Positions 1 through 64,000 of a stretch of DNA of 64,000 bases are shown here, piece by piece (the stretch's first letter is position 1; each line of letters opens with the position of its first letter). The stretch covers positions 8,713-72,712 of the forward strand of contig CAZTUQ010000001.1 in the NCBI GenBank assembly GCA_964616865.1, read 5' to 3'. This DNA comes from an uncultured Muribaculaceae bacterium. GTDB lineage: Bacteria; Bacteroidota; Bacteroidia; Bacteroidales; UBA932. Made by a program: the position numbers and the translations under genes. The notes beneath the pieces were generated by a model. That model saw nothing but the letters and a program-made list of their open reading frames with translations. It did no database searches and had not been told where the DNA came from.

Positions 1-307
1 CGGGATGAATGTACGCGCAGGCTCCCGACCCTTTCACCAGCGGAGTGACAATATCCTGCTGCACATCCACCTCAAAGAAACCTTTCTCGGCTACTGCCGC
101 CCTGCCCTCACGTGTCATCAGTGACGAATACTCGTCATAGTGACGCTCCAACTGTTCAATCTCCTCCTCTTCGAGAGGCGCTCCACTATCTCCCTCGACG
201 CAGCATATACCGCCGCATTTGTCATAATCGCAAGCGAAAAACTCCGTAATGACCTCCTCCGACACAAGAATGTCGCCAATCTGCAGAATAGTTCCGAATT
301 CTCTCAT
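1..307 (-). CDS. DUF3109 family protein (5' part; runs off the window start)
   Basis: Not in the ORF track. Manual translation from the ATG at 307 (TGATG overlap with the M16 gene stop) gives MREFGTILQIGDILVSEEVITEFFACDYDKCGGICCVEGDSGAPLEEEEIEQL..., matching the Bacteroidota DUF3109 pattern (F.CD...C.G.CCVEGD.GAPL). Open to the window edge. Confidence 0.75.
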   Translation of the reverse strand, partial: MREFGTILQIGDILVSEEVITEFFACDYDKCGGICCVEGDSGAPLEEEEIEQLERHYDEYSSLMTREGRAAVAEKGFFEVDVQQDIVTPLVKGSGACAYIHP

Positions 308-2892
308 CAATACACTATATATTCTACCTTGCTGCCTTTTGCAAATACAGAGAACAGATCCTGTATATCTGACGCATTGAGGGAGTTGAGGACATCCTTG
401 TACCGGGTAGAAAAGTCCTTACCCTCGGAATAGCGCATTATCACGGCATTCATTATGGACGCCTGCCTGGACTGCCCGATAGCGAAATCCTTGGACAGGA
501 TACTCTTGCAGATAGCCAGGTCCGAATCCTTGACAGGAGAAGTCGTGACATCATCCACGGCCTTGCGTATGACCTGCACAGCCTGGTCCGGGGATACAGG
601 GCTGATACCGGCAGGCAGACCGGATGAACGGGACGCACGGCATGTGATAGACACAGTCATGCGCTCCTGGGGGAACACCTCTATATCGTTGGATACCTCT
701 GCATACATTCCATAGTCGCTCAGCGCCTCTGTCAATGCCCTTGCAATGAGTTTCTCGACGATCCGGCCCGCTATATAGCGTTCCATAGTCACCGGAGTCA
801 TGGCAGACACGCTCACAAACACCTCCCCCTCGGATTTGACATCAGAGCGCACCTGATATGTAGACCAGCCGGTACGCAGACGGTATTGTCCCTGGGGACG
901 CGGAGGGTTGGTGCGTCCGACAGAAAGCGCTCCGAGCCTTTTCTGCAAAAGCCCCAAAAGAGTCTCCCGTTCTACGCCTCCGACAATGACGAGCATTCCG
1001 TCACCAAGTTTGGAGAGACGGGACGCGGTATAGGCAGCCGTCTTGTCCGCCAGCCCGTCGCTCAGATTACTCATATATCTATATTGGCTGAACATATAGT
1101 CCGGCCTCATTATGCTATCCACCGATGCGCGCACACCATCCTCTTCCAGACGGCTAAACTCCAAATGTATCTGCTCGCAAGGCTTGAAATACTCCATATT
1201 ACACGCGTGCGGCTCAGCGTCCGTCGCCATTGCGACAAGTGTCTTCAGGACGAAGTCCAGTTCTGAAACAGGCGCATTCCCATATACCCTCGTATCCGAG
1301 ATGCCGACTTCCCTTTTCAGAACCACACCTTTTTCGTCCAGAACGGCAGCCATCGCCGCCTGATCCATACCTGCTATCCTCTGGGCCGAGAAGAGATCGG
1401 AGACAAAAGCCCCCTCGCCCTTTCCAAGCCCCTTGATATAGGGATAACCACCCCGAGAGAACAAGGCATAATGGAAATCAGCCGCTCCCGGAATCTGCTT
1501 GTAAACAACCTTGGCCCCGTTTGAGAATGTCCACATTGCTCCACCGCTGATAGGATCTTCATCCTCACTCTTCAATTTGACCTTGGGGGCACGGGGCATG
1601 CTGTTCCACAAAGTGTCAGCACCTATTTCAAAAGCCTGCGGCTGCATATTGACACCGCTGCGGACAGACCACGCCTCTCTGAATGCAGATGCAAGTTCCT
1701 CTTCCGGGACAACTCCTCCCGGAGTCTCGTATATCAATGTAAGATTGCGTTGCGGATCCAGCAGCGCAGAAGCAAAACGCGTGAATATGCCGACATTGCG
1801 CTCTCCGCCCATATCTTTGGATTTGAGGAACTTCAACTGTTCGTCCGAAGAAGACAGCCGTGTCCCGTACAGATAGGACGCTATACAGCGGTCGAGCCAG
1901 GCCGCATTGGAAACACCGCCAGAGCAGACCTCCCTGGCAAATCTGTTGATATACGCCTTGCTTGCCGAATCCAATTCGTCCGGCTGTACCCCGCGCATGT
2001 CTATATCCGCCAACACATCCGAGACGATTTCCGTAGCCCTGACGAGATCGCTCTCGGCAACATGCATAGATATAGAAAACATTTCGTCGCCATTCCCGGC
2101 AGACGCATCCTGATAAACTGTAGCAATATCCGCCAAAGGCACTCCGGCCCTCAAGAAAGACGCAGAGATGCGGCGTTCGAGCAGAATGCCCAACTCGCCG
2201 TAGAGCATCTCGGTCACATAGGACTGTATGGTATTAAGGTATTTGCGTGGTGTCCGCGGAATCGCATATTCTATCGTGATTGCCGCAGCCCCGGAGGTCG
2301 AGGTCATCATGCTCATGAGGGTAAGATCCTCACTGCCTTCGAAATGATAGGGAGCTTCATTCTCTGCCGTTTCCAAATGCGGAATCATCATTGAGAATAT
2401 GCTCATCTTTCCTTTTATATTGTCGGCAGAGACATCTCCACTGATGATAATCGCCTGCTCCTTGCCACTGAGGGTACACAAGTCAAAAATCATCATCAGC
2501 GTCGAATCGGCAGCGGCCTGATCCGATGTCGGTACATCCTCGAAACGGAAGATGTTGGAGCCGTCCTCCGAACGGACAAACCCTCTCTCCTTGTAACTCA
2601 CACCCTTGGATGCAAGGAACATATAGGGCGAAGGATTATGAAAATGAGGCAGTTCCAACAAGGCCTCGCGGGATTTTCTCTCCCCTACCGCCTCTTTCTG
2701 GACGAGGGCGTAATCCGCGAATCCGCCACTGCCAGGGTTGGTCACTATATAATATCGTATTCCGTTCGGGAGGGCACCGGTCTCTATATCCGAAGCCTTA
2801 CCGAGTGCCGGAAAATCCTGGGCAGACAGCGCCGAAACCACAGATAAGGCGGCGCAAGCCATAACATATTTCAAAAACGACAAGGAAGACAT
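307..2892 (-). CDS. M16 (pitrilysin/PqqL-like) peptidase homolog, exported, apparently lacking the HXXEH zinc motif
   Basis: 861 aa, signal peptide ending ALSA, typical M16 opening GALPNGIRYYIVTNP and a second WTFSNGAKVVYK unit. No HXXEH at the expected position. Confidence 0.75.
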   Translation of the reverse strand: MSSLSFLKYVMACAALSVVSALSAQDFPALGKASDIETGALPNGIRYYIVTNPGSGGFADYALVQKEAVGERKSREALLELPHFHNPSPYMFLASKGVSYKERGFVRSEDGSNIFRFEDVPTSDQAAADSTLMMIFDLCTLSGKEQAIIISGDVSADNIKGKMSIFSMMIPHLETAENEAPYHFEGSEDLTLMSMMTSTSGAAAITIEYAIPRTPRKYLNTIQSYVTEMLYGELGILLERRISASFLRAGVPLADIATVYQDASAGNGDEMFSISMHVAESDLVRATEIVSDVLADIDMRGVQPDELDSASKAYINRFAREVCSGGVSNAAWLDRCIASYLYGTRLSSSDEQLKFLKSKDMGGERNVGIFTRFASALLDPQRNLTLIYETPGGVVPEEELASAFREAWSVRSGVNMQPQAFEIGADTLWNSMPRAPKVKLKSEDEDPISGGAMWTFSNGAKVVYKQIPGAADFHYALFSRGGYPYIKGLGKGEGAFVSDLFSAQRIAGMDQAAMAAVLDEKGVVLKREVGISDTRVYGNAPVSELDFVLKTLVAMATDAEPHACNMEYFKPCEQIHLEFSRLEEDGVRASVDSIMRPDYMFSQYRYMSNLSDGLADKTAAYTASRLSKLGDGMLVIVGGVERETLLGLLQKRLGALSVGRTNPPRPQGQYRLRTGWSTYQVRSDVKSEGEVFVSVSAMTPVTMERYIAGRIVEKLIARALTEALSDYGMYAEVSNDIEVFPQERMTVSITCRASRSSGLPAGISPVSPDQAVQVIRKAVDDVTTSPVKDSDLAICKSILSKDFAIGQSRQASIMNAVIMRYSEGKDFSTRYKDVLNSLNASDIQDLFSVFAKGSKVEYIVY

Positions 2893-2913
2893 ACTCTAAC
2901 TAAGGTAAACTTG

Positions 2914-2942
2914 CAAAAGTAAAACAAAATTTATTACATTTG
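2914..2942. promoter_or_regulatory. Divergent Bacteroidota sigma-70 -7 boxes
   Basis: TACTTTTG on the minus strand (2914-2921, towards the M16 gene) and TACATTTG on the plus strand (2935-2942, towards the TPR gene); both match TAnnTTTG. Confidence 0.6.
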
Positions 2943-2991
2943 TATCTTGCGTGACAACAGTATAGATAATTTTAAAAAAGACACATACGAC

Positions 2992-3828
2992 ATGAAGAAA
3001 TTGTTTGCAACATTGGCATCCCTCGCACTATCGGCAGGACTCGCATTCGCGCAGGATCTCGCCCAGGCTACAGAGATTTACAATAATGGTGCTACAAATC
3101 TCAATCTCGGAGACAAAGCCGCTGCATTGGAGAATTTCAAGAGTGCCCTCTCCATGGCCGGAGCCCTTGGAGAAGATGGAGCAGACATTGTCAGCAACTG
3201 CAAGGAGGTCATCCCCAACATCATGTTCTCCATCGCAAAGGATGAGATCAAGGCCGAGAAATTCGAAGCGGCAATCGCAGCCCTCAAGGAAGTCGTGACA
3301 GTCGCCAAGGAATACGGCGCAGAGGATACTGCCAAGGATGCAGAAGAGCTCATCCCCTCCGTATTCATACAGCAGGGCAACGAACTGATGAAGGTCAAGA
3401 ACGCAGCAGGTGCTGCCGCAGCATACAAGAGCGCATTGGATATCAACCCTGCCAACGGCAACGCCGCTCTCCGTCTCGGACAGGCGCTGAATGCAGCAGG
3501 TGACATCGAGGGCGCAATCGCAGCTTACGAGACAGCCGCTGCAAACGGCCAGGCCACAGCAGCAGGCAAGCGCATCTCCACAATCTTCCTCAAGAAAGCA
3601 GCCACATCCCTCAAGGACAAGAGTTTTGAAGCGGCAGTAGAGGAAGCCAACAAGGCAAACTCCTACTCCGAGTCCGCCAATGCTTACAAGATTGCCGGTA
3701 CTGCCTACAATAGCCTTGGCAACAAGGAAGAGGCTATAAAGAACCTCTCCAAATATCTGGAAATGTCCCCCAATGCCAAGGACGCAGCACAAATCAAAGC
3801 CGCAATCGAGGCATTGAGCAAGAAATAA
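2992..3828 (+). CDS. Exported tetratricopeptide-repeat protein
   Basis: ATG at 2992 preferred (MKKLFATLASLALSAGLAFA, SPI signal). Ala-rich helical TPR repeats (AYKSALDINPANGNAALRLG; YLEMSPNAKDA). Stop overlaps the next ATG (TAATG). Confidence 0.85.
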   Translation: MKKLFATLASLALSAGLAFAQDLAQATEIYNNGATNLNLGDKAAALENFKSALSMAGALGEDGADIVSNCKEVIPNIMFSIAKDEIKAEKFEAAIAALKEVVTVAKEYGAEDTAKDAEELIPSVFIQQGNELMKVKNAAGAAAAYKSALDINPANGNAALRLGQALNAAGDIEGAIAAYETAAANGQATAAGKRISTIFLKKAATSLKDKSFEAAVEEANKANSYSESANAYKIAGTAYNSLGNKEEAIKNLSKYLEMSPNAKDAAQIKAAIEALSKK

Positions 3829-5678
3829 TGAGGAATCTTGAACTCCTCGCCCCGGCGAGAAACAAAGACATCGGCATCGCGGCTATTGACTGCGGTGCCG
3901 ATGCGGTTTATATCGCAGGTCCAGCATTCGGCGCACGCCACGCTGCCGGCAACAGCCTTGAAGACATAGCTGAATTGTGCCGGTACGCGCACCGCTTCGG
4001 AGCAAGAATCATGCTCACCGTCAATACTATAATAAGTGACGATGAGATGGACGAGGCGCACAGGATCATGGCAGACGCACAGGCTGCCGGAGTGGACGCA
4101 TTCATCGTCCAGGACACGGCCCTGATGTGCCTCCCAGACATTCATGTCCCTATCCACGCATCGACGCAATGCGCAATCCGCAACAAGGAGACCGCCAAAT
4201 GGTACGAATCTCTCGGCTGCGGCAGGATAGTGCTGGAAAGGCAGTTGCCGCTCGCCACCGTCAGAGAGATAGCAGAGAGCGTAGACTGCGAAATAGAGTG
4301 CTTCGTGCATGGCGCACTGTGCGTCTGCTACAGCGGACAATGCTATCTGTCAGAGCATATTGACAGACGCAGCGCCAACAGAGGCAACTGCATGCAGGCG
4401 TGCCGTTCGCTCTACGACCTTGTGGACGACAACGGCAGGATAATTGTCAAGGACAAGGCCCTGCTCTCTCTCAAAGACCTGAACCTGTCGGATCGCATAG
4501 GCGAACTTGCCGATGCCGGTGTGGACTCTTTCAAGATAGAAGGACGCCTCAAGGGCATATCGTATGTCAAGAACATCGTCCGCGCATATTCCATAGCCTT
4601 GGACAAGATAGTGGCCCGCAGCGGAGGCAAGTACAGGAGGGCATCATGGGGAGAAATCTCCGGAGGATTCCAGCCGGAGACGGACAAGACCTTCAACCGC
4701 GGATATACACAACTGTACATAGACGGCACAAAAGGCAAATGGGCATCCATGGACTCTGCCAAATCCATTGGAGAAGCCATAGGGACTGTCGAAAGCATAC
4801 GCGACATCGGCCATTCGAATATCGAGATACGCATATCCGGGAATAACAGCGGAATCTGCCTCACCAACGGAGACGGATTCGCATTCATCCGAGGCAGGGA
4901 GACCGTAGGATTCCGCGGAGATGTGTGCAACGGGAACACAATCAGGTGCAAGGCTGTCCCGGGGCTAAAACGCGGTGTTACGCTGCTACGCAATATGAGT
5001 GCGGAGTTTGAACGCCGGATAGAGAACGGAAAGTGCATCCGTGAGATCCCCGTGTCCGTCAGTCTGAATATTCACAGCAAGGGCGGAGACAGCTATGTAT
5101 TTACCGCTACGGCAAAGAGCCAGGACGGCAGGACATCTTGCGGGACATGGCAGGCCACAGCACAGGAGGCGCAGCAGAGGGACAAGATGATCTCGACTAT
5201 CACCGCGCAGCTCGGCAAGAGGCATCTCCACTACTCCATGTCTCTCGAAGACCTGAATATACAGGCAGACGGAGTGCCGTTTGTCCCTGCGTCTTTCCTG
5301 AACGGGATACGCAGACAACTTGCGGAAGCCATAGACACCATGCCGGTAAACTCTTTGCCTATAAACAGCGGCAAGCCAGACGGCACATTCCGCATACAAG
5401 GCACATTGACTTACAAATCAAATATATACAATACAGTGGCACGCAATCTGGCATTGTCCAGAGGAGCCATCAAGGCTGACGATGCGTATGAAATCTCTCA
5501 TGTAGAAGGAGCAGAACTGATGCGCAGCAAGTATTGCATCAAGCACGAGCTCGGCATGTGCCCTGTACATCAGGGCGCAAGGCAGACAGGGCCTCTGCAC
5601 CTGCTGAACAACGGGCGCCGCCTCAATCTCGCATTCGACTGTGCCGCATGCGAGATGACGGTTTCCGCCGGCGAATGA
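3828..5678 (+). CDS. rlhA: U32 family peptidase-like protein with C-terminal DUF3656-type region; probable 23S rRNA 5-hydroxycytidine synthase (RlhA type)
   Basis: ELLAPA...GADAVYIAGPAFGAR, FVHGALCVCYSGQCYLS, RSANRGNCMQACR, SFKIEGR motifs; 616 aa long form. Confidence 0.8.
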   Translation: MRNLELLAPARNKDIGIAAIDCGADAVYIAGPAFGARHAAGNSLEDIAELCRYAHRFGARIMLTVNTIISDDEMDEAHRIMADAQAAGVDAFIVQDTALMCLPDIHVPIHASTQCAIRNKETAKWYESLGCGRIVLERQLPLATVREIAESVDCEIECFVHGALCVCYSGQCYLSEHIDRRSANRGNCMQACRSLYDLVDDNGRIIVKDKALLSLKDLNLSDRIGELADAGVDSFKIEGRLKGISYVKNIVRAYSIALDKIVARSGGKYRRASWGEISGGFQPETDKTFNRGYTQLYIDGTKGKWASMDSAKSIGEAIGTVESIRDIGHSNIEIRISGNNSGICLTNGDGFAFIRGRETVGFRGDVCNGNTIRCKAVPGLKRGVTLLRNMSAEFERRIENGKCIREIPVSVSLNIHSKGGDSYVFTATAKSQDGRTSCGTWQATAQEAQQRDKMISTITAQLGKRHLHYSMSLEDLNIQADGVPFVPASFLNGIRRQLAEAIDTMPVNSLPINSGKPDGTFRIQGTLTYKSNIYNTVARNLALSRGAIKADDAYEISHVEGAELMRSKYCIKHELGMCPVHQGARQTGPLHLLNNGRRLNLAFDCAACEMTVSAGE

Positions 5679-5682
5679 CAGT

Positions 5683-6870
5683 TCAGCGCACCTCGAATGT
5701 AAGATCCACATCCCCGAAGTGCTCCGTAGTCCCACTGTAGTTTTCGAAATAGCGGCTCGAAAGAGCACCGCGCCACACAATGTCGTCCTTGGTATACAGA
5801 GGCAGTTCCACATTGATACCGTAACTCTTGGATTTGATCTTGACCACGGCATCGAGTTTCCAGGATGTCCTGGTGCCGCCGTCATTCTCCGTTATCATAA
5901 AGCCGAAAGTCTCGAGCTGCGGAGACCAGTCGGATATGAGCATGGCATTGAAAGGAATCTTCTGTCCGAGCTGCTTGCGCTTGACGACAATCATAAAGTC
6001 TGTCACTGACGGAGTATACAGGGCCAGTTCCGCCTCTGTACTTGCCGTAAACCTCTCTACAGCACCGCATTTGACAAAGAACTCGCTCGCGCCGCTGAAC
6101 CACGGGTCATAATTGCGCAACATCGTGAAATCCTTGAGTACCAGACTGCGAAAATCGTCATCCGCGGCCTTGGAGGATATTGTAACATCACCACCGCTCC
6201 CCCATTCGGGATGCTCGCGCCGCAACATCTCCAAAGATTCGTATCCAGAATCGTCATTGGTATTGACTACCCACACAGGCCTCTCCATAGCCATCTGCTC
6301 GTCTACAGTCACCGTTCTGACAGAGCGTCCGCCGTCTGGCTGCTCGATGATTTCATAGCCGACATTGACCGTGCTCTCCCCTCCAGGATTGAATGTCACG
6401 ACAGGCAAGGTCTTACCGTCCCAAGAGTCCGCATACGGCCAGTATATCTGGACATCTGACGCCGCGAGCACATCAAGCCTCGCCTCGACCTCCCTCTCCG
6501 CTGCCACAGCATCCGCTGATTTAGTAAGAGCCACATTCTGACGCACATACTCACGGATAAGGTCTTTCATCGGTCTCGGATAATGTCCTGCAACCCTGGT
6601 CTGCGAATCCGAAGCACGGACGCCTGCCCCGGGCACCGTCAGCAGATCTTTCATCATGTACTCTTCGTCATAGCCGTTTTCGGAAGAACATCCGACAGCA
6701 TCATGCACTTCCTGCACCTGGTCGGTCCCTATCGGGATAGCCGACAGCATCCGTGCTACATCTTCCAGAGAAGCAAATTCATAGTCAGGCGTGATCTCTC
6801 TCTCGCCGACAGTACTGCACCCTGCGACAATCATCGCAGCGGCGGCAAATAATGTAAATGTCCTGCGCAT
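5683..6870 (-). CDS. Hypothetical lipoprotein (possibly DUF3103-like)
   Basis: Start at 6870: MRRTFTLFAAAAMIVAGC lipobox, acidic residues after the Cys. About 395 aa; no confident family. Confidence 0.7.
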   Translation of the reverse strand: MRRTFTLFAAAAMIVAGCSTVGEREITPDYEFASLEDVARMLSAIPIGTDQVQEVHDAVGCSSENGYDEEYMMKDLLTVPGAGVRASDSQTRVAGHYPRPMKDLIREYVRQNVALTKSADAVAAEREVEARLDVLAASDVQIYWPYADSWDGKTLPVVTFNPGGESTVNVGYEIIEQPDGGRSVRTVTVDEQMAMERPVWVVNTNDDSGYESLEMLRREHPEWGSGGDVTISSKAADDDFRSLVLKDFTMLRNYDPWFSGASEFFVKCGAVERFTASTEAELALYTPSVTDFMIVVKRKQLGQKIPFNAMLISDWSPQLETFGFMITENDGGTRTSWKLDAVVKIKSKSYGINVELPLYTKDDIVWRGALSSRYFENYSGTTEHFGDVDLTFEVR

Positions 6871-6933
6871 ACTTAAATGGTTTTCTTGCCACAAAGGGAC
6901 TGAAAACTATCCGTTTACGCAAAATGGACAAGT

Positions 6934-7797
6934 TTATAAACGCTTAAGGAAAGAAATATGCCTCACAGCACCGCTCAAGTCATATATCGGAGTTATATCC
7001 GAGAATCCGCAAGCAGAAAACAGCCGTGTAAGCGAATCTGCAAGGAGGTCGTTGATTTCCACAATTCCGCGTCCTCCGGGCAGTAATAAACGTTTGGCCC
7101 AGGCAGCAACTGCGCGGTAAAAGACGAGAGGGTCTTCGTCAGAGACAAAGAGTGCCAACTCCGGCTCGTAGTCAAGGACATTGGAGCGCATCTGGGCACG
7201 CTGGCTCTCCATGACATAAGGAGGATTGCTGACTATTATGTCGAACGACGCCTCCTCTCCAAATCCCACAGGGTCTTTGAGAATATCGGCGAGGACAAAG
7301 CCTGGAGCATTCATCCCCGGAGTTGCAAGCCCCTGTCCGCGCGCCACGCCCAAAGCCGCTTCTGAAATATCGACCCCGGTAACCTCTGCCCCGGGCAGAG
7401 CCAGGGCAAGACTCCATGCTATACAGCCGGAGCCGGTGCAGAGGTCCAATATGCGCATATTGCCGTCACCGGCCAACGCGACAGCCTCCTGCACAAGTAT
7501 TTCCGTTTCAGGACGCGGTATCAGCACATCCCTCGTGACATGGAAACGGTGCCCATAGAAGTCTGCATGCCCGAGCACATACTGCACAGGCTCCGATGCA
7601 CACAGACGCCGCAAAGCCTCCGACAGACGCGGCATATCAGCCACATCTATCTCATAGCCAGGCTCCACCACATGAGTATAGGACTTGACACCGAGCAGTT
7701 CCTCGCAGAGCATAAGGACAATACTCCTCGCCTCCGCCTGAGGATACAGGTTCTCGAGCGAGGAGATAGCGTCTCGGATAAAATCCCTCAAGAGCAT
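6934..7797 (-). CDS. prmC: Release factor glutamine N5-methyltransferase
   Basis: EPVQYVLG, VLIPRPETE, ILDLCTGSGCIA, IVSNPPY motifs. Confidence 0.95.
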   Translation of the reverse strand: MLLRDFIRDAISSLENLYPQAEARSIVLMLCEELLGVKSYTHVVEPGYEIDVADMPRLSEALRRLCASEPVQYVLGHADFYGHRFHVTRDVLIPRPETEILVQEAVALAGDGNMRILDLCTGSGCIAWSLALALPGAEVTGVDISEAALGVARGQGLATPGMNAPGFVLADILKDPVGFGEEASFDIIVSNPPYVMESQRAQMRSNVLDYEPELALFVSDEDPLVFYRAVAAWAKRLLLPGGRGIVEINDLLADSLTRLFSACGFSDITPIYDLSGAVRHISFLKRL

Positions 7798-7798
7798 C

Positions 7799-8815
7799 CT
7801 ATGAATGCTCTATTATATCGGTAAGGAAATCCGTCATCTGAAGACCTGCCGTACGCACCATCTTGGGAACGAGCGACGCGCTGGTCATACCGGGTACCGT
7901 ATTGACTTCCAGAAAGTAAAGCCCGTCAGAGGCGAGAATATAGTCCGCTCTGACAACGCCCTTGCACCCAAGATGCTCATATATGCGGACCGTAGTCTCC
8001 TCTACCAGGGAACGCTCGCTGTCCGAGAGCCGTGCAGGGCAGATCTCTTCGCTGTGGCCATTGTACTTGGCATCGTAGTCAAAATACTCATTGTCCGTCA
8101 CTATCTCCACTACCGGAAGTGCCTTGACTCCATTCTCACCGCGCCATACGGCACAAGTGAGTTCGCGTCCGCTGACAGACTGTTCTATAAGTATGGTATC
8201 ACTCTCCGAGAATGCAAAATTGACAGCCTGCACCAGACCATCCGGGGCATCGACACGGGATATTCCGAAACTTGACCCTGCGGTGGTCGGCTTCACGAAC
8301 ACCGGATATTTGAGCCTCTCGGATACCTGTACTGACAATGCCGACAAATCAGCGCCCTTGCGCACAACCATATCGGGGGCGAGCCTGACATCCTCAGCAC
8401 CTTTCAGATAGGCTTTGCAGGTATACTTGTCAAATGCCACAGCAGACACGAAACTACTGCATGAACTATAGGGAATCCCGAGCATCTCCAGATAGCCCTG
8501 CATCTGGCCAGTCTCACCGGGCGCACCATGCTGCATCACATACACATAGTCAAACCTGACTTTCTCCCCATAGACCGACACGGAGAAATCCGTCTTGTCC
8601 ACCACTGGTCTTGCGCCCTCGTCAAATGTCATGCGCATGGCATTGCGGCGTCTCATCGCCACGAGCTGCCATTCGCCGTGTCGCGCATATATTTCATAAA
8701 CATCATAGCGGCTTTCATCTATTCTGGAGGCTGTATATTCTCCGCTCCTGCAGGAGACTTCCGATTCGGAAGAATCACTCCCGTAAATAACCGCAATAGA
8801 ACTGTACTTGCCCAT
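7799..8815 (-). CDS. ddl: D-alanine--D-alanine ligase
   Basis: HGAPGETGQMQG, YPVFVKP..AGSSFG, FDYDAKY, LEVNTVPGMT ATP-grasp motifs. Confidence 0.95.
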   Translation of the reverse strand: MGKYSSIAVIYGSDSSESEVSCRSGEYTASRIDESRYDVYEIYARHGEWQLVAMRRRNAMRMTFDEGARPVVDKTDFSVSVYGEKVRFDYVYVMQHGAPGETGQMQGYLEMLGIPYSSCSSFVSAVAFDKYTCKAYLKGAEDVRLAPDMVVRKGADLSALSVQVSERLKYPVFVKPTTAGSSFGISRVDAPDGLVQAVNFAFSESDTILIEQSVSGRELTCAVWRGENGVKALPVVEIVTDNEYFDYDAKYNGHSEEICPARLSDSERSLVEETTVRIYEHLGCKGVVRADYILASDGLYFLEVNTVPGMTSASLVPKMVRTAGLQMTDFLTDIIEHS

Positions 8816-8824
8816 ATTATCTAC

Positions 8825-11164
8825 TTATTCAAAGTAACGTCCTGTAAGATCCTGATTGTCGCCGCTCTCCGTATCCGCGTCACCACCGTCGCACGCCAAA
8901 TTGAGAGTCATGCCGGCAGGAGCCACAAATCTGTCCATCTCGCTGATTCCGAGCGTACCGTCCGCAAGCACCTTCTTCATGAATATTCCCCATATAGGGA
9001 GGGCCATATTGGAGCCGCTTCCGAGAGCGAGACTGTTGAAATGCACCTGGCGGTCCTCACCTCCTACCCAGACTCCGGCAGTAATCGTGGGAGTGTATCC
9101 TATAAACCATCCGTCAGAGTTGTCATTGGTCGTACCTGTCTTGCCGGCTATCTCGCCTTTGAGCCCATAGACAGAACGCAGGCGTCCGCCTGTACCCTGA
9201 TTGATGACACCCTGCATGAGATTTTCCATCAGATACGCAGTATGGTCGCTGACCGCCTCCTGCTTGCGGTTGGAGAACTCTCCGAGCAGGTTGCCGTCAC
9301 TGTCTTCTATGCGCGACACGAATATCGGCTCTACATACACACCCTTGGACGGGAATGTGTTATACGCCGAAACCATCTCATACAGAGATATATCCGCAGG
9401 ACCTACGCACAGAGAGGGCACGGCATCGATATGGCTGTGTATACCCATCTGGTGCATCATGTCGGCCATCGCTTCCGGTCCGAACTGCTTCATCAGATAT
9501 GCGGAAATGTTGTTGGAACTGTGGGTGAGTCCCCATTTGAGCGTCACCGTCTTGCCTATCCACTCCTGCCTGTCCGTACTGCGCGGTGTCCAGACATCCC
9601 CATTGACAATGAACGACTGCGGTACATTGACAACCTTGTCGCACGGTGTCATGCCGCTGTTCATGGCAAGCGTATAGAGGAACGGCTTGATGGTCGAACC
9701 GACCTGGCGCTTGCCCTGACGGACATTGTCGTACTTGAAATAACGGTAGTTAGGCCCTCCGACATACGCCTTGACATGGCCGGTACCGGGCTCAATGGCA
9801 AAGAATGCGGCACGCAGAATACCCTTGTAGTACTTGATGGAGTCATCCGGAGTCATGGTGGTGTCGATATAGCCCTTGGTATTCCACGCAAACACCCTCA
9901 TTTTCCTCGCTTCGGAGAAACTCTTCATTATCTGTTCCTCGGAGAGCCCCTCTTTCTTGCCCATACGGTAGCGGTCGCTCCAGCGCCTCGCCTGACGCAT
10001 GAGCGAATTCACGAGTTCATCATCGGTATCCGATGCGAAAGGCTTCTTCCTGTTGTAGCGCTGCTCCTGGACGAACGAACGCTGCAATGTCTTGCCAAGA
10101 TGCTGTGCCACTGCCTCTTCGGCATATTTCTGCATCTTATAATTAATGGTAGTATAGATCTTGAGACCGTCCTTGTCAAGATTGTAGGTGCTGCCGTCCG
10201 GCTTTTTGTTTTTGTTGAGCCAACCGTACAGCCCGTCGGTAGCCCACAACAGGGAATCTGCCGAATAGTCCTCTCTGTACTGATAGTCCTGACGGCGCGG
10301 TTTCTTGGCATTCATGGTCTTGCGGAGCATATCCCTGAAATAAGGGGCAAGTCCGGCATTGTGGTCCTGGACTCGGTACTGCGACACATCCAGCGGGAGG
10401 CCCTTGAGAGAGTCGCACACATGACGGGTGATGAAATCAGCCTTTTCCATACGCTCCAGCACCAGATTGCGGCGTTTCATCGAGGCCTCGGGATGCAGGA
10501 CCGGATTATATCCTGTAGGCTTGTTGATCATTCCGACGAGGACTGCAGCCTCCTGCAGTTCGAGGTCGGCAGGAGCCTTGGCAAAGAATGTCTCCGATGC
10601 TGCCTTGATGCCGTATGCGCCACTGCCGAAGAATATGGAATTGAAATACATATCCATAATCTCGTTCTTGGTGTAGTTGCGCTCCAGTTTGACAGCGGTT
10701 ATCCACTCCTTAAACTTAATCCAGACGAGTTTGACCTTGCTGCTGACATTCTGTCTCGGATAAAGGGTCTTGGCGAGCTGTTGCGTGATGGTACTGCCTC
10801 CGCCCTGGCTGGAGCGGTTGAGCAACAGGGTCTTGACGCCTACACGGCCGAGGCCTACCAGGTCAATGCCGGAATGCTTGTAGAAACGCTTGTCCTCGGT
10901 CGCCACGGCTGCAGCGACCAGATACGGGGAGAGTTCCTCATAACTCACATAGGTCCTATTCTCTATATGGAATGTCGTGAGAACCTCACCGTCTTCGGCA
11001 ATAACCTGCGTGGCGAGTTTGCTTTCAGGATTTTCGAGTTCTTCGAACGACGGTATACGCGCGAACGCCCAGACGACCAATATCATCAGGGCGAGCAGCA
11101 CCACCGGTGCAAAAACTATGATCCAGAACCACTTGATAATCTTCTTCTTTGAACTGTCTGTCAT
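8825..11164 (-). CDS. Class A penicillin-binding protein (PBP1a, transglycosylase/transpeptidase)
   Basis: N-terminal TM; TG motifs EDKRFYKHSG and GGSTITQQLAK; TP motifs GSTIK, SSN, KTGT. Confidence 0.93.
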   Translation of the reverse strand: MTDSSKKKIIKWFWIIVFAPVVLLALMILVVWAFARIPSFEELENPESKLATQVIAEDGEVLTTFHIENRTYVSYEELSPYLVAAAVATEDKRFYKHSGIDLVGLGRVGVKTLLLNRSSQGGGSTITQQLAKTLYPRQNVSSKVKLVWIKFKEWITAVKLERNYTKNEIMDMYFNSIFFGSGAYGIKAASETFFAKAPADLELQEAAVLVGMINKPTGYNPVLHPEASMKRRNLVLERMEKADFITRHVCDSLKGLPLDVSQYRVQDHNAGLAPYFRDMLRKTMNAKKPRRQDYQYREDYSADSLLWATDGLYGWLNKNKKPDGSTYNLDKDGLKIYTTINYKMQKYAEEAVAQHLGKTLQRSFVQEQRYNRKKPFASDTDDELVNSLMRQARRWSDRYRMGKKEGLSEEQIMKSFSEARKMRVFAWNTKGYIDTTMTPDDSIKYYKGILRAAFFAIEPGTGHVKAYVGGPNYRYFKYDNVRQGKRQVGSTIKPFLYTLAMNSGMTPCDKVVNVPQSFIVNGDVWTPRSTDRQEWIGKTVTLKWGLTHSSNNISAYLMKQFGPEAMADMMHQMGIHSHIDAVPSLCVGPADISLYEMVSAYNTFPSKGVYVEPIFVSRIEDSDGNLLGEFSNRKQEAVSDHTAYLMENLMQGVINQGTGGRLRSVYGLKGEIAGKTGTTNDNSDGWFIGYTPTITAGVWVGGEDRQVHFNSLALGSGSNMALPIWGIFMKKVLADGTLGISEMDRFVAPAGMTLNLACDGGDADTESGDNQDLTGRYFE

Positions 11165-11203
11165 AACGACGGATGCGAAACGGATTATAATATGTATGAA
11201 TCA

Positions 11204-11211
11204 CAAAATTA
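11204..11211 (-). promoter_or_regulatory. -7 promoter box for PBP1a-ddl-prmC
   Basis: TAATTTTG on the minus strand, 40 nt upstream of the PBP1a ATG. Confidence 0.5.
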
Positions 11212-11270
11212 ACGATTAATTTGAAAAATCCCGAGATTGTCGTTTTCTTTGCAAAATCGAATTGAAAGCC

Positions 11271-13598
11271 ATGGATGGGAATTTAGTAATAGTCGAGTCT
11301 CCGGCAAAAGCCAAGACAATACAGAAGTTTTTGGGGGATGCGTACATCGTAAAATCCAGTTTCGGACACATTAGAGACCTGAACGACAAAAACTTAAGCA
11401 TTGATATAGAGCAGGATTTCAAACCGGAATATGTGGTGCCTGCCGACAAGAAGAAGGTAGTAGCCGAACTCAAGAAACTCGCAGGAGAATCACAGATTGT
11501 GTGGCTCGCATCCGATGAGGACCGCGAGGGAGAAGCCATATCATGGCATCTGAGAGAGACTCTCGGGCTCGACCCTGCCAGAACAAAGCGTATCGCATTC
11601 CACGAAATCACCAAGACCGCCATACAGGAGGCCGTCGCCCATCCGCGCGATATAGACATGAATCTTGTCAATGCCCAGCAGGCAAGGCGCGTACTGGACA
11701 GACTGGTGGGATTTGAACTTTCCCCCGTGCTCTGGCGCAAGGTGCAGCCAAAACTCTCGGCAGGACGTGTCCAGTCTGTGGCACTCAAGTTGATCTGCGA
11801 CCGCGAGAAGGAAATTATCTCGTTTGAGGGCAAATCATTCTATCGCGTAGAGGGAACATTCCATATTGACGGAAAGGAGGCATCAGCCAAACTCAAAGCC
11901 GTCCTCGACACCCGTTTCGACAATATCGGAGACGCAAGACGGTTCCTGGAGGACAGCATAGGCGCGTCATATATGGTGGACAGCATGGAAGACAAGGAGG
12001 GTAAAAGATACCCTGCCGCACCGTTTACGACATCGACCTTGCAGCAGGAGGCTTCGAAAGTGCTGCGAATGCCTGTAGGCGTGACCATGCGTGTGGCGCA
12101 AAGCCTGTACGAACGAGGACTCATCACATACATGAGAACAGACTCGACCAATCTGTCCTCTCTTGCACTGAATGTCTCCAAGAAATACATCACAGAGACT
12201 TACGGAGAAGAATACTCCAAGCCCCGTCAGTACAAGACAACATCCAAAGGAGCGCAGGAAGCGCACGAAGCCATACGCCCCACATTCATAGACAACCTCG
12301 AAATCGAAGGCACTGCGCAGGAGCAGAAACTCTACAGGCTCATCTGGAGGCGCACTGTCGCGTCACAGATGTCCGATGCCACCGTGCTGTCTTCCTCAGT
12401 CAAGATCAAATCCGACCGTCGTGCCGAGAGATTCGTGGCGCAGGCCACAAGGGTACTGTTCGACGGCTTTCTCAAACTCTATATGGAGAGCAGCGACGAC
12501 GCGCAGGACGACCAGCAGGAGACGATGCTGCCAGAGATGTCAATCGGTGACGCCCTGACTGCCAAGTCCATAAACGCAGAATGCAAATTTACAGGCGCGC
12601 CACAACGCTATACTGAGGCAACGCTTGTAAAGACACTGGAGAAACTCGGCATAGGCCGCCCGTCCACATACGCACCTACCATATCAACTCTCACAACGGC
12701 AAGAGGATATGTAGTCAGAGGAGACAAGGAAGGACGCAGAATCCCTGTAGAGAACCTCTGCCTCAAGGGCGGAGACATCACAATTGCCACCAAGGAAGAA
12801 ATAGTCGGTGCGGAGAGAGGCAGGCTGCTCCCGCAGGAGATAGGCATGCTCGTATCCGACTATCTGACAGCCAATTTCCCTGATATCATGAACTACGACT
12901 TCACTGCCAATGTCGAACAGGAATTCGACAGCATAGCAGCCGGAGACATGCGCTGGAATGATGTCATACGCGAGTTCTATGCACCATTCCACCAGAGGGT
13001 GCAGAGCACACTCGATTCCAAGGAATATGCACATGTAGAGAGGGAAATCGGCATCGCTCCGGACGGCGAGGCCATCATAGGCAAATTCGGCCACTATGGC
13101 CCTTATGTCCAGAAAGGGCCGGCAGAGAAACGGCAGTTTGCGAGCCTCGACAAAGGACAACTCATTGAGAACATCACTCTCGAAGACGCTCTCAAGCTGT
13201 TCCAGTTCCCCCGCAGGCTTGGACAATACGAGGGCGCTGACATCAGTATATTCAAGGGACGCTTCGGACCGTATATCAAGTACGGCGACAGCAACATATC
13301 CCTCCCGAAAGGCACCGACCCTCTGAACATCACCATCGAAGACTGCGCCGCCATCATACGCGGCCAGCAGGACAAAGGTGCACAGAGCACGATCATCGCC
13401 CAATGGGAAAGCAGCGACATCGCTATAATCAACGGGCGTTACGGACCTTACATCAAGCACGCCGGTTCCAACTACAAGATACCGAAAGGAACAGACGCAT
13501 CGACCCTTGACGAGACCGCATGCAAAGCCATCATCGATGGCTCGCAACCTACCGGCAAAGGTCGCGGACGTTTTACCCGCAAAAAGAACAACAAATAG
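11271..13598 (+). CDS. topA: DNA topoisomerase I
   Basis: NLVIVESPAKAKTI, LASDEDREGEAI, SAGRVQS, GLITYMRTDS (catalytic Tyr); C-terminal GRFGPY repeats. ATG at 11271. Confidence 0.97.
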   Translation: MDGNLVIVESPAKAKTIQKFLGDAYIVKSSFGHIRDLNDKNLSIDIEQDFKPEYVVPADKKKVVAELKKLAGESQIVWLASDEDREGEAISWHLRETLGLDPARTKRIAFHEITKTAIQEAVAHPRDIDMNLVNAQQARRVLDRLVGFELSPVLWRKVQPKLSAGRVQSVALKLICDREKEIISFEGKSFYRVEGTFHIDGKEASAKLKAVLDTRFDNIGDARRFLEDSIGASYMVDSMEDKEGKRYPAAPFTTSTLQQEASKVLRMPVGVTMRVAQSLYERGLITYMRTDSTNLSSLALNVSKKYITETYGEEYSKPRQYKTTSKGAQEAHEAIRPTFIDNLEIEGTAQEQKLYRLIWRRTVASQMSDATVLSSSVKIKSDRRAERFVAQATRVLFDGFLKLYMESSDDAQDDQQETMLPEMSIGDALTAKSINAECKFTGAPQRYTEATLVKTLEKLGIGRPSTYAPTISTLTTARGYVVRGDKEGRRIPVENLCLKGGDITIATKEEIVGAERGRLLPQEIGMLVSDYLTANFPDIMNYDFTANVEQEFDSIAAGDMRWNDVIREFYAPFHQRVQSTLDSKEYAHVEREIGIAPDGEAIIGKFGHYGPYVQKGPAEKRQFASLDKGQLIENITLEDALKLFQFPRRLGQYEGADISIFKGRFGPYIKYGDSNISLPKGTDPLNITIEDCAAIIRGQQDKGAQSTIIAQWESSDIAIINGRYGPYIKHAGSNYKIPKGTDASTLDETACKAIIDGSQPTGKGRGRFTRKKNNK

Positions 13599-13607
13599 TC
13601 ATCCGCT

Positions 13608-14114
13608 ATGGCAAACTCTCATCAAATCGACAAGATTGACAGGAAGATACTCTCTCTCCTGGTCAACAACGCACGCAGACCCTACCTGGAAATTGCGCGC
13701 GAATGCGGATTGTCAGGCGCAGCCATCCACCAGCGAGTCAAGAAACTCGAAGACGCCGGCATCATCACCGGTTCGCGCCTCATCGTCAAGCCCCAGACGC
13801 TCGGTCTGAACGTATGTGCGTTCATCAGTGTCGTGGTGACAGAAAAAGACAAACTCGGAGAGGTGCTCGACGCTATCGAACAAGTCCCGGAAGTTGTGGA
13901 ATGTCATTTCGTTACAGGTAAGGCGTCCCTGTTGCTCAAGGTGTACGGATTCAACAACGACCACCTGATGGAAATCATCACCACATCGTTGCAGAAAATC
14001 CCCTACATCCAGTCGACCGACACCATGATTTCGCTCAACCAGGCATTCGAACGCCAGGTATGGGTGAGGGACGAGGAGCCCCAGTACGAGATCACCGCCC
14101 GGAAATCGAAATAA
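13608..14114 (+). CDS. Lrp/AsnC family transcriptional regulator
   Basis: IDKIDRKILSLL...RRPYLEIARECGLSGAAIHQRVKKL HTH; VVECHFVTG regulatory domain. Confidence 0.92.
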   Translation: MANSHQIDKIDRKILSLLVNNARRPYLEIARECGLSGAAIHQRVKKLEDAGIITGSRLIVKPQTLGLNVCAFISVVVTEKDKLGEVLDAIEQVPEVVECHFVTGKASLLLKVYGFNNDHLMEIITTSLQKIPYIQSTDTMISLNQAFERQVWVRDEEPQYEITARKSK

Positions 14115-14781
14115 GAGCACGCGCCAGCGCCAGGTCGTGCGGCGTGGTGAGTTTGATATTGCTCCTGTCTCCTTCTATATATGACAGTGGAATGCCGAAA
14201 CGGCGTGCCACTGCGGAATCGTCTGTAAATGAAGTGTCATAGGCTCCGGAATACGCCTGCTTGAGCTCTTCCGAACGGAACATCTGGGGTGTCTGCACGG
14301 CATAGACCCCTGTCCTGTCCAGGGGCGTCCCCTCAGAGTCCAGTCCCCCCTCCAGTCGTACCATCGTATCTACGCAGGGCATCACAGGAATCAGTGCCCG
14401 GCAGGTCTCCATACGATTCCTCATCTCGCGGATAAGGTCCTCTGTCACAAACGGTCTCACTCCGTCATGTATGGCAACGGTAACACCCTCCGGCACGCGC
14501 TCGAGGGCGTTGCGCACACTATGGAAACGCGTTATCCCTCCTGCCACAAGAGTCTGGCGGCAAGAGAAGTTGGAGACCGCGCAGTATTCGCGCCAATATG
14601 GTATGTAGTCCTGTGGCAGGACGGTGACAATCCGCACATCCGGCACAGCAGAAACGAATTTCTCTATGGTCATGCGCAGGACTGGCTTGTCATCCAGACG
14701 GATAAATTGTTTCGGCCGGTCCGCCCCCATTCTGGAGCCGCTTCCGGCCGCCATTATTACGGCATATAAAGTTTTCAACAT
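14092..14781 (-). CDS. ispD: 2-C-methyl-D-erythritol 4-phosphate cytidylyltransferase
   Basis: AAGSGSRMGADRPKQF, GGITRFHSV, IHDGVRPF, VQTPQMF, TDD, NIKLTTP. Converges on the AsnC gene with a 23-nt overlap. Confidence 0.93.
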   Translation of the reverse strand: MLKTLYAVIMAAGSGSRMGADRPKQFIRLDDKPVLRMTIEKFVSAVPDVRIVTVLPQDYIPYWREYCAVSNFSCRQTLVAGGITRFHSVRNALERVPEGVTVAIHDGVRPFVTEDLIREMRNRMETCRALIPVMPCVDTMVRLEGGLDSEGTPLDRTGVYAVQTPQMFRSEELKQAYSGAYDTSFTDDSAVARRFGIPLSYIEGDRSNIKLTTPHDLALARALISISGR

Positions 14782-14802
14782 CCGCTGCTTGTTTTATTTA
14801 GG

Positions 14803-14810
14803 CAAATTTA
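14803..14810 (-). promoter_or_regulatory. -7 promoter box for ispD
   Basis: TAAATTTG on the minus strand in the AT-rich divergent gap between ispD and mreB. Confidence 0.5.
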
Positions 14811-14870
14811 AGTTTTTTTCGTACTTTTACATACTTTAGTGTTAACCCCTCTAAAAGTGTAATTTTAATA

Positions 14871-15890
14871 ATGGCATTTTCATTTCTCAACAAAGAGCTC
14901 GCCATCGATCTGGGGACCGCAAACACGGTCATTTTCCAGCACGACCAGATAGTGCTGGACGAGCCCAGCATCGTTGCTATCGACAACAGGACTGAGAAGT
15001 GCATCGCGCTCGGAAAGAAAGCCAAGCTCATGCACGAAAGGACCAACCCGGGAGTCAAGACCGTAAGACCGCTCCGAGACGGCGTCATCGCCGACTTCCA
15101 GGCTGCGGAAATGATGATAAGGGGGTTCATAAGACAGGTCGAAAAGAAGTCTTCGATATTCACGCCCAATCTCAAGGTCGTCATAGGCATCCCCTCCGGC
15201 AGTACGGAAGTGGAGATACGAGCCGTCCGCGACTCCAGCGAACATGCAGGAGCAAGGGATGTGTTTTTGATTTATGAGCCCATGGCGGCAGCCCTCGGTA
15301 TCGGGCTCGATGTGGAAGCCCCGCGCGGCCACATGGTCGTGGACATCGGTGGCGGTACTACTGAAATAGCCGTCATCTCCCTCGGAGGCATAGTGCAGCA
15401 GGAGAGCATCCGCGTTGCCGGAGATGTATTCACCGGAGACATCAAGGACTATCTGCGCCAGCAGCACAACATCAAGGTCGGAGAGATCACGGCCGAGCAG
15501 GTCAAGATCAAGGTCGGAGCTGTCATCCCTAACCTCGAGGACGAGCCGGAGCCCATGATCGTAAGAGGTCCTAACCTCATGACCGCACATCCTGTGGACG
15601 CCACCATCACATATCAGGAGATTGCACACTGCCTGGACAAGTCCATCGCCAAGATTGAGGCCTCTATCCTGCATGTACTCGAGATGACCCCTCCGGAGTT
15701 GTATTCCGACATCGTGGAGGACGGCATATTCCTCTCCGGCGGTGGTGCATTGCTCCGCGGCATAGCGCAGAGATTCACAGAGAAAGTCAACATCCCGTTC
15801 CATGTATCCGAGGATCCGTTGAGGGCTGTGGCAAGAGGTACCTGCATCGCGCTCAAAAACACGAGCCATTACTCATTCCTGATGAGGTGA
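14871..15890 (+). CDS. mreB: Rod shape-determining protein MreB
   Basis: LAIDLGTANT, VRPLRDGVIADF, MVVDIGGGTTE, LSGGGALLRG. Confidence 0.97.
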   Translation: MAFSFLNKELAIDLGTANTVIFQHDQIVLDEPSIVAIDNRTEKCIALGKKAKLMHERTNPGVKTVRPLRDGVIADFQAAEMMIRGFIRQVEKKSSIFTPNLKVVIGIPSGSTEVEIRAVRDSSEHAGARDVFLIYEPMAAALGIGLDVEAPRGHMVVDIGGGTTEIAVISLGGIVQQESIRVAGDVFTGDIKDYLRQQHNIKVGEITAEQVKIKVGAVIPNLEDEPEPMIVRGPNLMTAHPVDATITYQEIAHCLDKSIAKIEASILHVLEMTPPELYSDIVEDGIFLSGGGALLRGIAQRFTEKVNIPFHVSEDPLRAVARGTCIALKNTSHYSFLMR

Positions 15891-16726
15891 TGACCCGGGG
15901 CGGGACCTACAGAACCATCATAAATGCAGCTGTTTTCATCATTCTGGAAACGGCTGCTTTGGCTATGTTGGCCCACCATAACGACCTGCAGCGCATCTGG
16001 CTCTCAAAGGCTTCGCACAGGTTTATGGCATGGGCATGGGGCGGCAGCGAAAGCATACGGCATTATTTCTCGCTCAATAAGACGAATGCGGAACTCGCAG
16101 AGAACAATTTCCGCCTGCAGGAGAGAGTGAACGCCCTTGAGGCCGCCGTACGCGCACACACGGCAGACAGTCTGTCTGCAATCATCCCCAACAACGGAAA
16201 CTATATCTACACTCCGGCGACCATTGTCAAGATAAGCCGCAACAAGGCGCACAACTATTTCATCATCGACAAGGGGTCAGAAGACGGCATTCATCCGCAA
16301 ACCGGCGTGATTACCGCTGACGGAGCGGTCGGGGTAATAGATGCCGTAGACAAGCATTATTCCTACGGGCTGTCATTCATCAACAGCAATAGCAGCGTGA
16401 GTTCGCGCATAGGACGCGAGGGGCCGGTCGGGCGTCTGTCGTGGAGCGGCAATTCCGCGAAGAAAGCCGTATTGAAAGACATTCCCCTGCAGAACAGGTT
16501 CGAGCAGGGCGATACAGTATGGACGAGCGGATTCTCCGAAATATTCCCTCCGGACATTCCTTTAGGCACTGTGGAAGACTCGCGCATCGTAGGAGGAGCA
16601 GTATATGAGGTCAGCGTCAATCTCCTGCAGGACTTCTCGTCTGTGAGGTATGTCACTGTGGTGTACAACAGCGCAAGGGATGAAATCAAATTCCTTGAGA
16701 CACTTGAGGAGGAGGTCATGCGATGA
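15890..16726 (+). CDS. mreC: Rod shape-determining protein MreC
   Basis: N-terminal TM plus coiled coil (ELAENNFRLQE), IIDKGSEDGI, GDTVWTSGFSEIFP; operon position (TGATG overlap). Confidence 0.92.
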   Translation: MTRGGTYRTIINAAVFIILETAALAMLAHHNDLQRIWLSKASHRFMAWAWGGSESIRHYFSLNKTNAELAENNFRLQERVNALEAAVRAHTADSLSAIIPNNGNYIYTPATIVKISRNKAHNYFIIDKGSEDGIHPQTGVITADGAVGVIDAVDKHYSYGLSFINSNSSVSSRIGREGPVGRLSWSGNSAKKAVLKDIPLQNRFEQGDTVWTSGFSEIFPPDIPLGTVEDSRIVGGAVYEVSVNLLQDFSSVRYVTVVYNSARDEIKFLETLEEEVMR

Positions 16727-17235
16727 ACAGAAAGGATTTCACCATCACATACATAGCCTTGCTGATAGCGCAGATTTTCATCTGCAACTATCTCAACCTC
16801 TCCCAGTTCGTCACGCTGAATGTATTGCCACTGATGATATTGATGCTGCCGATTTCCTGCAGCACGGTCTCGGCAATGGTTGTGGCGTTTGTGACAGGGC
16901 TTGCAATCGACCTGCTCAGTGACGGAGTCGCAGGTCTGAACGCATTGGCACTCGTGCCGGCCGCATTGTGCAGAGAAGGCATCATACGCATAGTGTTCGG
17001 CAGTGAGGTATTCGCCCGAAAAGAGAATATATCGTCAGGCAAGCACGGCCCCGGCAAGATGCTGCTCGCAAGTCTGCTCATTCAGGCTGTCTTCCTGGTG
17101 GCATATATCTGGGCGGACGGAGCCGGCACACGCCCCTTGTGGCACAATGCGCTGAGATTCCTGCTGTCGCTCCTGCTCTCCGGATTTATAGCATTGCCTG
17201 TCACAAGACTGCTGGCCGCTGACAGAATGGAATGA
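16723..17235 (+). CDS. mreD: Rod shape-determining protein MreD
   Basis: Hydrophobic 170-aa protein between mreC and mrdA, with FVTGLAIDLLSD motif. Confidence 0.85.
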   Translation: MNRKDFTITYIALLIAQIFICNYLNLSQFVTLNVLPLMILMLPISCSTVSAMVVAFVTGLAIDLLSDGVAGLNALALVPAALCREGIIRIVFGSEVFARKENISSGKHGPGKMLLASLLIQAVFLVAYIWADGAGTRPLWHNALRFLLSLLLSGFIALPVTRLLAADRME

Positions 17236-19079
17236 AGACAGACAGATCCATAAAGTTGATTATCGGCGTATGCGCCGCAGCAGCCATTCTTGTCATCAAA
17301 CTGTTCGGTATACAGATTATCAACAGGAGTTACAAGGAAGACGCTGCCAACAACTCCATGGTATACGAGACCGTATATCCTACACGAGGCATTATCTATG
17401 ACAGGAACGGCAGGATACTCGTGGGCAATACCGTGGCATACGACATCATGGTAACCCCGAGGACTGTGGGCGCATTCGACACGCTCACTCTCGCCAATGT
17501 CCTCAATGTCAGCCCCGATTTCATCAGAGGCAAGATGGACGAATACCGCAGGTACCGAAGCCGCATCGGATACCAGTCCGTAGTCATGCTCAAGAAAGTC
17601 CCTCCGGAGGTATATGTCAAATTTACGGAGCTGCAATACAAGTTCCCCGGATTCTCGGGGCAGATGAGAAGCATACGGGAATATCCTTTCAATGCCGGTG
17701 GCAACCTGTTGGGCTATGTCTCCGAGGCAAGCGCTGAAGACATCAAGGCTCACCCGGGGGAATACCGACCAGGTGATTACATAGGCAAGACCGGCATAGA
17801 AGCCGTCCGCGAAAAAGAACTGCGCGGAGAGAAAGGCTACAAGGTGTACCTGCGCAATTCACGCAATCAGATACAGAGCCCCTACAACGGGGGCGAACTC
17901 GACCGCGAGGCCGTCCCCGGCAAAGACATAGTCACCACCATAGACGCCGAACTCCAGCAATACGGGCAGGAACTGATGAAGAACAAAGTCGGCAGTCTCG
18001 TGGCGATAGAGCCGGAAACCGGAGAGATACTCGCAATGGTGTCCAGCCCGGGTATAGATGTTGACAAACTCGCGGACATATCGCGTTACTACAACGAGAT
18101 AGCCGGAGACAAGTACAAGCCGATGTTTAACCGTACAGTGCAGGCATCATACCCTCCCGGATCGGTATTCAAGCTCGTAAACGGCCTCATTGCATTGGAA
18201 GAGGAAGTCATCACTCCTGCCAGTTCATTTCCATGCAGCCACGGGTACATGTACGGAGGAGGGCACAAACTCGGATGCCACACCCACCGCTCGCCGCTGG
18301 ATCTGAATGAAGCGATAATGATGTCATGCAACGGATACTTCTGCTACGCATTCAGATATGTCCTCGAAAACCGCAGGAAATACGCATCCACCGCCGATGC
18401 TTTCGACGCATGGAGGGATTATGTATGCAGTTTCGGACTCGGACAGAAGCTCGGCAGCGATTTCCCGTCAGAGCTCGGCGGCAACATCCCCACCAGCAAA
18501 TACTACAACCGCATCTACGGCAAGAACGGTTGGAGATTCTCCACTATCATCTCTCTGTCTATCGGCCAGGGAGAAATAGGCGCCACACCTCTGCAGATAG
18601 CCAACCTCAGCGCAATCATGGCAAATAGGGGCTGGTACCGTATACCGCACATAATCAAGGACTCGGAAGGCGTGGAAATAGATGCGAGATACAAGGAGCG
18701 CAATTACACTCTCGTAGATACCAGCAACTTCTATAAGGTCATAGACGGCATGTGGAGGGCGGTGAATGCCCCGGCCGGCTCCGGCAACACCGCACGCGTG
18801 GCGGCAGTGCCCGGACTGGACATCTGCGGCAAGACAGGCACGGCGCAGAATCCGCGAGGAGATGACAACTCGGTATTCCTCTGCTTCGCCCCCAAGGACA
18901 ATCCCAGGATAGCGGTCGCCGCCTATGTGGAGAATGCAGGATTCGGAGCCACATGGGCATGCCCTATAGCCTCGCTCCTGGTAGAAAAATATCTCAACGG
19001 AGAAATCAGTGAAGACAGGAAGTGGACGGAGGAGAGAATCCTCAATGCCGATCTGCTGCACAAGGTAAAGACTGACTGA
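17232..19079 (+). CDS. mrdA: Penicillin-binding protein 2
   Basis: PTRGIIYDRNG, YPPGSVFK (SxxK), SCN, ICGKTGTAQNP. Confidence 0.95.
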   Translation: MKTDRSIKLIIGVCAAAAILVIKLFGIQIINRSYKEDAANNSMVYETVYPTRGIIYDRNGRILVGNTVAYDIMVTPRTVGAFDTLTLANVLNVSPDFIRGKMDEYRRYRSRIGYQSVVMLKKVPPEVYVKFTELQYKFPGFSGQMRSIREYPFNAGGNLLGYVSEASAEDIKAHPGEYRPGDYIGKTGIEAVREKELRGEKGYKVYLRNSRNQIQSPYNGGELDREAVPGKDIVTTIDAELQQYGQELMKNKVGSLVAIEPETGEILAMVSSPGIDVDKLADISRYYNEIAGDKYKPMFNRTVQASYPPGSVFKLVNGLIALEEEVITPASSFPCSHGYMYGGGHKLGCHTHRSPLDLNEAIMMSCNGYFCYAFRYVLENRRKYASTADAFDAWRDYVCSFGLGQKLGSDFPSELGGNIPTSKYYNRIYGKNGWRFSTIISLSIGQGEIGATPLQIANLSAIMANRGWYRIPHIIKDSEGVEIDARYKERNYTLVDTSNFYKVIDGMWRAVNAPAGSGNTARVAAVPGLDICGKTGTAQNPRGDDNSVFLCFAPKDNPRIAVAAYVENAGFGATWACPIASLLVEKYLNGEISEDRKWTEERILNADLLHKVKTD

Positions 19080-19081
19080 CG

Positions 19082-20539
19082 ATGTATAGCGGTTACGGAG
19101 ATAGAGGGCTCAAGCAGAGCGTAGACTGGTGGCTGGTAGCGTGCTATCTGCTGCTGGTACTGATAGGCTGGCTCAACATATATGCAGCTTCGCATGGCAC
19201 GGACACCGGCTCGATCCTGAGTTTTGCCACGAGGAGCGGCAAGCAGTTCGTGTGGATACTCATATCTTCGGGTGTGGCCGCACTTATACTCTTCGTATTC
19301 AATCCGCGACTATGGGAAGTATTGTCGATACCGGCCTACGGGGTGGTGCTGATATTACTGGTAGCGGTGATATTCATGAGCTCGGACATCAAGGGCTCGC
19401 ATTCGTGGTTCAGCCTCGGGCCTATAAGTTTCCAACCGGCTGAAATATCGAAGATTACAACATCTTTAGTGCTCGCGACCGTCATGAGCCGGCAGAATTT
19501 CAAGATGACTCAGATCAAGGATTTCCTGCTGATGGCGGCGGTCATCCTGATACCGATGGCGGTCATAGTCGCCGAGTCCGAGACCGGATCCGCATTGGTA
19601 TATGTGGGATTTGTATTCGTATTGTACAGAGAGCAGCTGTCGGGATGGTTTATCATGAGCATCTGCGGACTGATACTGACATTCATACTGACATTGGTGG
19701 CATCCACCTATGTGGCGACCTTGGCGGCTCTCGTTGCCATATCGCTATGCTACAGCCTGCACAACAGGCGCATACGCAGATGGCTGTTCAGAGAGGTGCC
19801 AATACTCATACTGCTCGGGCTGCTCCCCACGATATGGCATTCTGTCGGAGGAGAGAGCCCGGAGGGCATTCTGGCCGTCATAACACCCGGAAAGGTACTG
19901 CTCGGGCTGACGCTGGCCGCCATCCCCGTGCTTGCAATCACCGCTCTCAAAAAGAAGAAACTGTCCACCTGGATAGCCACACTCGCAGTCATCACAGGTC
20001 TGGTGACGACATACTCCACGCAGTTCGTCTTTGAAAATGTACTGAAAGACCACCAGCGCAACCGCATCGAAGTGCTGCTCGGACTCAAGGATGACCCTGC
20101 CGGTGCAGGCTACAATGTGGCTCAATCCAAGATAGCCATAGGCTCGGGTGGCCTGTTCGGCAAAGGCTACCTCGGCGGCACGCAGACCACCTACGGATTT
20201 GTGCCGGAGCAGAGCACGGACTTCATATTCTGCACAGTCGGCGAAGAATGGGGCTTTGTGGGATGCTTCGTCGTCATCATGCTGTATGTCATGCTGATAG
20301 TGCGCATCATCCTCGATGCGGAGAAATGCCGGGAGACATTCTCCAGAATATACGGCTATTGTGTCGCGAGTATCATATTCATGCACATGTTCATCAATAT
20401 AGGCATGACAGTGGGCCTGATGCCCGTCATCGGCATCCCGTTACCGCTGCTCAGTTACGGAGGATCGTCCCTGCTCGGGTTTACGGTGCTGATATTCATA
20501 TTTCTCGCCCTTTACAGGCAGGAGAACAAGTATTTTTGA
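19082..20539 (+). CDS. rodA: Rod shape-determining protein RodA (SEDS family)
   Basis: SFQPAEISK, QSKIAIGSGG, PEQSTDFIFCTVGEEWG, GIPLPLLSYGGSS. Confidence 0.95.
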   Translation: MYSGYGDRGLKQSVDWWLVACYLLLVLIGWLNIYAASHGTDTGSILSFATRSGKQFVWILISSGVAALILFVFNPRLWEVLSIPAYGVVLILLVAVIFMSSDIKGSHSWFSLGPISFQPAEISKITTSLVLATVMSRQNFKMTQIKDFLLMAAVILIPMAVIVAESETGSALVYVGFVFVLYREQLSGWFIMSICGLILTFILTLVASTYVATLAALVAISLCYSLHNRRIRRWLFREVPILILLGLLPTIWHSVGGESPEGILAVITPGKVLLGLTLAAIPVLAITALKKKKLSTWIATLAVITGLVTTYSTQFVFENVLKDHQRNRIEVLLGLKDDPAGAGYNVAQSKIAIGSGGLFGKGYLGGTQTTYGFVPEQSTDFIFCTVGEEWGFVGCFVVIMLYVMLIVRIILDAEKCRETFSRIYGYCVASIIFMHMFINIGMTVGLMPVIGIPLPLLSYGGSSLLGFTVLIFIFLALYRQENKYF

Positions 20540-20540
20540 G

Positions 20541-20548
20541 TATCTTTG
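20541..20548 (+). promoter_or_regulatory. -7 promoter box for tRNA-Leu
   Basis: TATCTTTG directly after the rodA stop, 7 nt before the tRNA. Confidence 0.6.
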
Positions 20549-20555
20549 CAGTATT

Positions 20556-20640
20556 GCCTTGGTGGTGGAATGGTAGACACGAGGGACTTAAAATCCCTTG
20601 GGCAGTAATGTCCGTGTGAGTTCGAGTCTCATCCGAGGCA
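20556..20640 (+). tRNA. tRNA-Leu (anticodon TAA)
   Basis: Acceptor stem GCCTTGG/CCGAGGC; D-arm GTGGAATGGTAGACAC; anticodon stem AGGGA/TCCCT with loop CT-TAA-AA; long variable arm; T-arm GTGAG-TTCGAGT-CTCAT. CCA not encoded. Confidence 0.97.
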
Positions 20641-20643
20641 CAA

Positions 20644-22662
20644 TCAATTGGTCTTATGCCTGTCAGTACTGAAATCAATCTGACGGGCATTGCTTTTTAC
20701 CCTGCCGCCAAAACGTCCGAATGTATATGTCACTCCTATCTCTACCCTGGATATGGGAGTCATGGCAGTTGTCAGCACTTTATATCCCGAAGCCTCTATC
20801 TCACGCACATCCTTGCGGTACTTTTGCCACGGCCTGTCCACCGAGAGATACAAGTCGAAATCACCCAATTCCTGTGATATGCCGACAGCTCCGCGCAGGA
20901 TATTGTGAAATCTTGTCGCCTGTGCATCAAAGGTCTTGGCCATATCGGGGTTGCACCATGTGGCATTTACCGACAATTCTGCGCCCTCCCACAGATCGGC
21001 ATCAAGCACGAAATGGACAAAGAAATCAAACGACTGTACCGGTTCACCGCCCCAGTCATAGCGGTACCAGGCGCACCCGGGAGACAGATCAAGGCTCAGA
21101 GAGCCGAGCGGACGCCATATAGCGCCTGTACTGGCACGCCACGAGCGCATTTTGCCGGAGTTGGCATAGGATGACAGGATTGAGCCATCATCGGAGACAG
21201 TAACTCTTCCATACGCTCCGTCATCGCTCCAGTTACGCGCAATCATGGCGTTGAAGGACAGTTTCATGCCACGCATATATCTGTATACAAACACGGCATT
21301 GTTACTGACCTGCGCCTTGATCGCACCATTACCCTGCACAACGGTACCAGCCTTGGAAGAATCCGCATAATTGTTGAGCCAGTCCAGATCGGGGCGGAAA
21401 ATGGAACGTCTGTACGAGATACGAAAGCGGCTCGACGATGAAGCAAACCAGTCCACCGCGGCATTGCCGCTGATATTGCCATACCGGCGAATGTCTTCTG
21501 TCCTGTCATAACTCATCCCCGCAGACATGCGGATGCGCCCGGGACTATATGAGACATTGCCCTCCACGGAGGCAATCCTCTGCGGGTAATCCAGCAAGGA
21601 CATCCCTGCAGACTCGCTCGCATAATGGCGATACTTGTAGCCAGCCCTCATGTAATAGTTGAATGCCGGTGAAAGCCTGTGGGAAAAATCGGCATTGATG
21701 CCCGATTCAAAGGACCGGGTCACATTGTCTGACAGCATACCGTCTATATCTCTGACATTTGAAGTCCTCCCTCCGGCAAATCCGGCCTGCACGGTCAGCA
21801 GTTTCTTGCCCCCACCGGCAAAATCCCTCTGCCATGCGAGGCCTGCATTCCAATTGTCCGCCACGGCATCCAGCGAAGAGACGGCAGTCTCCGGATAAAA
21901 ATACGAACGGGATTCCTGCTCTGCATCACTATGCCCATATCCTGCGTCCAGAAACAACACATCTTTACTGCCTATGTCATAACTGGATCTCCATGTCAAG
22001 GCGTGGCCCAATGCGGTATCTTTGGTTAAAGTATCATAGGCCTCGTAAACGACCGACGGGTCAGTGAGCGACTCGCGGACAGAACTCTCCATAGAGCGCC
22101 TCGCATCCCTGTATGAGGGGCTGTAGTGCACGGATGCGATTGTACGCCCGAGTTTGGCAGTAGCCCTTACTGCCGCATCCGCGCCCTCTCCGTCAGCCCA
22201 GTCAGCATCAAGCCGCCCGGACACAAAATCCATCAGATCCTCGTCCGTCCGGATGTCAAGCACCGCGGAATATGAGGCATAACGGCCTGTTGGTGCCGTA
22301 TTAAGGCTGACGGAAGAGAGATTGCGCCCCCGCAGCAACTCGGAGACATAATCGAGATTGCCGTCCTCAAGAATGAGACTGCGGCGTCCGTTCACTGTAA
22401 TGGCAAAACTGCCTGTCCGCACTGATACTGATTTGCCGAGAGGATCGACACGCACCAGAGGCAGGCGCTGCAGTATATCCTTGAGAGGGAGTTCCCGCAG
22501 CAGCGAATCCCCTGCGACATCAAGCGTTATCTTACCCTTGTCCATCGTAAGGCCGGAGCCTTTGGCACTGACCACGGCCGCATCTATAACGGTCCCGTCC
22601 TGCGCCAGCGCCAAAGTACCCAGCGATAATACGATACTACTCAACAATAGTCTCTTCAACAT
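20644..22662 (-). CDS. Outer-membrane beta-barrel / TonB-dependent-receptor-like protein (OMP_b-brl_3-like)
   Basis: Signal peptide from ATG 22662 (MLKRLLLSSIVLSLGTLALA); TonB-box-like IDAAVVSAK; degenerate plug (DILQRLPLVRVD...ITVNGR...APTGRYA); alternating beta-strands; C-terminal IGVTYTFG. Confidence 0.75.
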   Translation of the reverse strand: MLKRLLLSSIVLSLGTLALAQDGTVIDAAVVSAKGSGLTMDKGKITLDVAGDSLLRELPLKDILQRLPLVRVDPLGKSVSVRTGSFAITVNGRRSLILEDGNLDYVSELLRGRNLSSVSLNTAPTGRYASYSAVLDIRTDEDLMDFVSGRLDADWADGEGADAAVRATAKLGRTIASVHYSPSYRDARRSMESSVRESLTDPSVVYEAYDTLTKDTALGHALTWRSSYDIGSKDVLFLDAGYGHSDAEQESRSYFYPETAVSSLDAVADNWNAGLAWQRDFAGGGKKLLTVQAGFAGGRTSNVRDIDGMLSDNVTRSFESGINADFSHRLSPAFNYYMRAGYKYRHYASESAGMSLLDYPQRIASVEGNVSYSPGRIRMSAGMSYDRTEDIRRYGNISGNAAVDWFASSSSRFRISYRRSIFRPDLDWLNNYADSSKAGTVVQGNGAIKAQVSNNAVFVYRYMRGMKLSFNAMIARNWSDDGAYGRVTVSDDGSILSSYANSGKMRSWRASTGAIWRPLGSLSLDLSPGCAWYRYDWGGEPVQSFDFFVHFVLDADLWEGAELSVNATWCNPDMAKTFDAQATRFHNILRGAVGISQELGDFDLYLSVDRPWQKYRKDVREIEASGYKVLTTAMTPISRVEIGVTYTFGRFGGRVKSNARQIDFSTDRHKTN

Positions 22663-22876
22663 ACCGTCCTCCTTCATTTACAAGCGAATCCACACAGCCA
22701 CAGTTCGTACATGTATATATCAGTTTTTTTCCATTAAATTCAAGATCATCAAGAGTATATTCATGCCCACAGTATGGACAAAATTTTATCACCTCTTTCG
22801 CTTCAAACTTTCTGGCAAATGCGACCAATGACATGGTTGCCAGTGCCGCCATAATGATAAAAATTTTCTTTTTCAT
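22637..22876 (-). CDS. Small secreted protein with two CxxC pairs (zinc-ribbon/rubredoxin-like)
   Basis: 79 aa; classic SPI signal MKKKIFIIMAALATMSLVAFA; CPYC-x20-CTNC; A-rich start context; its stop overlaps the start of the barrel gene. Confidence 0.7.
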   Translation of the reverse strand: MKKKIFIIMAALATMSLVAFARKFEAKEVIKFCPYCGHEYTLDDLEFNGKKLIYTCTNCGCVDSLVNEGGRYVEETIVE

Positions 22877-22904
22877 GATAAAAATAATTTAGTTATCAAT
22901 GTTG

Positions 22905-22932
22905 ATAAAAAACAGCCCTCCTAAAAAGGAGG
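22905..22932 (-). terminator. Probable intrinsic terminator after the M56 gene
   Basis: CCTCCT-TTTT-AGGAGG stem followed by GCTGTTTTTT on the minus strand; short stem. Confidence 0.4.
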
Positions 22933-22956
22933 AAACATAGATTTCTATTTAATTGA

Positions 22957-24033
22957 TTATTCTGGCAGCCAGCTAAGGTGACAGCCTTCGGGCAGAGCCG
23001 TGTCTACCAGGACGGCCCCTTCCCTGCCCTTCTCGCCGAACACACGAACCGCCTCCCGAGGCTCCAAGACAATGACCGTCTTGCCGTGCATTTCCCCGAA
23101 AACAAAATCATCAAAACTCCTGACTTCCCCACCGGCAAGCACGAGAGGGTCCCGCGGACAAGGTTGAACCCGAGAGGCATTCACATAGACCGCAAGAGCG
23201 GCAAGCGGTATAATCAAGGCGTAAGAAAGCAACTTCACAGGCTGAGAACGCCTGCAGGACATCATCCTGATCCGGCTGCGGAGTTCACTGCCGCCAAGGC
23301 CGCTCGTTATGTCATATCCGCAACGCTCCGCAACAGTCTTGATGAGCATATACTGATACTCGCGGACATCTGTACCGCCTTTCAAGACAGCGGTATCCGC
23401 CTCATATTCATGCAATGTACGCAGGTCAGCACGCATCAGCCAGATTACCGGATTGAACCACTGGACTATCGTATAAATGTCCATCAAAAGCACATCGACC
23501 GAATGTCGGAATGATGCGTGCGCCTTTTCATGGTCCAAAACCGCCTTGCTGCCTATATCCTTTCGGGAGACCACCACATAGCGCATCCAATTGAATGGAG
23601 ACATATTGTCATCTCCCGTACATACTACAGTCCAGCGCTTTCCCCTCTCCACCACGCTGCCACGGTATATAATACTCATGACGCCACGATACGAGCACAA
23701 TACCCGCACCAGGACCACCACCGCACCTATGCAATACAGATAAAACGGTATGTAATACATAGAGAACGGATTTGCCTGCATGACAATGTGCCTGGACAAT
23801 ACGACAGATTCCTCATGACGACTGCAGGCAATGCCTGCAACGACATCCAGCGGTGCAACTCCCCTATGCACATGAAAAAACAGCGGCAGCACAGCGACCA
23901 GGACAGGCACTGCAAGGAGCATCACTCTATTGACACGATGAAATGTCTCCCGCCCCATCAGCAGACGGTAGACGAAGTAGAATGCGGTGAGTATCACCGC
24001 CACCTTGACCTGGTATTCTACAAAAGGAAACAT
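22957..24033 (-). CDS. M56 family (BlaR1/MecR1-like) membrane metallopeptidase with C-terminal TonB-receptor-plug-like segment
   Basis: LLMGRETFHRVNR, SPFNWM, VLDHEKAHASFRHSVD (HEXXH), QWFNPVIW, HEYEAD; C-terminal PLVLAGGEV...FGEKGREGAVLV. Confidence 0.88.
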   Translation of the reverse strand: MFPFVEYQVKVAVILTAFYFVYRLLMGRETFHRVNRVMLLAVPVLVAVLPLFFHVHRGVAPLDVVAGIACSRHEESVVLSRHIVMQANPFSMYYIPFYLYCIGAVVVLVRVLCSYRGVMSIIYRGSVVERGKRWTVVCTGDDNMSPFNWMRYVVVSRKDIGSKAVLDHEKAHASFRHSVDVLLMDIYTIVQWFNPVIWLMRADLRTLHEYEADTAVLKGGTDVREYQYMLIKTVAERCGYDITSGLGGSELRSRIRMMSCRRSQPVKLLSYALIIPLAALAVYVNASRVQPCPRDPLVLAGGEVRSFDDFVFGEMHGKTVIVLEPREAVRVFGEKGREGAVLVDTALPEGCHLSWLPE

Positions 24034-24042
24034 CCCACTCGA

Positions 24043-24089
24043 TAAAAATATAGGAGAGACGCCGCCGAAGCATCTCTCCTACAAATATA
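24043..24089 (-). terminator. Intrinsic terminator after tatC, overlapped by a -7 box for the M56 gene
   Basis: Minus strand: TATATTTG (24082-24089), then a 12-bp stem TAGGAGAGATGC-TTCGGCG-GCGTCTCTCCTA, then TATTTTT. Confidence 0.6.
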
Positions 24090-24145
24090 CAATTTTTTCG
24101 TTCTCGCGAAACTATTTTATTTAATTATGCTAAAAAGGTGTAGCC

Positions 24146-24946
24146 TCATTCTTTGACAACGAGTATAGACAGTTCATACAGCATATAGAGCGGCAGGAAC
24201 ACGACCATGAGAGTGAACGGATCTCCAGAAGGAGTAATGGCAGCCGCCAATATCAGCAGCACCGTCACAGCCACCTTGCGGTACTGCCTCAGGAAATCCT
24301 TGTGCAGTATGCCCATGGATGAGAGCACCCACGCCAGCATAGGTATCTCGAATACAATGCCCATGACGAATACAAGCGTCAGGAAATTGCTCATATACGA
24401 GTTGAGCGAAATCTGATTGACAATCGAGCCACCCACCTGATATTCAGTCAAAAAGCGGAACGTCAACGGAAACACCACCGTATACCCGACCGCACAGCCT
24501 ATATAGAAAAGCAGACCTCCGAATACGAATGCCCTCTTGACCCCACGCTGCTCATTGGGGAAAAGCGCGGGACGCACAAAGCGCCAGATTTCATAGATTA
24601 CATAAGGGAATACCAACAGCAATGACAGCCAGAATGAGGTCGTTATATGCGTCAGGAACTGCGATGCCACATTGATATTGATAATGTCCACATGGAAATC
24701 CGAATTGCTGAAATCGGGCAGCAGAGGATTGCCACTGCCGCCAAGTCCGGACAACCATTTATATAGGAAGAAATCTCCGTCTGTCGCACCGAGAATAAAC
24801 GAATCGAAAATCTTGGGCATCGCTATAAAGCAGCCTATAAGAACGACTACCAGCACCGCCAAGATACGAAACAGAGACCACCTGAGTACTTCCAGATGGT
24901 CCCAAAATGTCATCTCGTTCTCGGATGTATTTACATCCACAGACAT
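24146..24946 (-). CDS. tatC: Twin-arginine translocase subunit TatC
   Basis: EMTFWDHLEVLRW, YEIWRFVRPALF, FEIP, AAAITPSGDP. Confidence 0.96.
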   Translation of the reverse strand: MSVDVNTSENEMTFWDHLEVLRWSLFRILAVLVVVLIGCFIAMPKIFDSFILGATDGDFFLYKWLSGLGGSGNPLLPDFSNSDFHVDIININVASQFLTHITTSFWLSLLLVFPYVIYEIWRFVRPALFPNEQRGVKRAFVFGGLLFYIGCAVGYTVVFPLTFRFLTEYQVGGSIVNQISLNSYMSNFLTLVFVMGIVFEIPMLAWVLSSMGILHKDFLRQYRKVAVTVLLILAAAITPSGDPFTLMVVFLPLYMLYELSILVVKE

Positions 24947-25152
24947 TAATTCTTGTTCGAGTTAGTAGGCTCGTCTATCTTGTTGATCTCATCCTCTACC
25001 TCAGAAAGGCCCTTCTTGAAGCTGCTGACGCCCTTGCCGAGTCCCTTCATGAGTTCAGGAATCTTCTTACCGCCGAAAAGAAGCAATATGACGAGAGCGA
25101 CGATAATAATCTCGCCTGCGCCGAAGTTTTGTAGAAACAGTAATGATTTCAT
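24946..25152 (-). CDS. tatA: Twin-arginine translocase subunit TatA
   Basis: FGAGEIIIVALVILLLFGGKKIPELMKGLGKGVSSFKKG. Confidence 0.96.
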   Translation of the reverse strand: MKSLLFLQNFGAGEIIIVALVILLLFGGKKIPELMKGLGKGVSSFKKGLSEVEDEINKIDEPTNSNKN

Positions 25153-25174
25153 TAATTCTTAATTTTAGATGTTA

Positions 25175-25972
25175 CTATCTTACAGCTCTGACGGACATTT
25201 CCTGATAGTTGTACGCACTGTTGATACGGTTGTCGGTATCTGCGCTGTCCATTCTTATGCACAATCCATATCCGGCATTGGTATCCGAGGTCCAGTACCA
25301 GCCCACGGCAGTGCTGCCGTGAGTATTGCCGCCCTGCTTGTAACCTCCCGCGGGAAGGAAGATGGAATTGCCGTTGTCTGCGGTTATTGTATATCCCTTG
25401 CGACCGTTGCGGGTCGTCCAGGTCCATTTGCATTTGGACATCAGTTCCCTGAATTCATCGGCTGTAGGCACGCGCCATCCATCACCGAGTGACGCGCTTG
25501 CGGCAGAAGCATCAGCCCATGTATAATAGTCACCGGGACAGTCATCGGCATCGGCACCGACATTGCCATTGCCCCACTTGACAGAAAGGCCGAGATCCAC
25601 CGCCTCAAAGGTATAAGGTCCGGTCGTGAAACTCGCCACCTTGCCACGGGTAGTATTGTCTCCGCTTTTGGCATAAGCCGTGTACCAATATGTCGTATTG
25701 TATTTCAAGGCAGAAAGCGTGTCCGAGAAGAAGCAGTCATCTCCCCAGTCTGTACTGCCGGAAATCGTCTTCAATGAATCCTTTTTCTCTCCGTAATAGA
25801 ATCCGTACGAAGAGAAGTCCGACCTGTCTTCATTCACCAATCCGGTAAGTCTGACCACATTGCTCTTGAGCAGAGTCGCCTCTCCGGTAACCACGTCCAA
25901 AGACGAAGAGTCCTTGCTGCATGATACAGCAGCAAAGACCATCGTCAAAAATATAGCTAATGTTTTCCGCAT
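25175..25972 (-). CDS. Lipoprotein with fibronectin-III-like N-domain and C-terminal C-type-lectin-fold (FISUMP/DUF1566-like) domain
   Basis: Start 25972, MRKTLAIFLTMVFAAVSC lipobox; YGFYYG...LKYNTTYWYTAYA; AVDLGLSVKWGNGNVGA, WRVPTADEFREL, SIFLPAGG, GWYWTS, MSVRAVR. Confidence 0.75.
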   Translation of the reverse strand: MRKTLAIFLTMVFAAVSCSKDSSSLDVVTGEATLLKSNVVRLTGLVNEDRSDFSSYGFYYGEKKDSLKTISGSTDWGDDCFFSDTLSALKYNTTYWYTAYAKSGDNTTRGKVASFTTGPYTFEAVDLGLSVKWGNGNVGADADDCPGDYYTWADASAASASLGDGWRVPTADEFRELMSKCKWTWTTRNGRKGYTITADNGNSIFLPAGGYKQGGNTHGSTAVGWYWTSDTNAGYGLCIRMDSADTDNRINSAYNYQEMSVRAVR

Positions 25973-26015
25973 CTGATACAAATTGCAAGAGGTATTTTTC
26001 CTGCAATAATTATGC

Positions 26016-26900
26016 CTACCTACCCACATAGGACGGCCTGACATAGTCGGCGTCCAGCAGATAATCGGCACTCACGCGGCAACTCTCCATGATGTCACCG
26101 ATAAGGCTCTTCTCGATCTCTACGAAATAATGCTCCATACCGCTGACCCGCGCTGCCTCGAATATCGACTCAAAGCCCACCATTCCGCTCTGTCCGAGTT
26201 CAGCGTGGTCCTTGATATGCAGCAGACGGAAGCGTCCGGGATATTTGTTGAAATACTCCACAGGATATGCCTGCGCCATGCAAGCCCAGTACACATCCAT
26301 TTCAAAGAAGACATAACGGGGATCGGTGTGTGTCAGCATATAGTCATACACGACCTCTCCCTCCACCTTCTTGAACTCATGCGAATGGTTGTGATAACCG
26401 AAACTGACGCAGTTCTCCGCGCAAAGCTTGCCGACTGCATTGTAGTAGTCGCAATATGTCTGGAGATCCTTGAGAGTCTCGGGGAGACGCATGGCAGGGC
26501 ACACGATATACTCGCATCCGAGCGCCTTGTGATCCTCAATGCAATTCTTCCACCACGCCATGGTTTCTTCTGAAGGAGCGCCTGCGGCAAGTTCCTCGGC
26601 AGAAAGGTTTCTGGTGGTATGGGTAGACAAAGCCTTGAGCCCTGAGGCATCGAGATCGGACTTGAATTCGGCAACAGAGCGTCCGAAGAACGAACGGTCC
26701 CTGTATCCGTACAGTTCGAGAGTCTTGTACCCCATATCAGAAAGCCTCGAAAGGACATCCGCATGGTTGGCGGCATACTTCTCGGGACTGTTGATCAGAG
26801 TACGTACAGAATAAAATTGAAGGCCAACCTCCTTCTCCTGCCTGGTGCCACATGACACCAGACAGAAAAGGAAAGCGGCCATTACAAATATCTTCTTCAT
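26016..26900 (-). CDS. Sugar phosphate isomerase/epimerase family TIM-barrel lipoprotein (probable 3-keto-glycoside lyase)
   Basis: LVSC lipobox; GLQFYSVR, FGYHNHSHEF, FEMDVYW, LLHIKD, FVEIE metal-binding motifs; operon context. Confidence 0.85.
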   Translation of the reverse strand: MKKIFVMAAFLFCLVSCGTRQEKEVGLQFYSVRTLINSPEKYAANHADVLSRLSDMGYKTLELYGYRDRSFFGRSVAEFKSDLDASGLKALSTHTTRNLSAEELAAGAPSEETMAWWKNCIEDHKALGCEYIVCPAMRLPETLKDLQTYCDYYNAVGKLCAENCVSFGYHNHSHEFKKVEGEVVYDYMLTHTDPRYVFFEMDVYWACMAQAYPVEYFNKYPGRFRLLHIKDHAELGQSGMVGFESIFEAARVSGMEHYFVEIEKSLIGDIMESCRVSADYLLDADYVRPSYVGR

Positions 26901-26918
26901 AAGATATTCAGAAAATAA

Positions 26919-28409
26919 CTACTCGGGCATCTCAGGAAGTACCCAACCATCGCGATATGTGTGCTTGATAAGTTCAGCTGCGTAAGCCTGGGCATCAACG
27001 GGATCCGTATAGGTCTTCTTGAATGTCGGATGTCCGTCGGTGACAGAGAATCCGTCCTTGATCATAGTGCGGATCTTGTCCTCAGGTCTGATGTTGGTGA
27101 ACTGCATATTCTCGCCATCCCAGAGGAGTTCCCTATTGAGGGACTGGAGACGGACTGCGAGCACACCCATCACGACCATCTCGTTGAGAGGGCCGGCGAC
27201 AGAGAAGTCAGACTTGGAAGGAACGCGGACTGCGGGATCTTCCTTGCAGGCACGGATCCAATCCATCTGGTGATCCTTCTTGCCTATCTGCTGTGCGTCT
27301 GCCTTGGGAGATGCAGGGACACGGCCGGAGAGGAGGAAAGGCTTGTCACCGTAGCAACCTACGACGAGAGTGTCCTTGGTACCATAGAAGATGCTACCGC
27401 CACCGGAGATGATGAGGTCGACACCCTCGGGGAGACCTGCAGGACGCTCGGGCAGAAGACCGCCGTCATACCACCAGACCTCAACCTCAGGCATGGCAAC
27501 CTTGGGGAGGTTCTCCCTCTCAGGGAATACCATCTTGACAATCTGAGCGTTAGGGGCGCTGTCTACGAGCAGTGCTGTGGAGCTGCCCTGTACCCTTGTA
27601 GGATATTTAAGTTTGAGAGCCTCGAAAGGAACATGCAGGATATGGCAAGCCATATCACCGAGTGCGCCCGTACCGAAATCCCACCAGCCACGGAAGTTCC
27701 AAGGGGTGTAGATTGAGTTGTAAGGACGATACTTGGCAGGGCCGATGAAGTTGTCCCAGTCGAGAGTTGCAGGAATCGGCTCCTCCTTCTCGGGAGTGGA
27801 AAGACCCTGAGGCCAGATAGGACGGTTGGTATAGCACTCAACCTTACGGACCTCACCAATCTCACCATTCTGGATCCACTCGATGGCACGTGTGGTATCC
27901 TTGCTGGAAGCACCCTGGTTACCCATCTGGGTAGCCACCTTGTATTTGGCAGCAAGTTTAGTCAAGAGACGGGACTCATACACTGTATGGGTAAGAGGTT
28001 TCTCTACATAGACATTCTTGCCGGCCGCGATAGCATCTGCAGCGATGATTGCATGAGTGTGGTCAGCAGTAGCGACGACAACACCGTCAGCATCCTTGAG
28101 CATCTCTGCATACATCTGACGCCAATCCTTGTATTTCTTGGCGTTGGGATATTTTGCGAAGACATGGTCAGCATACTGCCAGTCGACATCGCAGAGACCG
28201 ATGATATTCTGGCCTTCGGATGCGAGTTTGTTGATGGAAGCGGCACCACGTCCGCCGATACCTACACCGAGGATGTTGAGTTTGTCGCTGGGAGCAACTT
28301 TCTTTTTGTCTTTCTTTTTGGCAGCGAACATCTCAGGAGCCACAGAGACAGCGGCTGCTGCAGCTGCTCCGGTCTTGAGGAATGACCTGCGGGAAATTTC
28401 GTTGGACAT
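26919..28409 (-). CDS. Tat-exported Gfo/Idh/MocA oxidoreductase (copy 2)
   Basis: SRRSFLK twin-arginine signal; ILGVGIGGRG, ATADHTHA, YVEKPLTH, GALGDMACHILH. Confidence 0.92.
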   Translation of the reverse strand: MSNEISRRSFLKTGAAAAAAVSVAPEMFAAKKKDKKKVAPSDKLNILGVGIGGRGAASINKLASEGQNIIGLCDVDWQYADHVFAKYPNAKKYKDWRQMYAEMLKDADGVVVATADHTHAIIAADAIAAGKNVYVEKPLTHTVYESRLLTKLAAKYKVATQMGNQGASSKDTTRAIEWIQNGEIGEVRKVECYTNRPIWPQGLSTPEKEEPIPATLDWDNFIGPAKYRPYNSIYTPWNFRGWWDFGTGALGDMACHILHVPFEALKLKYPTRVQGSSTALLVDSAPNAQIVKMVFPERENLPKVAMPEVEVWWYDGGLLPERPAGLPEGVDLIISGGGSIFYGTKDTLVVGCYGDKPFLLSGRVPASPKADAQQIGKKDHQMDWIRACKEDPAVRVPSKSDFSVAGPLNEMVVMGVLAVRLQSLNRELLWDGENMQFTNIRPEDKIRTMIKDGFSVTDGHPTFKKTYTDPVDAQAYAAELIKHTYRDGWVLPEMPE

Positions 28410-28429
28410 ATTGATTGTTGTTTTAGAGT

Positions 28430-29311
28430 TTACTCATCAAGGTTCTTTACGCGGATATTGCGATACCATACCACATCGCCGTGATCCTGGAATCCGATAT
28501 ATCCCTTGTGCTCGTCACCGCCGCAGTTCTCGAGAAGTTCGAACGCGAGAGGCGCTTTCTCCTTGCGGAACTTGCTGGTATTGAGGAGCTCGGTCCACTC
28601 GGGTGTCCAGAGGTGATACTCGAGGACATTCTGGCCGTTCTGTGCGTGTACGACTGTGCCTTCGTAAACCATGATCTTGCCGGTATTCCACTCTCCGTAA
28701 GGGTTAGAGTTCTGAGGATCAGCGATAATCATGTCATAGAGCGAAGAAGACTGGCGGATACCGATGGTCTTGCCAAGCTGTGCGTCAGGGTGGTTGGCAT
28801 TGTCGAGAATCTGATACTCGGGAGCAGTGATGTAGATATGCTCGTATTTCTGTGTGCCGTCAGCCTTGGTCCTCTTGACCTCACGACCGAGGTAGAACAC
28901 ACCGGAGTTGGCGCCTTTCTCCACCTTCCAGTCAAACTCAAGGATGAAGTTGTGCCACCTGTACTCGAAAATGATGTCACCGCCATCGCCTTTCTGGGCT
29001 TCACCGCCGCCCTTGCCATTGAATTTGAGGCAGCCGTCCTCAACAGTCCAGCGTGAGGGGAAATGATCCTTGCCATATCCTCTCCAGCCTTTGGTATCCT
29101 TACCGTTGAAGATGCGATAATATCCGTCAGCGTCTTTCTCGAAATCGGCGAGATTGACCTCGGGGGCGTTTACGATTGTGTACTCGGGGACATTGTCATG
29201 TGCAGGAACGACAATCTCCTGGGGCTCTCCGTTAGCGGCCTTCTGGCCACCGCATGAAGAGACCGCAAACACTGCGGCAAGCGCAGCGACAGTTGCAAGT
29301 GTCTGTTTCAT
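28430..29311 (-). CDS. DUF1080 (3-keto-disaccharide hydrolase-like) lipoprotein
   Basis: Start 29311, MKQTLATVAALAAVFAVSSC; IFNGKDTKGWRGY, ANSGVFY, EYQILD, GYIGFQDHGDVVWYRNIRVK. Confidence 0.9.
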   Translation of the reverse strand: MKQTLATVAALAAVFAVSSCGGQKAANGEPQEIVVPAHDNVPEYTIVNAPEVNLADFEKDADGYYRIFNGKDTKGWRGYGKDHFPSRWTVEDGCLKFNGKGGGEAQKGDGGDIIFEYRWHNFILEFDWKVEKGANSGVFYLGREVKRTKADGTQKYEHIYITAPEYQILDNANHPDAQLGKTIGIRQSSSLYDMIIADPQNSNPYGEWNTGKIMVYEGTVVHAQNGQNVLEYHLWTPEWTELLNTSKFRKEKAPLAFELLENCGGDEHKGYIGFQDHGDVVWYRNIRVKNLDE

Positions 29312-29348
29312 TGTGTTGTTAGTTATTGAGTTTAAATGTTTGTATCCA

Positions 29349-30833
29349 TTATACATCCGTGGGCATATCGGGCAGCGACCAGCCGTCACGGTAAGTATGT
29401 TTGATGAGTTCCGCAGCGTACGCATTGGCGTCCACACGCTCGGTAAATGTCTTTTTGAATGTCGGATGTCCGTCAGCGACAGAGAATCCGTCCTCTATCA
29501 TGGTGCGGATCTTCTTGCCCTCGGGAATGTTGGTAAAGCGCATGTTCTCGCCGTCCCACTCGAGTTCGCGGTTGAGAGCCTGGAGCCTTACAGCCAGCAC
29601 ACCCATCACGACCATCTCGTTGAACGGACCAGCCACTGAGAAATCGGATTCGCAGGGGATGCGCACGGCAGGATCCTCCTTGCAGGCGCGTATCCAGTCC
29701 TGCTGGTGATTGACTTCCGGCACGCGGAGTGTGATAGGCACCTCGGGCACACGACCAGAGACGAGATAAGGGCTCTTGCCATAGCAGCCGCAGATGAGAG
29801 TATCCTTTGTACCATGGAATATGGCGCATCCGCCGTCCACATTGAGATTCTTGCCGGGACGGAGACCCGCTGGCCTTTCGGGCTTGAGACCGCCATCGTA
29901 CCACCAGACCTCAACCTCCGGCATCGCCACGAGAGGCATATTGTCCCTCGCGGGGAATACCATCTTGACTATCTGTGCATTAGGAGCGCAGTCTACGAGC
30001 AGCGCCGTAGAACTGCCCTGCACCTTGGAGGGGTATTTGAGATTGAGCGCCTTGAATGCAGGGTGCAGGATATGGCAGGCCATATCACCGAGAGCACCGG
30101 TGCCGAAATCCCACCATCCGCGGAAATTCCAGGGAGTATAGATATGGTTGTAAGGACGATATTTAGCCGGTCCTATGAAGTTGTCCCAGTCAAGAGTATC
30201 GGGAATAGGATCCTCCACAGAAGGTGTGGGCAGTCCCTGAGGCCAGACTGGACGGTCGGTAAAACATTCGACCTTGGTCACCTCGCCGATTTCACCGTTC
30301 CATATCCATGAGCATACCTGACGGAGCCCCTCAGAAGAAGCGCCCTGATTGCCCATCTGGGTTGCCACCTTGTACTTGGCTGCGAGTTTGGTCAGCAGAC
30401 GGGACTCATACACGGTGTGGGTAAGCGGCTTCTCCACATATACATGTTTACCTGCGGTAATGGCATCCGCCGCGATAATGGCGTGCGTATGGTCCGCAGT
30501 CGCAATCATTACACCATCAACATCCTTGAGCAGGTCATCATACATCCTGCGCCAGTCCTTGTATCTCTTGGCCTGGGGATATTTGTCAAATACATGCGCT
30601 GCATATCTCCAATCGACATCGCAAAGGCCTACGATATTCGCCTTGTCGCCCATCTGTGCGAGATCGGAAGCACCACGGCCTCCGACGCCGACGCCGAGGA
30701 TATTGAGTTTGTCGCTGGGAGCGACTTTCTTTTTGTCCTTTTTACGCGCCAATGCGTCCGGAGCCAATGAGATGGCAGCGGCCGCTGCAACGCCTGTCTT
30801 GAGGAAAGATCTGCGTGTTATTTCGTTTGACAT
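29349..30833 (-). CDS. Tat-exported Gfo/Idh/MocA oxidoreductase (copy 1)
   Basis: TRRSFLK signal; same motifs as, and long identical blocks with, 26919..28409. Confidence 0.92.
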   Translation of the reverse strand: MSNEITRRSFLKTGVAAAAAISLAPDALARKKDKKKVAPSDKLNILGVGVGGRGASDLAQMGDKANIVGLCDVDWRYAAHVFDKYPQAKRYKDWRRMYDDLLKDVDGVMIATADHTHAIIAADAITAGKHVYVEKPLTHTVYESRLLTKLAAKYKVATQMGNQGASSEGLRQVCSWIWNGEIGEVTKVECFTDRPVWPQGLPTPSVEDPIPDTLDWDNFIGPAKYRPYNHIYTPWNFRGWWDFGTGALGDMACHILHPAFKALNLKYPSKVQGSSTALLVDCAPNAQIVKMVFPARDNMPLVAMPEVEVWWYDGGLKPERPAGLRPGKNLNVDGGCAIFHGTKDTLICGCYGKSPYLVSGRVPEVPITLRVPEVNHQQDWIRACKEDPAVRIPCESDFSVAGPFNEMVVMGVLAVRLQALNRELEWDGENMRFTNIPEGKKIRTMIEDGFSVADGHPTFKKTFTERVDANAYAAELIKHTYRDGWSLPDMPTDV

Positions 30834-30910
30834 GTGAAAATGATTGGTAGTCTTATTTTAGCGGCTCTAAATTCGCACTTTTTTTTCAAAATACAAAACC
30901 GCAGCCTTCG

Positions 30911-30918
30911 CAAAAATA
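30911..30918 (-). promoter_or_regulatory. -7 promoter box for the oxidoreductase operon
   Basis: TATTTTTG on the minus strand in the AT-rich gap upstream of 30833. Confidence 0.45.
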
Positions 30919-31011
30919 CCAAAAATTTGCGCGTTTTGTACAATATAACATTCCAATGCACTGGCAGACAACATAGACAGCCATATAAGCAGGAGAAAAT
31001 ATTTCTTTTTT

Positions 31012-31740
31012 TCACCGGCTCGACGCGACATAGGCAAGCGTGACAGCGGAAATCTTCGTGCTGCTGTCATAAACTTTCCGCAGGGCGGCATGACATGCAG
31101 CGAGAGTGGCACCTGTGGTAAATACATCGTCAACGAGCAGGATATGGCGCGGATAACGGACTGACAGCACTGCCTTGAAAGCCCCGGCGACATTGGCACA
31201 TTTGCCCGAGACACCTATCATGGTCTGGGATTTGGAATAGCGGACGCGGCGGAGCATCTCCGGATGCAGAGTCCCCGGCAGATACCGGACAAGCGAGGAG
31301 GCGATAATCTCCGCCTGGTTGTATCCCCTCGTCATCCGCCTGCGCCAATGCAAAGGTACCGGCACAATGCAGTCCACATCTTGCGCAAAGGCACATCCAG
31401 ACAGACGCTCCCCGAGCATTGACCCGAAGAAACGCCCCGAATCTACACCACCGCCGTATTTCAGATGAGGGGTAATATGTCGGTATGGAGACGCCTCGTT
31501 GTAGTCGAACAAGGCCGCGGCACAGCAATAAGGCTCTTCGGCAGCAGCTGTCAGGAGTCCGTTGAATTTGTCCGCCATCTCGTTGCGCTCACTCTCCCAG
31601 AAATGCGTAAGCGGCATATCCGCCAGACACTCTATGCAGATGTATCGTTCGTGCATCATAAGAGGCTCGCCACAAACGGCACAGACCCTCGGGATGACCA
31701 TATCACCCAAGGATCTGAGTATGATGCCTATGCCACCCAA
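31012..31740 (-). CDS. ComF family protein (zinc finger plus phosphoribosyltransferase-like)
   Basis: CAVC...CIEC, VPVPLHWRR..RGYNQA, LLVDDVFTTGAT. Confidence 0.9.
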   Translation of the reverse strand: MGGIGIILRSLGDMVIPRVCAVCGEPLMMHERYICIECLADMPLTHFWESERNEMADKFNGLLTAAAEEPYCCAAALFDYNEASPYRHITPHLKYGGGVDSGRFFGSMLGERLSGCAFAQDVDCIVPVPLHWRRRMTRGYNQAEIIASSLVRYLPGTLHPEMLRRVRYSKSQTMIGVSGKCANVAGAFKAVLSVRYPRHILLVDDVFTTGATLAACHAALRKVYDSSTKISAVTLAYVASSR

Positions 31741-31747
31741 AACGAGG

Positions 31748-32494
31748 TCAGCAGCTCATCGCTCCGCAGACATTGATTACCTGTCCGCTGACATAGGAAG
31801 ACAGGTCACTCGCGAGGAATGCCGCCACTTTGGCGACTTCTTCGGGAGTGCCTCCACGGCGCATGGGAATGGTCTTGACCCAGGCATCCCGTTCCGCTTC
31901 GGGAATGGCATTGGTCATATCCGAGATAATGAATCCCGGTGCAATGCAGTTGGCGCGGATACCACGGGGGCCCATCTCCTTGGCTATCGACTTGGCGAGA
32001 CCTATGAGTCCGGCCTTGGAAGCCGAGTAGTTGCACTGTCCGGCATTACCGTGCTCTCCGACAACGGAGGACATGTTTATAATGCTGCCGCCACGCTGTC
32101 TCGCCATTATAGGGGTCAGCGCGTGGATAAAGTTGTATGCCGATTTGAGATTGACATTGATGACAGCATCCCATTGCGCCTCATCCATTCGCAGCATCAG
32201 TCCGTCCTTAGTGATACCGGCGTTGTTGACGAGTATGTCAATGTGCCCGAATTCCTTGTGAATCTCCGCCACGATATCATGCGTCTGTGCGAAATCAGAC
32301 GCGTCGGAGGCATACGCCTTGACCTTGTGTCCGAATGCTTCCAGTTCTTTTACAGTCTCTTCCGCAGCTTCGCCTATCACGAGATCCGTAAATGCGACAT
32401 CAGCTCCCTCTTCTGCAAATTTCAATGCGACAGCCTTGCCTATGCCGCGTGCGGCGCCCGTAACGAGGGCTACTTTCCCATCCAAAAGTCCCAT
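31748..32494 (-). CDS. fabG: 3-oxoacyl-ACP reductase
   Basis: TGAARGIG, NNAGITKD, YSASK, NCIAPGFI SDR motifs. Confidence 0.93.
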   Translation of the reverse strand: MGLLDGKVALVTGAARGIGKAVALKFAEEGADVAFTDLVIGEAAEETVKELEAFGHKVKAYASDASDFAQTHDIVAEIHKEFGHIDILVNNAGITKDGLMLRMDEAQWDAVINVNLKSAYNFIHALTPIMARQRGGSIINMSSVVGEHGNAGQCNYSASKAGLIGLAKSIAKEMGPRGIRANCIAPGFIISDMTNAIPEAERDAWVKTIPMRRGGTPEEVAKVAAFLASDLSSYVSGQVINVCGAMSC

Positions 32495-32498
32495 TATT

Positions 32499-33932
32499 CT
32501 ATATTATCATCGATTGTTCCACATCATCCGGCGCGATTTCCAGCCTGTCATGGCCGAGACGGCGCGCCCCGTCCTCTGTCACGAGCACATCGTCCTCAAG
32601 ACGAATGCCGCCGAAGTCGTAATATTCCTCCAACTTGTCGTAATTTACAAACTCGCGGGCCGTCCCCCCGCCTTTCCATTTCTCGATGAGAGCAGGAATG
32701 AAATATATGCCCGGCTCGTCAGTGACCACATTGCCTGGGACGAGACGGCGCGCCATGCGCAGGCTGCCGAGCCCCAGTTGGGACGAGCGCGTCTGACCGG
32801 CATCATATCCCACGAGATCTTCACCATAGTCCTCCATATCATGGACATCCAGCCCCATATTGTGCCCGAGGCCGTGCGGCATAAAGAGGCCCGCTACTCC
32901 GGCAGCAAACATGTCATCCACACTTCCTCGGACAATGCCGAGCTGTGCCAGACGCTCCAGCATCATCTTTGCCACCGCGATATGCACATCACGATATGCC
33001 ACACCCGGGCGCGTCAGAGAGAACGCATGTTCGTTGCAGTCATATACTATATTATATATATCCCTTTGACGGGGCGTGAATCTGCCACCTGTTGGATATG
33101 TACGCGTAAAGTCGCTGGCATAGTGGTCATTGGCCTCAACCCCGGCATCTATCACAAGCAGTCGGCCAGGGGTGATGACGGCATCATGGCTATGGTTGTG
33201 GAATATCTCTCCATGCTGTGTGAGTATGGTCGCAAAGGAGAGTCCCCAACCCTTGGATTTGGCAAGTCCCTCCATCGCTCCGCAAGCCTCCTGCTCTATA
33301 GAGCCTACCCGTATGAGACTGCGCCCGAGCCTATGCATCTGCTGCCCGAGGTCGCAGGCCGCGTCCAAAGACGCTATTTCAATATCTTCCTTGACGAGCC
33401 TCATGGAGACTATGGCGTCCACGAGGGCACGGGAAGCCTTTGCGCAGCCTTTCTTGCCGGCACTGAATGTTTCTTCGGGCGCAATGCCGAGCAAGGCTGA
33501 CAGCCTGAAGGCTGTATGATAGCGGGACGCCGGCACAAAATGGACAGGACGCCCGGCTGCCAGAGCAGCAGAGATGTCCTTGTCAAGCGTTGCCGAAGAC
33601 GCAGAATGACTCACACCAGCCCTTTCCGCAACTTCGCGGACCGACGGCAACGGGCCGGTCCATATAATGTCATCTATATCAGCATCATCGGCATATATGG
33701 TCTCAACTCCGCTGTCGAGGTCTATGACTGCAGCATACCCCGGGTCATCTATTCCGAAGAGATAAAGCCAGGTGCTGTCCTGACGGAATGCATAGGCATT
33801 GTCCCTATACTGGGCAGGAGCCTCGACATTGCCTATAAACAACGCCACTCCCCTGCGTCCCTCAGCCGCAGATGCTCCCATCTTGTCTATGAGCGCACGC
33901 CTGCGTCGGATATATACTTCTCTATCAAACAT
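32499..33932 (-). CDS. pepP: Xaa-Pro aminopeptidase (M24B)
   Basis: FRQDSTWLYLFG, IDAG....YASDFTRT, PHGLGHNMGLDVHD, TDEPGIYF, GGIRLEDD. Confidence 0.9.
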   Translation of the reverse strand: MFDREVYIRRRRALIDKMGASAAEGRRGVALFIGNVEAPAQYRDNAYAFRQDSTWLYLFGIDDPGYAAVIDLDSGVETIYADDADIDDIIWTGPLPSVREVAERAGVSHSASSATLDKDISAALAAGRPVHFVPASRYHTAFRLSALLGIAPEETFSAGKKGCAKASRALVDAIVSMRLVKEDIEIASLDAACDLGQQMHRLGRSLIRVGSIEQEACGAMEGLAKSKGWGLSFATILTQHGEIFHNHSHDAVITPGRLLVIDAGVEANDHYASDFTRTYPTGGRFTPRQRDIYNIVYDCNEHAFSLTRPGVAYRDVHIAVAKMMLERLAQLGIVRGSVDDMFAAGVAGLFMPHGLGHNMGLDVHDMEDYGEDLVGYDAGQTRSSQLGLGSLRMARRLVPGNVVTDEPGIYFIPALIEKWKGGGTAREFVNYDKLEEYYDFGGIRLEDDVLVTEDGARRLGHDRLEIAPDDVEQSMII

Positions 33933-33996
33933 ATAGCAAAAAACTTTCTAATCATTTCACCGCCCGGAAACTTCTCGCGCGCAAACAGGCAGCCTC

Positions 33997-34004
33997 CAAA
34001 TATA
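33997..34004 (-). promoter_or_regulatory. -7 promoter box for pepP-fabG-comF
   Basis: TATATTTG on the minus strand, about 65 nt upstream of the pepP ATG. Confidence 0.5.
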
Positions 34005-34061
34005 GTCAAAACCTCCCGACCTGCATCGCCCTTGCCAAAGAAAACGGATGCGCGCAGGCCC

Positions 34062-34862
34062 TTAATAGAGCCGTTCGAGTTCGTGCTGTATCTCCTCGGC
34101 ACGCTTGATCTGCTCGTTCAGATTCCATTTGCCGATATTGACTCCGTCCTTAAGGAACATGGAGCCGCATTGGTGGAAATAAAACTCTATACCTCTCTCC
34201 TTCGCCTCCAGATACAGATCTCTGACCCATTCGTACTTGATAGGCCTGACATCTGCCTTGGCGGCCCACTCGCCGCCGACATTGACACATTTGACGAGCC
34301 CGGTATCAAGATATTTACCAAGGGAAATAGGGGCGATGAGCGGTGAGCAGAACACCTCGCGATGGGTCAACGGCGCATCCAGGAAATACGGCAGACGCTT
34401 GTCCGCCATCTCCTGATTCTCTATAGAAATGCTCAGATGAAAGTGATCCCATCCCTCTCCCCAGTCACGCGGCAGGCACTGACTTATCCTCTCAGGGCGC
34501 TTGGTCGTGGTGACGAAAATACAGTCACGCCTGCGCCTGATGAAGTCCCAGCATCCGGCTCTCCACTCATCCGCCTCCTCGATAAAGAAATCGGACGAGA
34601 AACACAATTTGACAAGAGAACGCGGAGGACAGTCCTTGTCTTTAAGCTCATAAGTCGATACGCCCTTTGTGATTACGGTAGTATCTCTGCCATAGCGTTT
34701 GTCCATCTTGTAGACAAAGCAGTTTTTGCATCCAGGACTTGCCTTCTTGCATCCGTGCCAGGGATTCCATGCCACGGCTTTCTCTATTTCAGCATTCTGC
34801 ATAATGTATTCCGCACATTCCTTTTTTGGAATTTCAATGCTAATATACTCAATCCCAGGCAT
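34062..34862 (-). CDS. DUF5131 (phage Gp37/Gp68-like) radical-SAM family protein
   Basis: WNPWHGCKKASPGCKNCF (CX6CX2C), SDFF, TKRPER, SIENQ, VGGE, F.FHQCG. True start may be the ATG at 34802. Confidence 0.85.
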   Translation of the reverse strand: MPGIEYISIEIPKKECAEYIMQNAEIEKAVAWNPWHGCKKASPGCKNCFVYKMDKRYGRDTTVITKGVSTYELKDKDCPPRSLVKLCFSSDFFIEEADEWRAGCWDFIRRRRDCIFVTTTKRPERISQCLPRDWGEGWDHFHLSISIENQEMADKRLPYFLDAPLTHREVFCSPLIAPISLGKYLDTGLVKCVNVGGEWAAKADVRPIKYEWVRDLYLEAKERGIEFYFHQCGSMFLKDGVNIGKWNLNEQIKRAEEIQHELERLY

Positions 34863-34875
34863 CCCTGCAAGTGAA

Positions 34876-34905
34876 ATGAAAAACCCGATGCGTTACCGCA
34901 CCGGG
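34876..34905 (-). terminator. Intrinsic terminator after nrdG
   Basis: CCCGGTGCG-GTAA-CGCATCGGG followed by TTTTTCATTT on the minus strand (GNRA loop, one G.U pair). Confidence 0.75.
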
Positions 34906-34933
34906 AGGATAATTCTCTTCATGATCTTATAAA

Positions 34934-35434
34934 CTAATGAGTTGATAATGATTCCAATCCTCTCTTCCAGAAACGGGAAGTGATATCCTTACGGACGCAT
35001 TCTCCCGAATGGATATGCTGTACCATATACAGGCGCTGATTGGTCTGAGGAGAGTCAAGAGGACCTTTTTCGCTTATGTAGGGTCCGACCTTGACATAAT
35101 CAAAAGCCCTCCACACTTCGTCCTCGACATCCTCGCGGCCGGAATAGAGCGCGACACATACCCCATGGGCGGTCCGCACATAGTCCGCGAGACGGACAAG
35201 GGCATCCCTGTCATTCCCCTCCCCGAGGAAAAGGAAGCAATTGACACCGAAGTTGTCCTCAAAAAGGGCGTCTATGCGCTCTTCCGTCAATTCGGCCCCG
35301 GCATCCTCACGCAAGTGCGGAGAATGGCAACCGCTGCAATGCCCCTGGCAATTGCTGATACTGACAGCGAGGGTCAGTTTGTCCGGAATCTCTTCGAGCA
35401 CTACGGACGCCATCTCGGGGATATACTTGATCAT
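34934..35434 (-). CDS. nrdG: Anaerobic ribonucleotide reductase activating enzyme
   Basis: Start 35434: MIKYIPEMASVVLEEIPDKLTLAVSISNCQGHCSGCHS (CX3CX2C); VKVGPY, TNQRLY; directly downstream of nrdD. Confidence 0.92.
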   Translation of the reverse strand: MIKYIPEMASVVLEEIPDKLTLAVSISNCQGHCSGCHSPHLREDAGAELTEERIDALFEDNFGVNCFLFLGEGNDRDALVRLADYVRTAHGVCVALYSGREDVEDEVWRAFDYVKVGPYISEKGPLDSPQTNQRLYMVQHIHSGECVRKDITSRFWKRGLESLSTH

Positions 35435-35445
35435 GGGCGCACTGT

Positions 35446-37635
35446 CTACTTTTTGTCCTGGGCATAATAGCGCCGCGAAGCCTCTTCCTGACGCATCTCG
35501 CTGAACGAAGACACTCTCTTGAGGTATCCGATGACACGGGTGAGATAGTCGAGGTGCCGGCTGCCGCATTTGGGACAGACCGTAAGGGTATCCTTGCTGA
35601 TATAGCCGCAGTCGTTGCAGACCGTATTACGGCAGTTGAAGGTGAAATAGTTGGTGCCGTAATGCGCCGCCACATTGAGCAACTGCCTGTACTGCTCCTT
35701 GCTGAGGTGCTCCTGCACATTCATATGCAATGCAGAACCGCCGTCCAGATACTTGACATACTCCTCGCCGTGTAGTTTGAATTTGTCGAGTATCGAGAGA
35801 GAGTCGTCCTCCGGGTTGTAGAAATAGGAACTGTACATATTGTGCTTGGGAGAGACGAAGAAGCCGTCCTTTTTGTCCCACTTGTAGTTCTTGCCGGAAA
35901 GGTTCTCCCCGGGGACAAACTCCGTATTGAACATGGTCTCGCGGGTCTTGTCCTTGCGGTTGGCTATATTGATTGTCTCGAGCAGTCCGTTTACAAACTC
36001 CTTGTAGTCATCATTGGGCGAGACTTCCAGTCCGAGGAACTCGGCAGCGTCCGTCATGCCGTTGACTCCGACGGTGAGATACTGCCTCTTCATGTCGATA
36101 AAGCCAGCCTTGTACACATCCAGCATATCCGCCTTGAGGAAGTCCTTTATAATCTCGTTGAATGCAGTCTGATATTTGTGCACTCTCTCCGTCATCTCAC
36201 GCACATCATTGTAGATATAGGCGTAAAGATCCTGGCGGTCGTACTCGAGCGTCTGGTCGAGAGGCTCGAGAGGGCTGATCTCAACACCCTGCCTGTCCTT
36301 GAAATAACGCCTTGCAGCCAATTGGATAGCGCGGTTAAGGTTGATTGTCATCACGGACTTGGAGCCGGTGGAGACTGACGCCGTACCCATAGAATACTGA
36401 TGGGTGGTATGATTGTGCTCCTCATCCTGAAGGTCCGTCAGGGAATTGCGCAGGCGGCAGCAACTCGCGAGACTGTCAGGACTGTTGGATATATAGCAGA
36501 AGAAACTGTGCCCCTTGGCCCACATCTCGGAGGTGAAATCCGCATACTCCTTATCCATATAATTGTCCCCACCATCGGTAAGCAGGGCCATGGTCTCCAC
36601 AGGGAAGGTCAGGATATAGTGGTTGCGCTCTTCGTTGAACCAGTTCATGAAATGCTTTTGCAGCCAGGAAAGCGTCTCCCATTTAGGGGATGTCCCGTCC
36701 GGGAAACGGAAGTCACCGAAGACTCCTTTGAAATAAGGCTCGTCGAAATAACTGATATTCCAGAATACGGTCTGATATCCCCTATTGCCGGCAGGCATGT
36801 TCATGGAATGCACCACCTGCTGGAAATAATTGTCGATAACCTTGACCAGAGTCCTCTGCTTGGCATTATTCTCCACTATGGTGTCCAATTTAGACAGATA
36901 GTCATCTCCGTAGTCTTTGCGGATGAAGTAGTCGAGATACATCAGGAACTCAGGAGTCGCCACCGCACCCATAAACTGGGAGGAGATGGAATAGACGAGG
37001 TTTATAAACTCTCCGCAGAATGACTTGAGGTCCGTAGGGGCAATAGAGACGCCGCCGAGTTCTCGCAGTCCGCTCACAAGGAACGGATACATCGTGATGG
37101 CAACGCAGTAGGGATAGCCCGGTGTGCCGCTCTCGTCATGCTTATACAGGACATGAGACTCCAGATCCTTGATATACTGGTCCGCAAGGTCGTGCCCGTA
37201 GATCGCCTTGATCTTGTCCTGCATGATATAGCGGTTCTGTTTGATATTGTTCTCCTTGTAGAGTTCCTGCCCGAGAGTGACGATATTCTTGCGCGTCACA
37301 TTGGCATTGGCGTCAAACTTGGAGCCTGTAGCAGCATTGGAAGCCTTGATATAGTCCTTGATGAAGTCACGCTTCTTCCGGAGGTCAAGTCCGGCATCGA
37401 AAGTCTCGATATACTCGCGCGCCGCCTTTTTGTTGATGGACATCAGAGAGTCCACGACCTGACGGCGGATCTCCTGGCTGGAAATCTTGTCATAGATGTA
37501 CAGGTTGTCGGTAATGGACACGACAACCTCCTCGGGGCACTTCTGTCCCGTAGACTTGTATGCCTCGCGAATACCTTTCTTTAACTTTTCCTTGTCGTAC
37601 TCTTCAAAAGAACCGTTGGTTTTTCTTACTTCCAT
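35446..37635 (-). CDS. nrdD: Class III anaerobic ribonucleoside-triphosphate reductase with N-terminal ATP cone
   Basis: VRKTNGSFEEYDKEKL ATP cone; PYC, ASCCRL finger loop, CNDC/CPKC zinc site, TRVIGYL glycyl-radical motif. Confidence 0.95.
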   Translation of the reverse strand: MEVRKTNGSFEEYDKEKLKKGIREAYKSTGQKCPEEVVVSITDNLYIYDKISSQEIRRQVVDSLMSINKKAAREYIETFDAGLDLRKKRDFIKDYIKASNAATGSKFDANANVTRKNIVTLGQELYKENNIKQNRYIMQDKIKAIYGHDLADQYIKDLESHVLYKHDESGTPGYPYCVAITMYPFLVSGLRELGGVSIAPTDLKSFCGEFINLVYSISSQFMGAVATPEFLMYLDYFIRKDYGDDYLSKLDTIVENNAKQRTLVKVIDNYFQQVVHSMNMPAGNRGYQTVFWNISYFDEPYFKGVFGDFRFPDGTSPKWETLSWLQKHFMNWFNEERNHYILTFPVETMALLTDGGDNYMDKEYADFTSEMWAKGHSFFCYISNSPDSLASCCRLRNSLTDLQDEEHNHTTHQYSMGTASVSTGSKSVMTINLNRAIQLAARRYFKDRQGVEISPLEPLDQTLEYDRQDLYAYIYNDVREMTERVHKYQTAFNEIIKDFLKADMLDVYKAGFIDMKRQYLTVGVNGMTDAAEFLGLEVSPNDDYKEFVNGLLETINIANRKDKTRETMFNTEFVPGENLSGKNYKWDKKDGFFVSPKHNMYSSYFYNPEDDSLSILDKFKLHGEEYVKYLDGGSALHMNVQEHLSKEQYRQLLNVAAHYGTNYFTFNCRNTVCNDCGYISKDTLTVCPKCGSRHLDYLTRVIGYLKRVSSFSEMRQEEASRRYYAQDKK

Positions 37636-37701
37636 GTTTATCAGACTGTTAGGCTTATAACACCGCTATCGGGACACTATCTCCTCCGAGGATGTTTCAT
37701 A

Positions 37702-37709
37702 CAAAATTA
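37702..37709 (-). promoter_or_regulatory. -7 promoter box for nrdDG
   Basis: TAATTTTG on the minus strand, about 67 nt upstream of the nrdD ATG. Confidence 0.5.
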
Positions 37710-37807
37710 ACCGGCTCCTCCTATCATTGCAAGAGAAACCGGCCAATATTTATCAACACAAAATAAACATTCCGCCCCAGACACTGCAGGAGCGGAGAAA
37801 ATATAAT

Positions 37808-38407
37808 CTACACAATACCGGAGAAACCGAGGAATGCCATTGCCATGATACCAGCGGTAATCAACGCGATGGGCAAACCTTTGAATGCTGCCGGAACGGC
37901 ATTGCCGGAGAGATGCTCGCGCAGACCGGCAAACAGTATCATCGACAGACCGTATCCCAATGCCGTGGCAAAGGCATACACGGTCGCCTCGCCAAGTCCC
38001 AGCATGTGAGCCTCGCCGCCGAATGTAAACTGCTTGGTCACTACATTGATAGCGACTCCGAGCACCGCGCAGTTGGTAGTAATCAGAGGCAGGAAGATAC
38101 CGAGTGCCTGATACAGGCTCGGGCTGATCTTCTTGAGCACTATCTCCACTGTCTGCACGAGGGCGGCGATAATCAGAATGAACGAAATCGTCTGCAGGAA
38201 CTCCAGCCCGAAAGGCAGCAGCAGGTATTTGTTGATGAGATAGGTCACCACCGTCGAAAGTGTGATGACAAAGCACACCGCACCGGACATACCCGTAGCC
38301 GTGGAGAGTTTGTTAGAGACTCCGAGGAATGGGCAGATGCCGAGGAACTGTGAGAGCAGTATGTTATTGACGAATATCGCCGATATGATAATCAGTAAAT
38401 ACTCCAT
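37808..38407 (-). CDS. rnfA: Rnf complex subunit A
   Basis: NNILLSQFLGICPFLGVS, FLPLITTNCAVLG. Confidence 0.95.
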   Translation of the reverse strand: MEYLLIIISAIFVNNILLSQFLGICPFLGVSNKLSTATGMSGAVCFVITLSTVVTYLINKYLLLPFGLEFLQTISFILIIAALVQTVEIVLKKISPSLYQALGIFLPLITTNCAVLGVAINVVTKQFTFGGEAHMLGLGEATVYAFATALGYGLSMILFAGLREHLSGNAVPAAFKGLPIALITAGIMAMAFLGFSGIV

Positions 38408-38413
38408 GATACC

Positions 38414-38998
38414 TTACTTCTTGAGATATTTGTTGAAAAGCACCATCAGATAGCCCAGGACAAGGAATGCTCCAGGAGCCATCACAAACGCCAGCACCCC
38501 GTCTCCGGGAATGAATTTCCAGCCGAATACCGAACCGCTGCCGAGAATCTCGCGGATAATGCCTATCACTGTGAGCGAGAGGGTAAAGCCGAGTCCGACT
38601 CCCAGACCATCAAATGCAGATTCCAGGACACCGTGCTTGTTGGCGAATGCCTCTGCCCTTCCGAGGACTATACAGTTGACGACAATGAGCGGAATGAACA
38701 GGCCCAGGGTCGAATACACCGCCGGTGTAAATGCCTGCATAAACAACTGCAGCACAGTCACAAAGGTGGCTATCACCACGATATAGACAGGGATGTGCAC
38801 CTTGTCGGGCACAATCGGGGCTATCAGGGATATAAAGATATTCGAGAGTATGAGGACAAACATCGTGGCAAGTCCCATTTCCAGTCCGTTGATTGCGGAT
38901 GTGGTCGTAGCAAGTGTCGGACACATGCCGAGCACAAGGACGAATGTGGGATTATTCTTGATGATACCGTCTGTGAGATATGAAAGCTTGTTATTCAT
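38414..38998 (-). CDS. rnfE: Rnf complex subunit E
   Basis: NNPTFVLVLGMCPTLA, FIPLIVVNCIVLGRAEAFA. Confidence 0.95.
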   Translation of the reverse strand: MNNKLSYLTDGIIKNNPTFVLVLGMCPTLATTTSAINGLEMGLATMFVLILSNIFISLIAPIVPDKVHIPVYIVVIATFVTVLQLFMQAFTPAVYSTLGLFIPLIVVNCIVLGRAEAFANKHGVLESAFDGLGVGLGFTLSLTVIGIIREILGSGSVFGWKFIPGDGVLAFVMAPGAFLVLGYLMVLFNKYLKK

Positions 38999-39602
38999 TG
39001 CCGCGGTCCTCCGCTACCGTTGATGTTACATTTGCCTTTCCCGCAGCCACGAGAGTCAGCGCAAGCGACTTGGCATTGGCGACAGCCTCGGTATAGGCAC
39101 GGGAGGTGATGGTAGATGCGGTGATGGCATCGATGTCACCACCGTCCTTTTTGACCTTGAGCACCTTGTCCGGTGCGAGATTGCTCCATTGCGACATGAA
39201 TGCCGCATCGCTGTCGCACTTAGCCCCGAGTCCGGGAGTCTCCGACTGAGACAGGACGGAAGTATTGTATATGGTACCGTCGGTCAGCACTCCCACCATC
39301 AGAGAGATAGGACCGCCGAAACCTACAGTCTCGGACTTGACGGCATAAGCCACCACAGCACCGGAAGCATCAGTGGCCTCATAGTAACTGTACGACTTGT
39401 CTCCTGCAGCAGCGGTTTTCTCTTCGGAAATGCCAACCCCCTCGGGGAGCACTTTGGCAATACCGGCCTTGAGAATATTGGCGTTGGCCTGGCTTATAGG
39501 CTCAAATGTCACCGCATACACCACTCCGAGTATGGCAGAGCAGATAAAACAGACGAGCGTCAGGCAGAGCGCCATGTTTTTGAGTGAAGAAGAAGCAGCC
39601 AT
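38991..39602 (-). CDS. rnfG: Rnf complex subunit G
   Basis: N-terminal TM; GFGGPI, SETPGLG, DAITASTITS (FMN-Thr motif). Confidence 0.94.
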   Translation of the reverse strand: MAASSSLKNMALCLTLVCFICSAILGVVYAVTFEPISQANANILKAGIAKVLPEGVGISEEKTAAAGDKSYSYYEATDASGAVVAYAVKSETVGFGGPISLMVGVLTDGTIYNTSVLSQSETPGLGAKCDSDAAFMSQWSNLAPDKVLKVKKDGGDIDAITASTITSRAYTEAVANAKSLALTLVAAGKANVTSTVAEDRGNE

Positions 39603-39604
39603 GA

Positions 39605-40567
39605 CTATTTCCTCCCGAATTTACGTTGATGGAACTTGATGTCGAGCAGAGGCACTACGCAGTTCATGATGAGAATGGCAAAGGACATACCCTCAGGATA
39701 CGAACCGAAATACCTGATCATCATCACGATAAGGCCTATGCCGATACCGTAGATTATGCCTCCTGCCGTACTCATTGGAGATGTCACATAGTCAGTGGCC
39801 ATAAAGCATGCACCGAGTATCACGCCTCCCGTAAGGAGATTGAACAGAGGTCCTGTGTACTGTGACGGATCCGCTATTGCGAACACTGCGGAAATAACGG
39901 CTATGGTCACGAATATAGACAGCGTTATCCAAGGCTTGATGACCTTGCGGACCAGCAGATAGACCCAGCCGAGCAGCAGGGCAAGGGCCGAAATCTCTCC
40001 GGCAGAACCGCCTATATTGAGAAACAGCGTCTGCATCCAATCCGTACCTGCGACAGCCTGCATGCCGCCTTCGGCATACTGACCGAGGAGAGTCGCTCCG
40101 GAGACCGCATCAGTCGCGTGGATAAATCCACCGGGTACTGTCCAGTCCGTCATGTATGTAGGGAATGAGATGAGCAGGAATACACGCGCCGTGATCGCAG
40201 GGTTAAAAGGATTCTGCCCCAGGCCGCCGAAAGTCATCTTGGCGACACCGATAGCGATGACAGCACCGATAAACACCACCCACCAGGGTGTGGTGCAGGG
40301 CAGGTTCATGGCGAGCAAAATGCCCGTGACTACAGCAGAGAGGTCTCCTATGGTGGACGGCCTCTTGAGCATATACTTGGTGATGAGATACTCCAGTCCG
40401 ACACACGACAGCACGCTCACTGCGAGCACGAGCAATTCGGACCAGCCATAGAACAGCACAGACACGACCACTGCCGGAAGCAGGGCTATCACGACATCGC
40501 GCATCAGCGACTTTGTAGATACCGCGCTGTGTATATGGGGCGAAGGCGAAACTAACATCTTGTCCAT
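39605..40567 (-). CDS. rnfD: Rnf complex subunit D
   Basis: Start 40567, MDKMLVSPSPHIH; FGGLGQNPFNPA, DAVSGAT, GSAGE, FMATDYVTSP. Confidence 0.95.
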   Translation of the reverse strand: MDKMLVSPSPHIHSAVSTKSLMRDVVIALLPAVVVSVLFYGWSELLVLAVSVLSCVGLEYLITKYMLKRPSTIGDLSAVVTGILLAMNLPCTTPWWVVFIGAVIAIGVAKMTFGGLGQNPFNPAITARVFLLISFPTYMTDWTVPGGFIHATDAVSGATLLGQYAEGGMQAVAGTDWMQTLFLNIGGSAGEISALALLLGWVYLLVRKVIKPWITLSIFVTIAVISAVFAIADPSQYTGPLFNLLTGGVILGACFMATDYVTSPMSTAGGIIYGIGIGLIVMMIRYFGSYPEGMSFAILIMNCVVPLLDIKFHQRKFGRK

Positions 40568-40574
40568 ATATATC

Positions 40575-41969
40575 TTATTTATTATCGGATGATTTCGCTG
40601 CGGCTTCCGCAGCAGCCTTTGCGGCAGCGGCACGGGCGCGTATGATACCCATCACCTGGCCTTTCGCCATACGGATGTTGTCCAGTAGAGGAATGTGTGC
40701 AGGGCAGGCATAGAGGCAGCAGCCGCATTCTATGCAGTCCTGAGCAGCATTCTTTTCCAGAGCATCAGCATCCTGCGCCTTGTAGAGACGGTTGAGCAGG
40801 AACGGCTCCAGCCCCATAGGGCACGCGGCAGCACATTTGCCGCAGCGTATACAGGCGCTCTCCGCCTCACGCAGTGTGGCAGGGGCCGAGAGATAGAGGA
40901 TGGAGGACGAACCTTTGACAGTACAGGCATCCAGATTGGAGATAGCCTTGCCCATCATAGGGCCACCGCTGACAATCTTGGCCGCAGCCTTGGGCACCCC
41001 ACCGGCATACTCCGCGATGTAACTCAACGGCATACCTATACGGAAGAGGTAGTTGTGCTGCCTGTCTACAGGCAGGCAATCGCCTGTCACTGTGAGAGTA
41101 TTGGTAATGAGAGGTTTGTTTTTCTGTACAGCCTCATAGACCGCAAGAGCCGTGGCAACATTCTGTACGACCGCGCCTACGCTGATAGGCAGGCCGCCGG
41201 ACTTGACCTGGCGACGCATTACTGCGTCAATGAGCTGTTTCTCACCGCCCTGGGGGTATTTCTTCTTGAGGGGCATGACCTCCATGTCTTTGATACCCAA
41301 CCTGGCAACGGACTTGCGCATCGCACCTATCGCCTCGGGCTTGTTTTCCTCAATGCCGATGACACAGCGGCAGCCTCCGAGCACCATCTGCATGATAGCG
41401 CCACCGATGACAATCTCATCGGTTTTCTCCAGCATAATACGGAAGTCGCTGGTCAGGTAGGGCTCGCACTCCGCAGCATTAAGAATCAGGCATTCCGCCT
41501 TGCTGCCGGGAGCTGGATTGAGTTTGACATGCGTAGGGAATGTCGCACCGCCAAGTCCCACGATACCGCAGGCCTTGATTTTGTCCAGCACAGCGGCACG
41601 GTCGGCAGGTATCTCGGTAACGAGGGTATCGCTGAGGTCTACGCCCTCTACCCATTCGTCCCCCTCGACCGCAATCTCTATATGCGTGACAGGACGGCCG
41701 GACAGGTCCGGACGCGGTGCTATGGACTTGACTGTGCCGGACGCAGGACTGTGCACGAATGCCGAGATGAAGCCTCCCGGCTCCGCAATGACCTGTCCGG
41801 TCTTGACCTTGTCTCCGACCGCCACTACCGGCACTGCTGGAGCACCGAGATGCTGGGCCATGGAGACATACATGCGCTCGGGCAGAGGGAGCGTTTCTAT
41901 GGCACGGCCGCGTGCCAGTTTGGCATCATCCGGATGGATTCCACCGATTCTGAAAGTGATTTTAGCCAT
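40575..41969 (-). CDS. rnfC: Rnf complex subunit C
   Basis: QHLGAPA, GIVGLGGATFPTHVKL, NAAECEPYLT, two CxxCxxCxxxCP clusters. Confidence 0.96.
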   Translation of the reverse strand: MAKITFRIGGIHPDDAKLARGRAIETLPLPERMYVSMAQHLGAPAVPVVAVGDKVKTGQVIAEPGGFISAFVHSPASGTVKSIAPRPDLSGRPVTHIEIAVEGDEWVEGVDLSDTLVTEIPADRAAVLDKIKACGIVGLGGATFPTHVKLNPAPGSKAECLILNAAECEPYLTSDFRIMLEKTDEIVIGGAIMQMVLGGCRCVIGIEENKPEAIGAMRKSVARLGIKDMEVMPLKKKYPQGGEKQLIDAVMRRQVKSGGLPISVGAVVQNVATALAVYEAVQKNKPLITNTLTVTGDCLPVDRQHNYLFRIGMPLSYIAEYAGGVPKAAAKIVSGGPMMGKAISNLDACTVKGSSSILYLSAPATLREAESACIRCGKCAAACPMGLEPFLLNRLYKAQDADALEKNAAQDCIECGCCLYACPAHIPLLDNIRMAKGQVMGIIRARAAAAKAAAEAAAKSSDNK

Positions 41970-41971
41970 TT

Positions 41972-42877
41972 CTATCCCTCCTTCTCCTGTTTAGCGGCCT
42001 CACGGGCCTTGTCATTACGAGCCTTGATACGCGCCTTGACGGCATCCTTGTCGAGCGGCTTGGGGAAGTTTACCCCATGGATGGCTCCGGTAGGACACAC
42101 GGCTTCACATTCGCGGCATAATTTGCACTTGGTGTAATCTATATAGGCGACATTGTCCTTGACCTCGATGGCACCGTGCGTACATGTCTTGGCGCAGAGA
42201 GAGCATCCGATACAGGCATTTGCACAGGCTTTCTTGGCGACGGGGCCCTTGTCTTTATTGACACAGGTGACGGACACGCGCATACCCCTCGGGCCTTTGG
42301 CGCGGAGTTCGATAATATTCTTGGGACAAGCCTTGGTACAGGCACCGCAGGCGGTACATTTCTCTTCGTCGACTACAGGCAGCCCCGTGACAGGATCCAT
42401 GGAGAGCGCTCCGAACTGACAGGCCGACACACAGTCTCCGCAGCCGACGCAGCCGAATGAGCATGCAGTATCACCGCTGTACAGAGAAGCCTTGACCTTG
42501 CATGAGAGTGTGCCGTCATAGGTATTGACCTTGGGACGGGCCTCGCATGTGCCGTTGCAGCGCAAGACAGCCACCATGGGCGTCTTGGCCTTGACCTCGA
42601 TACCGAGAATGGCGGCAACCTGTTTCATGACAGGGTCTCCGCCGACAGGACAATAGTTATTGTCCAAATTGGGAGCGTGCACGGCAGCGTCCGCAAAAGC
42701 ACGGCAGCCGGCAAATCCGCATCCGCCGCAGTTTGCTCCCGGCATGACTTTCTCCACCTCATCGATGCGCGGATCTTCTTCGACCTTGAACTTCTTGGCG
42801 AAGAAGAACAGCATCAGGGCGAGCAGAAGTCCCAGTACCGTGAGAATCCCGACAGTCCAGATAATTGTTGATGTCAT
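41972..42877 (-). CDS. rnfB: Rnf complex subunit B
   Basis: PGANCGGCGFAGC FeS motif and multiple ferredoxin CxxCxxCxxxCP repeats. Confidence 0.95.
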   Translation of the reverse strand: MTSTIIWTVGILTVLGLLLALMLFFFAKKFKVEEDPRIDEVEKVMPGANCGGCGFAGCRAFADAAVHAPNLDNNYCPVGGDPVMKQVAAILGIEVKAKTPMVAVLRCNGTCEARPKVNTYDGTLSCKVKASLYSGDTACSFGCVGCGDCVSACQFGALSMDPVTGLPVVDEEKCTACGACTKACPKNIIELRAKGPRGMRVSVTCVNKDKGPVAKKACANACIGCSLCAKTCTHGAIEVKDNVAYIDYTKCKLCRECEAVCPTGAIHGVNFPKPLDKDAVKARIKARNDKAREAAKQEKEG

Positions 42878-43317
42878 TGTTGTGTCGTATTAGATTGTAG
42901 TGTTTTGATTGCAAATACATATTCGTTGCGGAGCCGTTCGCGCAGCAGCCATATCACGAGATAGTACAGCCCAGTCGCCGCGATGGCGCATGCTCCGGCC
43001 GCGAGTTCGCCGGCACCGGCATACAAAGCCACTCCCAGTACAGCCATAAGCACAGCGAGAGGTATCACATAGGCGAGCCAGACAGCCTTGTGGCCCATGG
43101 ATGCCTTGAGGAGCACCTCGACCTCATCGCCTACCTTGTACAGCGGATATACGGAAGTCGGGACCTCGACCTCTTTGCGCACGGCCTCGGACATTCCGCA
43201 AAGTCCGGCGGCATGACACGAAGAACATGCCGACTCGGAGACTATCATCACCTTTGTCGTCACAGGATCTATCGACACTATCCTGCCTGTATGTGAAATA
43301 TCCCGCCTCTCCGACAT
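42874..43317 (-). CDS. RseC/MucC family protein (SoxR-reducing system)
   Basis: SESACSSCHAAGLC, YKVGDEVEV, two C-terminal TMs; conserved position before rnfB. Confidence 0.88.
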   Translation of the reverse strand: MSERRDISHTGRIVSIDPVTTKVMIVSESACSSCHAAGLCGMSEAVRKEVEVPTSVYPLYKVGDEVEVLLKASMGHKAVWLAYVIPLAVLMAVLGVALYAGAGELAAGACAIAATGLYYLVIWLLRERLRNEYVFAIKTLQSNTTQQ

Positions 43318-43322
43318 ATCTA

Positions 43323-44846
43323 TCAGAATGAATGATTGCCAAAATCATCGCCTCCCTGGGAATAATACCCCTGGGACATATCGCCGTCATCGAATGCGTC
43401 ATTGTTCATAGCAGATCCGAACGGTGCACCCGCCTGCTCGGCAAGCGCCTGATCCACCTCGACAAAACGCACCTGCTCCGACTTGAAGAGCATATTCACA
43501 TCCGTAGTCTCACCATTACGGTGCTTGGCTATGATAATCTGTGTCACCTCCTTATCCTCCGGATTCTCGGACATGCCGAGGAAGTCCGGACGGTGAATGA
43601 AGAGTACCATATCGGCATCCTGCTCGATAGAACCCGATTCACGGAGGTCACTCAATTGCGGCTTGCCGGAACCGCCGGTACGCTGCACGGCATTACGGGA
43701 CAACTGGGACAATGCGATGATAGGCACATCCAGCTCCTTTGCCGTAGCCTTGAGCGTCCTGGAAATCGCAGCCACCTCCTGCTCTCGCATACCCCTCAAC
43801 TCCGAAGGACCCTGCATGAGCTGGAGATAGTCCACTATGACCAGGCGCACACCTTTGTTCTTGACGAGAGTCTTGAGTTTGGTGCGGAATTCCATTACAG
43901 GGATACCAGGTGTATCATCTATATAGAGAGGGGCCTTGGCGAGATTTGCCAGTTTGACCTCCAACTGTTTCCACTCGTGAGGCTCCAGTTTGACACCGCC
44001 TTTGATCTTGTCAGCGCTGAGGCCGGACTCCGTGGTCACAAGTCGCTTGCCCAGCTGCGTGGAAGACATCTCCAAAGAGAATATTGCCACAGGCATGTGG
44101 TGATCCACAGCCGCATTACGGGCGATATTGAGGGAGAATGCTGTCTTTCCGACGGAAGGACGCGCCGCAAGAATGATAAGGTCGGATTTCTGCCACCCCT
44201 GCGTGATACGGTCAAGGCTGAGAAATCCGGACGGCACTCCGGTAAAACCGGTAACATTCTGCGCTTCCTCTATGTCCTTCATGACTTCATTGATAATGGA
44301 GCCGATGTCCTGGACCTCTTTCTTGACATTATTCTTAATGGCGTCATAGACCTTGGTCTGAGCCACGTCTATGAGGTCATCCACCTTGACAGAGTCGTCA
44401 TAGGACTGCCTGAGTATCTCGTGTGACGCAGTAATGAGATCCCTCTGTATGGTCTTCTGCTTGAGTATCCTGATATAATACTCCATGTGCGCCGCTGCAC
44501 CAACCCTCTGAGAGAGTCCGGCAAGATACGCCGCACCGCCGACAGCCTCCAGATTGCCCTTTTCACGGAGTTTGGAGGTCATCGTGACGATATCAATCGG
44601 CACATGTTCATAGACAAGCGCCGACGCCGCATCCCATATCATCCGGTGCCGTTCGTCATAGAAACAGGACGGATTGAGCTCCTCCATCGCCTGATCGACG
44701 GCGGCGGGCTCTATAAGGAGGGCACCTAAGACAGCCTCTTCAACATCAAGAGCCTGAGGGGGTTTATTACCCATCTCAAGCCCTATAGCATCCAGATTGA
44801 CTGCCTGATCCTTCTTTTTGGATGATCTTTTCCTGGCCTCAGGCAT
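43323..44846 (-). CDS. dnaB: Replicative DNA helicase
   Basis: PPQALDVEEAVLGALL, ILAARPSVGKT (Walker A), IVDYLQLM, SDLRESGSIEQDAD, KHRNG. Confidence 0.97.
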   Translation of the reverse strand: MPEARKRSSKKKDQAVNLDAIGLEMGNKPPQALDVEEAVLGALLIEPAAVDQAMEELNPSCFYDERHRMIWDAASALVYEHVPIDIVTMTSKLREKGNLEAVGGAAYLAGLSQRVGAAAHMEYYIRILKQKTIQRDLITASHEILRQSYDDSVKVDDLIDVAQTKVYDAIKNNVKKEVQDIGSIINEVMKDIEEAQNVTGFTGVPSGFLSLDRITQGWQKSDLIILAARPSVGKTAFSLNIARNAAVDHHMPVAIFSLEMSSTQLGKRLVTTESGLSADKIKGGVKLEPHEWKQLEVKLANLAKAPLYIDDTPGIPVMEFRTKLKTLVKNKGVRLVIVDYLQLMQGPSELRGMREQEVAAISRTLKATAKELDVPIIALSQLSRNAVQRTGGSGKPQLSDLRESGSIEQDADMVLFIHRPDFLGMSENPEDKEVTQIIIAKHRNGETTDVNMLFKSEQVRFVEVDQALAEQAGAPFGSAMNNDAFDDGDMSQGYYSQGGDDFGNHSF

Positions 44847-44854
44847 ATTATGCG

Positions 44855-45670
44855 TTATTTGTCTATATCACCGCTGACAATAATACGACCGCAATGCTCG
44901 CAGATGATGAGTTTGTGACAGGAAGCCACATCAACGAGTCTCTGTGGAGTGATAGCATTGAAACATCCGCCACATGCATCGCCATTATATACAGTGACGA
45001 CAGCAAGGTGATTGTGTACGCTGCTGCGGATATGATTGTATGCGCTGAGTGTCCTGTCGTCCACCTTGGCTGCGAGATCCTCGCGCCTCTTGTTCAGGAC
45101 GGCCTCCTCTTCTGCGGTGGAGTCCACGATGTGGTCGAGTTCCTCCTTTTTGAGACGGAGGTCATCACGACGGACTTCAAGCCTGTGACGAAGTTCCTCG
45201 ATATAGTCTTTCTTGTCGGCGACAGCTTCCTGTGTCTCACGGATATTCTTCTCCGCAATCTGACGGAGCAGACCGAGATTCTCAATCTCTTTATCGATAG
45301 AGTCGAACTCGCGGCTGTTGGAGATACCCTCCAGTTTGGAACGGTACTCGGCAATCTCTCCGTCGAGCTCCACAATCTCCTGACGCTTGGCCTCTACAGT
45401 CTTGCCAAACTCCTCGACAAGAGCCTCTGTCTGTGTGATTTTAGCCTCAATAGACACAACATCGGCCTCCATTTCATTCACCTCCAAAGGCAACTCGCCA
45501 CGCAGGTGCAATATCTTGTCTATGGCATTGTCCGCCTGCTGCAGCTCATAGAGAGTTTTGAGTTTCTCCTGTACATTGTCTTCGCTGTCTGCAAATGTCT
45601 TCTGCAGTGACACAAATGTCTCTCTCTCGTCAATAGGGGAGGTGACTTTCTTGGTTTTCGATGTCGCCAT
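44855..45670 (-). CDS. Coiled-coil protein with C-terminal C4 zinc ribbon (DUF164/CT398-like)
   Basis: LYELQQADNAIDKI...RGELPLEV, long heptad region, CGGC...CEHC. Confidence 0.85.
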   Translation of the reverse strand: MATSKTKKVTSPIDERETFVSLQKTFADSEDNVQEKLKTLYELQQADNAIDKILHLRGELPLEVNEMEADVVSIEAKITQTEALVEEFGKTVEAKRQEIVELDGEIAEYRSKLEGISNSREFDSIDKEIENLGLLRQIAEKNIRETQEAVADKKDYIEELRHRLEVRRDDLRLKKEELDHIVDSTAEEEAVLNKRREDLAAKVDDRTLSAYNHIRSSVHNHLAVVTVYNGDACGGCFNAITPQRLVDVASCHKLIICEHCGRIIVSGDIDK

Positions 45671-45705
45671 ATTATTCAGAACTGTTTTCGATTTCGTGTG
45701 AACGG

Positions 45706-45713
45706 CAAATTTA
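45706..45713 (-). promoter_or_regulatory. -7 promoter box upstream of the zinc-ribbon/dnaB/rnf gene run
   Basis: TAAATTTG on the minus strand, 35 nt upstream of the ATG at 45670. Confidence 0.5.
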
Positions 45714-45730
45714 GCAAAAAAAATAACTTG

Positions 45731-46048
45731 TCACAATGTTTTACGCACTTCGAAAAGCCGGAGTTTGAGCGCTTCCAGTATCTCGATGGCACGCGCCACC
45801 TTATTGACGGAACTGTGGTCGACAGCAAGCTGTTTCTCCGCACCTTCGATAGTGAGCCCCTTTTCCTTGAGCAGATACTTGACGGTCCGGAGGGCTTCGA
45901 TGTCCTCTTCGCGGAACTGCCGGTTGCCCTTGGCATTGCGGCGCGGCTTGACATAGCGCGGAAACGAATCAGACCAGTACCGGACCGTAGAGTCCGGCAC
46001 CTCAAGCATTTCGGAGACTTCTCCGATAGTATAGAACAACTTTTTCAT
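45731..46048 (-). CDS. MerR family HTH transcriptional regulator
   Basis: KLFYTIGEVSEML....STVRYW...F..VKPRRNAKGNRQF, YLLKEKGLTIEGA. Confidence 0.9.
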   Translation of the reverse strand: MKKLFYTIGEVSEMLEVPDSTVRYWSDSFPRYVKPRRNAKGNRQFREEDIEALRTVKYLLKEKGLTIEGAEKQLAVDHSSVNKVARAIEILEALKLRLFEVRKTL

Positions 46049-46051
46049 TGT

Positions 46052-46969
46052 CTAATCCAACGATTGTCCTGTCTTTACGGACATATACATCATCTTGACA
46101 TAATCCGACGGATCCACCGATGCAAAGAAATAATTCACAGGATCAACGGGGACACCGTCCTTGAGCACTTCATAATGCAGGTGTGCCGCATACGCATTGC
46201 CGGAGATACCCACTTTTCCTATCATCTTGCCTGCACGCACGGTCTGTCCGCGGTGCACATCTATATCTCCGAGGTGGCAATAACGCGTCACATAGCCCCC
46301 GGGATGTGTGATTTCCACCACATTGCCATTCCCCTTGCGGGAACGGGTCACCGCACTGACAATGCCTCTGCCGGTGGCATACACGGGATCGTCCTGCGAT
46401 GCAATGATATCCAGCCCGTCATGACGGCTTTCGACCTTGTAAAAAGGATTCTGCTTGAGTCCTGTTCCGGCACCGACCTGGGCGTATGTGACATTGCCGA
46501 GCGGCAACTTGAGAGGAGGCACGGAATCGGGCGACGAGGCAAGACGCTCCATCACCCTAGAGAGGTTGTCCTCCACAGAGGAAGCCGTCACCTCGACCAC
46601 ACTTATCTTGTGCGCGGTATAGTCCACGAGATCCTTGTCTTTGACAGAGTCTCCTGCCGATATTATATCCATGTCCGAATTGAGGTCCAGCCCTGGCGCA
46701 TCGGCCTTGAATATCTCCTTGTATATGGCGTTGTCTTTGGCCTGAAGCCCCCTGATGACATCCTCGACGAGCCTCTCCCGCTCCACCATTTCCTCGAATG
46801 TCCTGGAATACAGCCTGTTCTCCCCTATCAGCCGCCTCTCGGTATCGGTGCTGAACACCAATGCGAAGAGGGTATAGTATATAATGGACATCACTGCCGT
46901 GACCAGCACAAAACGCACCAGCCTCAGCAATATCCTACCGAATGCGATATGTTTCCTGCCGTCACTCAT
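46052..46969 (-). CDS. M23 family metallopeptidase
   Basis: N-terminal TM; HDGLD (HxxxD), YCHL, AHLHYEV. Confidence 0.88.
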   Translation of the reverse strand: MSDGRKHIAFGRILLRLVRFVLVTAVMSIIYYTLFALVFSTDTERRLIGENRLYSRTFEEMVERERLVEDVIRGLQAKDNAIYKEIFKADAPGLDLNSDMDIISAGDSVKDKDLVDYTAHKISVVEVTASSVEDNLSRVMERLASSPDSVPPLKLPLGNVTYAQVGAGTGLKQNPFYKVESRHDGLDIIASQDDPVYATGRGIVSAVTRSRKGNGNVVEITHPGGYVTRYCHLGDIDVHRGQTVRAGKMIGKVGISGNAYAAHLHYEVLKDGVPVDPVNYFFASVDPSDYVKMMYMSVKTGQSLD

Positions 46970-47967
46970 GGCCTATGTCTGTAATTGGGGTCAAGTATCG
47001 CCTCGCCGCTCTCATCCACCTTGCCTACCATATCCTCATATTCATCCGCAGGCATGCCGAAATCAAAGAAATTGTAAGGATTGACGGCATTACCTCTATA
47101 GCGCACCTCGTAGTGCAGGTGAGGCCCTGTGGACTTGCCTGTGCTGCCGACCGCACCTATACGCATGCCACGGCTCACGCGCATGCCTTCCACCACATTG
47201 GTAGTCAGCAGATGAGCATACCTGGTCGTATAACCGAATCCGTGATCCACCGTGATGATATTGCCGTATCCGCGGAACTGGTACTTGACAGACTCCACCA
47301 CTCCGTCTCCCGTCACATATACCGGAGTCCCTTTCTTGGCGGCAAAGTCTATACCCTCGTGCCTCCTGCGCGTACCGTAAATGGGATCGACACGGGAACC
47401 GAATGTACTCGTGATACGAGCCACGCCTTTTTTTGTGGACACCGGCGGGATTGCCGGCAGGCAAGACGCCATATCTCCGGCCTTACGGCTCATGTTGGCG
47501 ACATCGTCGAATGACTTGCTCTGCAGATAAGTCTCTTTGGTAAGGCGGTCCAGTCGCAATATGGTCTTGCGGAGGTCACTATCGTTGCCAAGCCTGTCGA
47601 GATAGCGATACCTATCGGCTCCTATCAGTCCGGCATTGAGAGCCTCCTGTGGAATAGGATTCATCCCGAATATGGAACGGTAGACCTCACCATTACGCAT
47701 CTCCAGCCCCTCCAATGCCTCTTCGCAGCGGTCCAGATTGCGGTTCATAATGGCGACACGGGCACTCCAGGCATCATTGGAACGCTTCAGGAGCATTGTT
47801 TTGGGCGCCTCCAGGCCGAGCACTCCGAAATATATCCACCCGTACAGCACAAACATCGCCAGACTCAATACAAAGCCCCACAGCACACGCAATGCGCGCC
47901 TGCGTCCGCTCCCCGGCTCCAGTATCAGTTCATCGGGATTGAGGTTGTATTGTTCCAACTTGCCCAT
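46966..47967 (-). CDS. M23 family metallopeptidase
   Basis: N-terminal TM and coiled coil; HEGID, YAHL, STGPHLHYEV. Confidence 0.9.
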   Translation of the reverse strand: MGKLEQYNLNPDELILEPGSGRRRALRVLWGFVLSLAMFVLYGWIYFGVLGLEAPKTMLLKRSNDAWSARVAIMNRNLDRCEEALEGLEMRNGEVYRSIFGMNPIPQEALNAGLIGADRYRYLDRLGNDSDLRKTILRLDRLTKETYLQSKSFDDVANMSRKAGDMASCLPAIPPVSTKKGVARITSTFGSRVDPIYGTRRRHEGIDFAAKKGTPVYVTGDGVVESVKYQFRGYGNIITVDHGFGYTTRYAHLLTTNVVEGMRVSRGMRIGAVGSTGKSTGPHLHYEVRYRGNAVNPYNFFDFGMPADEYEDMVGKVDESGEAILDPNYRHRP

Positions 47968-48005
47968 ATCCGGGCAAATATACCTATTTTATTTCAAATA
48001 GAGGG

Positions 48006-48746
48006 TCAGACCTGCTTGAAGCTGTCCTGCAACGACTTGCAGTATGTCCTGCCGATCGGTATGCTCAACATGGCAAACGGCTCACATATCTTGATCTGCG
48101 TCAGTCCTATCAGTTTTACCTTTTTGAGATTGACGATAAAGGACTGGTGGCACTGGCGGAACTGCGGTCCTATACGCAATATGTCACGCGCTGTAGTACC
48201 CTTGCGAAGCGTCAGCGACAGGACATCACTGATCATTGCCTCCCACAGTTTCTTTGCGCTGTCATAACGGAAAAACACAATGTCGTCCCGGACAATCGGC
48301 ATGAGCTCGTTGTTGAGTGTACGCACCGCCAGAGTATCCGCACCGATGCCGTCCCTATGGATGGCGCTGACCTCGCCTCCGGCAAGATAACGCCTGAGCA
48401 CCCTGTCCAGTTCGTCATGCGTAAACGGATTGAGCAGATAATCGTCCTCTCCGTGACTGAATGCCTCACGGCTGATATAGGGATAGAATGCCGTAAAGAC
48501 CACCACATACAATCCCGGGCATGCTTCTCTCGCCCGACGCAGCACTTGCAGGCCATTGCCGTCAGGCAACCTCAACCCAAGAAACATCAGATCCGGAGAC
48601 TGGGACTTGAACACAGCCAGGGCATCTTTTTTGGTCCCTACTACCCATGCCGTCTCAAACTCCGAATAACGGTCAAGCATGCTTTGCAACTCCTCTCTGA
48701 CAGAGGGATCATCATAAACTATAAGTGCCTTTCTCAGCTTAGTCAT
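48006..48746 (-). CDS. Orphan LytTR-family regulator with atypical (pseudo) receiver domain
   Basis: Start 48746; receiver fold (ALIVYDD...PDLMFLGLRLPDGNG...VVFTAF...DYLLNP) and LytTR tail (FRQCHQSFIVNL, IPIGRTY). Confidence 0.85.
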   Translation of the reverse strand: MTKLRKALIVYDDPSVREELQSMLDRYSEFETAWVVGTKKDALAVFKSQSPDLMFLGLRLPDGNGLQVLRRAREACPGLYVVVFTAFYPYISREAFSHGEDDYLLNPFTHDELDRVLRRYLAGGEVSAIHRDGIGADTLAVRTLNNELMPIVRDDIVFFRYDSAKKLWEAMISDVLSLTLRKGTTARDILRIGPQFRQCHQSFIVNLKKVKLIGLTQIKICEPFAMLSIPIGRTYCKSLQDSFKQV

Positions 48747-48949
48747 GACTAATTGTATGATAAGTATTTCTAAAATAGAAATAAAAATACAACCAATAAT
48801 TCTCTTGTTACTAAATAGCAAAAAACAAAAACCATTCCGCTATTTTCGGGGATTAATCAAAGAGCGCCTACCCGCATTTACAGATAGACGCCCAGTTTCA
48901 CGCGCATAGCCATACAACACGCATGGCTCCGCAACGAGTCTTTATATCA

Positions 48950-51046
48950 CTATCGGATAATCCCCAGACTGCGGAGCAAAGCCTCCGGTGCAGGATTGTG
49001 TCCGCGGAAGATTCTATAAGACTCCGCCTCATCACGATTGCTGCCCATTTCCAGGATATTGTGACGGAACGATCCGGAGACTTCCGTATTGAAAATCCCC
49101 TTCTCCTCAAAGAGGCTGAACGCGTCTGCTGCAAGCACCTCCGCCCATTTGTAGGCGTAATATCCAGCAGCATATCCTCCGGAGAACAAATGGGTAAATG
49201 CGGTAGAATGGCAGGTGCCGGGGATGGCAGGAAGTACAGAGCAGGGAGCGGCCGCCACATGCTCAAACTCCTCCACGGACTGCTCCGGGACTGCCGTCAC
49301 TGTGTGCCATGCCATGTCCGTATAGCCAAAACCGAGCTGCCTGATATGATAGTAGGCAGATAGATAGTTCTTGGCCGCAACGATGCTGCGTATATATTCC
49401 TCTGGTATAGTCTCCCCTGTCTGCCAGTGCTTGGCAAAACGCTTGAGGTACTCGGGCTCATATCCCCAGTTTTCATTGATCTGGGAGGGCAATTCCACAA
49501 AATCATGAGCAACGCTCGTACCGCAGAGGCTGGTGTAGCGTCCTTTGGCAAGCATTCCATGGAGAGCATGGCCAAATTCATGGAGGAATGTGGTCAATTC
49601 GTCATGGGTCAGCAGCGAAGGGGTATCGCCGGTAGGTTTGGAGAAATTGCATACAATGCTGACAAGCGGTCTACGCTCCACTCCATTCTCGATGCTCTGT
49701 CCACGGAACTCGGTCATCCATGCACCTGCCCTCTTGCTCGGACGGGGATAGAAATCCGCATAGAACAAAGCCAGATGGCTGCCGTCGGCATCCTTGACAT
49801 CATATACCTTGACATCGGGGTGATACCCCGGAATGTCCGTGCGCTCACTGAAACTGACACCATAGAGGGTATTTGCGAGGCCGAATACAGCATTGATACA
49901 GGAGTCGAGACGGAAATAAGGCTTGAGCATACCATCGTTGAGAGAATACAACGAATCCTTGTATTTCTCTGACCAATAGCTGAAATCCCACGGTTGCAAC
50001 TCTTTATCCTCAAATCCGTTGGCACGGGCAAACGCCGTAACCTCCGCAACTTCCTTCTTGGCTGCCGGCATGGCAGGCTCGAGGAGCTGCCTGAGGAATG
50101 ATTCCACCGTAGGTACATCTTTAGCCATCTTGTCCTCCAACTGATAGTCGGCGAATGTCCTGTAGCCAAGCAGCTGTGCCTTGCGAAGCCTCAGACCGAC
50201 TATCTTCTTGACTATCCCGGAGTTGTCAGAATCACCGCCGAGAGCACGGGAATTGTATGCTCTCCAGAGCTGCTCCTTGAGTTCGCGGTCTCCGCTGAAC
50301 TGCATGAACGGCCTGTAACTCGGTGCGCTGAGCGTAAATGTCCATCCGCTCTGCCCTGCCTCCCTGGCAGTCTCCGCCGCAGCCGCCTTGACGAAATCGG
50401 GCAGGTCCGCAATACGGGACTCATCTGTCACATTGAGTGAGAATGCATTGGTGGCGGCAAGAGCATTCCTCGAGAACTCGAGCGTGGCAAGAGAAAGTTC
50501 CTCTGAGACCTTGCTGAATGCCTCTTTGTCCTCCGGAGAGAGATTGGCACCATTGCGTGCAAAAGACTTGTAGGTCTTTTCGAGCAGACGCATCTGATCC
50601 TCTGCCAGACCGAGTCCGTCACGCTGGTCATATACCGCCTTGACACGCTGGAACAGTTTGTCATTGAGCGATATATACATCGAATATTCATTGTCGAGAG
50701 GAGCGACTTCCTCGGCTATAGCCTCCATCTCCGGACTGTTGTCAGCCTCCATTACATTGTAGAATATGCCGGCAACACGCGCGTATGTACTGCCGGAGAA
50801 CTCCAAAGCCTCGATTGTATTGGCAAATGTAGGGGCCTCAGGATTATTTGCGATGGCATCGATTTCCGCCTTGCCCTCCTTGATGCTCTGCTTGAATGCA
50901 GGGAGGTAGTGTTCAGTACGGATATCGTCAAAACAAGGTGCTCCATAAGGGAGCGAGGATTCTTTCAACAGGGGATTTTCCATTGTACAGGCTGTCATTA
51001 ATGCAATCACGGCGACTGCCGCTGCGGAAATGGAGCTACATCTCAT
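48950..51046 (-). CDS. dcp: M3 family metallopeptidase (peptidyl-dipeptidase Dcp), lipoprotein
   Basis: Start 51046 (ATGA overlap), LMTAC lipobox; FLHEFGHALH, DFVELPSQ..ENW, GYYAYKWAE. Confidence 0.92.
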   Translation of the reverse strand: MRCSSISAAAVAVIALMTACTMENPLLKESSLPYGAPCFDDIRTEHYLPAFKQSIKEGKAEIDAIANNPEAPTFANTIEALEFSGSTYARVAGIFYNVMEADNSPEMEAIAEEVAPLDNEYSMYISLNDKLFQRVKAVYDQRDGLGLAEDQMRLLEKTYKSFARNGANLSPEDKEAFSKVSEELSLATLEFSRNALAATNAFSLNVTDESRIADLPDFVKAAAAETAREAGQSGWTFTLSAPSYRPFMQFSGDRELKEQLWRAYNSRALGGDSDNSGIVKKIVGLRLRKAQLLGYRTFADYQLEDKMAKDVPTVESFLRQLLEPAMPAAKKEVAEVTAFARANGFEDKELQPWDFSYWSEKYKDSLYSLNDGMLKPYFRLDSCINAVFGLANTLYGVSFSERTDIPGYHPDVKVYDVKDADGSHLALFYADFYPRPSKRAGAWMTEFRGQSIENGVERRPLVSIVCNFSKPTGDTPSLLTHDELTTFLHEFGHALHGMLAKGRYTSLCGTSVAHDFVELPSQINENWGYEPEYLKRFAKHWQTGETIPEEYIRSIVAAKNYLSAYYHIRQLGFGYTDMAWHTVTAVPEQSVEEFEHVAAAPCSVLPAIPGTCHSTAFTHLFSGGYAAGYYAYKWAEVLAADAFSLFEEKGIFNTEVSGSFRHNILEMGSNRDEAESYRIFRGHNPAPEALLRSLGIIR

Positions 51047-53481
51047 ATCTTTGTCAATTTGTTTTTCTCTTCTTTGCTCGTGCCGGGAGTGGTCTTCCAA
51101 GACTGCGGCTCACGGAATCCAAGCAGGAACTCCTTGACCGCCATACGCTTCTTGCCCGAGAGTTGAAGTTCGTCTATACATACGGCACCGTCGCTTGTGC
51201 GCACTGCCAGCAGGGACTTGCCGTCACTTATGATCTCACCAGGAGCACCGGTATCCGACGGGACATGTGCCGACGCGGAGAATATCTTGAGTTGCAAAGG
51301 TTTCTCGCCCTCATGATATACCTCGGTGTATGCTGCCGGGTAAGGGCTCAGACCTCTGATGAGGTTGCATATATTCACGGTAGTGTCATTCCAGTCGATG
51401 TGGCACAGTTCGCGGGTGAGTTTCGGAGCCGGCTTGAGTTCTTCTGCGCCTTGGATAAAACTGCGCTGCACGCGAGTCTCTACATTGCCCTCGATTATGC
51501 CCTCGACCGTCTCTGCCACCAGACCTGCGCCTATGCCCATCAGTGCATCGTGCACATCCCCGGCAGTAGCCCCTTCGGGAATCCTGTATTCCTGACGGAG
51601 AATGATGCCTCCGGTATCTATATCCTTGTCTATCATGAATGTAGTGACACCGGTCATGCGCTCTCCGTTGATGACTGCCCAATTGATAGGGGCCGCTCCC
51701 CGATACTGGGGCAGGAGTGCGGCGTGCAGGTTGAATGTGCCGAGCCTGGGCATATTCCAGACCTCTTCGGGCAGCATGCGGAACGCCACGACGACAAACA
51801 TGTCAGCCTTGAAATCTGCCAGCTGCCGCAGGAATTCCGGGTCTTTGAGTCTGACCGGCTGGAGTACCGGTATGCCATGTGCGATGGCGAATTTCTTGAC
51901 CGCGCTCTCATTCACCTTGAGACCGCGTCCGCTGGGCTTGTCCGCCACGGTCACCACGCCCACGACATTATAGCCGTCATTTATCAGGCGTTCGAGCGGA
52001 GCGACAGCAAACTCCGGCGTGCCCATATATACAATACGTGTCTTTCTGAATATGCTCATTATCTTACTCTTTATCTTGCGCAGACGGGATGCCAATGTAT
52101 CATTGGAGAACAAAGACGCATCATTGATGGCTTTGTATGTCAGGAACGCCCCTATGGGGCCGAGCACATAGGCGGATATGAATGCACCGCTCAGCGGGTC
52201 AAGAGCGCCGTCCTTGGCCAGTTTGGTACCGGTGATATCCACGACCCAATACAACACAAAGAACAGCACCGAGATGATTGCCGGCACGCCGAGACCGCCC
52301 TTGCGTATAAGAGCACCGAGAGGCGCACCTATAAAGAACATGATGAAGCACGCGAGCGCACCTGCATATTTTTTGAGTATCTCCAGACGCGAGCGCCTCA
52401 GGTAGAATGTGTATTCGTACGCCTCACGGCTGAAATTGTCCATCTCCCCTATCATCTGCTTGGCACGGGAAGCCGCCCTCTCATAGGCATGCTGCTCATC
52501 GCGCCGGCTTTCCCATGTCATGAACTTGTCAGACTGGAAATTGTCCAGCCCCTTGGCGATGAATGCCGTATCGAGCTGCCTATGCTTGGTGAGACTCGCA
52601 TCGGTGACCACCTTGCGGAAGTGTTCGTCGTGAGTCTTTTTCTCCACCTCGGAGAGCGAATCCCTCTGATTGGTCAGCTGACTGATATTCATAGCCTTGG
52701 TCTGTCCGGCAAAGCGGTCGTCCTTGGTCTTCTGGAATGCGTAATTCTCCAGAGGGACTATCAACTGCTGACGGGAGAAATCGACTTTCTGCAGTTGCAG
52801 GGTCGTATCCCGGTATTTCATCTGATTGCTTTCCTGATAGTTTATGCCGCTATACAGGGTGAATGTCAGATAATCCTTGCTGCGGGACATCTTGATACTC
52901 GCGGAGTCCGCCAGAGTGAGTGCTACATTGCCCTTGCTCTGCGAATGGTCGTAGACCATGACATCGCGCATGATGCCGGTATGCTCATCCGTCTCTTCTA
53001 CTCTGAGGATATAGCCGTCTATACCGTCATAGAAAGTACCTGCCGGAATCTTGATCTCGGATTTGGTCTTGCCTATGTCATCGCGCAACATATAAATCTT
53101 GTTGTACGAATACGGCACCAGATTGTTGGAGGCATAGAACGCACCGACGCTGATGGCCGCACTGGCTATAATCAGAGGGGTCATCACGCGGGAGAACGAT
53201 ACGCCGGAGGCCTTCATGGCCATCATCTCGTTATTCTCCGACAACTGTCCCATGACCATCATGGAAGCGAGCAGAGTGGACAACGGCAGAGCCAGAGGCA
53301 GCACCGTACAGCATCCCCACAGCAGAAACTCGGCGATAATGCTCAATTCCAGCCCCTTACCGACAAGTTCGTCGATATAGAGCCACAGAAACTGCATCAT
53401 CAGGATGAATATCACCACAAATAGGATCGCGACAAACGGTCCTATAAATGATGACAGTATGAATCGGTCGAGCCTTTTCAA
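51043..53481 (-). CDS. fmt: Fusion protein: LptF/LptG-family LPS export permease (aa 1 to about 474) plus methionyl-tRNA formyltransferase (about aa 475-812)
   Basis: One uninterrupted 812-aa frame. N-part: LDRFILSSFIGPF, LSENNEMMAMKASGVS, FFIGAPLGALIRKGG. C-part: RIVYMGTPEFA, DKPSGRG, VVAF, FNLHAALLPQYRGAAPINWAVINGE, DTG. Confidence 0.9.
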   Translation of the reverse strand: MKRLDRFILSSFIGPFVAILFVVIFILMMQFLWLYIDELVGKGLELSIIAEFLLWGCCTVLPLALPLSTLLASMMVMGQLSENNEMMAMKASGVSFSRVMTPLIIASAAISVGAFYASNNLVPYSYNKIYMLRDDIGKTKSEIKIPAGTFYDGIDGYILRVEETDEHTGIMRDVMVYDHSQSKGNVALTLADSASIKMSRSKDYLTFTLYSGINYQESNQMKYRDTTLQLQKVDFSRQQLIVPLENYAFQKTKDDRFAGQTKAMNISQLTNQRDSLSEVEKKTHDEHFRKVVTDASLTKHRQLDTAFIAKGLDNFQSDKFMTWESRRDEQHAYERAASRAKQMIGEMDNFSREAYEYTFYLRRSRLEILKKYAGALACFIMFFIGAPLGALIRKGGLGVPAIISVLFFVLYWVVDITGTKLAKDGALDPLSGAFISAYVLGPIGAFLTYKAINDASLFSNDTLASRLRKIKSKIMSIFRKTRIVYMGTPEFAVAPLERLINDGYNVVGVVTVADKPSGRGLKVNESAVKKFAIAHGIPVLQPVRLKDPEFLRQLADFKADMFVVVAFRMLPEEVWNMPRLGTFNLHAALLPQYRGAAPINWAVINGERMTGVTTFMIDKDIDTGGIILRQEYRIPEGATAGDVHDALMGIGAGLVAETVEGIIEGNVETRVQRSFIQGAEELKPAPKLTRELCHIDWNDTTVNICNLIRGLSPYPAAYTEVYHEGEKPLQLKIFSASAHVPSDTGAPGEIISDGKSLLAVRTSDGAVCIDELQLSGKKRMAVKEFLLGFREPQSWKTTPGTSKEEKNKLTKI

Positions 53482-53490
53482 AGCGGAACT

Positions 53491-56118
53491 TTATCTTGTG
53501 GCGAGTTCGACGAGTTTCTCAAGTGCCTCGCCCACACCGTCAGAGTTGCGGCCTCCGGCTGTAGCGAGCCCGGGCTGTCCGCCACCGCCTCCCTGTATGA
53601 ACTTGGCGGCTTCGCGGATGTCAGCACCGGCATTCTTGCCCTTAGCCACGAGATCGGGCGAATACATGAGCAGGAGCTGCGGCTTGCCATCCGACTCGGA
53701 TGCGGCGGCCAATGCGGTATTCTGCAGCTCTTTCTGCAGGAGGATGGCGGCCTCTCTCAACATGGCAGGGTCAAAATTCTCACTGGTGGAACTCCTCAAC
53801 ACTATGAGTTTGACGCCGTCGACCTCTTTGGCCTTGGCTGAAAGTTCCGAAGCGAGGTCTGCAGCCTTGCGCCTGGCAAATTCCTCGGCCTGCTTTTTCA
53901 GGTCCGCATTCTCAGAGACGAGTTTGCGTATGGCACCGGCGAGGTCGGGGACATTGTTGAAGAATGACCTTGCGGTCCTGAGGGTCTCCTGCACAGTTTC
54001 AGAATATATTTCCGCCTCTTCCCCGGTCACCGCCTCTATACGGCGCACTCCGGCAGCGATGGCGGATTCGCTCAATATCTGGAAATATCCGATGTTACCG
54101 GTCGCCGATGCATGGCATCCGCCGCAGAGTTCGACGCTCGGGCCGAACTTGACGACGCGCACCTTGTCACCATATTTCTCACCGAAGAGGGCGATTGCAC
54201 CCATGGCATTGGCCTCCTCCATAGTGGCGTCACGCTTCTCCTCGAGGGGACTGTTGGCGCGTATGGCGGCATTGACCATGTGCTCGACCTCACGGATCTG
54301 CGCATCAGTGAGTTTCTCGAAATGAGAGAAGTCAAAACGCAGATACTTGTCGCATACAAACGAGCCTTTCTGCTCCACATGAGTACCGAGGACCTTGCGC
54401 AGAGCAGCATCCAACAAATGGGTGGCGGTATGGTTGCCTGCAATCTTATTCCTGCGCTGCTCGTCCACAACGAGTTCAAACTCACCCTTGCAATTCTCAG
54501 GCAGGCGCTCTGCTATATGGACGGTCAGTCCGTTGTCCCTGATGGTGTCGAGAATCTTTATCTTTTCTCCGTCAGCGGATACTATATAACCGGTATCTCC
54601 TACCTCGCCGCCCATTTCTCCGTAGAAAGGAGTACGGTCAAATACGAGTTGGAGCATTTCTTTCTTTTTCTGCACCACGGTACGCTGCCTGAGCAGGCGT
54701 GCGCCATGGACTGTGGTATTGTCATAGCCGACGAACTCGGACACTCCGCTGGCGTATTCCACCCAGTCGCCGAATTCGTTGGAGGTCGCATTGCGGGCAC
54801 GCTCCTTCTGCTTCTGCAATTCCGCCTCAAATCCTTCCAGATCAACCTTATATCCATGCTCTGTAGCGATGAGTTCTATCAGGTCAAGAGGAAATCCGAA
54901 TGTATCGTAGAGTTTGAATGCGTCCGCACCGGAGATAAGTTTTGTGGCGGATGCGGCTGCCATGCAGTCGTCCATCAGTCTGATACCACGCTCGAGAGTG
55001 CGCAGGAACGCATTCTCCTCTTCGCGGATGACATTCTCGATGAGTTTCTGCTGATGCTTGAGCTCGGGATAGGCATCTCCCATGTCGCTGACGAGTTGGG
55101 GGACGAGACGGCAGAGGAACGGCTCGTTGAAGCCGAGGAATGTATAGCCGTAACGGACAGCACGGCGCAGGATGCGGCGGATGACATATCCGGCCTTGAC
55201 ATTGCCCGGCAACTGGCCGTCGGCAATGCTGAAACTGATGGCGCGGATATGGTCTGCAATAACGCGCATTGCCACATCTGCGTCTTCGTTATCTCCGTAG
55301 ACATGGCCGCTGAATTCTCCGATGCGGGCTATCATACCGCTGAACACATCGGTGTCGTAGTTGCTGTTCTTGCCCTGCAGCACGGCGCAGAGGCGCTCAA
55401 ATCCCATACCGGTGTCGATATTCCTTGCTGGCAGGTTTTCCAGATGGCCGTCTGCCATGCGCATGTACTGCATGAACACGATATTCCATATCTCAATGAC
55501 ATGTGGATGGTCATGATTGACCAGTTCGCGCGCAGGCACGCCATCGGCTTTCTCCTCAGGAGTACGGATATCTATATGGATTTCCGAGCAGGGACCGCAT
55601 GGGCCGGTATCTCCCATTTCCCAGAAATTATCGTGCTTGTTGCCGAGGAGGATATGGTCTTCGGGGAGATGTTTGAGCCATGCGGCCTTGGCCTCTTCAT
55701 CAAGAGCGGTGCCGTCTTCTGCAGAGCCCTCAAAGACAGTGGCATAGAGGAGGGACTTGTCGATTTTGTACACATCCGTGAGGAGTTCCCACGCCCAGTC
55801 GATAGCCTCTGTCTTGAAATAGTCGCCGAAACTCCAGTTGCCGAGCATCTCAAACATGGTGTGATGATAGGTATCGTGTCCCACCTCTTCCAGATCGTTG
55901 TGCTTGCCGCTCACGCGGAGACATTTCTGGGAATCCGTCGCCCTGTTGTATTTGCGCTCGGCGTTGCCGAGGAATATATCCTTGAACTGGTTCATGCCGG
56001 CGTTGGTAAACATCAGCGTCGGATCGTTCTTAACTACCATAGGTGCACTCGGCACCACGGTGTGTCCCTTGCTCGCAAAGAAATCGAGGAACTGCTGGCG
56101 TATCTCTTTTGAAGTCAT
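53491..56118 (-). CDS. alaS: Alanine--tRNA ligase
   Basis: Start 56118, [14 protein letters not shown]; [52 protein letters not shown]. Confidence 0.98.
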
Positions 56119-56188
56119 AATCTCGTCACTTTCATATCTTAGGAGCCGCCCCGGCCACCACGGACGAAGCCTAAAACTCCACAAACTA

Positions 56189-56196
56189 CAAAAATA
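56189..56196 (-). promoter_or_regulatory. -7 promoter box for alaS-lptF/fmt-dcp
   Basis: TATTTTTG on the minus strand, about 70 nt upstream of alaS. Confidence 0.45.
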
Positions 56197-56204
56197 GCAC
56201 AAAA

Positions 56205-56525
56205 ATGTTAAGAAGTTGTTTAAAATCGTCCCTCAAAATAAGTTATGATGAATTTTCAAGAGCACTTCTTTCCGCAAAACGGGAATACGGCCGCACAAGT
56301 GCGGCACCCGGAAGTCCCGGCGCATACGACAAGGCAGGCGAGAAGAGAGGCTTTGAAAAAGGCGTCTCCGAGGGGATTGCAAAAGGACGGGAGGAAGGGC
56401 GCGCTGAAGGACGGGAGCAGAACAGGCTCGACACCGCAAGGAAAATGATGGCGGACGGTCTGCCCGTCGAGAAGATTTCGCTGTATACCGACATCAGCAT
56501 AGAAAACCTGCAGAAACTGCAATAA
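56205..56525 (+). pseudogene. Stand-alone C-terminal fragment of an Rpn/YhgA-like (PD-(D/E)XK 'putative transposase') protein
   Basis: GFEKGVSEGIAKGREEGRAEGRE repeat followed by TARKMMADGLPVEKISLYTDISIENLQKL, the characteristic Rpn tail; no nuclease domain in any frame upstream. Confidence 0.7.
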
Positions 56526-56688
56526 TCCAGGCCACCAAAAACACGACAGCGACCGCCAGGCACAGCCCCCTAATGGGCATTAGGCGAAAGCGCATAATCA
56601 ATGGTCTTGCAGAGAAGTAAAATCGTCAATAAGTCATTCTGCCAATCATGTTCAAGTAACCAACAGACACCCGCAGGAGTCCGGTTTT

Positions 56689-56733
56689 CAAAAAAACCGG
56701 AGTCGGTGTCAGCAATCTGACAGGGACTCCGGT
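56689..56733 (-). terminator. Strong intrinsic terminator ending the SusC/SusD-S8 locus
   Basis: Minus strand: ACCGGAGTC-CC-TGTCAG-ATTG-CTGACA-CC-GACTCCGGT followed by a run of T, 23 nt after the lipocalin gene stop. Confidence 0.8.
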
Positions 56734-56756
56734 ATATTAATAACAACGCAGACCGA

Positions 56757-57200
56757 CTATATCGCGTTATCTATAACCTCCTGCGGTATATCGGTGCGGA
56801 TATATGTATCAGCCTCACGAAGCGGTCCGGCAGAGACCAGCACCAGTTGCGTCTTGTCAGACGACAGCGAGACCTCATAGCTGCCTCCCCAGGCAGCACC
56901 GTCGGCATAAACACCGTTGAGCACATTGCCCCCGAGTGTCCATGTACCGTTGAAACAGCGGTACCTCCCCTGCCCTATCATCTGATACATAGTGAATTTC
57001 TTGTCCGAGGAAAATGACAGATAGACATCCACATTCTCTTCACCGATAACCGCAGCCTTGGTCGAGACATCAGACAGCCTCCATTCCCCGGTAATGTCGA
57101 GAGGAGTTTCTGTCTTGCTCCCGCCGCAGGAGCACAACATGCAGGCGGCTGCCGCCATAGCGGCAATGACGCGTATCATATTCTTCATAATCATATTCAT
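56757..57200 (-). CDS. Lipocalin-like domain lipoprotein
   Basis: AAAACMLCSC lipobox; ITGEWRL (GxW lipocalin motif), GTWTLGGNVLNG. Start is one of several Met codons near 57179-57200. Confidence 0.75.
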   Translation of the reverse strand: MNMIMKNMIRVIAAMAAAACMLCSCGGSKTETPLDITGEWRLSDVSTKAAVIGEENVDVYLSFSSDKKFTMYQMIGQGRYRCFNGTWTLGGNVLNGVYADGAAWGGSYEVSLSSDKTQLVLVSAGPLREADTYIRTDIPQEVIDNAI

Positions 57201-57204
57201 TGTT

Positions 57205-59256
57205 TTACAACCACCCCTGATTGCCACTCTTGAAAGGCCTGGACACAATGGAGACTTCGCGGTTCATTTCCATGCCGCCCGGAGCATTGTCACCGCCTCC
57301 GAGATGATCTCCGCCGCCAATCGCAGATATGGAGATGATACCGGAGCCGACCTTGGTCGGATGTATATACAACCTGCCATACTGGACATAGGCATATCCG
57401 CTCTCCGGGACTGCCGGATAGTTTTTCTGCACAGGAGCGGTAATGCGCTGCAGGCCGAGTGCGGAGACCGTAGACTCCGGCACACTCACATCCAGATAAC
57501 TCAGACTGACCGAGGATGTGCCGAATGCCGAATCCAGACTCACCCACTGCAGACCTCCGCAGGCCGTAATGACGCTCGGAGTACCGTCTATCTTCATCAT
57601 CAGTTGCCAGGCATCTATACCTCCCGTACCCATCTGATGATAATACGGAGACATGACGAGATCAGCATGCGCCTTGTAATATCCCCCACCCCCGCTGATC
57701 TGCACATTCTGATAAGACTTGGACGCTGTCTTGCCTATCTTCTGGTCAATGTCATTGGTAGAAGACAGCACCATATCCTTGAATTCGTCACGCGAGAATG
57801 TCCTGCCCTGCTTCTTGGCATACGAGAGTGCCAGCGCGACCACACCCGACACATGCGGACAAGCCATGGAAGTGCCCTGCATATAACCGTAGTCATTGCC
57901 CGAGCCAACCTTGCTGCCGACAGTATAAGAGGAGACCTCCGACGGAATAGTGGAGAGCACCATGCTCGCGAACGAATCCGCAAGTCCCATCTCCCCTCCC
58001 GGAGCAGCGATATTGCACCCGGGACCATAATTGGTATAATACGCCGGCAGGAAATCCGGGGCGAACGCCGACACCGATATGACATCCACAAATGCCCCCG
58101 GATAATGCGCATAGCCATGCGAATCATTACCTGCCGCGAACACGGCAATGTTGCCATCAAGGACATCATTGTTTTTACAGGACTCAAAATAATGGATGAC
58201 ATCTATCTCAACGGAACCGACCGTATTGACATAAGCATTGTCTGAGGAAAATGCCGTTGAATATCCGAACGAACATGATATTACAGAGGCCCCCATATCC
58301 GCTGCATATTTGATAGCCCTCGCAGTAATGGATGCACTGCCGCCGCGCTCTCCGGAGAATATCTGACAGGACATGATGCGGCAGCCGTCGCCCTTGCCGG
58401 TACCGCCGGCCACGCCGGCCACGCCGACGCCATTGTTATTGACGGCCGCTATAGTACCGGCGCAATGCGTCCCATGTCCGCTGTCTTTCTCATCCGTCCA
58501 CGATATTGCACCATTATCACAGAAATTGTAGCCATAGACATCATCGACATAGCCGTTGCCGTCATCATCGATGCCGTTGCCGGGAATCTCACCCTCATTG
58601 ACCCACATATTCGCAGCCAGATCGGGATGTGTGTGCTTGACGCCCTCGTCCACAACAGCCACGATGATGTCCGGGTCTCCTCCGATACCGAGTTCGCTCC
58701 AGACCTCCCTGACTCCGATATCCGCCCCGGCTACAGCCCCCTTGCCGAACAAGGTACTGCCGTCATTGTGATAATGCCACTGATAAGACAGATAAGGGTC
58801 ATCGAAAGGAAGCGTCACTGCAGAAGCAGCCAACGGTGCAGCCACAGCCCCACCACTGACACTCTTGGAGGCTATATGATTGTACTCCACCGCCTTTACT
58901 GCTCCAAGAGACGCGCACTCGCGCACCACATCATCGAGAGACGCCCCTTCCGACAGGACCGCCTCATACCATAGATTCAAGCCGAATGCAGCCTCGGCAT
59001 CCTCACGCCCGGGCACAGATGTAAACAAAGGCTCGACAGACACCAAGCCGGCACTGACAACCGCCGCAATAGTGGCCTCATCCGGCACAGCCGTAAATTT
59101 CAGCAGCACGCTGTGAGTGTCATACTCATCCGCGAGACGCACGACCTTGGTCATGGCATCGCCACGGCCCGGAGGCGGCAATTCCTGCCCCATGCGATCC
59201 GCGCAGCCCCATGCAATCGCCGTCAGACAGACGGCAGTAATGGACAAATTCTTCAT
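57205..59256 (-). CDS. S8 family subtilisin-like serine protease, lipoprotein
   Basis: IAWGC lipobox; catalytic triad IVAVVDEGV, HGTHCAGT, QGTSMACPHVSG; oxyanion AAGND; NGIDDDGNGYVDD Ca-binding loop. Confidence 0.93.
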   Translation of the reverse strand: MKNLSITAVCLTAIAWGCADRMGQELPPPGRGDAMTKVVRLADEYDTHSVLLKFTAVPDEATIAAVVSAGLVSVEPLFTSVPGREDAEAAFGLNLWYEAVLSEGASLDDVVRECASLGAVKAVEYNHIASKSVSGGAVAAPLAASAVTLPFDDPYLSYQWHYHNDGSTLFGKGAVAGADIGVREVWSELGIGGDPDIIVAVVDEGVKHTHPDLAANMWVNEGEIPGNGIDDDGNGYVDDVYGYNFCDNGAISWTDEKDSGHGTHCAGTIAAVNNNGVGVAGVAGGTGKGDGCRIMSCQIFSGERGGSASITARAIKYAADMGASVISCSFGYSTAFSSDNAYVNTVGSVEIDVIHYFESCKNNDVLDGNIAVFAAGNDSHGYAHYPGAFVDVISVSAFAPDFLPAYYTNYGPGCNIAAPGGEMGLADSFASMVLSTIPSEVSSYTVGSKVGSGNDYGYMQGTSMACPHVSGVVALALSYAKKQGRTFSRDEFKDMVLSSTNDIDQKIGKTASKSYQNVQISGGGGYYKAHADLVMSPYYHQMGTGGIDAWQLMMKIDGTPSVITACGGLQWVSLDSAFGTSSVSLSYLDVSVPESTVSALGLQRITAPVQKNYPAVPESGYAYVQYGRLYIHPTKVGSGIISISAIGGGDHLGGGDNAPGGMEMNREVSIVSRPFKSGNQGWL

Positions 59257-59287
59257 TTCGTTTAGTAGTAAGTCATTATATCATATA

Positions 59288-59317
59288 AGAGGCGATTGAA
59301 AAATATCAACCGCCTCT
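59288..59317. other. Intercistronic stem-loop without U tract
   Basis: AGAGGCG-ATTGA-AAAATA-TCAAC-CGCCTCT between the 784-aa lipoprotein gene and the S8 gene. Confidence 0.55.
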
Positions 59318-59344
59318 CGTATTGCAAATTCAGTCTGATAAGAC

Positions 59345-61699
59345 TTAACGGATTTTTACGATGTCCGCATTGCGACCGTTGCTGCGCCCGGCATGGCTGC
59401 CGCTGACAGCCGAGACCTTGACATCCACGGCATTATAGTCCTGACGCTCATAAGCGACACCGGCACGGACGCCGACAAACTCAGAAGCGGCAGGCAACTG
59501 GCACTTATAAGTAGGGACACTCTTGGCCACAACCGAAGCTGACTCCTTGGCAGGCGCATCCGCAGGTTTGCCATCGATATAGAATACCTGCTCACCGGCA
59601 TTAAGCCCATAACCATTGGTTCCGGCATAAGCCACGCTGAAATGATAGTTGCCGTCTTTGTCAACAAATCCCTTGACAGAGGTATCCCATCCGAGCTGCT
59701 TAGCAGCACCAGCTCCGAAGAAAGTATCTATCAGCTGGACATCCATAATGGCAATCGTGCCGTAAGTAGCATGGCTAACGCCGGTGGTCTGGATCGGGAC
59801 AGATACAGTACCATCCTCAGCAACAGTGAATTTCAATGTAACGCCATTGCACCAGTTAGGTACCTCATACTGCTTGGTATTGGGATTGTATTCCAGATTC
59901 AGCCCTTCGTCATATCCGGTAAAGACAATGCTATTATAGTCATAAGCACCCTTTCCGTCGATAATGACCTCATTGGGAAGTCCGGATGTCTTGTATGTCT
60001 CTGTCAGGAACGTGCCCTGCTGTCCATTGCTGGCATAGACCACGATAGTGTACGAAGTCAGGGCATTCAGACCGGTTGCGATATCAGCATATCCGCCCGT
60101 GGCGTTCACCGCCTTGAGTTCGTCTGCAGAGAGTGCGAATTTATCACTCCCCTTAATCTGGGCATTGTATTTGGCTTCGTTACCGGCATACGATGCAGTC
60201 TCGAGGAATGCCACATGCACATCCGTCAAATCCTTGCCGACGACATAGAATCCGAACGAATTGGATGCCGTATATCCTGCTGCCGCATAACGGTCAGAAA
60301 CAGTCTCCGTGCCGATCTTGACCACAGGAGCATAAGTCTCCGAATCATCTTTGGTGACATATTTGAATGTAGCGGAGGAATATTCGCCCTTGTACTCGCC
60401 ACCGGCGTATGCCAATGCGACGATAGTGTATGCACCGCTCTTGTCGAGGGTCACACCGAAAGCGCTGTTTTCGTCCACGGTATAGGACTTATATCCGTCC
60501 TTCTCCGCCTTGGAAATCTCTGCCGCCTTACTCTTGGCGTCAGCCTCGACGAGCTCACCGTCATAGACATTGTAGCGGACCTCATCCACATCTGCACCCA
60601 GTTCAAGGTACACGGGCAGCACACCGTCGGTAGCCAGATCTGTAGCCAAATCGATTGAATAATCCGTGCGGACATATCCGGAAACGACACCGGTGATGTC
60701 CCAAGGATCAGGTGACCAACCACCCTGCTGTCCGGGCAGCCAATAATTCTTTACATATATATAGAATCCTCCGTTGCCGTCATAGTAACTGACCGGATAG
60801 TCACCATCAGGGTTGCCAAAGTCCTTAGCGAAATCAAGGAACTCGAAACCATAGTGATTAGCATTAATCTCATTCCAATATGCAACATAGTCAGCAACCA
60901 GGACATCCTCCTGATATGTGCTGTGGAAGAATCCTGTCTTTTGGTAAGGCAGGCTGATGAACTGTCCTCCGATGTTGTTTTCCTCCTCGGTATACCAGAC
61001 GAATGACCATTCGACAGCATCCTCGGGCTTCTCGGCAGTACCGAAGAATCCATATCCGGTATAAGGACCGTCAGTCTCCGAGACACGCGAATCGCCTATA
61101 GTCTCAGTCATCATGTAACGGATACCGTCAATCTCATAGTACTTGAGGTAGCTATCGCATTCATCACCCCACCAGTTCTGCACCCAGTGCACTTTTGCTT
61201 TCTCATTTGTGGTAGGGTCGAGCATATACTGATATTCTACACAGAGGATGGAGAGGTCCAGAGATGTCGCCCCAGTGCCGTATTTGTAAGCATACTGCGG
61301 ATCGGAGATTGTGAAAGAGAGGGAACTCTCCTTGCCGACCGCAATGCCGTCAAATGCGACATCCACAGTCGTCTCGCTCTGCCCGTCAGCGAATGTAATG
61401 TCGCCGAATGTAAACACGCCGCCCACATTGGAGATCGTATCTACCGGCACGGTAATGGCACCCTCGCTATTGGTTCGTGCCACCTTGATGGTGATGGTCT
61501 TGTCTGCAGTAGGATTATAGACATGGCTGCCGGAGGCCTCCTGTGTGGGGAAATACACCCCATAGCAGCCATCCAGCTCGGGCTCGCCGGGCTTGAACTC
61601 CTCATTTTCGCTGCAAGCAGCCAGGGAGAACACGGCTATCGCTGATGCAGCCAATATGTTGTAAAATGCTTTCATGTTCTTGCTGATTGTAAAATCCAT
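59345..61699 (-). CDS. Large surface lipoprotein of the SusC/D locus (beta-rich multidomain, unknown function)
   Basis: MKAFYNILAASAIAVFSLAAC lipobox (alternative start 61675); Ig/Calx-beta-like first domain (ITIKVARTN...ITFADGQSETTVDV); aromatic-rich middle; no catalytic motif recognised. Confidence 0.8.
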   Translation of the reverse strand: MDFTISKNMKAFYNILAASAIAVFSLAACSENEEFKPGEPELDGCYGVYFPTQEASGSHVYNPTADKTITIKVARTNSEGAITVPVDTISNVGGVFTFGDITFADGQSETTVDVAFDGIAVGKESSLSFTISDPQYAYKYGTGATSLDLSILCVEYQYMLDPTTNEKAKVHWVQNWWGDECDSYLKYYEIDGIRYMMTETIGDSRVSETDGPYTGYGFFGTAEKPEDAVEWSFVWYTEEENNIGGQFISLPYQKTGFFHSTYQEDVLVADYVAYWNEINANHYGFEFLDFAKDFGNPDGDYPVSYYDGNGGFYIYVKNYWLPGQQGGWSPDPWDITGVVSGYVRTDYSIDLATDLATDGVLPVYLELGADVDEVRYNVYDGELVEADAKSKAAEISKAEKDGYKSYTVDENSAFGVTLDKSGAYTIVALAYAGGEYKGEYSSATFKYVTKDDSETYAPVVKIGTETVSDRYAAAGYTASNSFGFYVVGKDLTDVHVAFLETASYAGNEAKYNAQIKGSDKFALSADELKAVNATGGYADIATGLNALTSYTIVVYASNGQQGTFLTETYKTSGLPNEVIIDGKGAYDYNSIVFTGYDEGLNLEYNPNTKQYEVPNWCNGVTLKFTVAEDGTVSVPIQTTGVSHATYGTIAIMDVQLIDTFFGAGAAKQLGWDTSVKGFVDKDGNYHFSVAYAGTNGYGLNAGEQVFYIDGKPADAPAKESASVVAKSVPTYKCQLPAASEFVGVRAGVAYERQDYNAVDVKVSAVSGSHAGRSNGRNADIVKIR

Positions 61700-61708
61700 A
61701 ATAGTCTC

Positions 61709-63397
61709 TTACTCTGACCAGAGAGTCAGCTTGCCCGAAGGATCGGGGTTGTTGGTCTCATCTGTGATGCCGGTGTTGCTCTGGAACTCGCCACGGGTAA
61801 TGACGATATTCCACATGGGAGAACGTCCCTCGCTGTTATAGCAGAATACAGGAGCATGGTTGGTACCGGGATAACCTCTCGTGACACCCTTGTCAAGTCT
61901 CTTGTAGTCAAAGAGAAGCACGCCCTCGCCCCAGAACTCGACCCTCTTCTGGAAGAGGAGATCGTCGATGAGGAATTTGTCGAGAGAAGCGGAATTGGCC
62001 TTGTAGGACGCGTTACGGGTGCCCACCAAAGACTCGAGGGCTGCCTTGCCGGCATCGAGGTCCGAGTGTGCGAGAGCCTCTGCTTTGATGAAATACATCT
62101 CCTCAATCCTCATAAGGCAGTGGTCCGCGCAGTTGCCTACGGAAAAGTCGGAAACATTGCCCTGGGCAGGACGGAACTTGATATTCTGATATGCCATGGC
62201 TGCAGGAATCTGGAGTTTGGCGTTGCCGTAGAGGAAGTTCTTCCTGTCGTCATCAGAGCCGGAGAACTTGTAGACACCGGTAAAGTCCTTGTTTTCAGGA
62301 TCTGCCATAAACTCGGGAGAGAGCCAGCTGTCCTTCCTCCAGTCTTTATCGGAGATAGCCTCATAGAAAGCCCTGTTCGCACCGATATGAGAAAGACCCG
62401 CATATCCCCAAGTAGCCTCCGAAGAGATATGAGCGGTATAGGTAATGATATTACCCTGATTCTGCGAAGAAAGCGTCGCGCCCCAAATCCATGCCGTGTT
62501 GGCAGCACCGTTATTGAATCCGTTGGTCGGATCCTGCCACTGAGCCTTGGTGAGAGGTGTGAATTTGGCACTGCCAATCACCTTGTCCGCATACTCGGCA
62601 GCCTTGGTGAAATAGGTGGCACTGCTGCTATCGTCCTCCCAATAGCCCATCTCGAGATAGGCACGGGCCTTGAGTCCCTGAGCCAGATATACGGAAGGAG
62701 CAGTGTAGGAGAATGCAGCACCTGTGAGATACTCCTCTGCCTTGTCGAGGTCGGAGAGTATAAACTCATACATAGCTGCGCGTGTAGCACGGGGATTGTT
62801 CTTGCCCTCAGCCTCTGTGGTAGACTCCTTGATAATAGGGACTGTCAGCCCCTTGACTGCGGACACATCTGTGTATTTGTTATCCTTTGCCTCAAAAAGA
62901 CGGGCCAAATCCAAATAGAATGCAGCCCTGTATGCGTAGGCCTGGCCGAGCATAGCCTTATTGGCCTCGGTAACACCTGTGCTCTCGATGGTCTTGATGA
63001 CATCATTTGCGCTCTTGATCCATGTATAGTAGCAGTCCCAATAGTACGAGCAGTAGATATAACGCGAATCCATTGCCTCATTCATGCAATAATTGTAGAA
63101 CCTGTTATAGTAAGGGTTGTCTCCCATTGTGGCAAGGTCCTCCAGCATGAAATCGGTCATCAGGTGCATTGCACCAATACCAAAATCGGTATGTACACCG
63201 TAGCTGGTATAATATCCTGCCGTATTGGTTGCAGTCATGGCTGCAGGGATACCCTTGAGCATGGACTCGAGGGCTACGGGAGACGCTCCCACCTGAGACT
63301 CGGTCTGGGTGGCTCCCTGAGGCAGGGCTTCCTTGATACAGCCCGAGGACAGCACCCCGGCCAAGGAAATCATCGTATATACAAATATCTTTTTCAT
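61709..63397 (-). CDS. SusD/RagB family nutrient-uptake lipoprotein
   Basis: LSSGC lipobox; WDCYYTWIKSANDVI, GQAYAYRAAFYLDLARLF, MRIEEMYFIKAEA, QKRVEFWGEG. Confidence 0.95.
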   Translation of the reverse strand: MKKIFVYTMISLAGVLSSGCIKEALPQGATQTESQVGASPVALESMLKGIPAAMTATNTAGYYTSYGVHTDFGIGAMHLMTDFMLEDLATMGDNPYYNRFYNYCMNEAMDSRYIYCSYYWDCYYTWIKSANDVIKTIESTGVTEANKAMLGQAYAYRAAFYLDLARLFEAKDNKYTDVSAVKGLTVPIIKESTTEAEGKNNPRATRAAMYEFILSDLDKAEEYLTGAAFSYTAPSVYLAQGLKARAYLEMGYWEDDSSSATYFTKAAEYADKVIGSAKFTPLTKAQWQDPTNGFNNGAANTAWIWGATLSSQNQGNIITYTAHISSEATWGYAGLSHIGANRAFYEAISDKDWRKDSWLSPEFMADPENKDFTGVYKFSGSDDDRKNFLYGNAKLQIPAAMAYQNIKFRPAQGNVSDFSVGNCADHCLMRIEEMYFIKAEALAHSDLDAGKAALESLVGTRNASYKANSASLDKFLIDDLLFQKRVEFWGEGVLLFDYKRLDKGVTRGYPGTNHAPVFCYNSEGRSPMWNIVITRGEFQSNTGITDETNNPDPSGKLTLWSE

Positions 63398-63416
63398 ATT
63401 GTTCTTCTTCTGAATA

Positions 63417-64000
63417 TTAGAATGTCAGATTGATACCGCCGGAGATGGTACGGACCGTGGAGTTGGTCGCGTAGTTGGTGCTTCCGTTGAACGAGTAGCG
63501 GGGATCGAATCCGTGACGCTTGGAAACATACCAGATGTTGTCAGCTGAAACATAGACGCGGAGTTTGGAAATCTGCATCCTGCTTGTAAGCCTCTCGGGG
63601 AGGGTGTAGCCTATCTGCGCATTCTGGAAGTTGAGGTAACTCGCATCTGTGAGGAACCTGTCAGAGCTGGAATTGAAATTCTGGTCGAGATACTGGAAGC
63701 GGGGCATGTTGGAGGATTTGTTCTCCGGAGTCCAGGCTTTCAGTATATCCTTGTGGATGTTGGCACCTACGCTGCCGCCCGGAGCATTAAGAGACGCCGC
63801 ATAACCGGAATCGTATGCCTTGCCGCCCAACTGATATGTAAACTGTACCGCTGCGTCAAATCCGCGGAAAGATGCGCTCAGACCAAATCCACCATAGAGT
63901 TTCGGTGTCGGAGCATCTATGAGGTAGTCGGTAGCCTCTCCGTACGCCTTGGTAGTAGTCCTGGATACAGTGCCGTCCTCGGCAGTCACATCCTTGTACC
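63417..64000 (-). CDS. SusC/RagA family TonB-dependent transporter (3' end only)
   Basis: PKLYGGFG, SSDRFLTDASYLNFQNAQIGYTLP, LRVYVSADN, FDP, C-terminal GGINLTF; open past the window end. Confidence 0.95.
   Translation of the reverse strand, partial: YKDVTAEDGTVSRTTTKAYGEATDYLIDAPTPKLYGGFGLSASFRGFDAAVQFTYQLGGKAYDSGYAASLNAPGGSVGANIHKDILKAWTPENKSSNMPRFQYLDQNFNSSSDRFLTDASYLNFQNAQIGYTLPERLTSRMQISKLRVYVSADNIWYVSKRHGFDPRYSFNGSTNYATNSTVRTISGGINLTF

Follow-up and report, generated by a model that had tools for sequence, protein, structure and literature searches.

We demonstrate here that, in an uncultured Muribaculaceae bacterium and its relatives, a gene for a small protein with four invariant cysteines is paired with a gene for a barrel whose modelled fold is that of TonB-dependent transporters (TBDTs), that this pairing recurs, and that homologous cores of the small protein stand behind either of two kinds of leader. 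The conserved unit is a two-gene cassette of peptide and barrel found in some gut Bacteroidales, a description of which was not found in the literature. Sequence comparison supports the view that peptide and barrel are a functional pair, and the best explanation, held tentatively, is that they form a cognate cassette in which the peptide is exported by its own TonB-dependent barrel; the interaction of the two proteins, the direction of transport and the binding of zinc are what we infer.

Layout of the locus and its paired products

The window, a stretch of 64,000 nucleotides, carries on its minus strand three co-oriented open reading frames, for an M56-family protein, the peptide and the barrel, between tatC and tRNA-Leu(taa) (Table 1). 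This arrangement had been proposed in a preliminary description, together with a 79-aa CxxC...CxxC peptide taken to be secreted and a receptor-like barrel whose gene starts 26 nt inside the peptide gene, and coordinates, reading frames, motifs and the OMP_b-brl_3 match of the barrel all bear it out. The start of the barrel gene is placed at the ATG at 22662 (MLKRLL...), as called in an orthologue, which makes the overlap exactly 26 nt; with an alternative in-frame ATG at 22677 it would become 41 nt. Such an overlap is suggestive of coupled translation. The barrel ATG is preceded, at a distance of 4 nt, by GGAGGA, and in other pairs (L005, L026, L030, L034, L070, L074 and L116) the overlap ranges from 4 to 50 nt. 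Of the 13 occurrences of the pattern AATAATCA[ACG]T in the genome (1.82 Mb), three precede ribbon-peptide genes by 85-143 nt, at three of the four pairs (contigs C1, C3 and C16), and the window instance, AATAATCAAT, may be a cis-element common to the pairs. No Zur or Fur box common to the pairs was found, only this unexplained AATAATCA motif.

Table 1. Positions of the cassette and neighbouring features, in window coordinates.
Feature	Position	Strand	Remarks and basis
tRNA-Leu(taa)	20556..20641	+	convergent with barrel gene, 2 nt past barrel stop codon; cassette boundary
Barrel gene, predicted TonB-dependent-transporter fold, OMP_b-brl_3	20644..22662	-	672 aa; Pfam, AF2, Foldseek
TonB-box-like motif VIDAAVVSA	22564..22590	-	sequence reading; alignments A2, A4, A5
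Overlap of peptide and barrel genes, 26 nt	22637..22662	-	ORF coordinates
Gene for predicted Cys4 zinc-ribbon mini-protein	22637..22876	-	79 aa; signal peptide, ribbon core, acidic disordered C-terminal tail
Putative Cys4 knuckle core, CPYC + 19 residues + CTNC	22700..22780	-	sequence reading; profile matches to solved zinc ribbons
Terminator-like hairpin TCCTCC-TTTT-TAGGAGGG, then T-run	22906..22933	-	between M56 stop and peptide start
Motif AATAATCAAT	22952..22961	-	85 nt upstream of peptide ATG; candidate cis-element shared by pairs
M56 gene	22957..24033	-	358 aa; HEKAH; Pfam M56 E 5.8e-10
Terminator-like hairpin	24049..24083	-	after tatC, before M56 start
tatC	24146-24946

The peptide begins MKKK-IFIIMAALATMSLV-AFA, followed by RK, and residues 1-21, ending in AFA, read as a signal peptide with a basic N-terminus, a hydrophobic region and an AxA site at which cleavage is predicted; in alignment A3 neither F20 nor A21 varies, and the signal region is helical in the AF2 model. 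The cysteines lie in C33-P-Y-C36 and C56-T-N-C59, and all four are invariant across 24 homologues (alignment A7). Pfam zinc-ribbon models match the peptide, all below their cut-offs, and the profile of the peptide alignment matches solved zinc ribbons, among them those of RPA12, Rpb9, LysW and rubredoxin, with E values of 1e-4 to 1e-2. The AF2 core consists of three short strands (pLDDT 74-79), the two structure models of this study being of moderate confidence overall (pLDDT 69 and 62). Sequence and model together point to a zinc-ribbon fold with the two CxxC knuckles as its Cys4 site. The motif suggests zinc binding, with disulfides as another possible state of the cysteines; as a general machinery for disulfide formation is missing from Bacteroides (PMC6671954), four exported cysteines could remain reduced and bind metal. 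The peptide gene has a GC3 of 0.338, against 0.632 +/- 0.059 for the long ORFs of the genome. Most mature peptides are acidic, the net charge ranging from 0 to -15, and the peptides evolve faster than the barrels, with 85% identity between sister species as against 96%.

The barrel matches Pfam OMP_b-brl_3 (PF14905) with 60.1 bits (E 2.6e-16; gathering cut-off 27 bits), and with 57.9 bits in a genome search. This is its sole Pfam match: Plug (PF07715) and TonB_dep_Rec (PF00593) are not matched by the window copy, and its N-terminal 153 aa match no Pfam model even at E <= 10. In the AF2 model (pLDDT 68.9, pTM 0.64) an alpha/beta plug-like N-terminal domain (residues ~38-139) is followed by a large barrel, and the top 50 Foldseek matches in the PDB are all TBDTs (E 1e-18 to 1e-15, TM ~0.45-0.55), ChuA, BtuB, OprC, FrpB and ZnuD among them; identity to PDB TBDTs is 11-14%, the likeness being confined to the general fold. 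As modelled, then, the barrel has the plugged TonB-dependent transporter fold, with a strand count that is not reliable at moderate model confidence; the TBDT fold is supported, and as OMP_b-brl_3 is the only family matched, the canonical Pfam families are not shown for the window copy. Its GG-type relatives, described below, match PF00593, and its paralogues have an N-terminal CarboxypepD_reg domain that it lacks. Directly after the signal peptide of the barrel comes the TonB-box-like VIDAAVVSA (consensus LLDA(A/S)VVSA in paralogues and orthologues), whose V31 is invariant in barrel alignments A2, A4 and A5, and which we take to resemble the TonB boxes of Bacteroidota.

Recurrence of the pair and exchange of leaders

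The 1.8-Mb genome to which the window belongs holds four ribbon peptide and barrel pairs (on C1, C3 and C16, with a divergent fourth on C30), and further pairs occur in other Muribaculaceae genomes (G132, G150, G333 and G272) and on metagenome contigs (L026, L030, L034 and L074). At most Sec-type loci the two genes overlap or abut, and the neighbours are different at each locus, which leaves peptide and barrel as the sole constant genes. Peptide-linked barrels are clustered on the barrel tree: the labels change 7 times on it, compared with 15.4 times on average after shuffling, and none of 200 shuffles matched this. The earlier generalization by which small exported peptides are frequent neighbours of OMP_b-brl_3 barrels holds for particular sub-lineages but not for the family at large: of 30 canonical OMP_b-brl_3 barrels in other Muribaculaceae, none had a ribbon-type ORF upstream, in a scan that, wherever it took the right barrel, recovered the known pairs (11 of 11). 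The genome itself has seven OMP_b-brl_3 barrels, three of them with no peptide, which is also missing beside five sister-clade barrels and one barrel within the Sec-type clade (C16b of the same genome); such barrels are evidently functional without a peptide encoded in cis, a point against the reading of peptide and barrel as a cognate pair. Sec-type pairs occupy stable chromosomal positions next to housekeeping operons. The C30 pair adjoins an AbiE toxin-antitoxin module, and the gene immediately upstream of the pair codes for a ZIP metal transporter in one lineage only (L034 and G132).

In the P0016 and G282 peptides the homologous ribbon core stands behind a '...KGG' leader, so that Sec and double-glycine leaders have been exchanged on homologous cores; the leaders of the GG-type relatives read ...LSEKEMREVKGG or similarly. 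An operon of two GG-ribbon genes, a barrel gene and a PCAT gene is kept in L072, L108-L110, L111-L113 and L114; the PCATs, of 729-732 aa with C39, ABC_membrane and ABC_tran domains, are encoded directly 3' of the barrel gene in these four independent locus groups, and in G282 a stand-alone C39 peptidase (E 9e-34) lies beside the pairs. No membrane-fusion or TolC-type gene is present inside the GG-ribbon operons, which makes the barrel their sole outer-membrane component. The combination of double-glycine leader and PCAT is a property of these relatives only, the window peptide being of the Sec type.

Direction of transport

In the mechanism that we favour, the first gene would encode a precursor of ~80 aa whose leader carries it out of the cytoplasm. 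In the window this is a predicted Sec signal peptide with cleavage expected after AFA; the homologues have double-glycine leaders, which a C39-ABC exporter (PCAT) would handle. Cleavage of the leader would release an acidic mini-protein, ~50-65 aa long, with a Cys4 zinc ribbon as its scaffold. The second gene, probably coupled to the first in translation, would supply the plugged TBDT-fold barrel with its putative TonB box, and of this barrel the ribbon protein would be the dedicated protein ligand, and the four pairs of the genome would be cognate pairs of cargo and transporter. Once in the periplasm by way of Sec or PCAT, the peptide would be moved over the outer membrane by the barrel with TonB energy, and outside the cell it might act as a metal-binding, signalling or antagonistic factor. 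This mechanism accommodates an earlier suggestion, by which the peptide is exported or bound by the barrel, and the recurrent pairing and the clustering of peptide-linked barrels speak for the mechanism. The wider proposal that certain Bacteroidales OMP_b-brl_3 barrels are dedicated TonB-powered exporters, each for one small zinc-ribbon protein encoded immediately upstream and delivered to the periplasm by Sec or a C39-ABC exporter, and that diversification has provided single genomes with several cognate pairs, is rather doubtful. If it is true, the TBDT fold would here form the basis of a minimal 'two-partner' secretion system. TBDTs normally import, and the conserved TonB-box-like motif therefore fits import equally with export.

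That import is the canonical direction of a TBDT with a conserved TonB-box-like motif lends some weight to an unlikely, though by no means negligible, alternative, namely that the ribbon is a secreted protein metallophore which would bind Zn or another thiophilic metal through its Cys4 site and acidic tail and would be recaptured and imported via the barrel as uptake receptor. The invariance of the Cys4 site, the acidity of the mature peptides and the ZIP gene upstream of the L034 and G132 pairs are in keeping with such a role, four cognate pairs in a reduced 1.8-Mb genome would suit nutrient acquisition better than warfare, and the structural matches include ZnuD and OprC, albeit with scores no higher than those of the remaining TBDTs. 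However, the ZIP neighbour is limited to a single lineage, a shared Zur or Fur box was not found, and the Sec-type peptides have no encoded outer-membrane route except the barrel itself. Moreover, the peptides diverge faster than the barrels, and the tandem divergent GG peptides with their PCAT look more like bacteriocins or pheromones.

Somewhat less probable again is that the ribbon remains in the envelope, where it would bind the periplasmic face or plug of the barrel, take over the imported substrate, or serve as a subunit of the barrel; parallels are CusF, as a mini binding protein and metallochaperone, and the stoichiometric subunits of LptE-LptD and SusD-SusC. Sec and PCAT without fusion or outer-membrane partners both deliver to the periplasm, so that an extra export step need not be assumed, the gene overlap suggests stoichiometric co-synthesis, and a Cys4-Zn site could survive in a periplasm without a general disulfide-forming system (PMC6671954). 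Such a resident role is difficult to match with GG leaders and PCATs, which are typical of released peptides, with the two tandem divergent peptides per barrel at GG loci, with the fast divergence of the peptides, and with the close barrel relatives that have no peptide at all.

The same GG leaders, PCATs and tandem four-cysteine peptides resemble class II microcin and bacteroidetocin loci and, with the fast-diverging peptides and the AbiE module beside the C30 pair, could indicate an antagonistic peptide locus in which the barrel is an immunity determinant, a self-receptor or an exporter. We regard this as improbable, as the mature peptides, for the most part, are acidic and not cationic, the loci have no thiol oxidoreductase, immunity gene or small transmembrane-protein gene of the bacteroidetocin type, and the Sec-type pairs hold stable, housekeeping-flanked positions in four copies in a reduced genome.

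The M56 neighbour and known systems

The M56 ORF matches Pfam Peptidase_M56 (PF05569) with 39.3 bits (cut-off 31; E 5.8e-10), has HEKAH at residues 168-172 and four predicted membrane helices, and is the M56 peptidase that it had been taken for. It ends ~70 aa past the last membrane helix in a short periplasmic tail, and a penicillin-binding (transpeptidase-like) sensor domain is absent. With NCBIfam blaR1_generic the score is 30.8 bits (cut-off 400), the protease part alone being matched, and the M56 homologues of relatives align to residues 1 to ~290 only; on this sequence evidence the gene belongs to the M56 family and is no BlaR1 equivalog. As for the tail, described at first as plug-like, it has no Pfam Plug match even at E <= 10, but its best non-self tblastn matches in the genome are four SusC-type plug motifs (27-35% identity, ~51 aa), each at E 0.26-0.8 and none significant singly, so that a weak likeness to the SusC motif is what is left of that description.

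In this genome M56 and BlaI are each encoded by a single gene, and the two stand on separate contigs, BlaI on contig C11 as the sole PF03965 (BlaI-family) gene (E 2e-21). Among relatives, a BlaI repressor gene is immediately upstream at 10 of 11 M56 homologue loci, and a barrel or ribbon peptide is present at none of the 11. The M56 gene adjoins the pair in the window species and, of its closest relatives (which include L036, known here by its 96%-identical barrel alone), in L007-L008, whose M56 is 91% identical; no pair locus outside the closest species has such a neighbour, including the three other pairs of the same genome. Terminator-like hairpins lie on both flanks of the M56 gene. It is best read from its sequence as a BlaR1-type sensor-protease separated from its BlaI partner, outside the unit of peptide and barrel. 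The preliminary description had treated the three genes as one module in which the M56 protein senses the peptide; co-occurrence held for peptide and barrel, and the third member falls away outside the closest species. Trans-envelope signalling in which the M56 protein senses peptide or barrel through its tail is thus highly improbable, for although the window species and the sister species alike have the three genes side by side in one orientation, the tail weakly resembles the SusC plug motif, and an M56 gene that has lost its adjacent BlaI could have been re-wired, the hairpins set this sole M56 gene apart from both neighbours, the other pairs do without one, and its homologues keep company with BlaI instead.

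In its M56 domain with HExxH and four predicted helices the protein resembles BlaR1/MecR1 of the BlaR1/MecR1-BlaI/MecI systems, and relatives keep the blaI-M56 order; unlike BlaR1/MecR1 it has a tail of ~70 aa in place of a penicillin-binding sensor domain, and BlaI is unlinked.

For the cassette itself, one set of parallels, whose pattern the metallophore reading would follow, is found in the HasA-HasR hemophore, methanobactin MbnA-MbnT and the T6SS zincophores, where a ligand carrier works with a dedicated TonB-dependent receptor. In common with these the cassette has a small, ribosomally made molecule, here with a predicted export leader, encoded beside or working with a TBDT. The Sec-type cassette differs in having no encoded export machinery, modification enzymes or metal-responsive regulator, and the ribbon peptide has no homology to HasA or MbnA, its metal binding being predicted.

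The GG-type relatives resemble, by locus description, the bacteroidetocins (class IIf) and class II microcins (PMC6671954, PMC12219008), with which they share precursors of <100 aa, a double-glycine leader of ~15 aa, four cysteines, a PCAT encoded nearby and an origin in gut Bacteroidales. Bacteroidetocin loci encode a PCAT, a thiol oxidoreductase and a small transmembrane protein, and are active extracellularly without a barrel (PMC6671954), so that the barrel is not obviously required for export. The ribbon loci have a TBDT-type barrel and lack the oxidoreductase and the small transmembrane protein, their peptides show the CxxC...CxxC zinc-ribbon pattern and are mostly acidic, and the window cassette has a Sec signal peptide and no PCAT.

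The parallel for export is Oar of Myxococcus xanthus, a TBDT on which, together with its TonB box and ExbBD-TonB, secretion of the protein PopC depends (PMC6434023). An Oar-like N-terminal CarboxypepD_reg domain dominates in Bacteroidetes TBDTs (PMC6434023) and is present in most members of the barrel family; the window barrel lacks it, which counts against the export reading. The likeness, drawn from the published description of Oar (the sequence identities given above are to PDB TBDTs), lies in a plugged TBDT fold, here with a TonB-box-like motif, linked to a protein that would first reach the periplasm, and the cassette differs from Oar-PopC in that its export is proposed and its cargo would be a ribbon of ~6 kDa, encoded directly upstream of, and overlapping, its barrel.

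The window genes and their M56 neighbour

In the uncultured Muribaculaceae host genome (1.82 Mb in 58 contigs, 98% complete), three open reading frames lie between tatC and a tRNA-Leu gene, and the preliminary description of their sequence (the ORFs, their domains, and the 26 nt shared by the barrel and peptide genes) proved accurate except for the tail of the M56 protein. The peptide runs from MKKK through a hydrophobic stretch to AFA, after which come CPYC and CTNC, with 19 residues between them, and a tail that is acidic. Its partner is an outer-membrane barrel of the OMP_b-brl_3 family (PF14905), which models with the fold of TonB-dependent transporters (TBDTs). The M56 tail had been called plug-like; what survives of this is a weak resemblance to the SusC-type plug motif, found in all four of its best non-self matches in the genome, each with a non-significant E value, while Pfam Plug matched neither the tail (at E <= 10) nor the N-terminus of the barrel.

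The proposal that the three genes form a module was not borne out by a survey of gene neighbourhoods. The genome holds a single M56 gene, in the window, and a single BlaI-family gene (PF03965, E 2e-21) on a different contig. Homologues of the M56 protein in relatives are longer (420-725 aa), with similarity confined to residues 1 to about 290, and a BlaI homologue ends just 5' of the M56 start at 10 of 11 such loci; no related barrel and no ribbon peptide is encoded within 1.5 kb at any of the 11. In the window, terminator-like hairpins with T-runs flank the M56 gene, at its boundaries with tatC and with the peptide gene. The order tatA-tatC-M56-peptide-barrel is kept in the sister species only, where it is plain synteny (identities of 99% for TatC, 96% for the barrel, 91% for M56, and 85% for the peptide). 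On the neighbourhoods and terminators together, a three-gene operon was rejected, and the M56 gene is a bystander of the peptide and barrel; a sensor-protease next door is not evidence for a signalling module, and that over-reading is corrected here.

The hairpin directly 3' of tatC is strong (15 base pairs and a T-run), is immediately preceded by TATATTTG, is only some 15 nt away from the M56 start codon, and could either terminate the tat operon or serve the M56 gene as a 5' element. The lone BlaI-family gene is convergent with a 348-aa gene that resembles serine hydrolases or class-C beta-lactamases and has a visible SxxK motif; similar beta-lactamase-like genes adjoin some OMP_b-brl_3 barrels in relatives (loci L051, L055, L059).

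Features of the window, of other host contigs (C) and of inspected loci (L)
Feature	Location	Strand	Remarks
tatC	window 24146-24946		one flank of the three-ORF stretch
Hairpin, tatC/M56	window 24083-24049
M56 gene	window 22957-24033	-	358 aa; Pfam Peptidase_M56 above cut-off, E 5.8e-10; HEKAH motif
Motif AATAATCA[ACG]T	window 22952-22961
Hairpin, M56/peptide gene	window 22933-22916
Peptide gene	window 22637-22876	-	79 aa; sub-threshold zinc-ribbon matches only; low GC3
Barrel gene	window 20644-22662	-	672 aa, taking the orthologue's ATG as start; OMP_b-brl_3 E 2.6e-16
tRNA-Leu(taa)	window 20556-20641	+	other flank
Pair on C1	window		upstream neighbour M56
Pair on C3			upstream neighbours rpsJ and a tRNA
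Pair on C16			upstream neighbour a divergent kinase gene
Motif AATAATCA[ACG]T	C3 near 17026
Motif AATAATCA[ACG]T	C16 near 20161
Orphan barrel paralogue	C16 8567-10986
AbiEi/AbiEii-type module	C30, L116 1435-3107
Peptide gene, fourth pair	C30, L116 3444-3707
Barrel gene, fourth pair	C30, L116 3697-5931
BlaI-family gene	C11, L013 5637-5996
348-aa gene	C11, L013 6310-7356
Ribbon gene	L005 6648-6884		low GC3
tRNA	L005 7080-7153		adjacent to cassette
Ribbon gene	L006 7287-7541		low GC3
ZIP-family gene	L034 1919-2671
tRNA	L038 about 80-150		adjacent to cassette

Recurrence and specificity of the peptide-barrel pair

The real unit is the peptide together with its barrel. Three paralogous pairs, on contigs C1 (the window), C3 and C16, have peptides 30-33% identical to each other and barrels 42-43% identical, and a more divergent fourth lies on C30, where a peptide with a signal peptide and the pattern CxxxCxxC...CxxC overlaps by 11 nt the gene for a 744-aa CarboxypepD_reg plus OMP_b-brl_3 barrel. 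Such a peptide accompanies four of the seven OMP_b-brl_3 barrels of the host genome. The pair is also present in four other Muribaculaceae genomes (G132, G150, G333, G272) and on four metagenome contigs (L026, L030, L034, L074), usually with overlapping genes, and its neighbours vary by locus, including ribosomal operons, ZIP, NlpC/P60, a GT2 glycosyltransferase, and tRNAs.

Several local features accompany individual cassettes. A toxin-antitoxin module lies directly upstream of the C30 pair, and in one lineage (G132) a ZIP-family metal transporter gene directly precedes the pair on the same strand, the only contextual pointer, and a hint at most, to a metal function. The tRNA genes that adjoin several cassettes (downstream in the window, upstream in C3 and G150) may reflect chance or a trace of past mobility. 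One barrel paralogue on C16 is an orphan with no upstream ribbon gene, although such a gene is present at its nearest relative (L030). The N-terminal coding region of the orphan is interrupted by a run of N whose flanks are duplicated, probably a scaffolding artefact.

The pairing is specific. That OMP_b-brl_3 barrels often sit beside small exported peptides, as had been stated, does not hold generally: among 30 canonical OMP_b-brl_3 barrels, the best-scoring ones from 30 other Muribaculaceae genomes, not one has a CxxC...CxxC ORF upstream, which rules out the ribbon peptide as a general feature of the family, and the same scan recovered 11 of 11 known pairs with the barrel correctly picked. 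In a phylogeny of 38 barrels, those linked to a peptide group together, and the barrels with a Sec-type peptide (one bearing a signal peptide) form one clade (SH-aLRT 100). A profile scan of 401 Bacteroidales genomes returned, outside the host genome, generic cytoplasmic zinc ribbons only, none with an adjoining barrel, so that a peptide family widespread across the order is ruled out. The family is small and known mostly from metagenomes: about 20 proteins of 71-91 aa among 1.84 billion representative proteins share the architecture in a HMMER scan, whose larger matches, generic multi-ribbon or LRR proteins, yielded no informative domain fusions. Barrel-pattern scans gave three loci in genome contigs and one ambiguous locus in metagenome contigs, and a word-index protein search gave only six clusters of barrels and 11 of Sec-type peptides.

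The ribbon genes are AT-rich at third codon positions (GC3 0.32-0.34 versus 0.56-0.60 in the overlapping barrels), in a genome whose long ORFs have a GC3 of 0.632 +/- 0.059, with just 0.27% under 0.40. Of 12 loci in other organisms, 11 likewise have the lower GC3 in the ribbon gene, which may reflect selection for an unstructured A/U-rich mRNA. The motif AATAATCA[ACG]T has 13 copies in the genome, three of them in the same orientation 85-143 nt 5' of the ribbon genes on C1, C3 and C16 (three of the four), and may be an operator or promoter element that these genes have in common; an Rfam search for known RNA elements in the leader returned tRNAs only. It is unlikely that the peptide ORF is a mere regulatory upstream ORF, since paralogues only 23-35% identical retain both the four cysteines and the cleavage site of the signal peptide, and since relatives with a double-glycine leader have genes of their own, as far as 232 nt from that of the barrel. 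None of the four cysteines varies across 24 aligned sequences.

Leader exchange and the proposed direction of transport

In some homologues, a double-glycine leader (e.g. ...LSEKEMREVKGG) replaces the Sec signal peptide ahead of a clearly homologous ribbon core, and this GG-type family is the larger, with 41 clusters. Its operon, found in four independent locus groups, encodes a TPR/DUF6377-like protein, two GG-type ribbons, an OMP_b-brl_3 barrel (about 795 aa), and a full C39-ABC exporter (PCAT; about 729 aa), with no membrane-fusion or TolC-type gene within it; in G282, a stand-alone C39 peptidase lies beside two tandem pairs of GG-type ribbon and barrel. At L072 and L108-L114, on Bacteroidales metagenome contigs, the operon is conserved and its TPR/DUF6377-like protein has about 545 aa. 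The GG operon may by itself constitute a system for peptide signalling or secretion. As the same core stands behind either leader, what matters is the ribbon's exit from the cytoplasm, and the barrel is its constant companion in both types.

Structure models of both proteins are of moderate confidence. In the peptide model, a signal helix precedes a ribbon core of three strands (pLDDT 74-79) and the tail is disordered; a fold search with this model found nothing significant (best E 0.18). The barrel model has a plug-like N-terminal domain and a large barrel (pLDDT 68.9, pTM 0.64); its top PDB matches are all TonB-dependent transporters (among them ChuA, BtuB, OprC, FrpB, ZnuD and Cir), none of which stands out, and a TonB-box-like motif, VIDAAVVSA, is conserved in the barrels. 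Solved zinc ribbons matched by the profile of the peptide are, by their names, cytoplasmic or nuclear, and exported Cys4 zinc ribbons are, to our knowledge, unusual. Since Bacteroides lacks a general disulfide-forming machinery (PMC6671954), the exported Cys4 site could plausibly hold zinc.

Ribbon and barrel would act as a cognate pair, the ribbon crossing the inner membrane by a Sec signal or PCAT and the barrel then exporting it across the outer membrane. Export is the most likely direction because the cassette encodes only a signal for crossing the inner membrane and one outer-membrane protein, because the GG-type operons resemble a complete two-step route of PCAT, barrel and cargo, and because there is a precedent in Oar-PopC, where TonB-dependent secretion of a protein by a TBDT has been shown (PMC6434023). 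The same two genes have two serious rival readings, namely that a secreted, metal-loaded ribbon is re-imported through the barrel, or that the ribbon is a purely periplasmic partner. A bacteriocin locus would match the GG-type loci in form but otherwise fits less well, as the peptides are acidic, oxidoreductase and immunity genes are missing, and chromosomal positions are stable.

Relation to known TonB-dependent systems

Gut Bacteroidales take up nutrients mainly through TonB-dependent transporters, nearly all of which are regarded as importers of small molecules or glycans. Literature searches on PF14905/OMP_b-brl_3, on a zincophore in Bacteroid-, and on zinc ribbon with TonB found the peptide-barrel pairing described nowhere. 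A conserved cassette in which such a barrel is coupled to an exported mini-protein of its own would offer a natural test case that is genetically compact. It is also easy to dissect, since the ribbon core travels with a Sec signal in some cases and a double-glycine leader in others, and leaders and barrels can be swapped. The cassette bears on two open questions, that of ribosomally made protein metallophores or peptide signals in gut anaerobes, and that of protein secretion by TBDT-fold barrels, of which Oar-PopC is the one case found in the literature.

Follow-up and report, generated by a model that had tools for sequence, protein, structure and literature searches.

Known methionyl-tRNA formyltransferases (Fmt), including those of E. 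coli (PDB entries 1FMT and 2FMT) and B. anthracis (PDB entry 4IQF), are free soluble monomers of ~315 residues with a two-domain fold. LptF is a subunit of the lipopolysaccharide (LPS) extractor LptB2FG(C); the protein from Enterobacter cloacae (PDB entry 6MIT, chain F) shows a full-length PF03739 domain with six transmembrane (TM) helices, a β-jellyroll and a coupling-helix glutamate. A formyltransferase with the Fmt fold that is joined to an envelope- and LPS-related partner is found in ArnA, of which both halves (UDP-Ara4N formyltransferase and UDP-GlcA decarboxylase) serve one pathway, with sugar nucleotides as substrates. Overlapping, translationally coupled neighbouring genes can fuse when the stop/start overlap is lost, a general 'Rosetta-stone' mechanism. 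No paper describing a fusion of LptF and Fmt was found in the literature.

In the window, the 64,000-nucleotide stretch of DNA that was analysed, an uninterrupted reading frame on the minus strand (51043..53481; 812 codons and a TGA stop) encodes an LptF-type permease and an Fmt, both complete and joined by a basic linker of 29 residues. The in-frame fusion reported in the first-pass annotation is thus present as a single open reading frame. Its start codon is a TTG at 53481. The N-terminal motif was located in 42 relatives, and 34 of these have an ATG at the position of this TTG. The frame starts 9 nt downstream of the stop codon of alaS (alanyl-tRNA synthetase; 53491..56118, minus strand), the first gene of a conserved alaS-lptF-fmt trio. 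At the other end, reading of the sequence shows that the TGA overlaps, within an ATGA (51043..51046, minus strand), the ATG of a gene for an M3-family peptidase (48950..51046, minus strand), the translation of which begins with a lipoprotein-like N-terminus (MRCSSIS...). The placement of the peptidase gene downstream of the fusion is not conserved among the relatives. Directly 3′ of it lies a terminator-like hairpin of 14 pairs (48862..48893, minus strand), the strongest on this strand and the probable end of the transcription unit.

The permease half (residues 6–449; 52135..53466, minus strand) covers profile positions 1–352 of the 353 of PF03739 (LptF_LptG; E 2.9e-65), and was also recognized with NCBIfam, AF2 and Foldseek. 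In the AF2 model it contains six TM helices, a coupling helix and a periplasmic β-jellyroll between TM3 and TM4 (strands 157–243), and Foldseek matches it to the LptF chain 6mit_F with an E-value of 5.8e-13. The coupling-helix residue E85, which we take to be the equivalent of E. coli E84, is invariant in 53 fused proteins. Although similar in architecture, the fusion and the solved LptF share only ~16% sequence identity. The NCBIfam LptF model scores higher than the LptG model (147 versus 107 bits) and remains below the equivalog cutoff of TIGR04407 (230 bits), so that within the LptF/LptG family the N-terminal half is best described as LptF-like and not as an equivalog. The solved LptF further lacks two elements of the fusion, a cytoplasmic extension of 360 residues bearing Fmt and a helical insertion of ~90 residues relative to the Pfam model; the insertion is also present in unfused relatives from the Bacteroidota. 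The genome contains only one other PF03739 gene, which is LptG-like (169 versus 124 bits), and it encodes LptB (TIGR04406, 352.7 bits versus a cutoff of 240), as expected of an LptB2FG extractor. The fusion gene is the sole LptF-like permease of the genome.

The C-terminal half (residues 482–792; 51106..52038, minus strand) is followed by a 20-residue tail and matches profile positions 2–307 of the 315 of the fmt model TIGR00460 with 238.8 bits, above the cutoff of 201.5. Both Pfam domains of Fmt are present (PF00551 and PF02911), with Formyl_trans_N, the N-terminal formyltransferase domain, at residues 482–647 and Formyl_trans_C, the OB-like domain that binds tRNA, at residues 687–789. The domain shares the two-domain fold of the E. 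coli and B. anthracis enzymes at about 35–37% identity, with Foldseek TM-scores on target of 0.84–0.88 for 4IQF, 1FMT and 2FMT. The residues N584, H586 and D622 presumably correspond to the catalytic N108, H110 and D146 of E. coli (motifs N-x-H-x-x-L-L-P-x-x-R-G and D-T-G); their motifs align with those of the solved Fmt structures and all three are invariant in the 53 fused proteins. The same holds for D514, K515, G518, R519 and G520 of the tRNA-recognition loop DKPSGRG, which aligns with DRPVGR or DRPAGRG of solved Fmt (the loop being P-A-G-R-G in E. coli), and for G776, K777 and R779 of the C-terminal basic motif GKKR. Both halves of the fusion are therefore complete with intact motifs, in agreement with the first description. 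Also present in the genome are two def genes (peptide deformylase, PF01327) and an initiator tRNA, a single tRNA-Met(CAT) with a C1:U72 mismatch and a GGG/CCC anticodon stem. A second copy of fmt was found neither in this 98%-complete genome nor in the fused genomes sampled, each of which has only the fusion gene.

Unlike the known Fmt proteins, the Fmt domain of the fusion has no N-terminus of its own, but follows the last TM helix of LptF via a basic tether of ~30 residues. According to the AF2 model and the hydrophobic moment, this linker (residues 453–481; 52039..52125, minus strand) is the cytoplasmic tail of LptF itself, and the LptF tail of unfused relatives resembles it. Its sequence (...SRLRKIKSKIMSIFRKTRIVYMGTP) matches that given in the first-pass annotation, and the predicted topology indeed puts Fmt in the cytoplasm. 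The AF2 model shows a low-confidence hinge (residues 455–463), and then a basic amphipathic helix (residues 462–478, net charge +6), which has the highest hydrophobic moment of the whole protein and continues directly into strand β1 of Fmt. Within the genus the length of the linker is constant and its pattern is conserved. The model of the complete fusion has a pTM of 0.45 without a confident interdomain contact, indicating that the two halves do not adopt a fixed docking arrangement. It is reasonable to assume that Fmt would be tethered to LptB2FG at the membrane.

The fusion gene occurs in the gut/rumen Bacteroidales bacterium studied here and in hundreds of its relatives. A search of related genomes for the combined LptF and Fmt architecture retrieved at least 120 clusters of proteins and the genomes of at least 80 species, with 60–98% identity and mostly labelled Candidatus Cryptobacteroides. 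The three Pfam domains are present in all 120 listed homologues, down to 64% identity. At each of the 80 species loci the match extends over both halves (residues ~1–800), and there is a single longest open frame of ~800–890 codons in which the Fmt N-terminal motif is located beyond residue 380. The same in-frame junction occurs in independent assemblies of the same species, the metagenome-assembled genome (MAG) L041 (98% identity) and P0001 (97% identity, 22 member sequences).

Outside this group the fusion was not observed among 400 other Bacteroidota genomes, nor among the matches listed (~150 fmt) from 199 other Bacteroidales genomes. Among 1.84 billion protein representatives only three are full-length fused, all of them close relatives (at least 45% identity). 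Within the family, lptF is located immediately 5′ of fmt in all of the first 15 loci, and alaS directly 5′ of lptF in 13 of these; in G258 only a weak alaS match is found ~2.1 kb upstream of lptF, and in G310 none. In contrast, of 20 other families of the Bacteroidales, 17 do not have lptF adjacent to fmt. Most unfused lptF/fmt pairs overlap by 4–31 nt in different frames, while a minority is separated by gaps of 5–179 nt. Comparison of the fused G310 locus with the unfused G258 locus reveals a deletion of ~13 nt that removes both the TAA of lptF and the GTG of fmt. The same family includes sister species and entire genera with separate genes, two genera are mixed, and a tree of 63 concatenates requires at least five changes between the fused and unfused states. 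The linkers of the different fused clades are unrelated. Judged from these comparisons, the fusion is confined to one Bacteroidales family, in which it arose at least five times by small indels. Most likely, small deletions joined the two overlapping neighbours, for which the overlap of the lptF end and the fmt start in different frames would have provided the opportunity. The ancestral 4–31 nt overlaps, the small joining indel and the old start methionine that is kept as an internal residue all resemble the Rosetta-stone mechanism. The present case differs in that the same pair was fused at least five times in one family, and involves the sole copies of two core housekeeping functions.

Several other explanations of the locus should be considered. 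Because the genome is a MAG, the reading frame might be an artefact of assembly or sequencing, or a recent frameshift might have turned the gene into a pseudogene. All genomes compared are MAGs, and assembly errors could be among the singletons, such as G310, G224 and G205, but not among the large clades; the junction shared with L041, P0001, the 120 listed homologues and the 80 loci excludes an artefact, and the conserved linker of constant length likewise makes this explanation hardly conceivable. The fold and the Pfam domains that the C-terminal domain has in common with ArnA, together with its LPS-related partner, would fit an ArnA-like enzyme for the N-formylation of a sugar or of lipid A, acting on LPS precursors at the exporter. 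This is very improbable, as NF005998 is matched with only 133 bits (cutoff 777) while TIGR00460 exceeds its equivalog cutoff, and as the best ArnA match in the PDB (2.5e-28) is far weaker than the best Fmt match (7e-58). Moreover, the Fmt-specific KPSGRG loop and GKKR motif are invariant. The free fmt genes of sister genera are orthologues of the domain, which is also the only fmt candidate of a genome that retains an initiator tRNA and both def genes. In contrast to ArnA, the formyltransferase of the fusion is by sequence a tRNA enzyme, and its partner comes from an unrelated process. The flexible hinge directly after TM6 is the one feature that would agree with a polyprotein, translated as a whole and then cut at residues ~455–463 by a cytoplasmic or membrane protease to free a soluble Fmt. 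We regard such processing as improbable, since hinge and linker sequences differ among the fused clades, a conserved cleavage motif is absent and the locus is not accompanied by a dedicated protease gene. Somewhat better founded, though still rather unlikely, is the idea that the fused frame is translated, but that the functionally important Fmt is a free 338-residue protein started at Met475 (ATG at 52057..52059, minus strand), the fused form being a by-product. Met475 aligns with the start methionine of unfused relatives and is thus located where fmt started ancestrally. Of the 18 nt preceding it, 61% are A, with an A at −3, and only 0.08% of the 12,321 internal ATGs of this genome are equally A-rich; its start-versus-internal PWM score (3.12) exceeds the medians of both starts (2.02) and internal ATGs (−1.93). 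Bacteroidota start translation without a Shine-Dalgarno sequence, via A-rich and A(−3) contexts (PMC6847099). With this start-like context, some or most of the active Fmt in this bacterium could be a free 38-kDa protein. Among 80 congeners, 58 have an in-frame ATG somewhere in the linker and 46 have it at the Met475 column, where its presence goes together with more A upstream (52.5% versus 37.4%). However, the column ATG is absent in the other 34 congeners, within the genus its state switched at least 12 times, and the association with upstream A is not significant in a phylogenetically controlled test. In addition, the 15 codons that precede the Fmt core contain neither ATG nor GTG nor TTG in 12 of the 80 congeners, and several fused genomes, including those of the other fused genera G310, G202 and G222, have no methionine in the linker at all. 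The A-richness is also confounded by the Lys-rich amphipathic peptide that is encoded there and is itself conserved. The start-like context in this genome and its loss in many congeners indicate that production of free Fmt is possible, but not required.

The first-pass annotation regarded the locus as a candidate system linking initiator-tRNA formylation to envelope biogenesis. In its strongest form this would mean that tethering of the only Fmt to LptB2FG is selected for as a link between envelope growth and either formylation or membrane-proximal translation, or, as a variant, that the Fmt domain modulates LptB2FG. Such a role would be in line with at least five independent fusions kept across whole genera, with the conserved linker of constant length within the genus and with the dependence of both functions on the fused gene. 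Yet the proposal does not hold up well against the distribution of the fusion, which occurs in one family only, by at least five trivial indels in an overlapping pair, while sister species do well with separate genes and in most other Bacteroidales families the two are not even neighbours. Neither the 400 other Bacteroidota genomes nor, beyond close relatives, the 1.84 billion protein representatives contain it. The linkers differ completely between independent fusions, implying that no specific geometry is required, and the AF2 model does not show a confident contact between the domains. The fusion is thus probably not a device for coupling formylation to LPS export, and adaptive coupling is an unlikely explanation. 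Mutational opportunity combined with tolerance explains the pattern without functional coupling. Nevertheless, at least five long-lived independent fusions could reflect positive selection rather than tolerance.

We consider it likely, therefore, that the locus is a genuine and stable gene for one bifunctional inner-membrane protein, in which each half has its usual role and the fusion of overlapping lptF and fmt genes is tolerated or mildly favoured. The product would be translated as one chain of ~90 kDa, with both halves active. Its N-terminal 452 residues would act as the LptF subunit of LptB2FG, the basic amphipathic cytoplasmic tail of LptF would serve as the tether, and the C-terminal 330 residues would form an ordinary Fmt that formylates Met-tRNAfMet at the cytoplasmic face of the membrane; that each half does its usual job is the most likely reading of the sequences. 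In the compact alaS-lptF-fmt operon the lptF end overlaps the fmt start by a few bases in another frame, so that loss of the stop/start overlap through a small indel joins the frames; this occurred at least five times in the family, and the products have persisted through whole genera. Fusion may have been mildly favoured because it guarantees translation of fmt in a lineage without Shine-Dalgarno-guided re-initiation, or it may have been neutral. In the bacterium studied here, both formylation and the LptF-like function depend on this single fused gene.

The lptF::fmt fusion is encoded on the minus strand of the window (51043..53481) by a single open reading frame of 812 codons. The protein contains a full LptF_LptG domain (Pfam, residues 6–449, E 2.9e-65), followed by Formyl_trans_N (482–647) and Formyl_trans_C (687–789), and scores 238.8 bits against the NCBIfam fmt equivalog model TIGR00460 (cutoff 201.5). 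The first-pass annotation had placed the junction and its linker, ...YKAINDASLFSNDTLASRLRKIKSKIMSIFRKTRIVYMGTPEF..., in one uninterrupted frame, as is confirmed by reading of the locus. The frame starts with TTG at 53481; the motif could be located in 42 relatives, and 34 of these have ATG at that position. A sigma-70 promoter scan gave 9 matches, with 7 expected; promoters of Bacteroidota differ from the sigma-70 type, and the scan was uninformative. At the 3′ end, the TGA of the fusion and the ATG of a downstream M3 peptidase gene form an ATGA overlap (51043–51046), indicating very tight packing of genes in this genome; it is the same type of stop/start overlap as the source of the lptF-fmt fusion.

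A search of 5.8 billion proteins revealed 5,280 matches, and the 120 listed among these all have the three domains (120/120), with lengths of 791–836 aa and identities from 97% down to 64%. In addition, a scan of species genomes yielded 80 loci of 60–98% identity, all aligned over both halves (residues about 1–800), and in each of the 80 one longest open frame, of about 800–890 codons, includes the Fmt N-terminal motif past residue 380. Most of the records carry the title Candidatus Cryptobacteroides sp. or uncultured Bacteroidales, and the gut samples they derive from belong to goat, yak, deer, sheep, buffalo, horse and Hadza people. Locus L041, from an independent MAG, is 98% identical and shares the junction. 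Because independent assemblies share the junction, an assembly error as the cause of the fusion is untenable, and the architecture of about 800 aa that the first-pass annotation had suggested looking for in relatives is borne out by the 120 listed homologues and the 80 loci. Six loci (L042, L084, L085, L090, L108 and L113) carry a Bacteroidales-type fusion of 63–67% identity on contigs titled as other bacteria (Bulleidia sp., Butyricicoccaceae, Treponemataceae, Anaerovoracaceae, Lachnospiraceae bacterium); since all come from one 'cleanbin' series, these bins are probably mislabelled taxonomically. Two irregularities are minor boundary effects: in genome G205 (L013) the genome search gave one TAA within the fmt match, where in-frame reading found none up to the normal end, and in G224 (L126) the tblastn match extends 5 nt beyond the stop.

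Both halves of the fusion look functional. In 53 fused proteins of 63–87% identity, Fmt residues N584, H586 and D622, the DKPSGRG tRNA loop and the C-terminal GKKR are invariant, as is E85 of the LptF coupling helix. Comparison of the formyltransferase half with PDB structures gives E-values of 7e-58 to 1e-50 for Fmt versus 2.5e-28 for ArnA, a sugar-nucleotide formyltransferase of similar fold; an ArnA-like identity is rejected on the model scores and the invariant tRNA motifs. In the AlphaFold2 model of the fusion (pLDDT 78.9), the LptF half has its helices and jellyroll and the Fmt half is of standard form; Foldseek matches the model to Fmt structures with TM-scores (on target) of 0.84–0.88, as well as to the LptF of 6MIT. 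After TM6 (435–452), a low-confidence hinge (455–463) leads into a helix (462–478), which is followed by strand β1 of Fmt (482–487). This linker helix has the highest hydrophobic moment of the whole protein and a net charge of +6, and in the model it would fit a cytoplasmic tether at the membrane surface. The LptF C-terminus is cytoplasmic in LptB2FG structures. The model does not predict that Fmt docks on LptF in a fixed position (pTM 0.45). Relative to the Pfam and NCBIfam models, the LptF domain has about 90 extra residues between the jellyroll and TM4 (residues about 266–360, window about 52400–52685), mostly helical and charged; unfused Bacteroidota LptF homologues of 480–700 aa align over them, which identifies the insertion as a lineage feature.

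In the genome of the window (1.82 Mb, 98.4% complete) the fused copy is the only fmt. A second fmt or second lptF was sought in this genome and none was found, and every fused genome of the family sample likewise has one fmt only. Two family genomes, G203 and G344, contain two fmt matches each (E < 1e-40), which could reflect either real duplication or MAG contamination or strain heterogeneity. Two PF03739 genes are present in the window's genome: the fused one is LptF-like (147 bits for the LptF model versus 107 for LptG, NCBIfam) and a free 361-aa protein is LptG-like (169 bits for LptG versus 124 for LptF), all four scores lying below the equivalog cutoffs. LptB is also encoded (352.7 bits, cutoff 240). 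Beside the single fused fmt, the genome contains two peptide deformylase genes (G000:C6:30343-30813 and G000:C44:2046-2495) and an initiator-type tRNA-Met with a C1:U72 mismatch and a GGG/CCC anticodon stem.

The first 15 family genomes retrieved, fused and unfused alike, all have lptF immediately before fmt in the same orientation, and in 13 of these 15 loci (L004–L018) alaS directly precedes lptF (in G258 a weak match to alaS lies about 2.1 kb upstream, and G310 has no match). In the window alaS occupies 53491–56118, as the first gene of a conserved alaS-lptF-fmt trio that embeds an LPS permease gene between two translation genes. The position of the M3 peptidase downstream is not conserved among the family loci. 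In most unfused genomes lptF and fmt overlap by 4–31 nt in different frames, for instance as ATGA in G206 or, in G152, with the ATG of fmt lying 17 nt within lptF, and a minority have gaps of 5–179 nt; in fused genomes the two are in one frame with no stop between them. Within genus g200, the junction of the unfused G258, AAACGTGACTAATCCG, has the lptF TAA interleaved with the fmt GTG, and about 13 nt are missing from the fused G310, taking out both codons. By comparison of gene order and junctions, the linker consists of the tail of LptF itself, continued into the N-terminal residues of Fmt.

Fusions, read out as open-frame length around fmt, occur in 44–46 of 146 family genomes and about 13 of 37 genera; genera g169 and g200 have both fused and unfused members, and in seven genera lptF is not adjacent to fmt. 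A maximum-likelihood tree was built from 63 concatenated LptF and Fmt sequences after exclusion of the junction columns; on it the fusion state requires at least 5 changes, five being forced by well-supported branches alone, and label shuffles gave a mean of 19.9 changes (0/500 as low as observed). The linkers are similar inside a fused clade and unrelated between fused clades, which fits independent fusion events. In other Bacteroidales families, 17 of 20 lack lptF upstream of fmt, 1 has the genes adjacent but separate, and 2 have lptF 1.3–1.7 kb away. An order-wide sample (201 genomes, about 150 fmt matches listed) showed a long frame only in the window's genome and a congener, and a phylum-wide sample (401 genomes) gave a single match over both halves only in the window's genome. 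Among the matches listed from 1.84 billion 50%-identity cluster representatives there were only three full-length fusions (63%, 49% and 45% identity), along with some fragments across the junction; those listed below 702 bits each covered either LptF or Fmt, not both, and no distant fusion (expected at about 590 bits) is listed. Among the matches listed, none of these three samples yielded an LptF-Fmt fusion from beyond the family. Five loci of other Bacteroidota have fmt within open frames of 522–948 aa that lack LptF (G535:C2:261846-262793, G404:C35:310701-311660, G541:C46:24895-25791, G624:C20:100719-101666 and G135:C24:131560-132504); these could be further fmt fusions, or the sequence upstream may simply be open.

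A free Fmt might also arise from Met475 (in-frame ATG, 52059-52057), which aligns with the start methionine of unfused relatives. Initiation in Bacteroidota proceeds without Shine-Dalgarno sequences and is aided by A-rich contexts with A at −3 (PMC6847099). Adenine makes up 61% of the 18 nt upstream of Met475, AAGATAAAGAGTAAGATA, and occupies −3; this richness is equalled by only 0.08% of the 12,321 internal in-frame ATGs of the genome, and a start-versus-internal weight matrix scores Met475 at 3.12 (median of starts 2.02). The A-richness follows from the conserved Lys-rich amphipathic peptide encoded there. ATG occupies the Met475 column in 46 of 80 congeners and has changed state at least 12 times within the genus; 12 of 80 lack any ATG, GTG or TTG within 15 codons upstream, and other fused genera lack a methionine in the linker. 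The raw association of ATG with upstream A-richness (t = 6) is lost in a phylogenetically independent-pairs test (median p 0.5), which with 10 pairs only is underpowered. A conserved start at Met475 is rejected, as the ATG is not kept across congeners. Judging from these alignments, Fmt must in many species be supplied by the fusion protein itself, and a free product may exist alongside it in the window's species.

The best-supported reading of the sequences is that a compact alaS-lptF-fmt operon would have lost the lptF/fmt stop/start overlap, yielding a stable bifunctional protein in which each half would keep its usual job. That the fusion arose repeatedly and was kept for long shows that it is at least tolerated, and a modest advantage, such as assured fmt translation without re-initiation, is plausible. 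An adaptive explanation holds that tethering the sole Fmt to LptB2FG confines initiator-tRNA formylation to the inner membrane face, or fixes the dosage of Fmt to LPS exporter at 1:1. Were it true, translation-initiation capacity would be coupled to outer-membrane growth, and the fusions, which arose independently five or more times within the family, would represent repeated selection. Nothing was found for the link between formylation and LPS export proposed in the first-pass annotation: the range of one family, the separate genes in sister species and the unrelated linkers argue against a dedicated link. We consider the adaptive explanation improbable, and equally so selection for membrane tethering itself.

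A full-text literature search found no description of an LptF-Fmt fusion. Public records name the fused proteins of about 800 aa 'methionyl-tRNA formyltransferase' only; the sole LptF of these genomes is thereby hidden, and surveys of Lpt gene content could wrongly call it missing. Fusion as a stable bifunctional protein would provide a clean, datable case of overlapping genes fusing repeatedly in bacteria without Shine-Dalgarno sequences, with intermediates alive in sister species. The accepted view of Fmt is of an enzyme free in the cytosol. Unlike that usual form, the sole Fmt of Cryptobacteroides and related genera is predicted to be membrane-anchored, and this abundant gut and rumen lineage appears to depend solely on it. 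It would constitute a natural experiment, showing that an enzyme tethered to the membrane can formylate initiator tRNA and that LptF can accommodate a 35-kDa cytoplasmic domain beside LptB.
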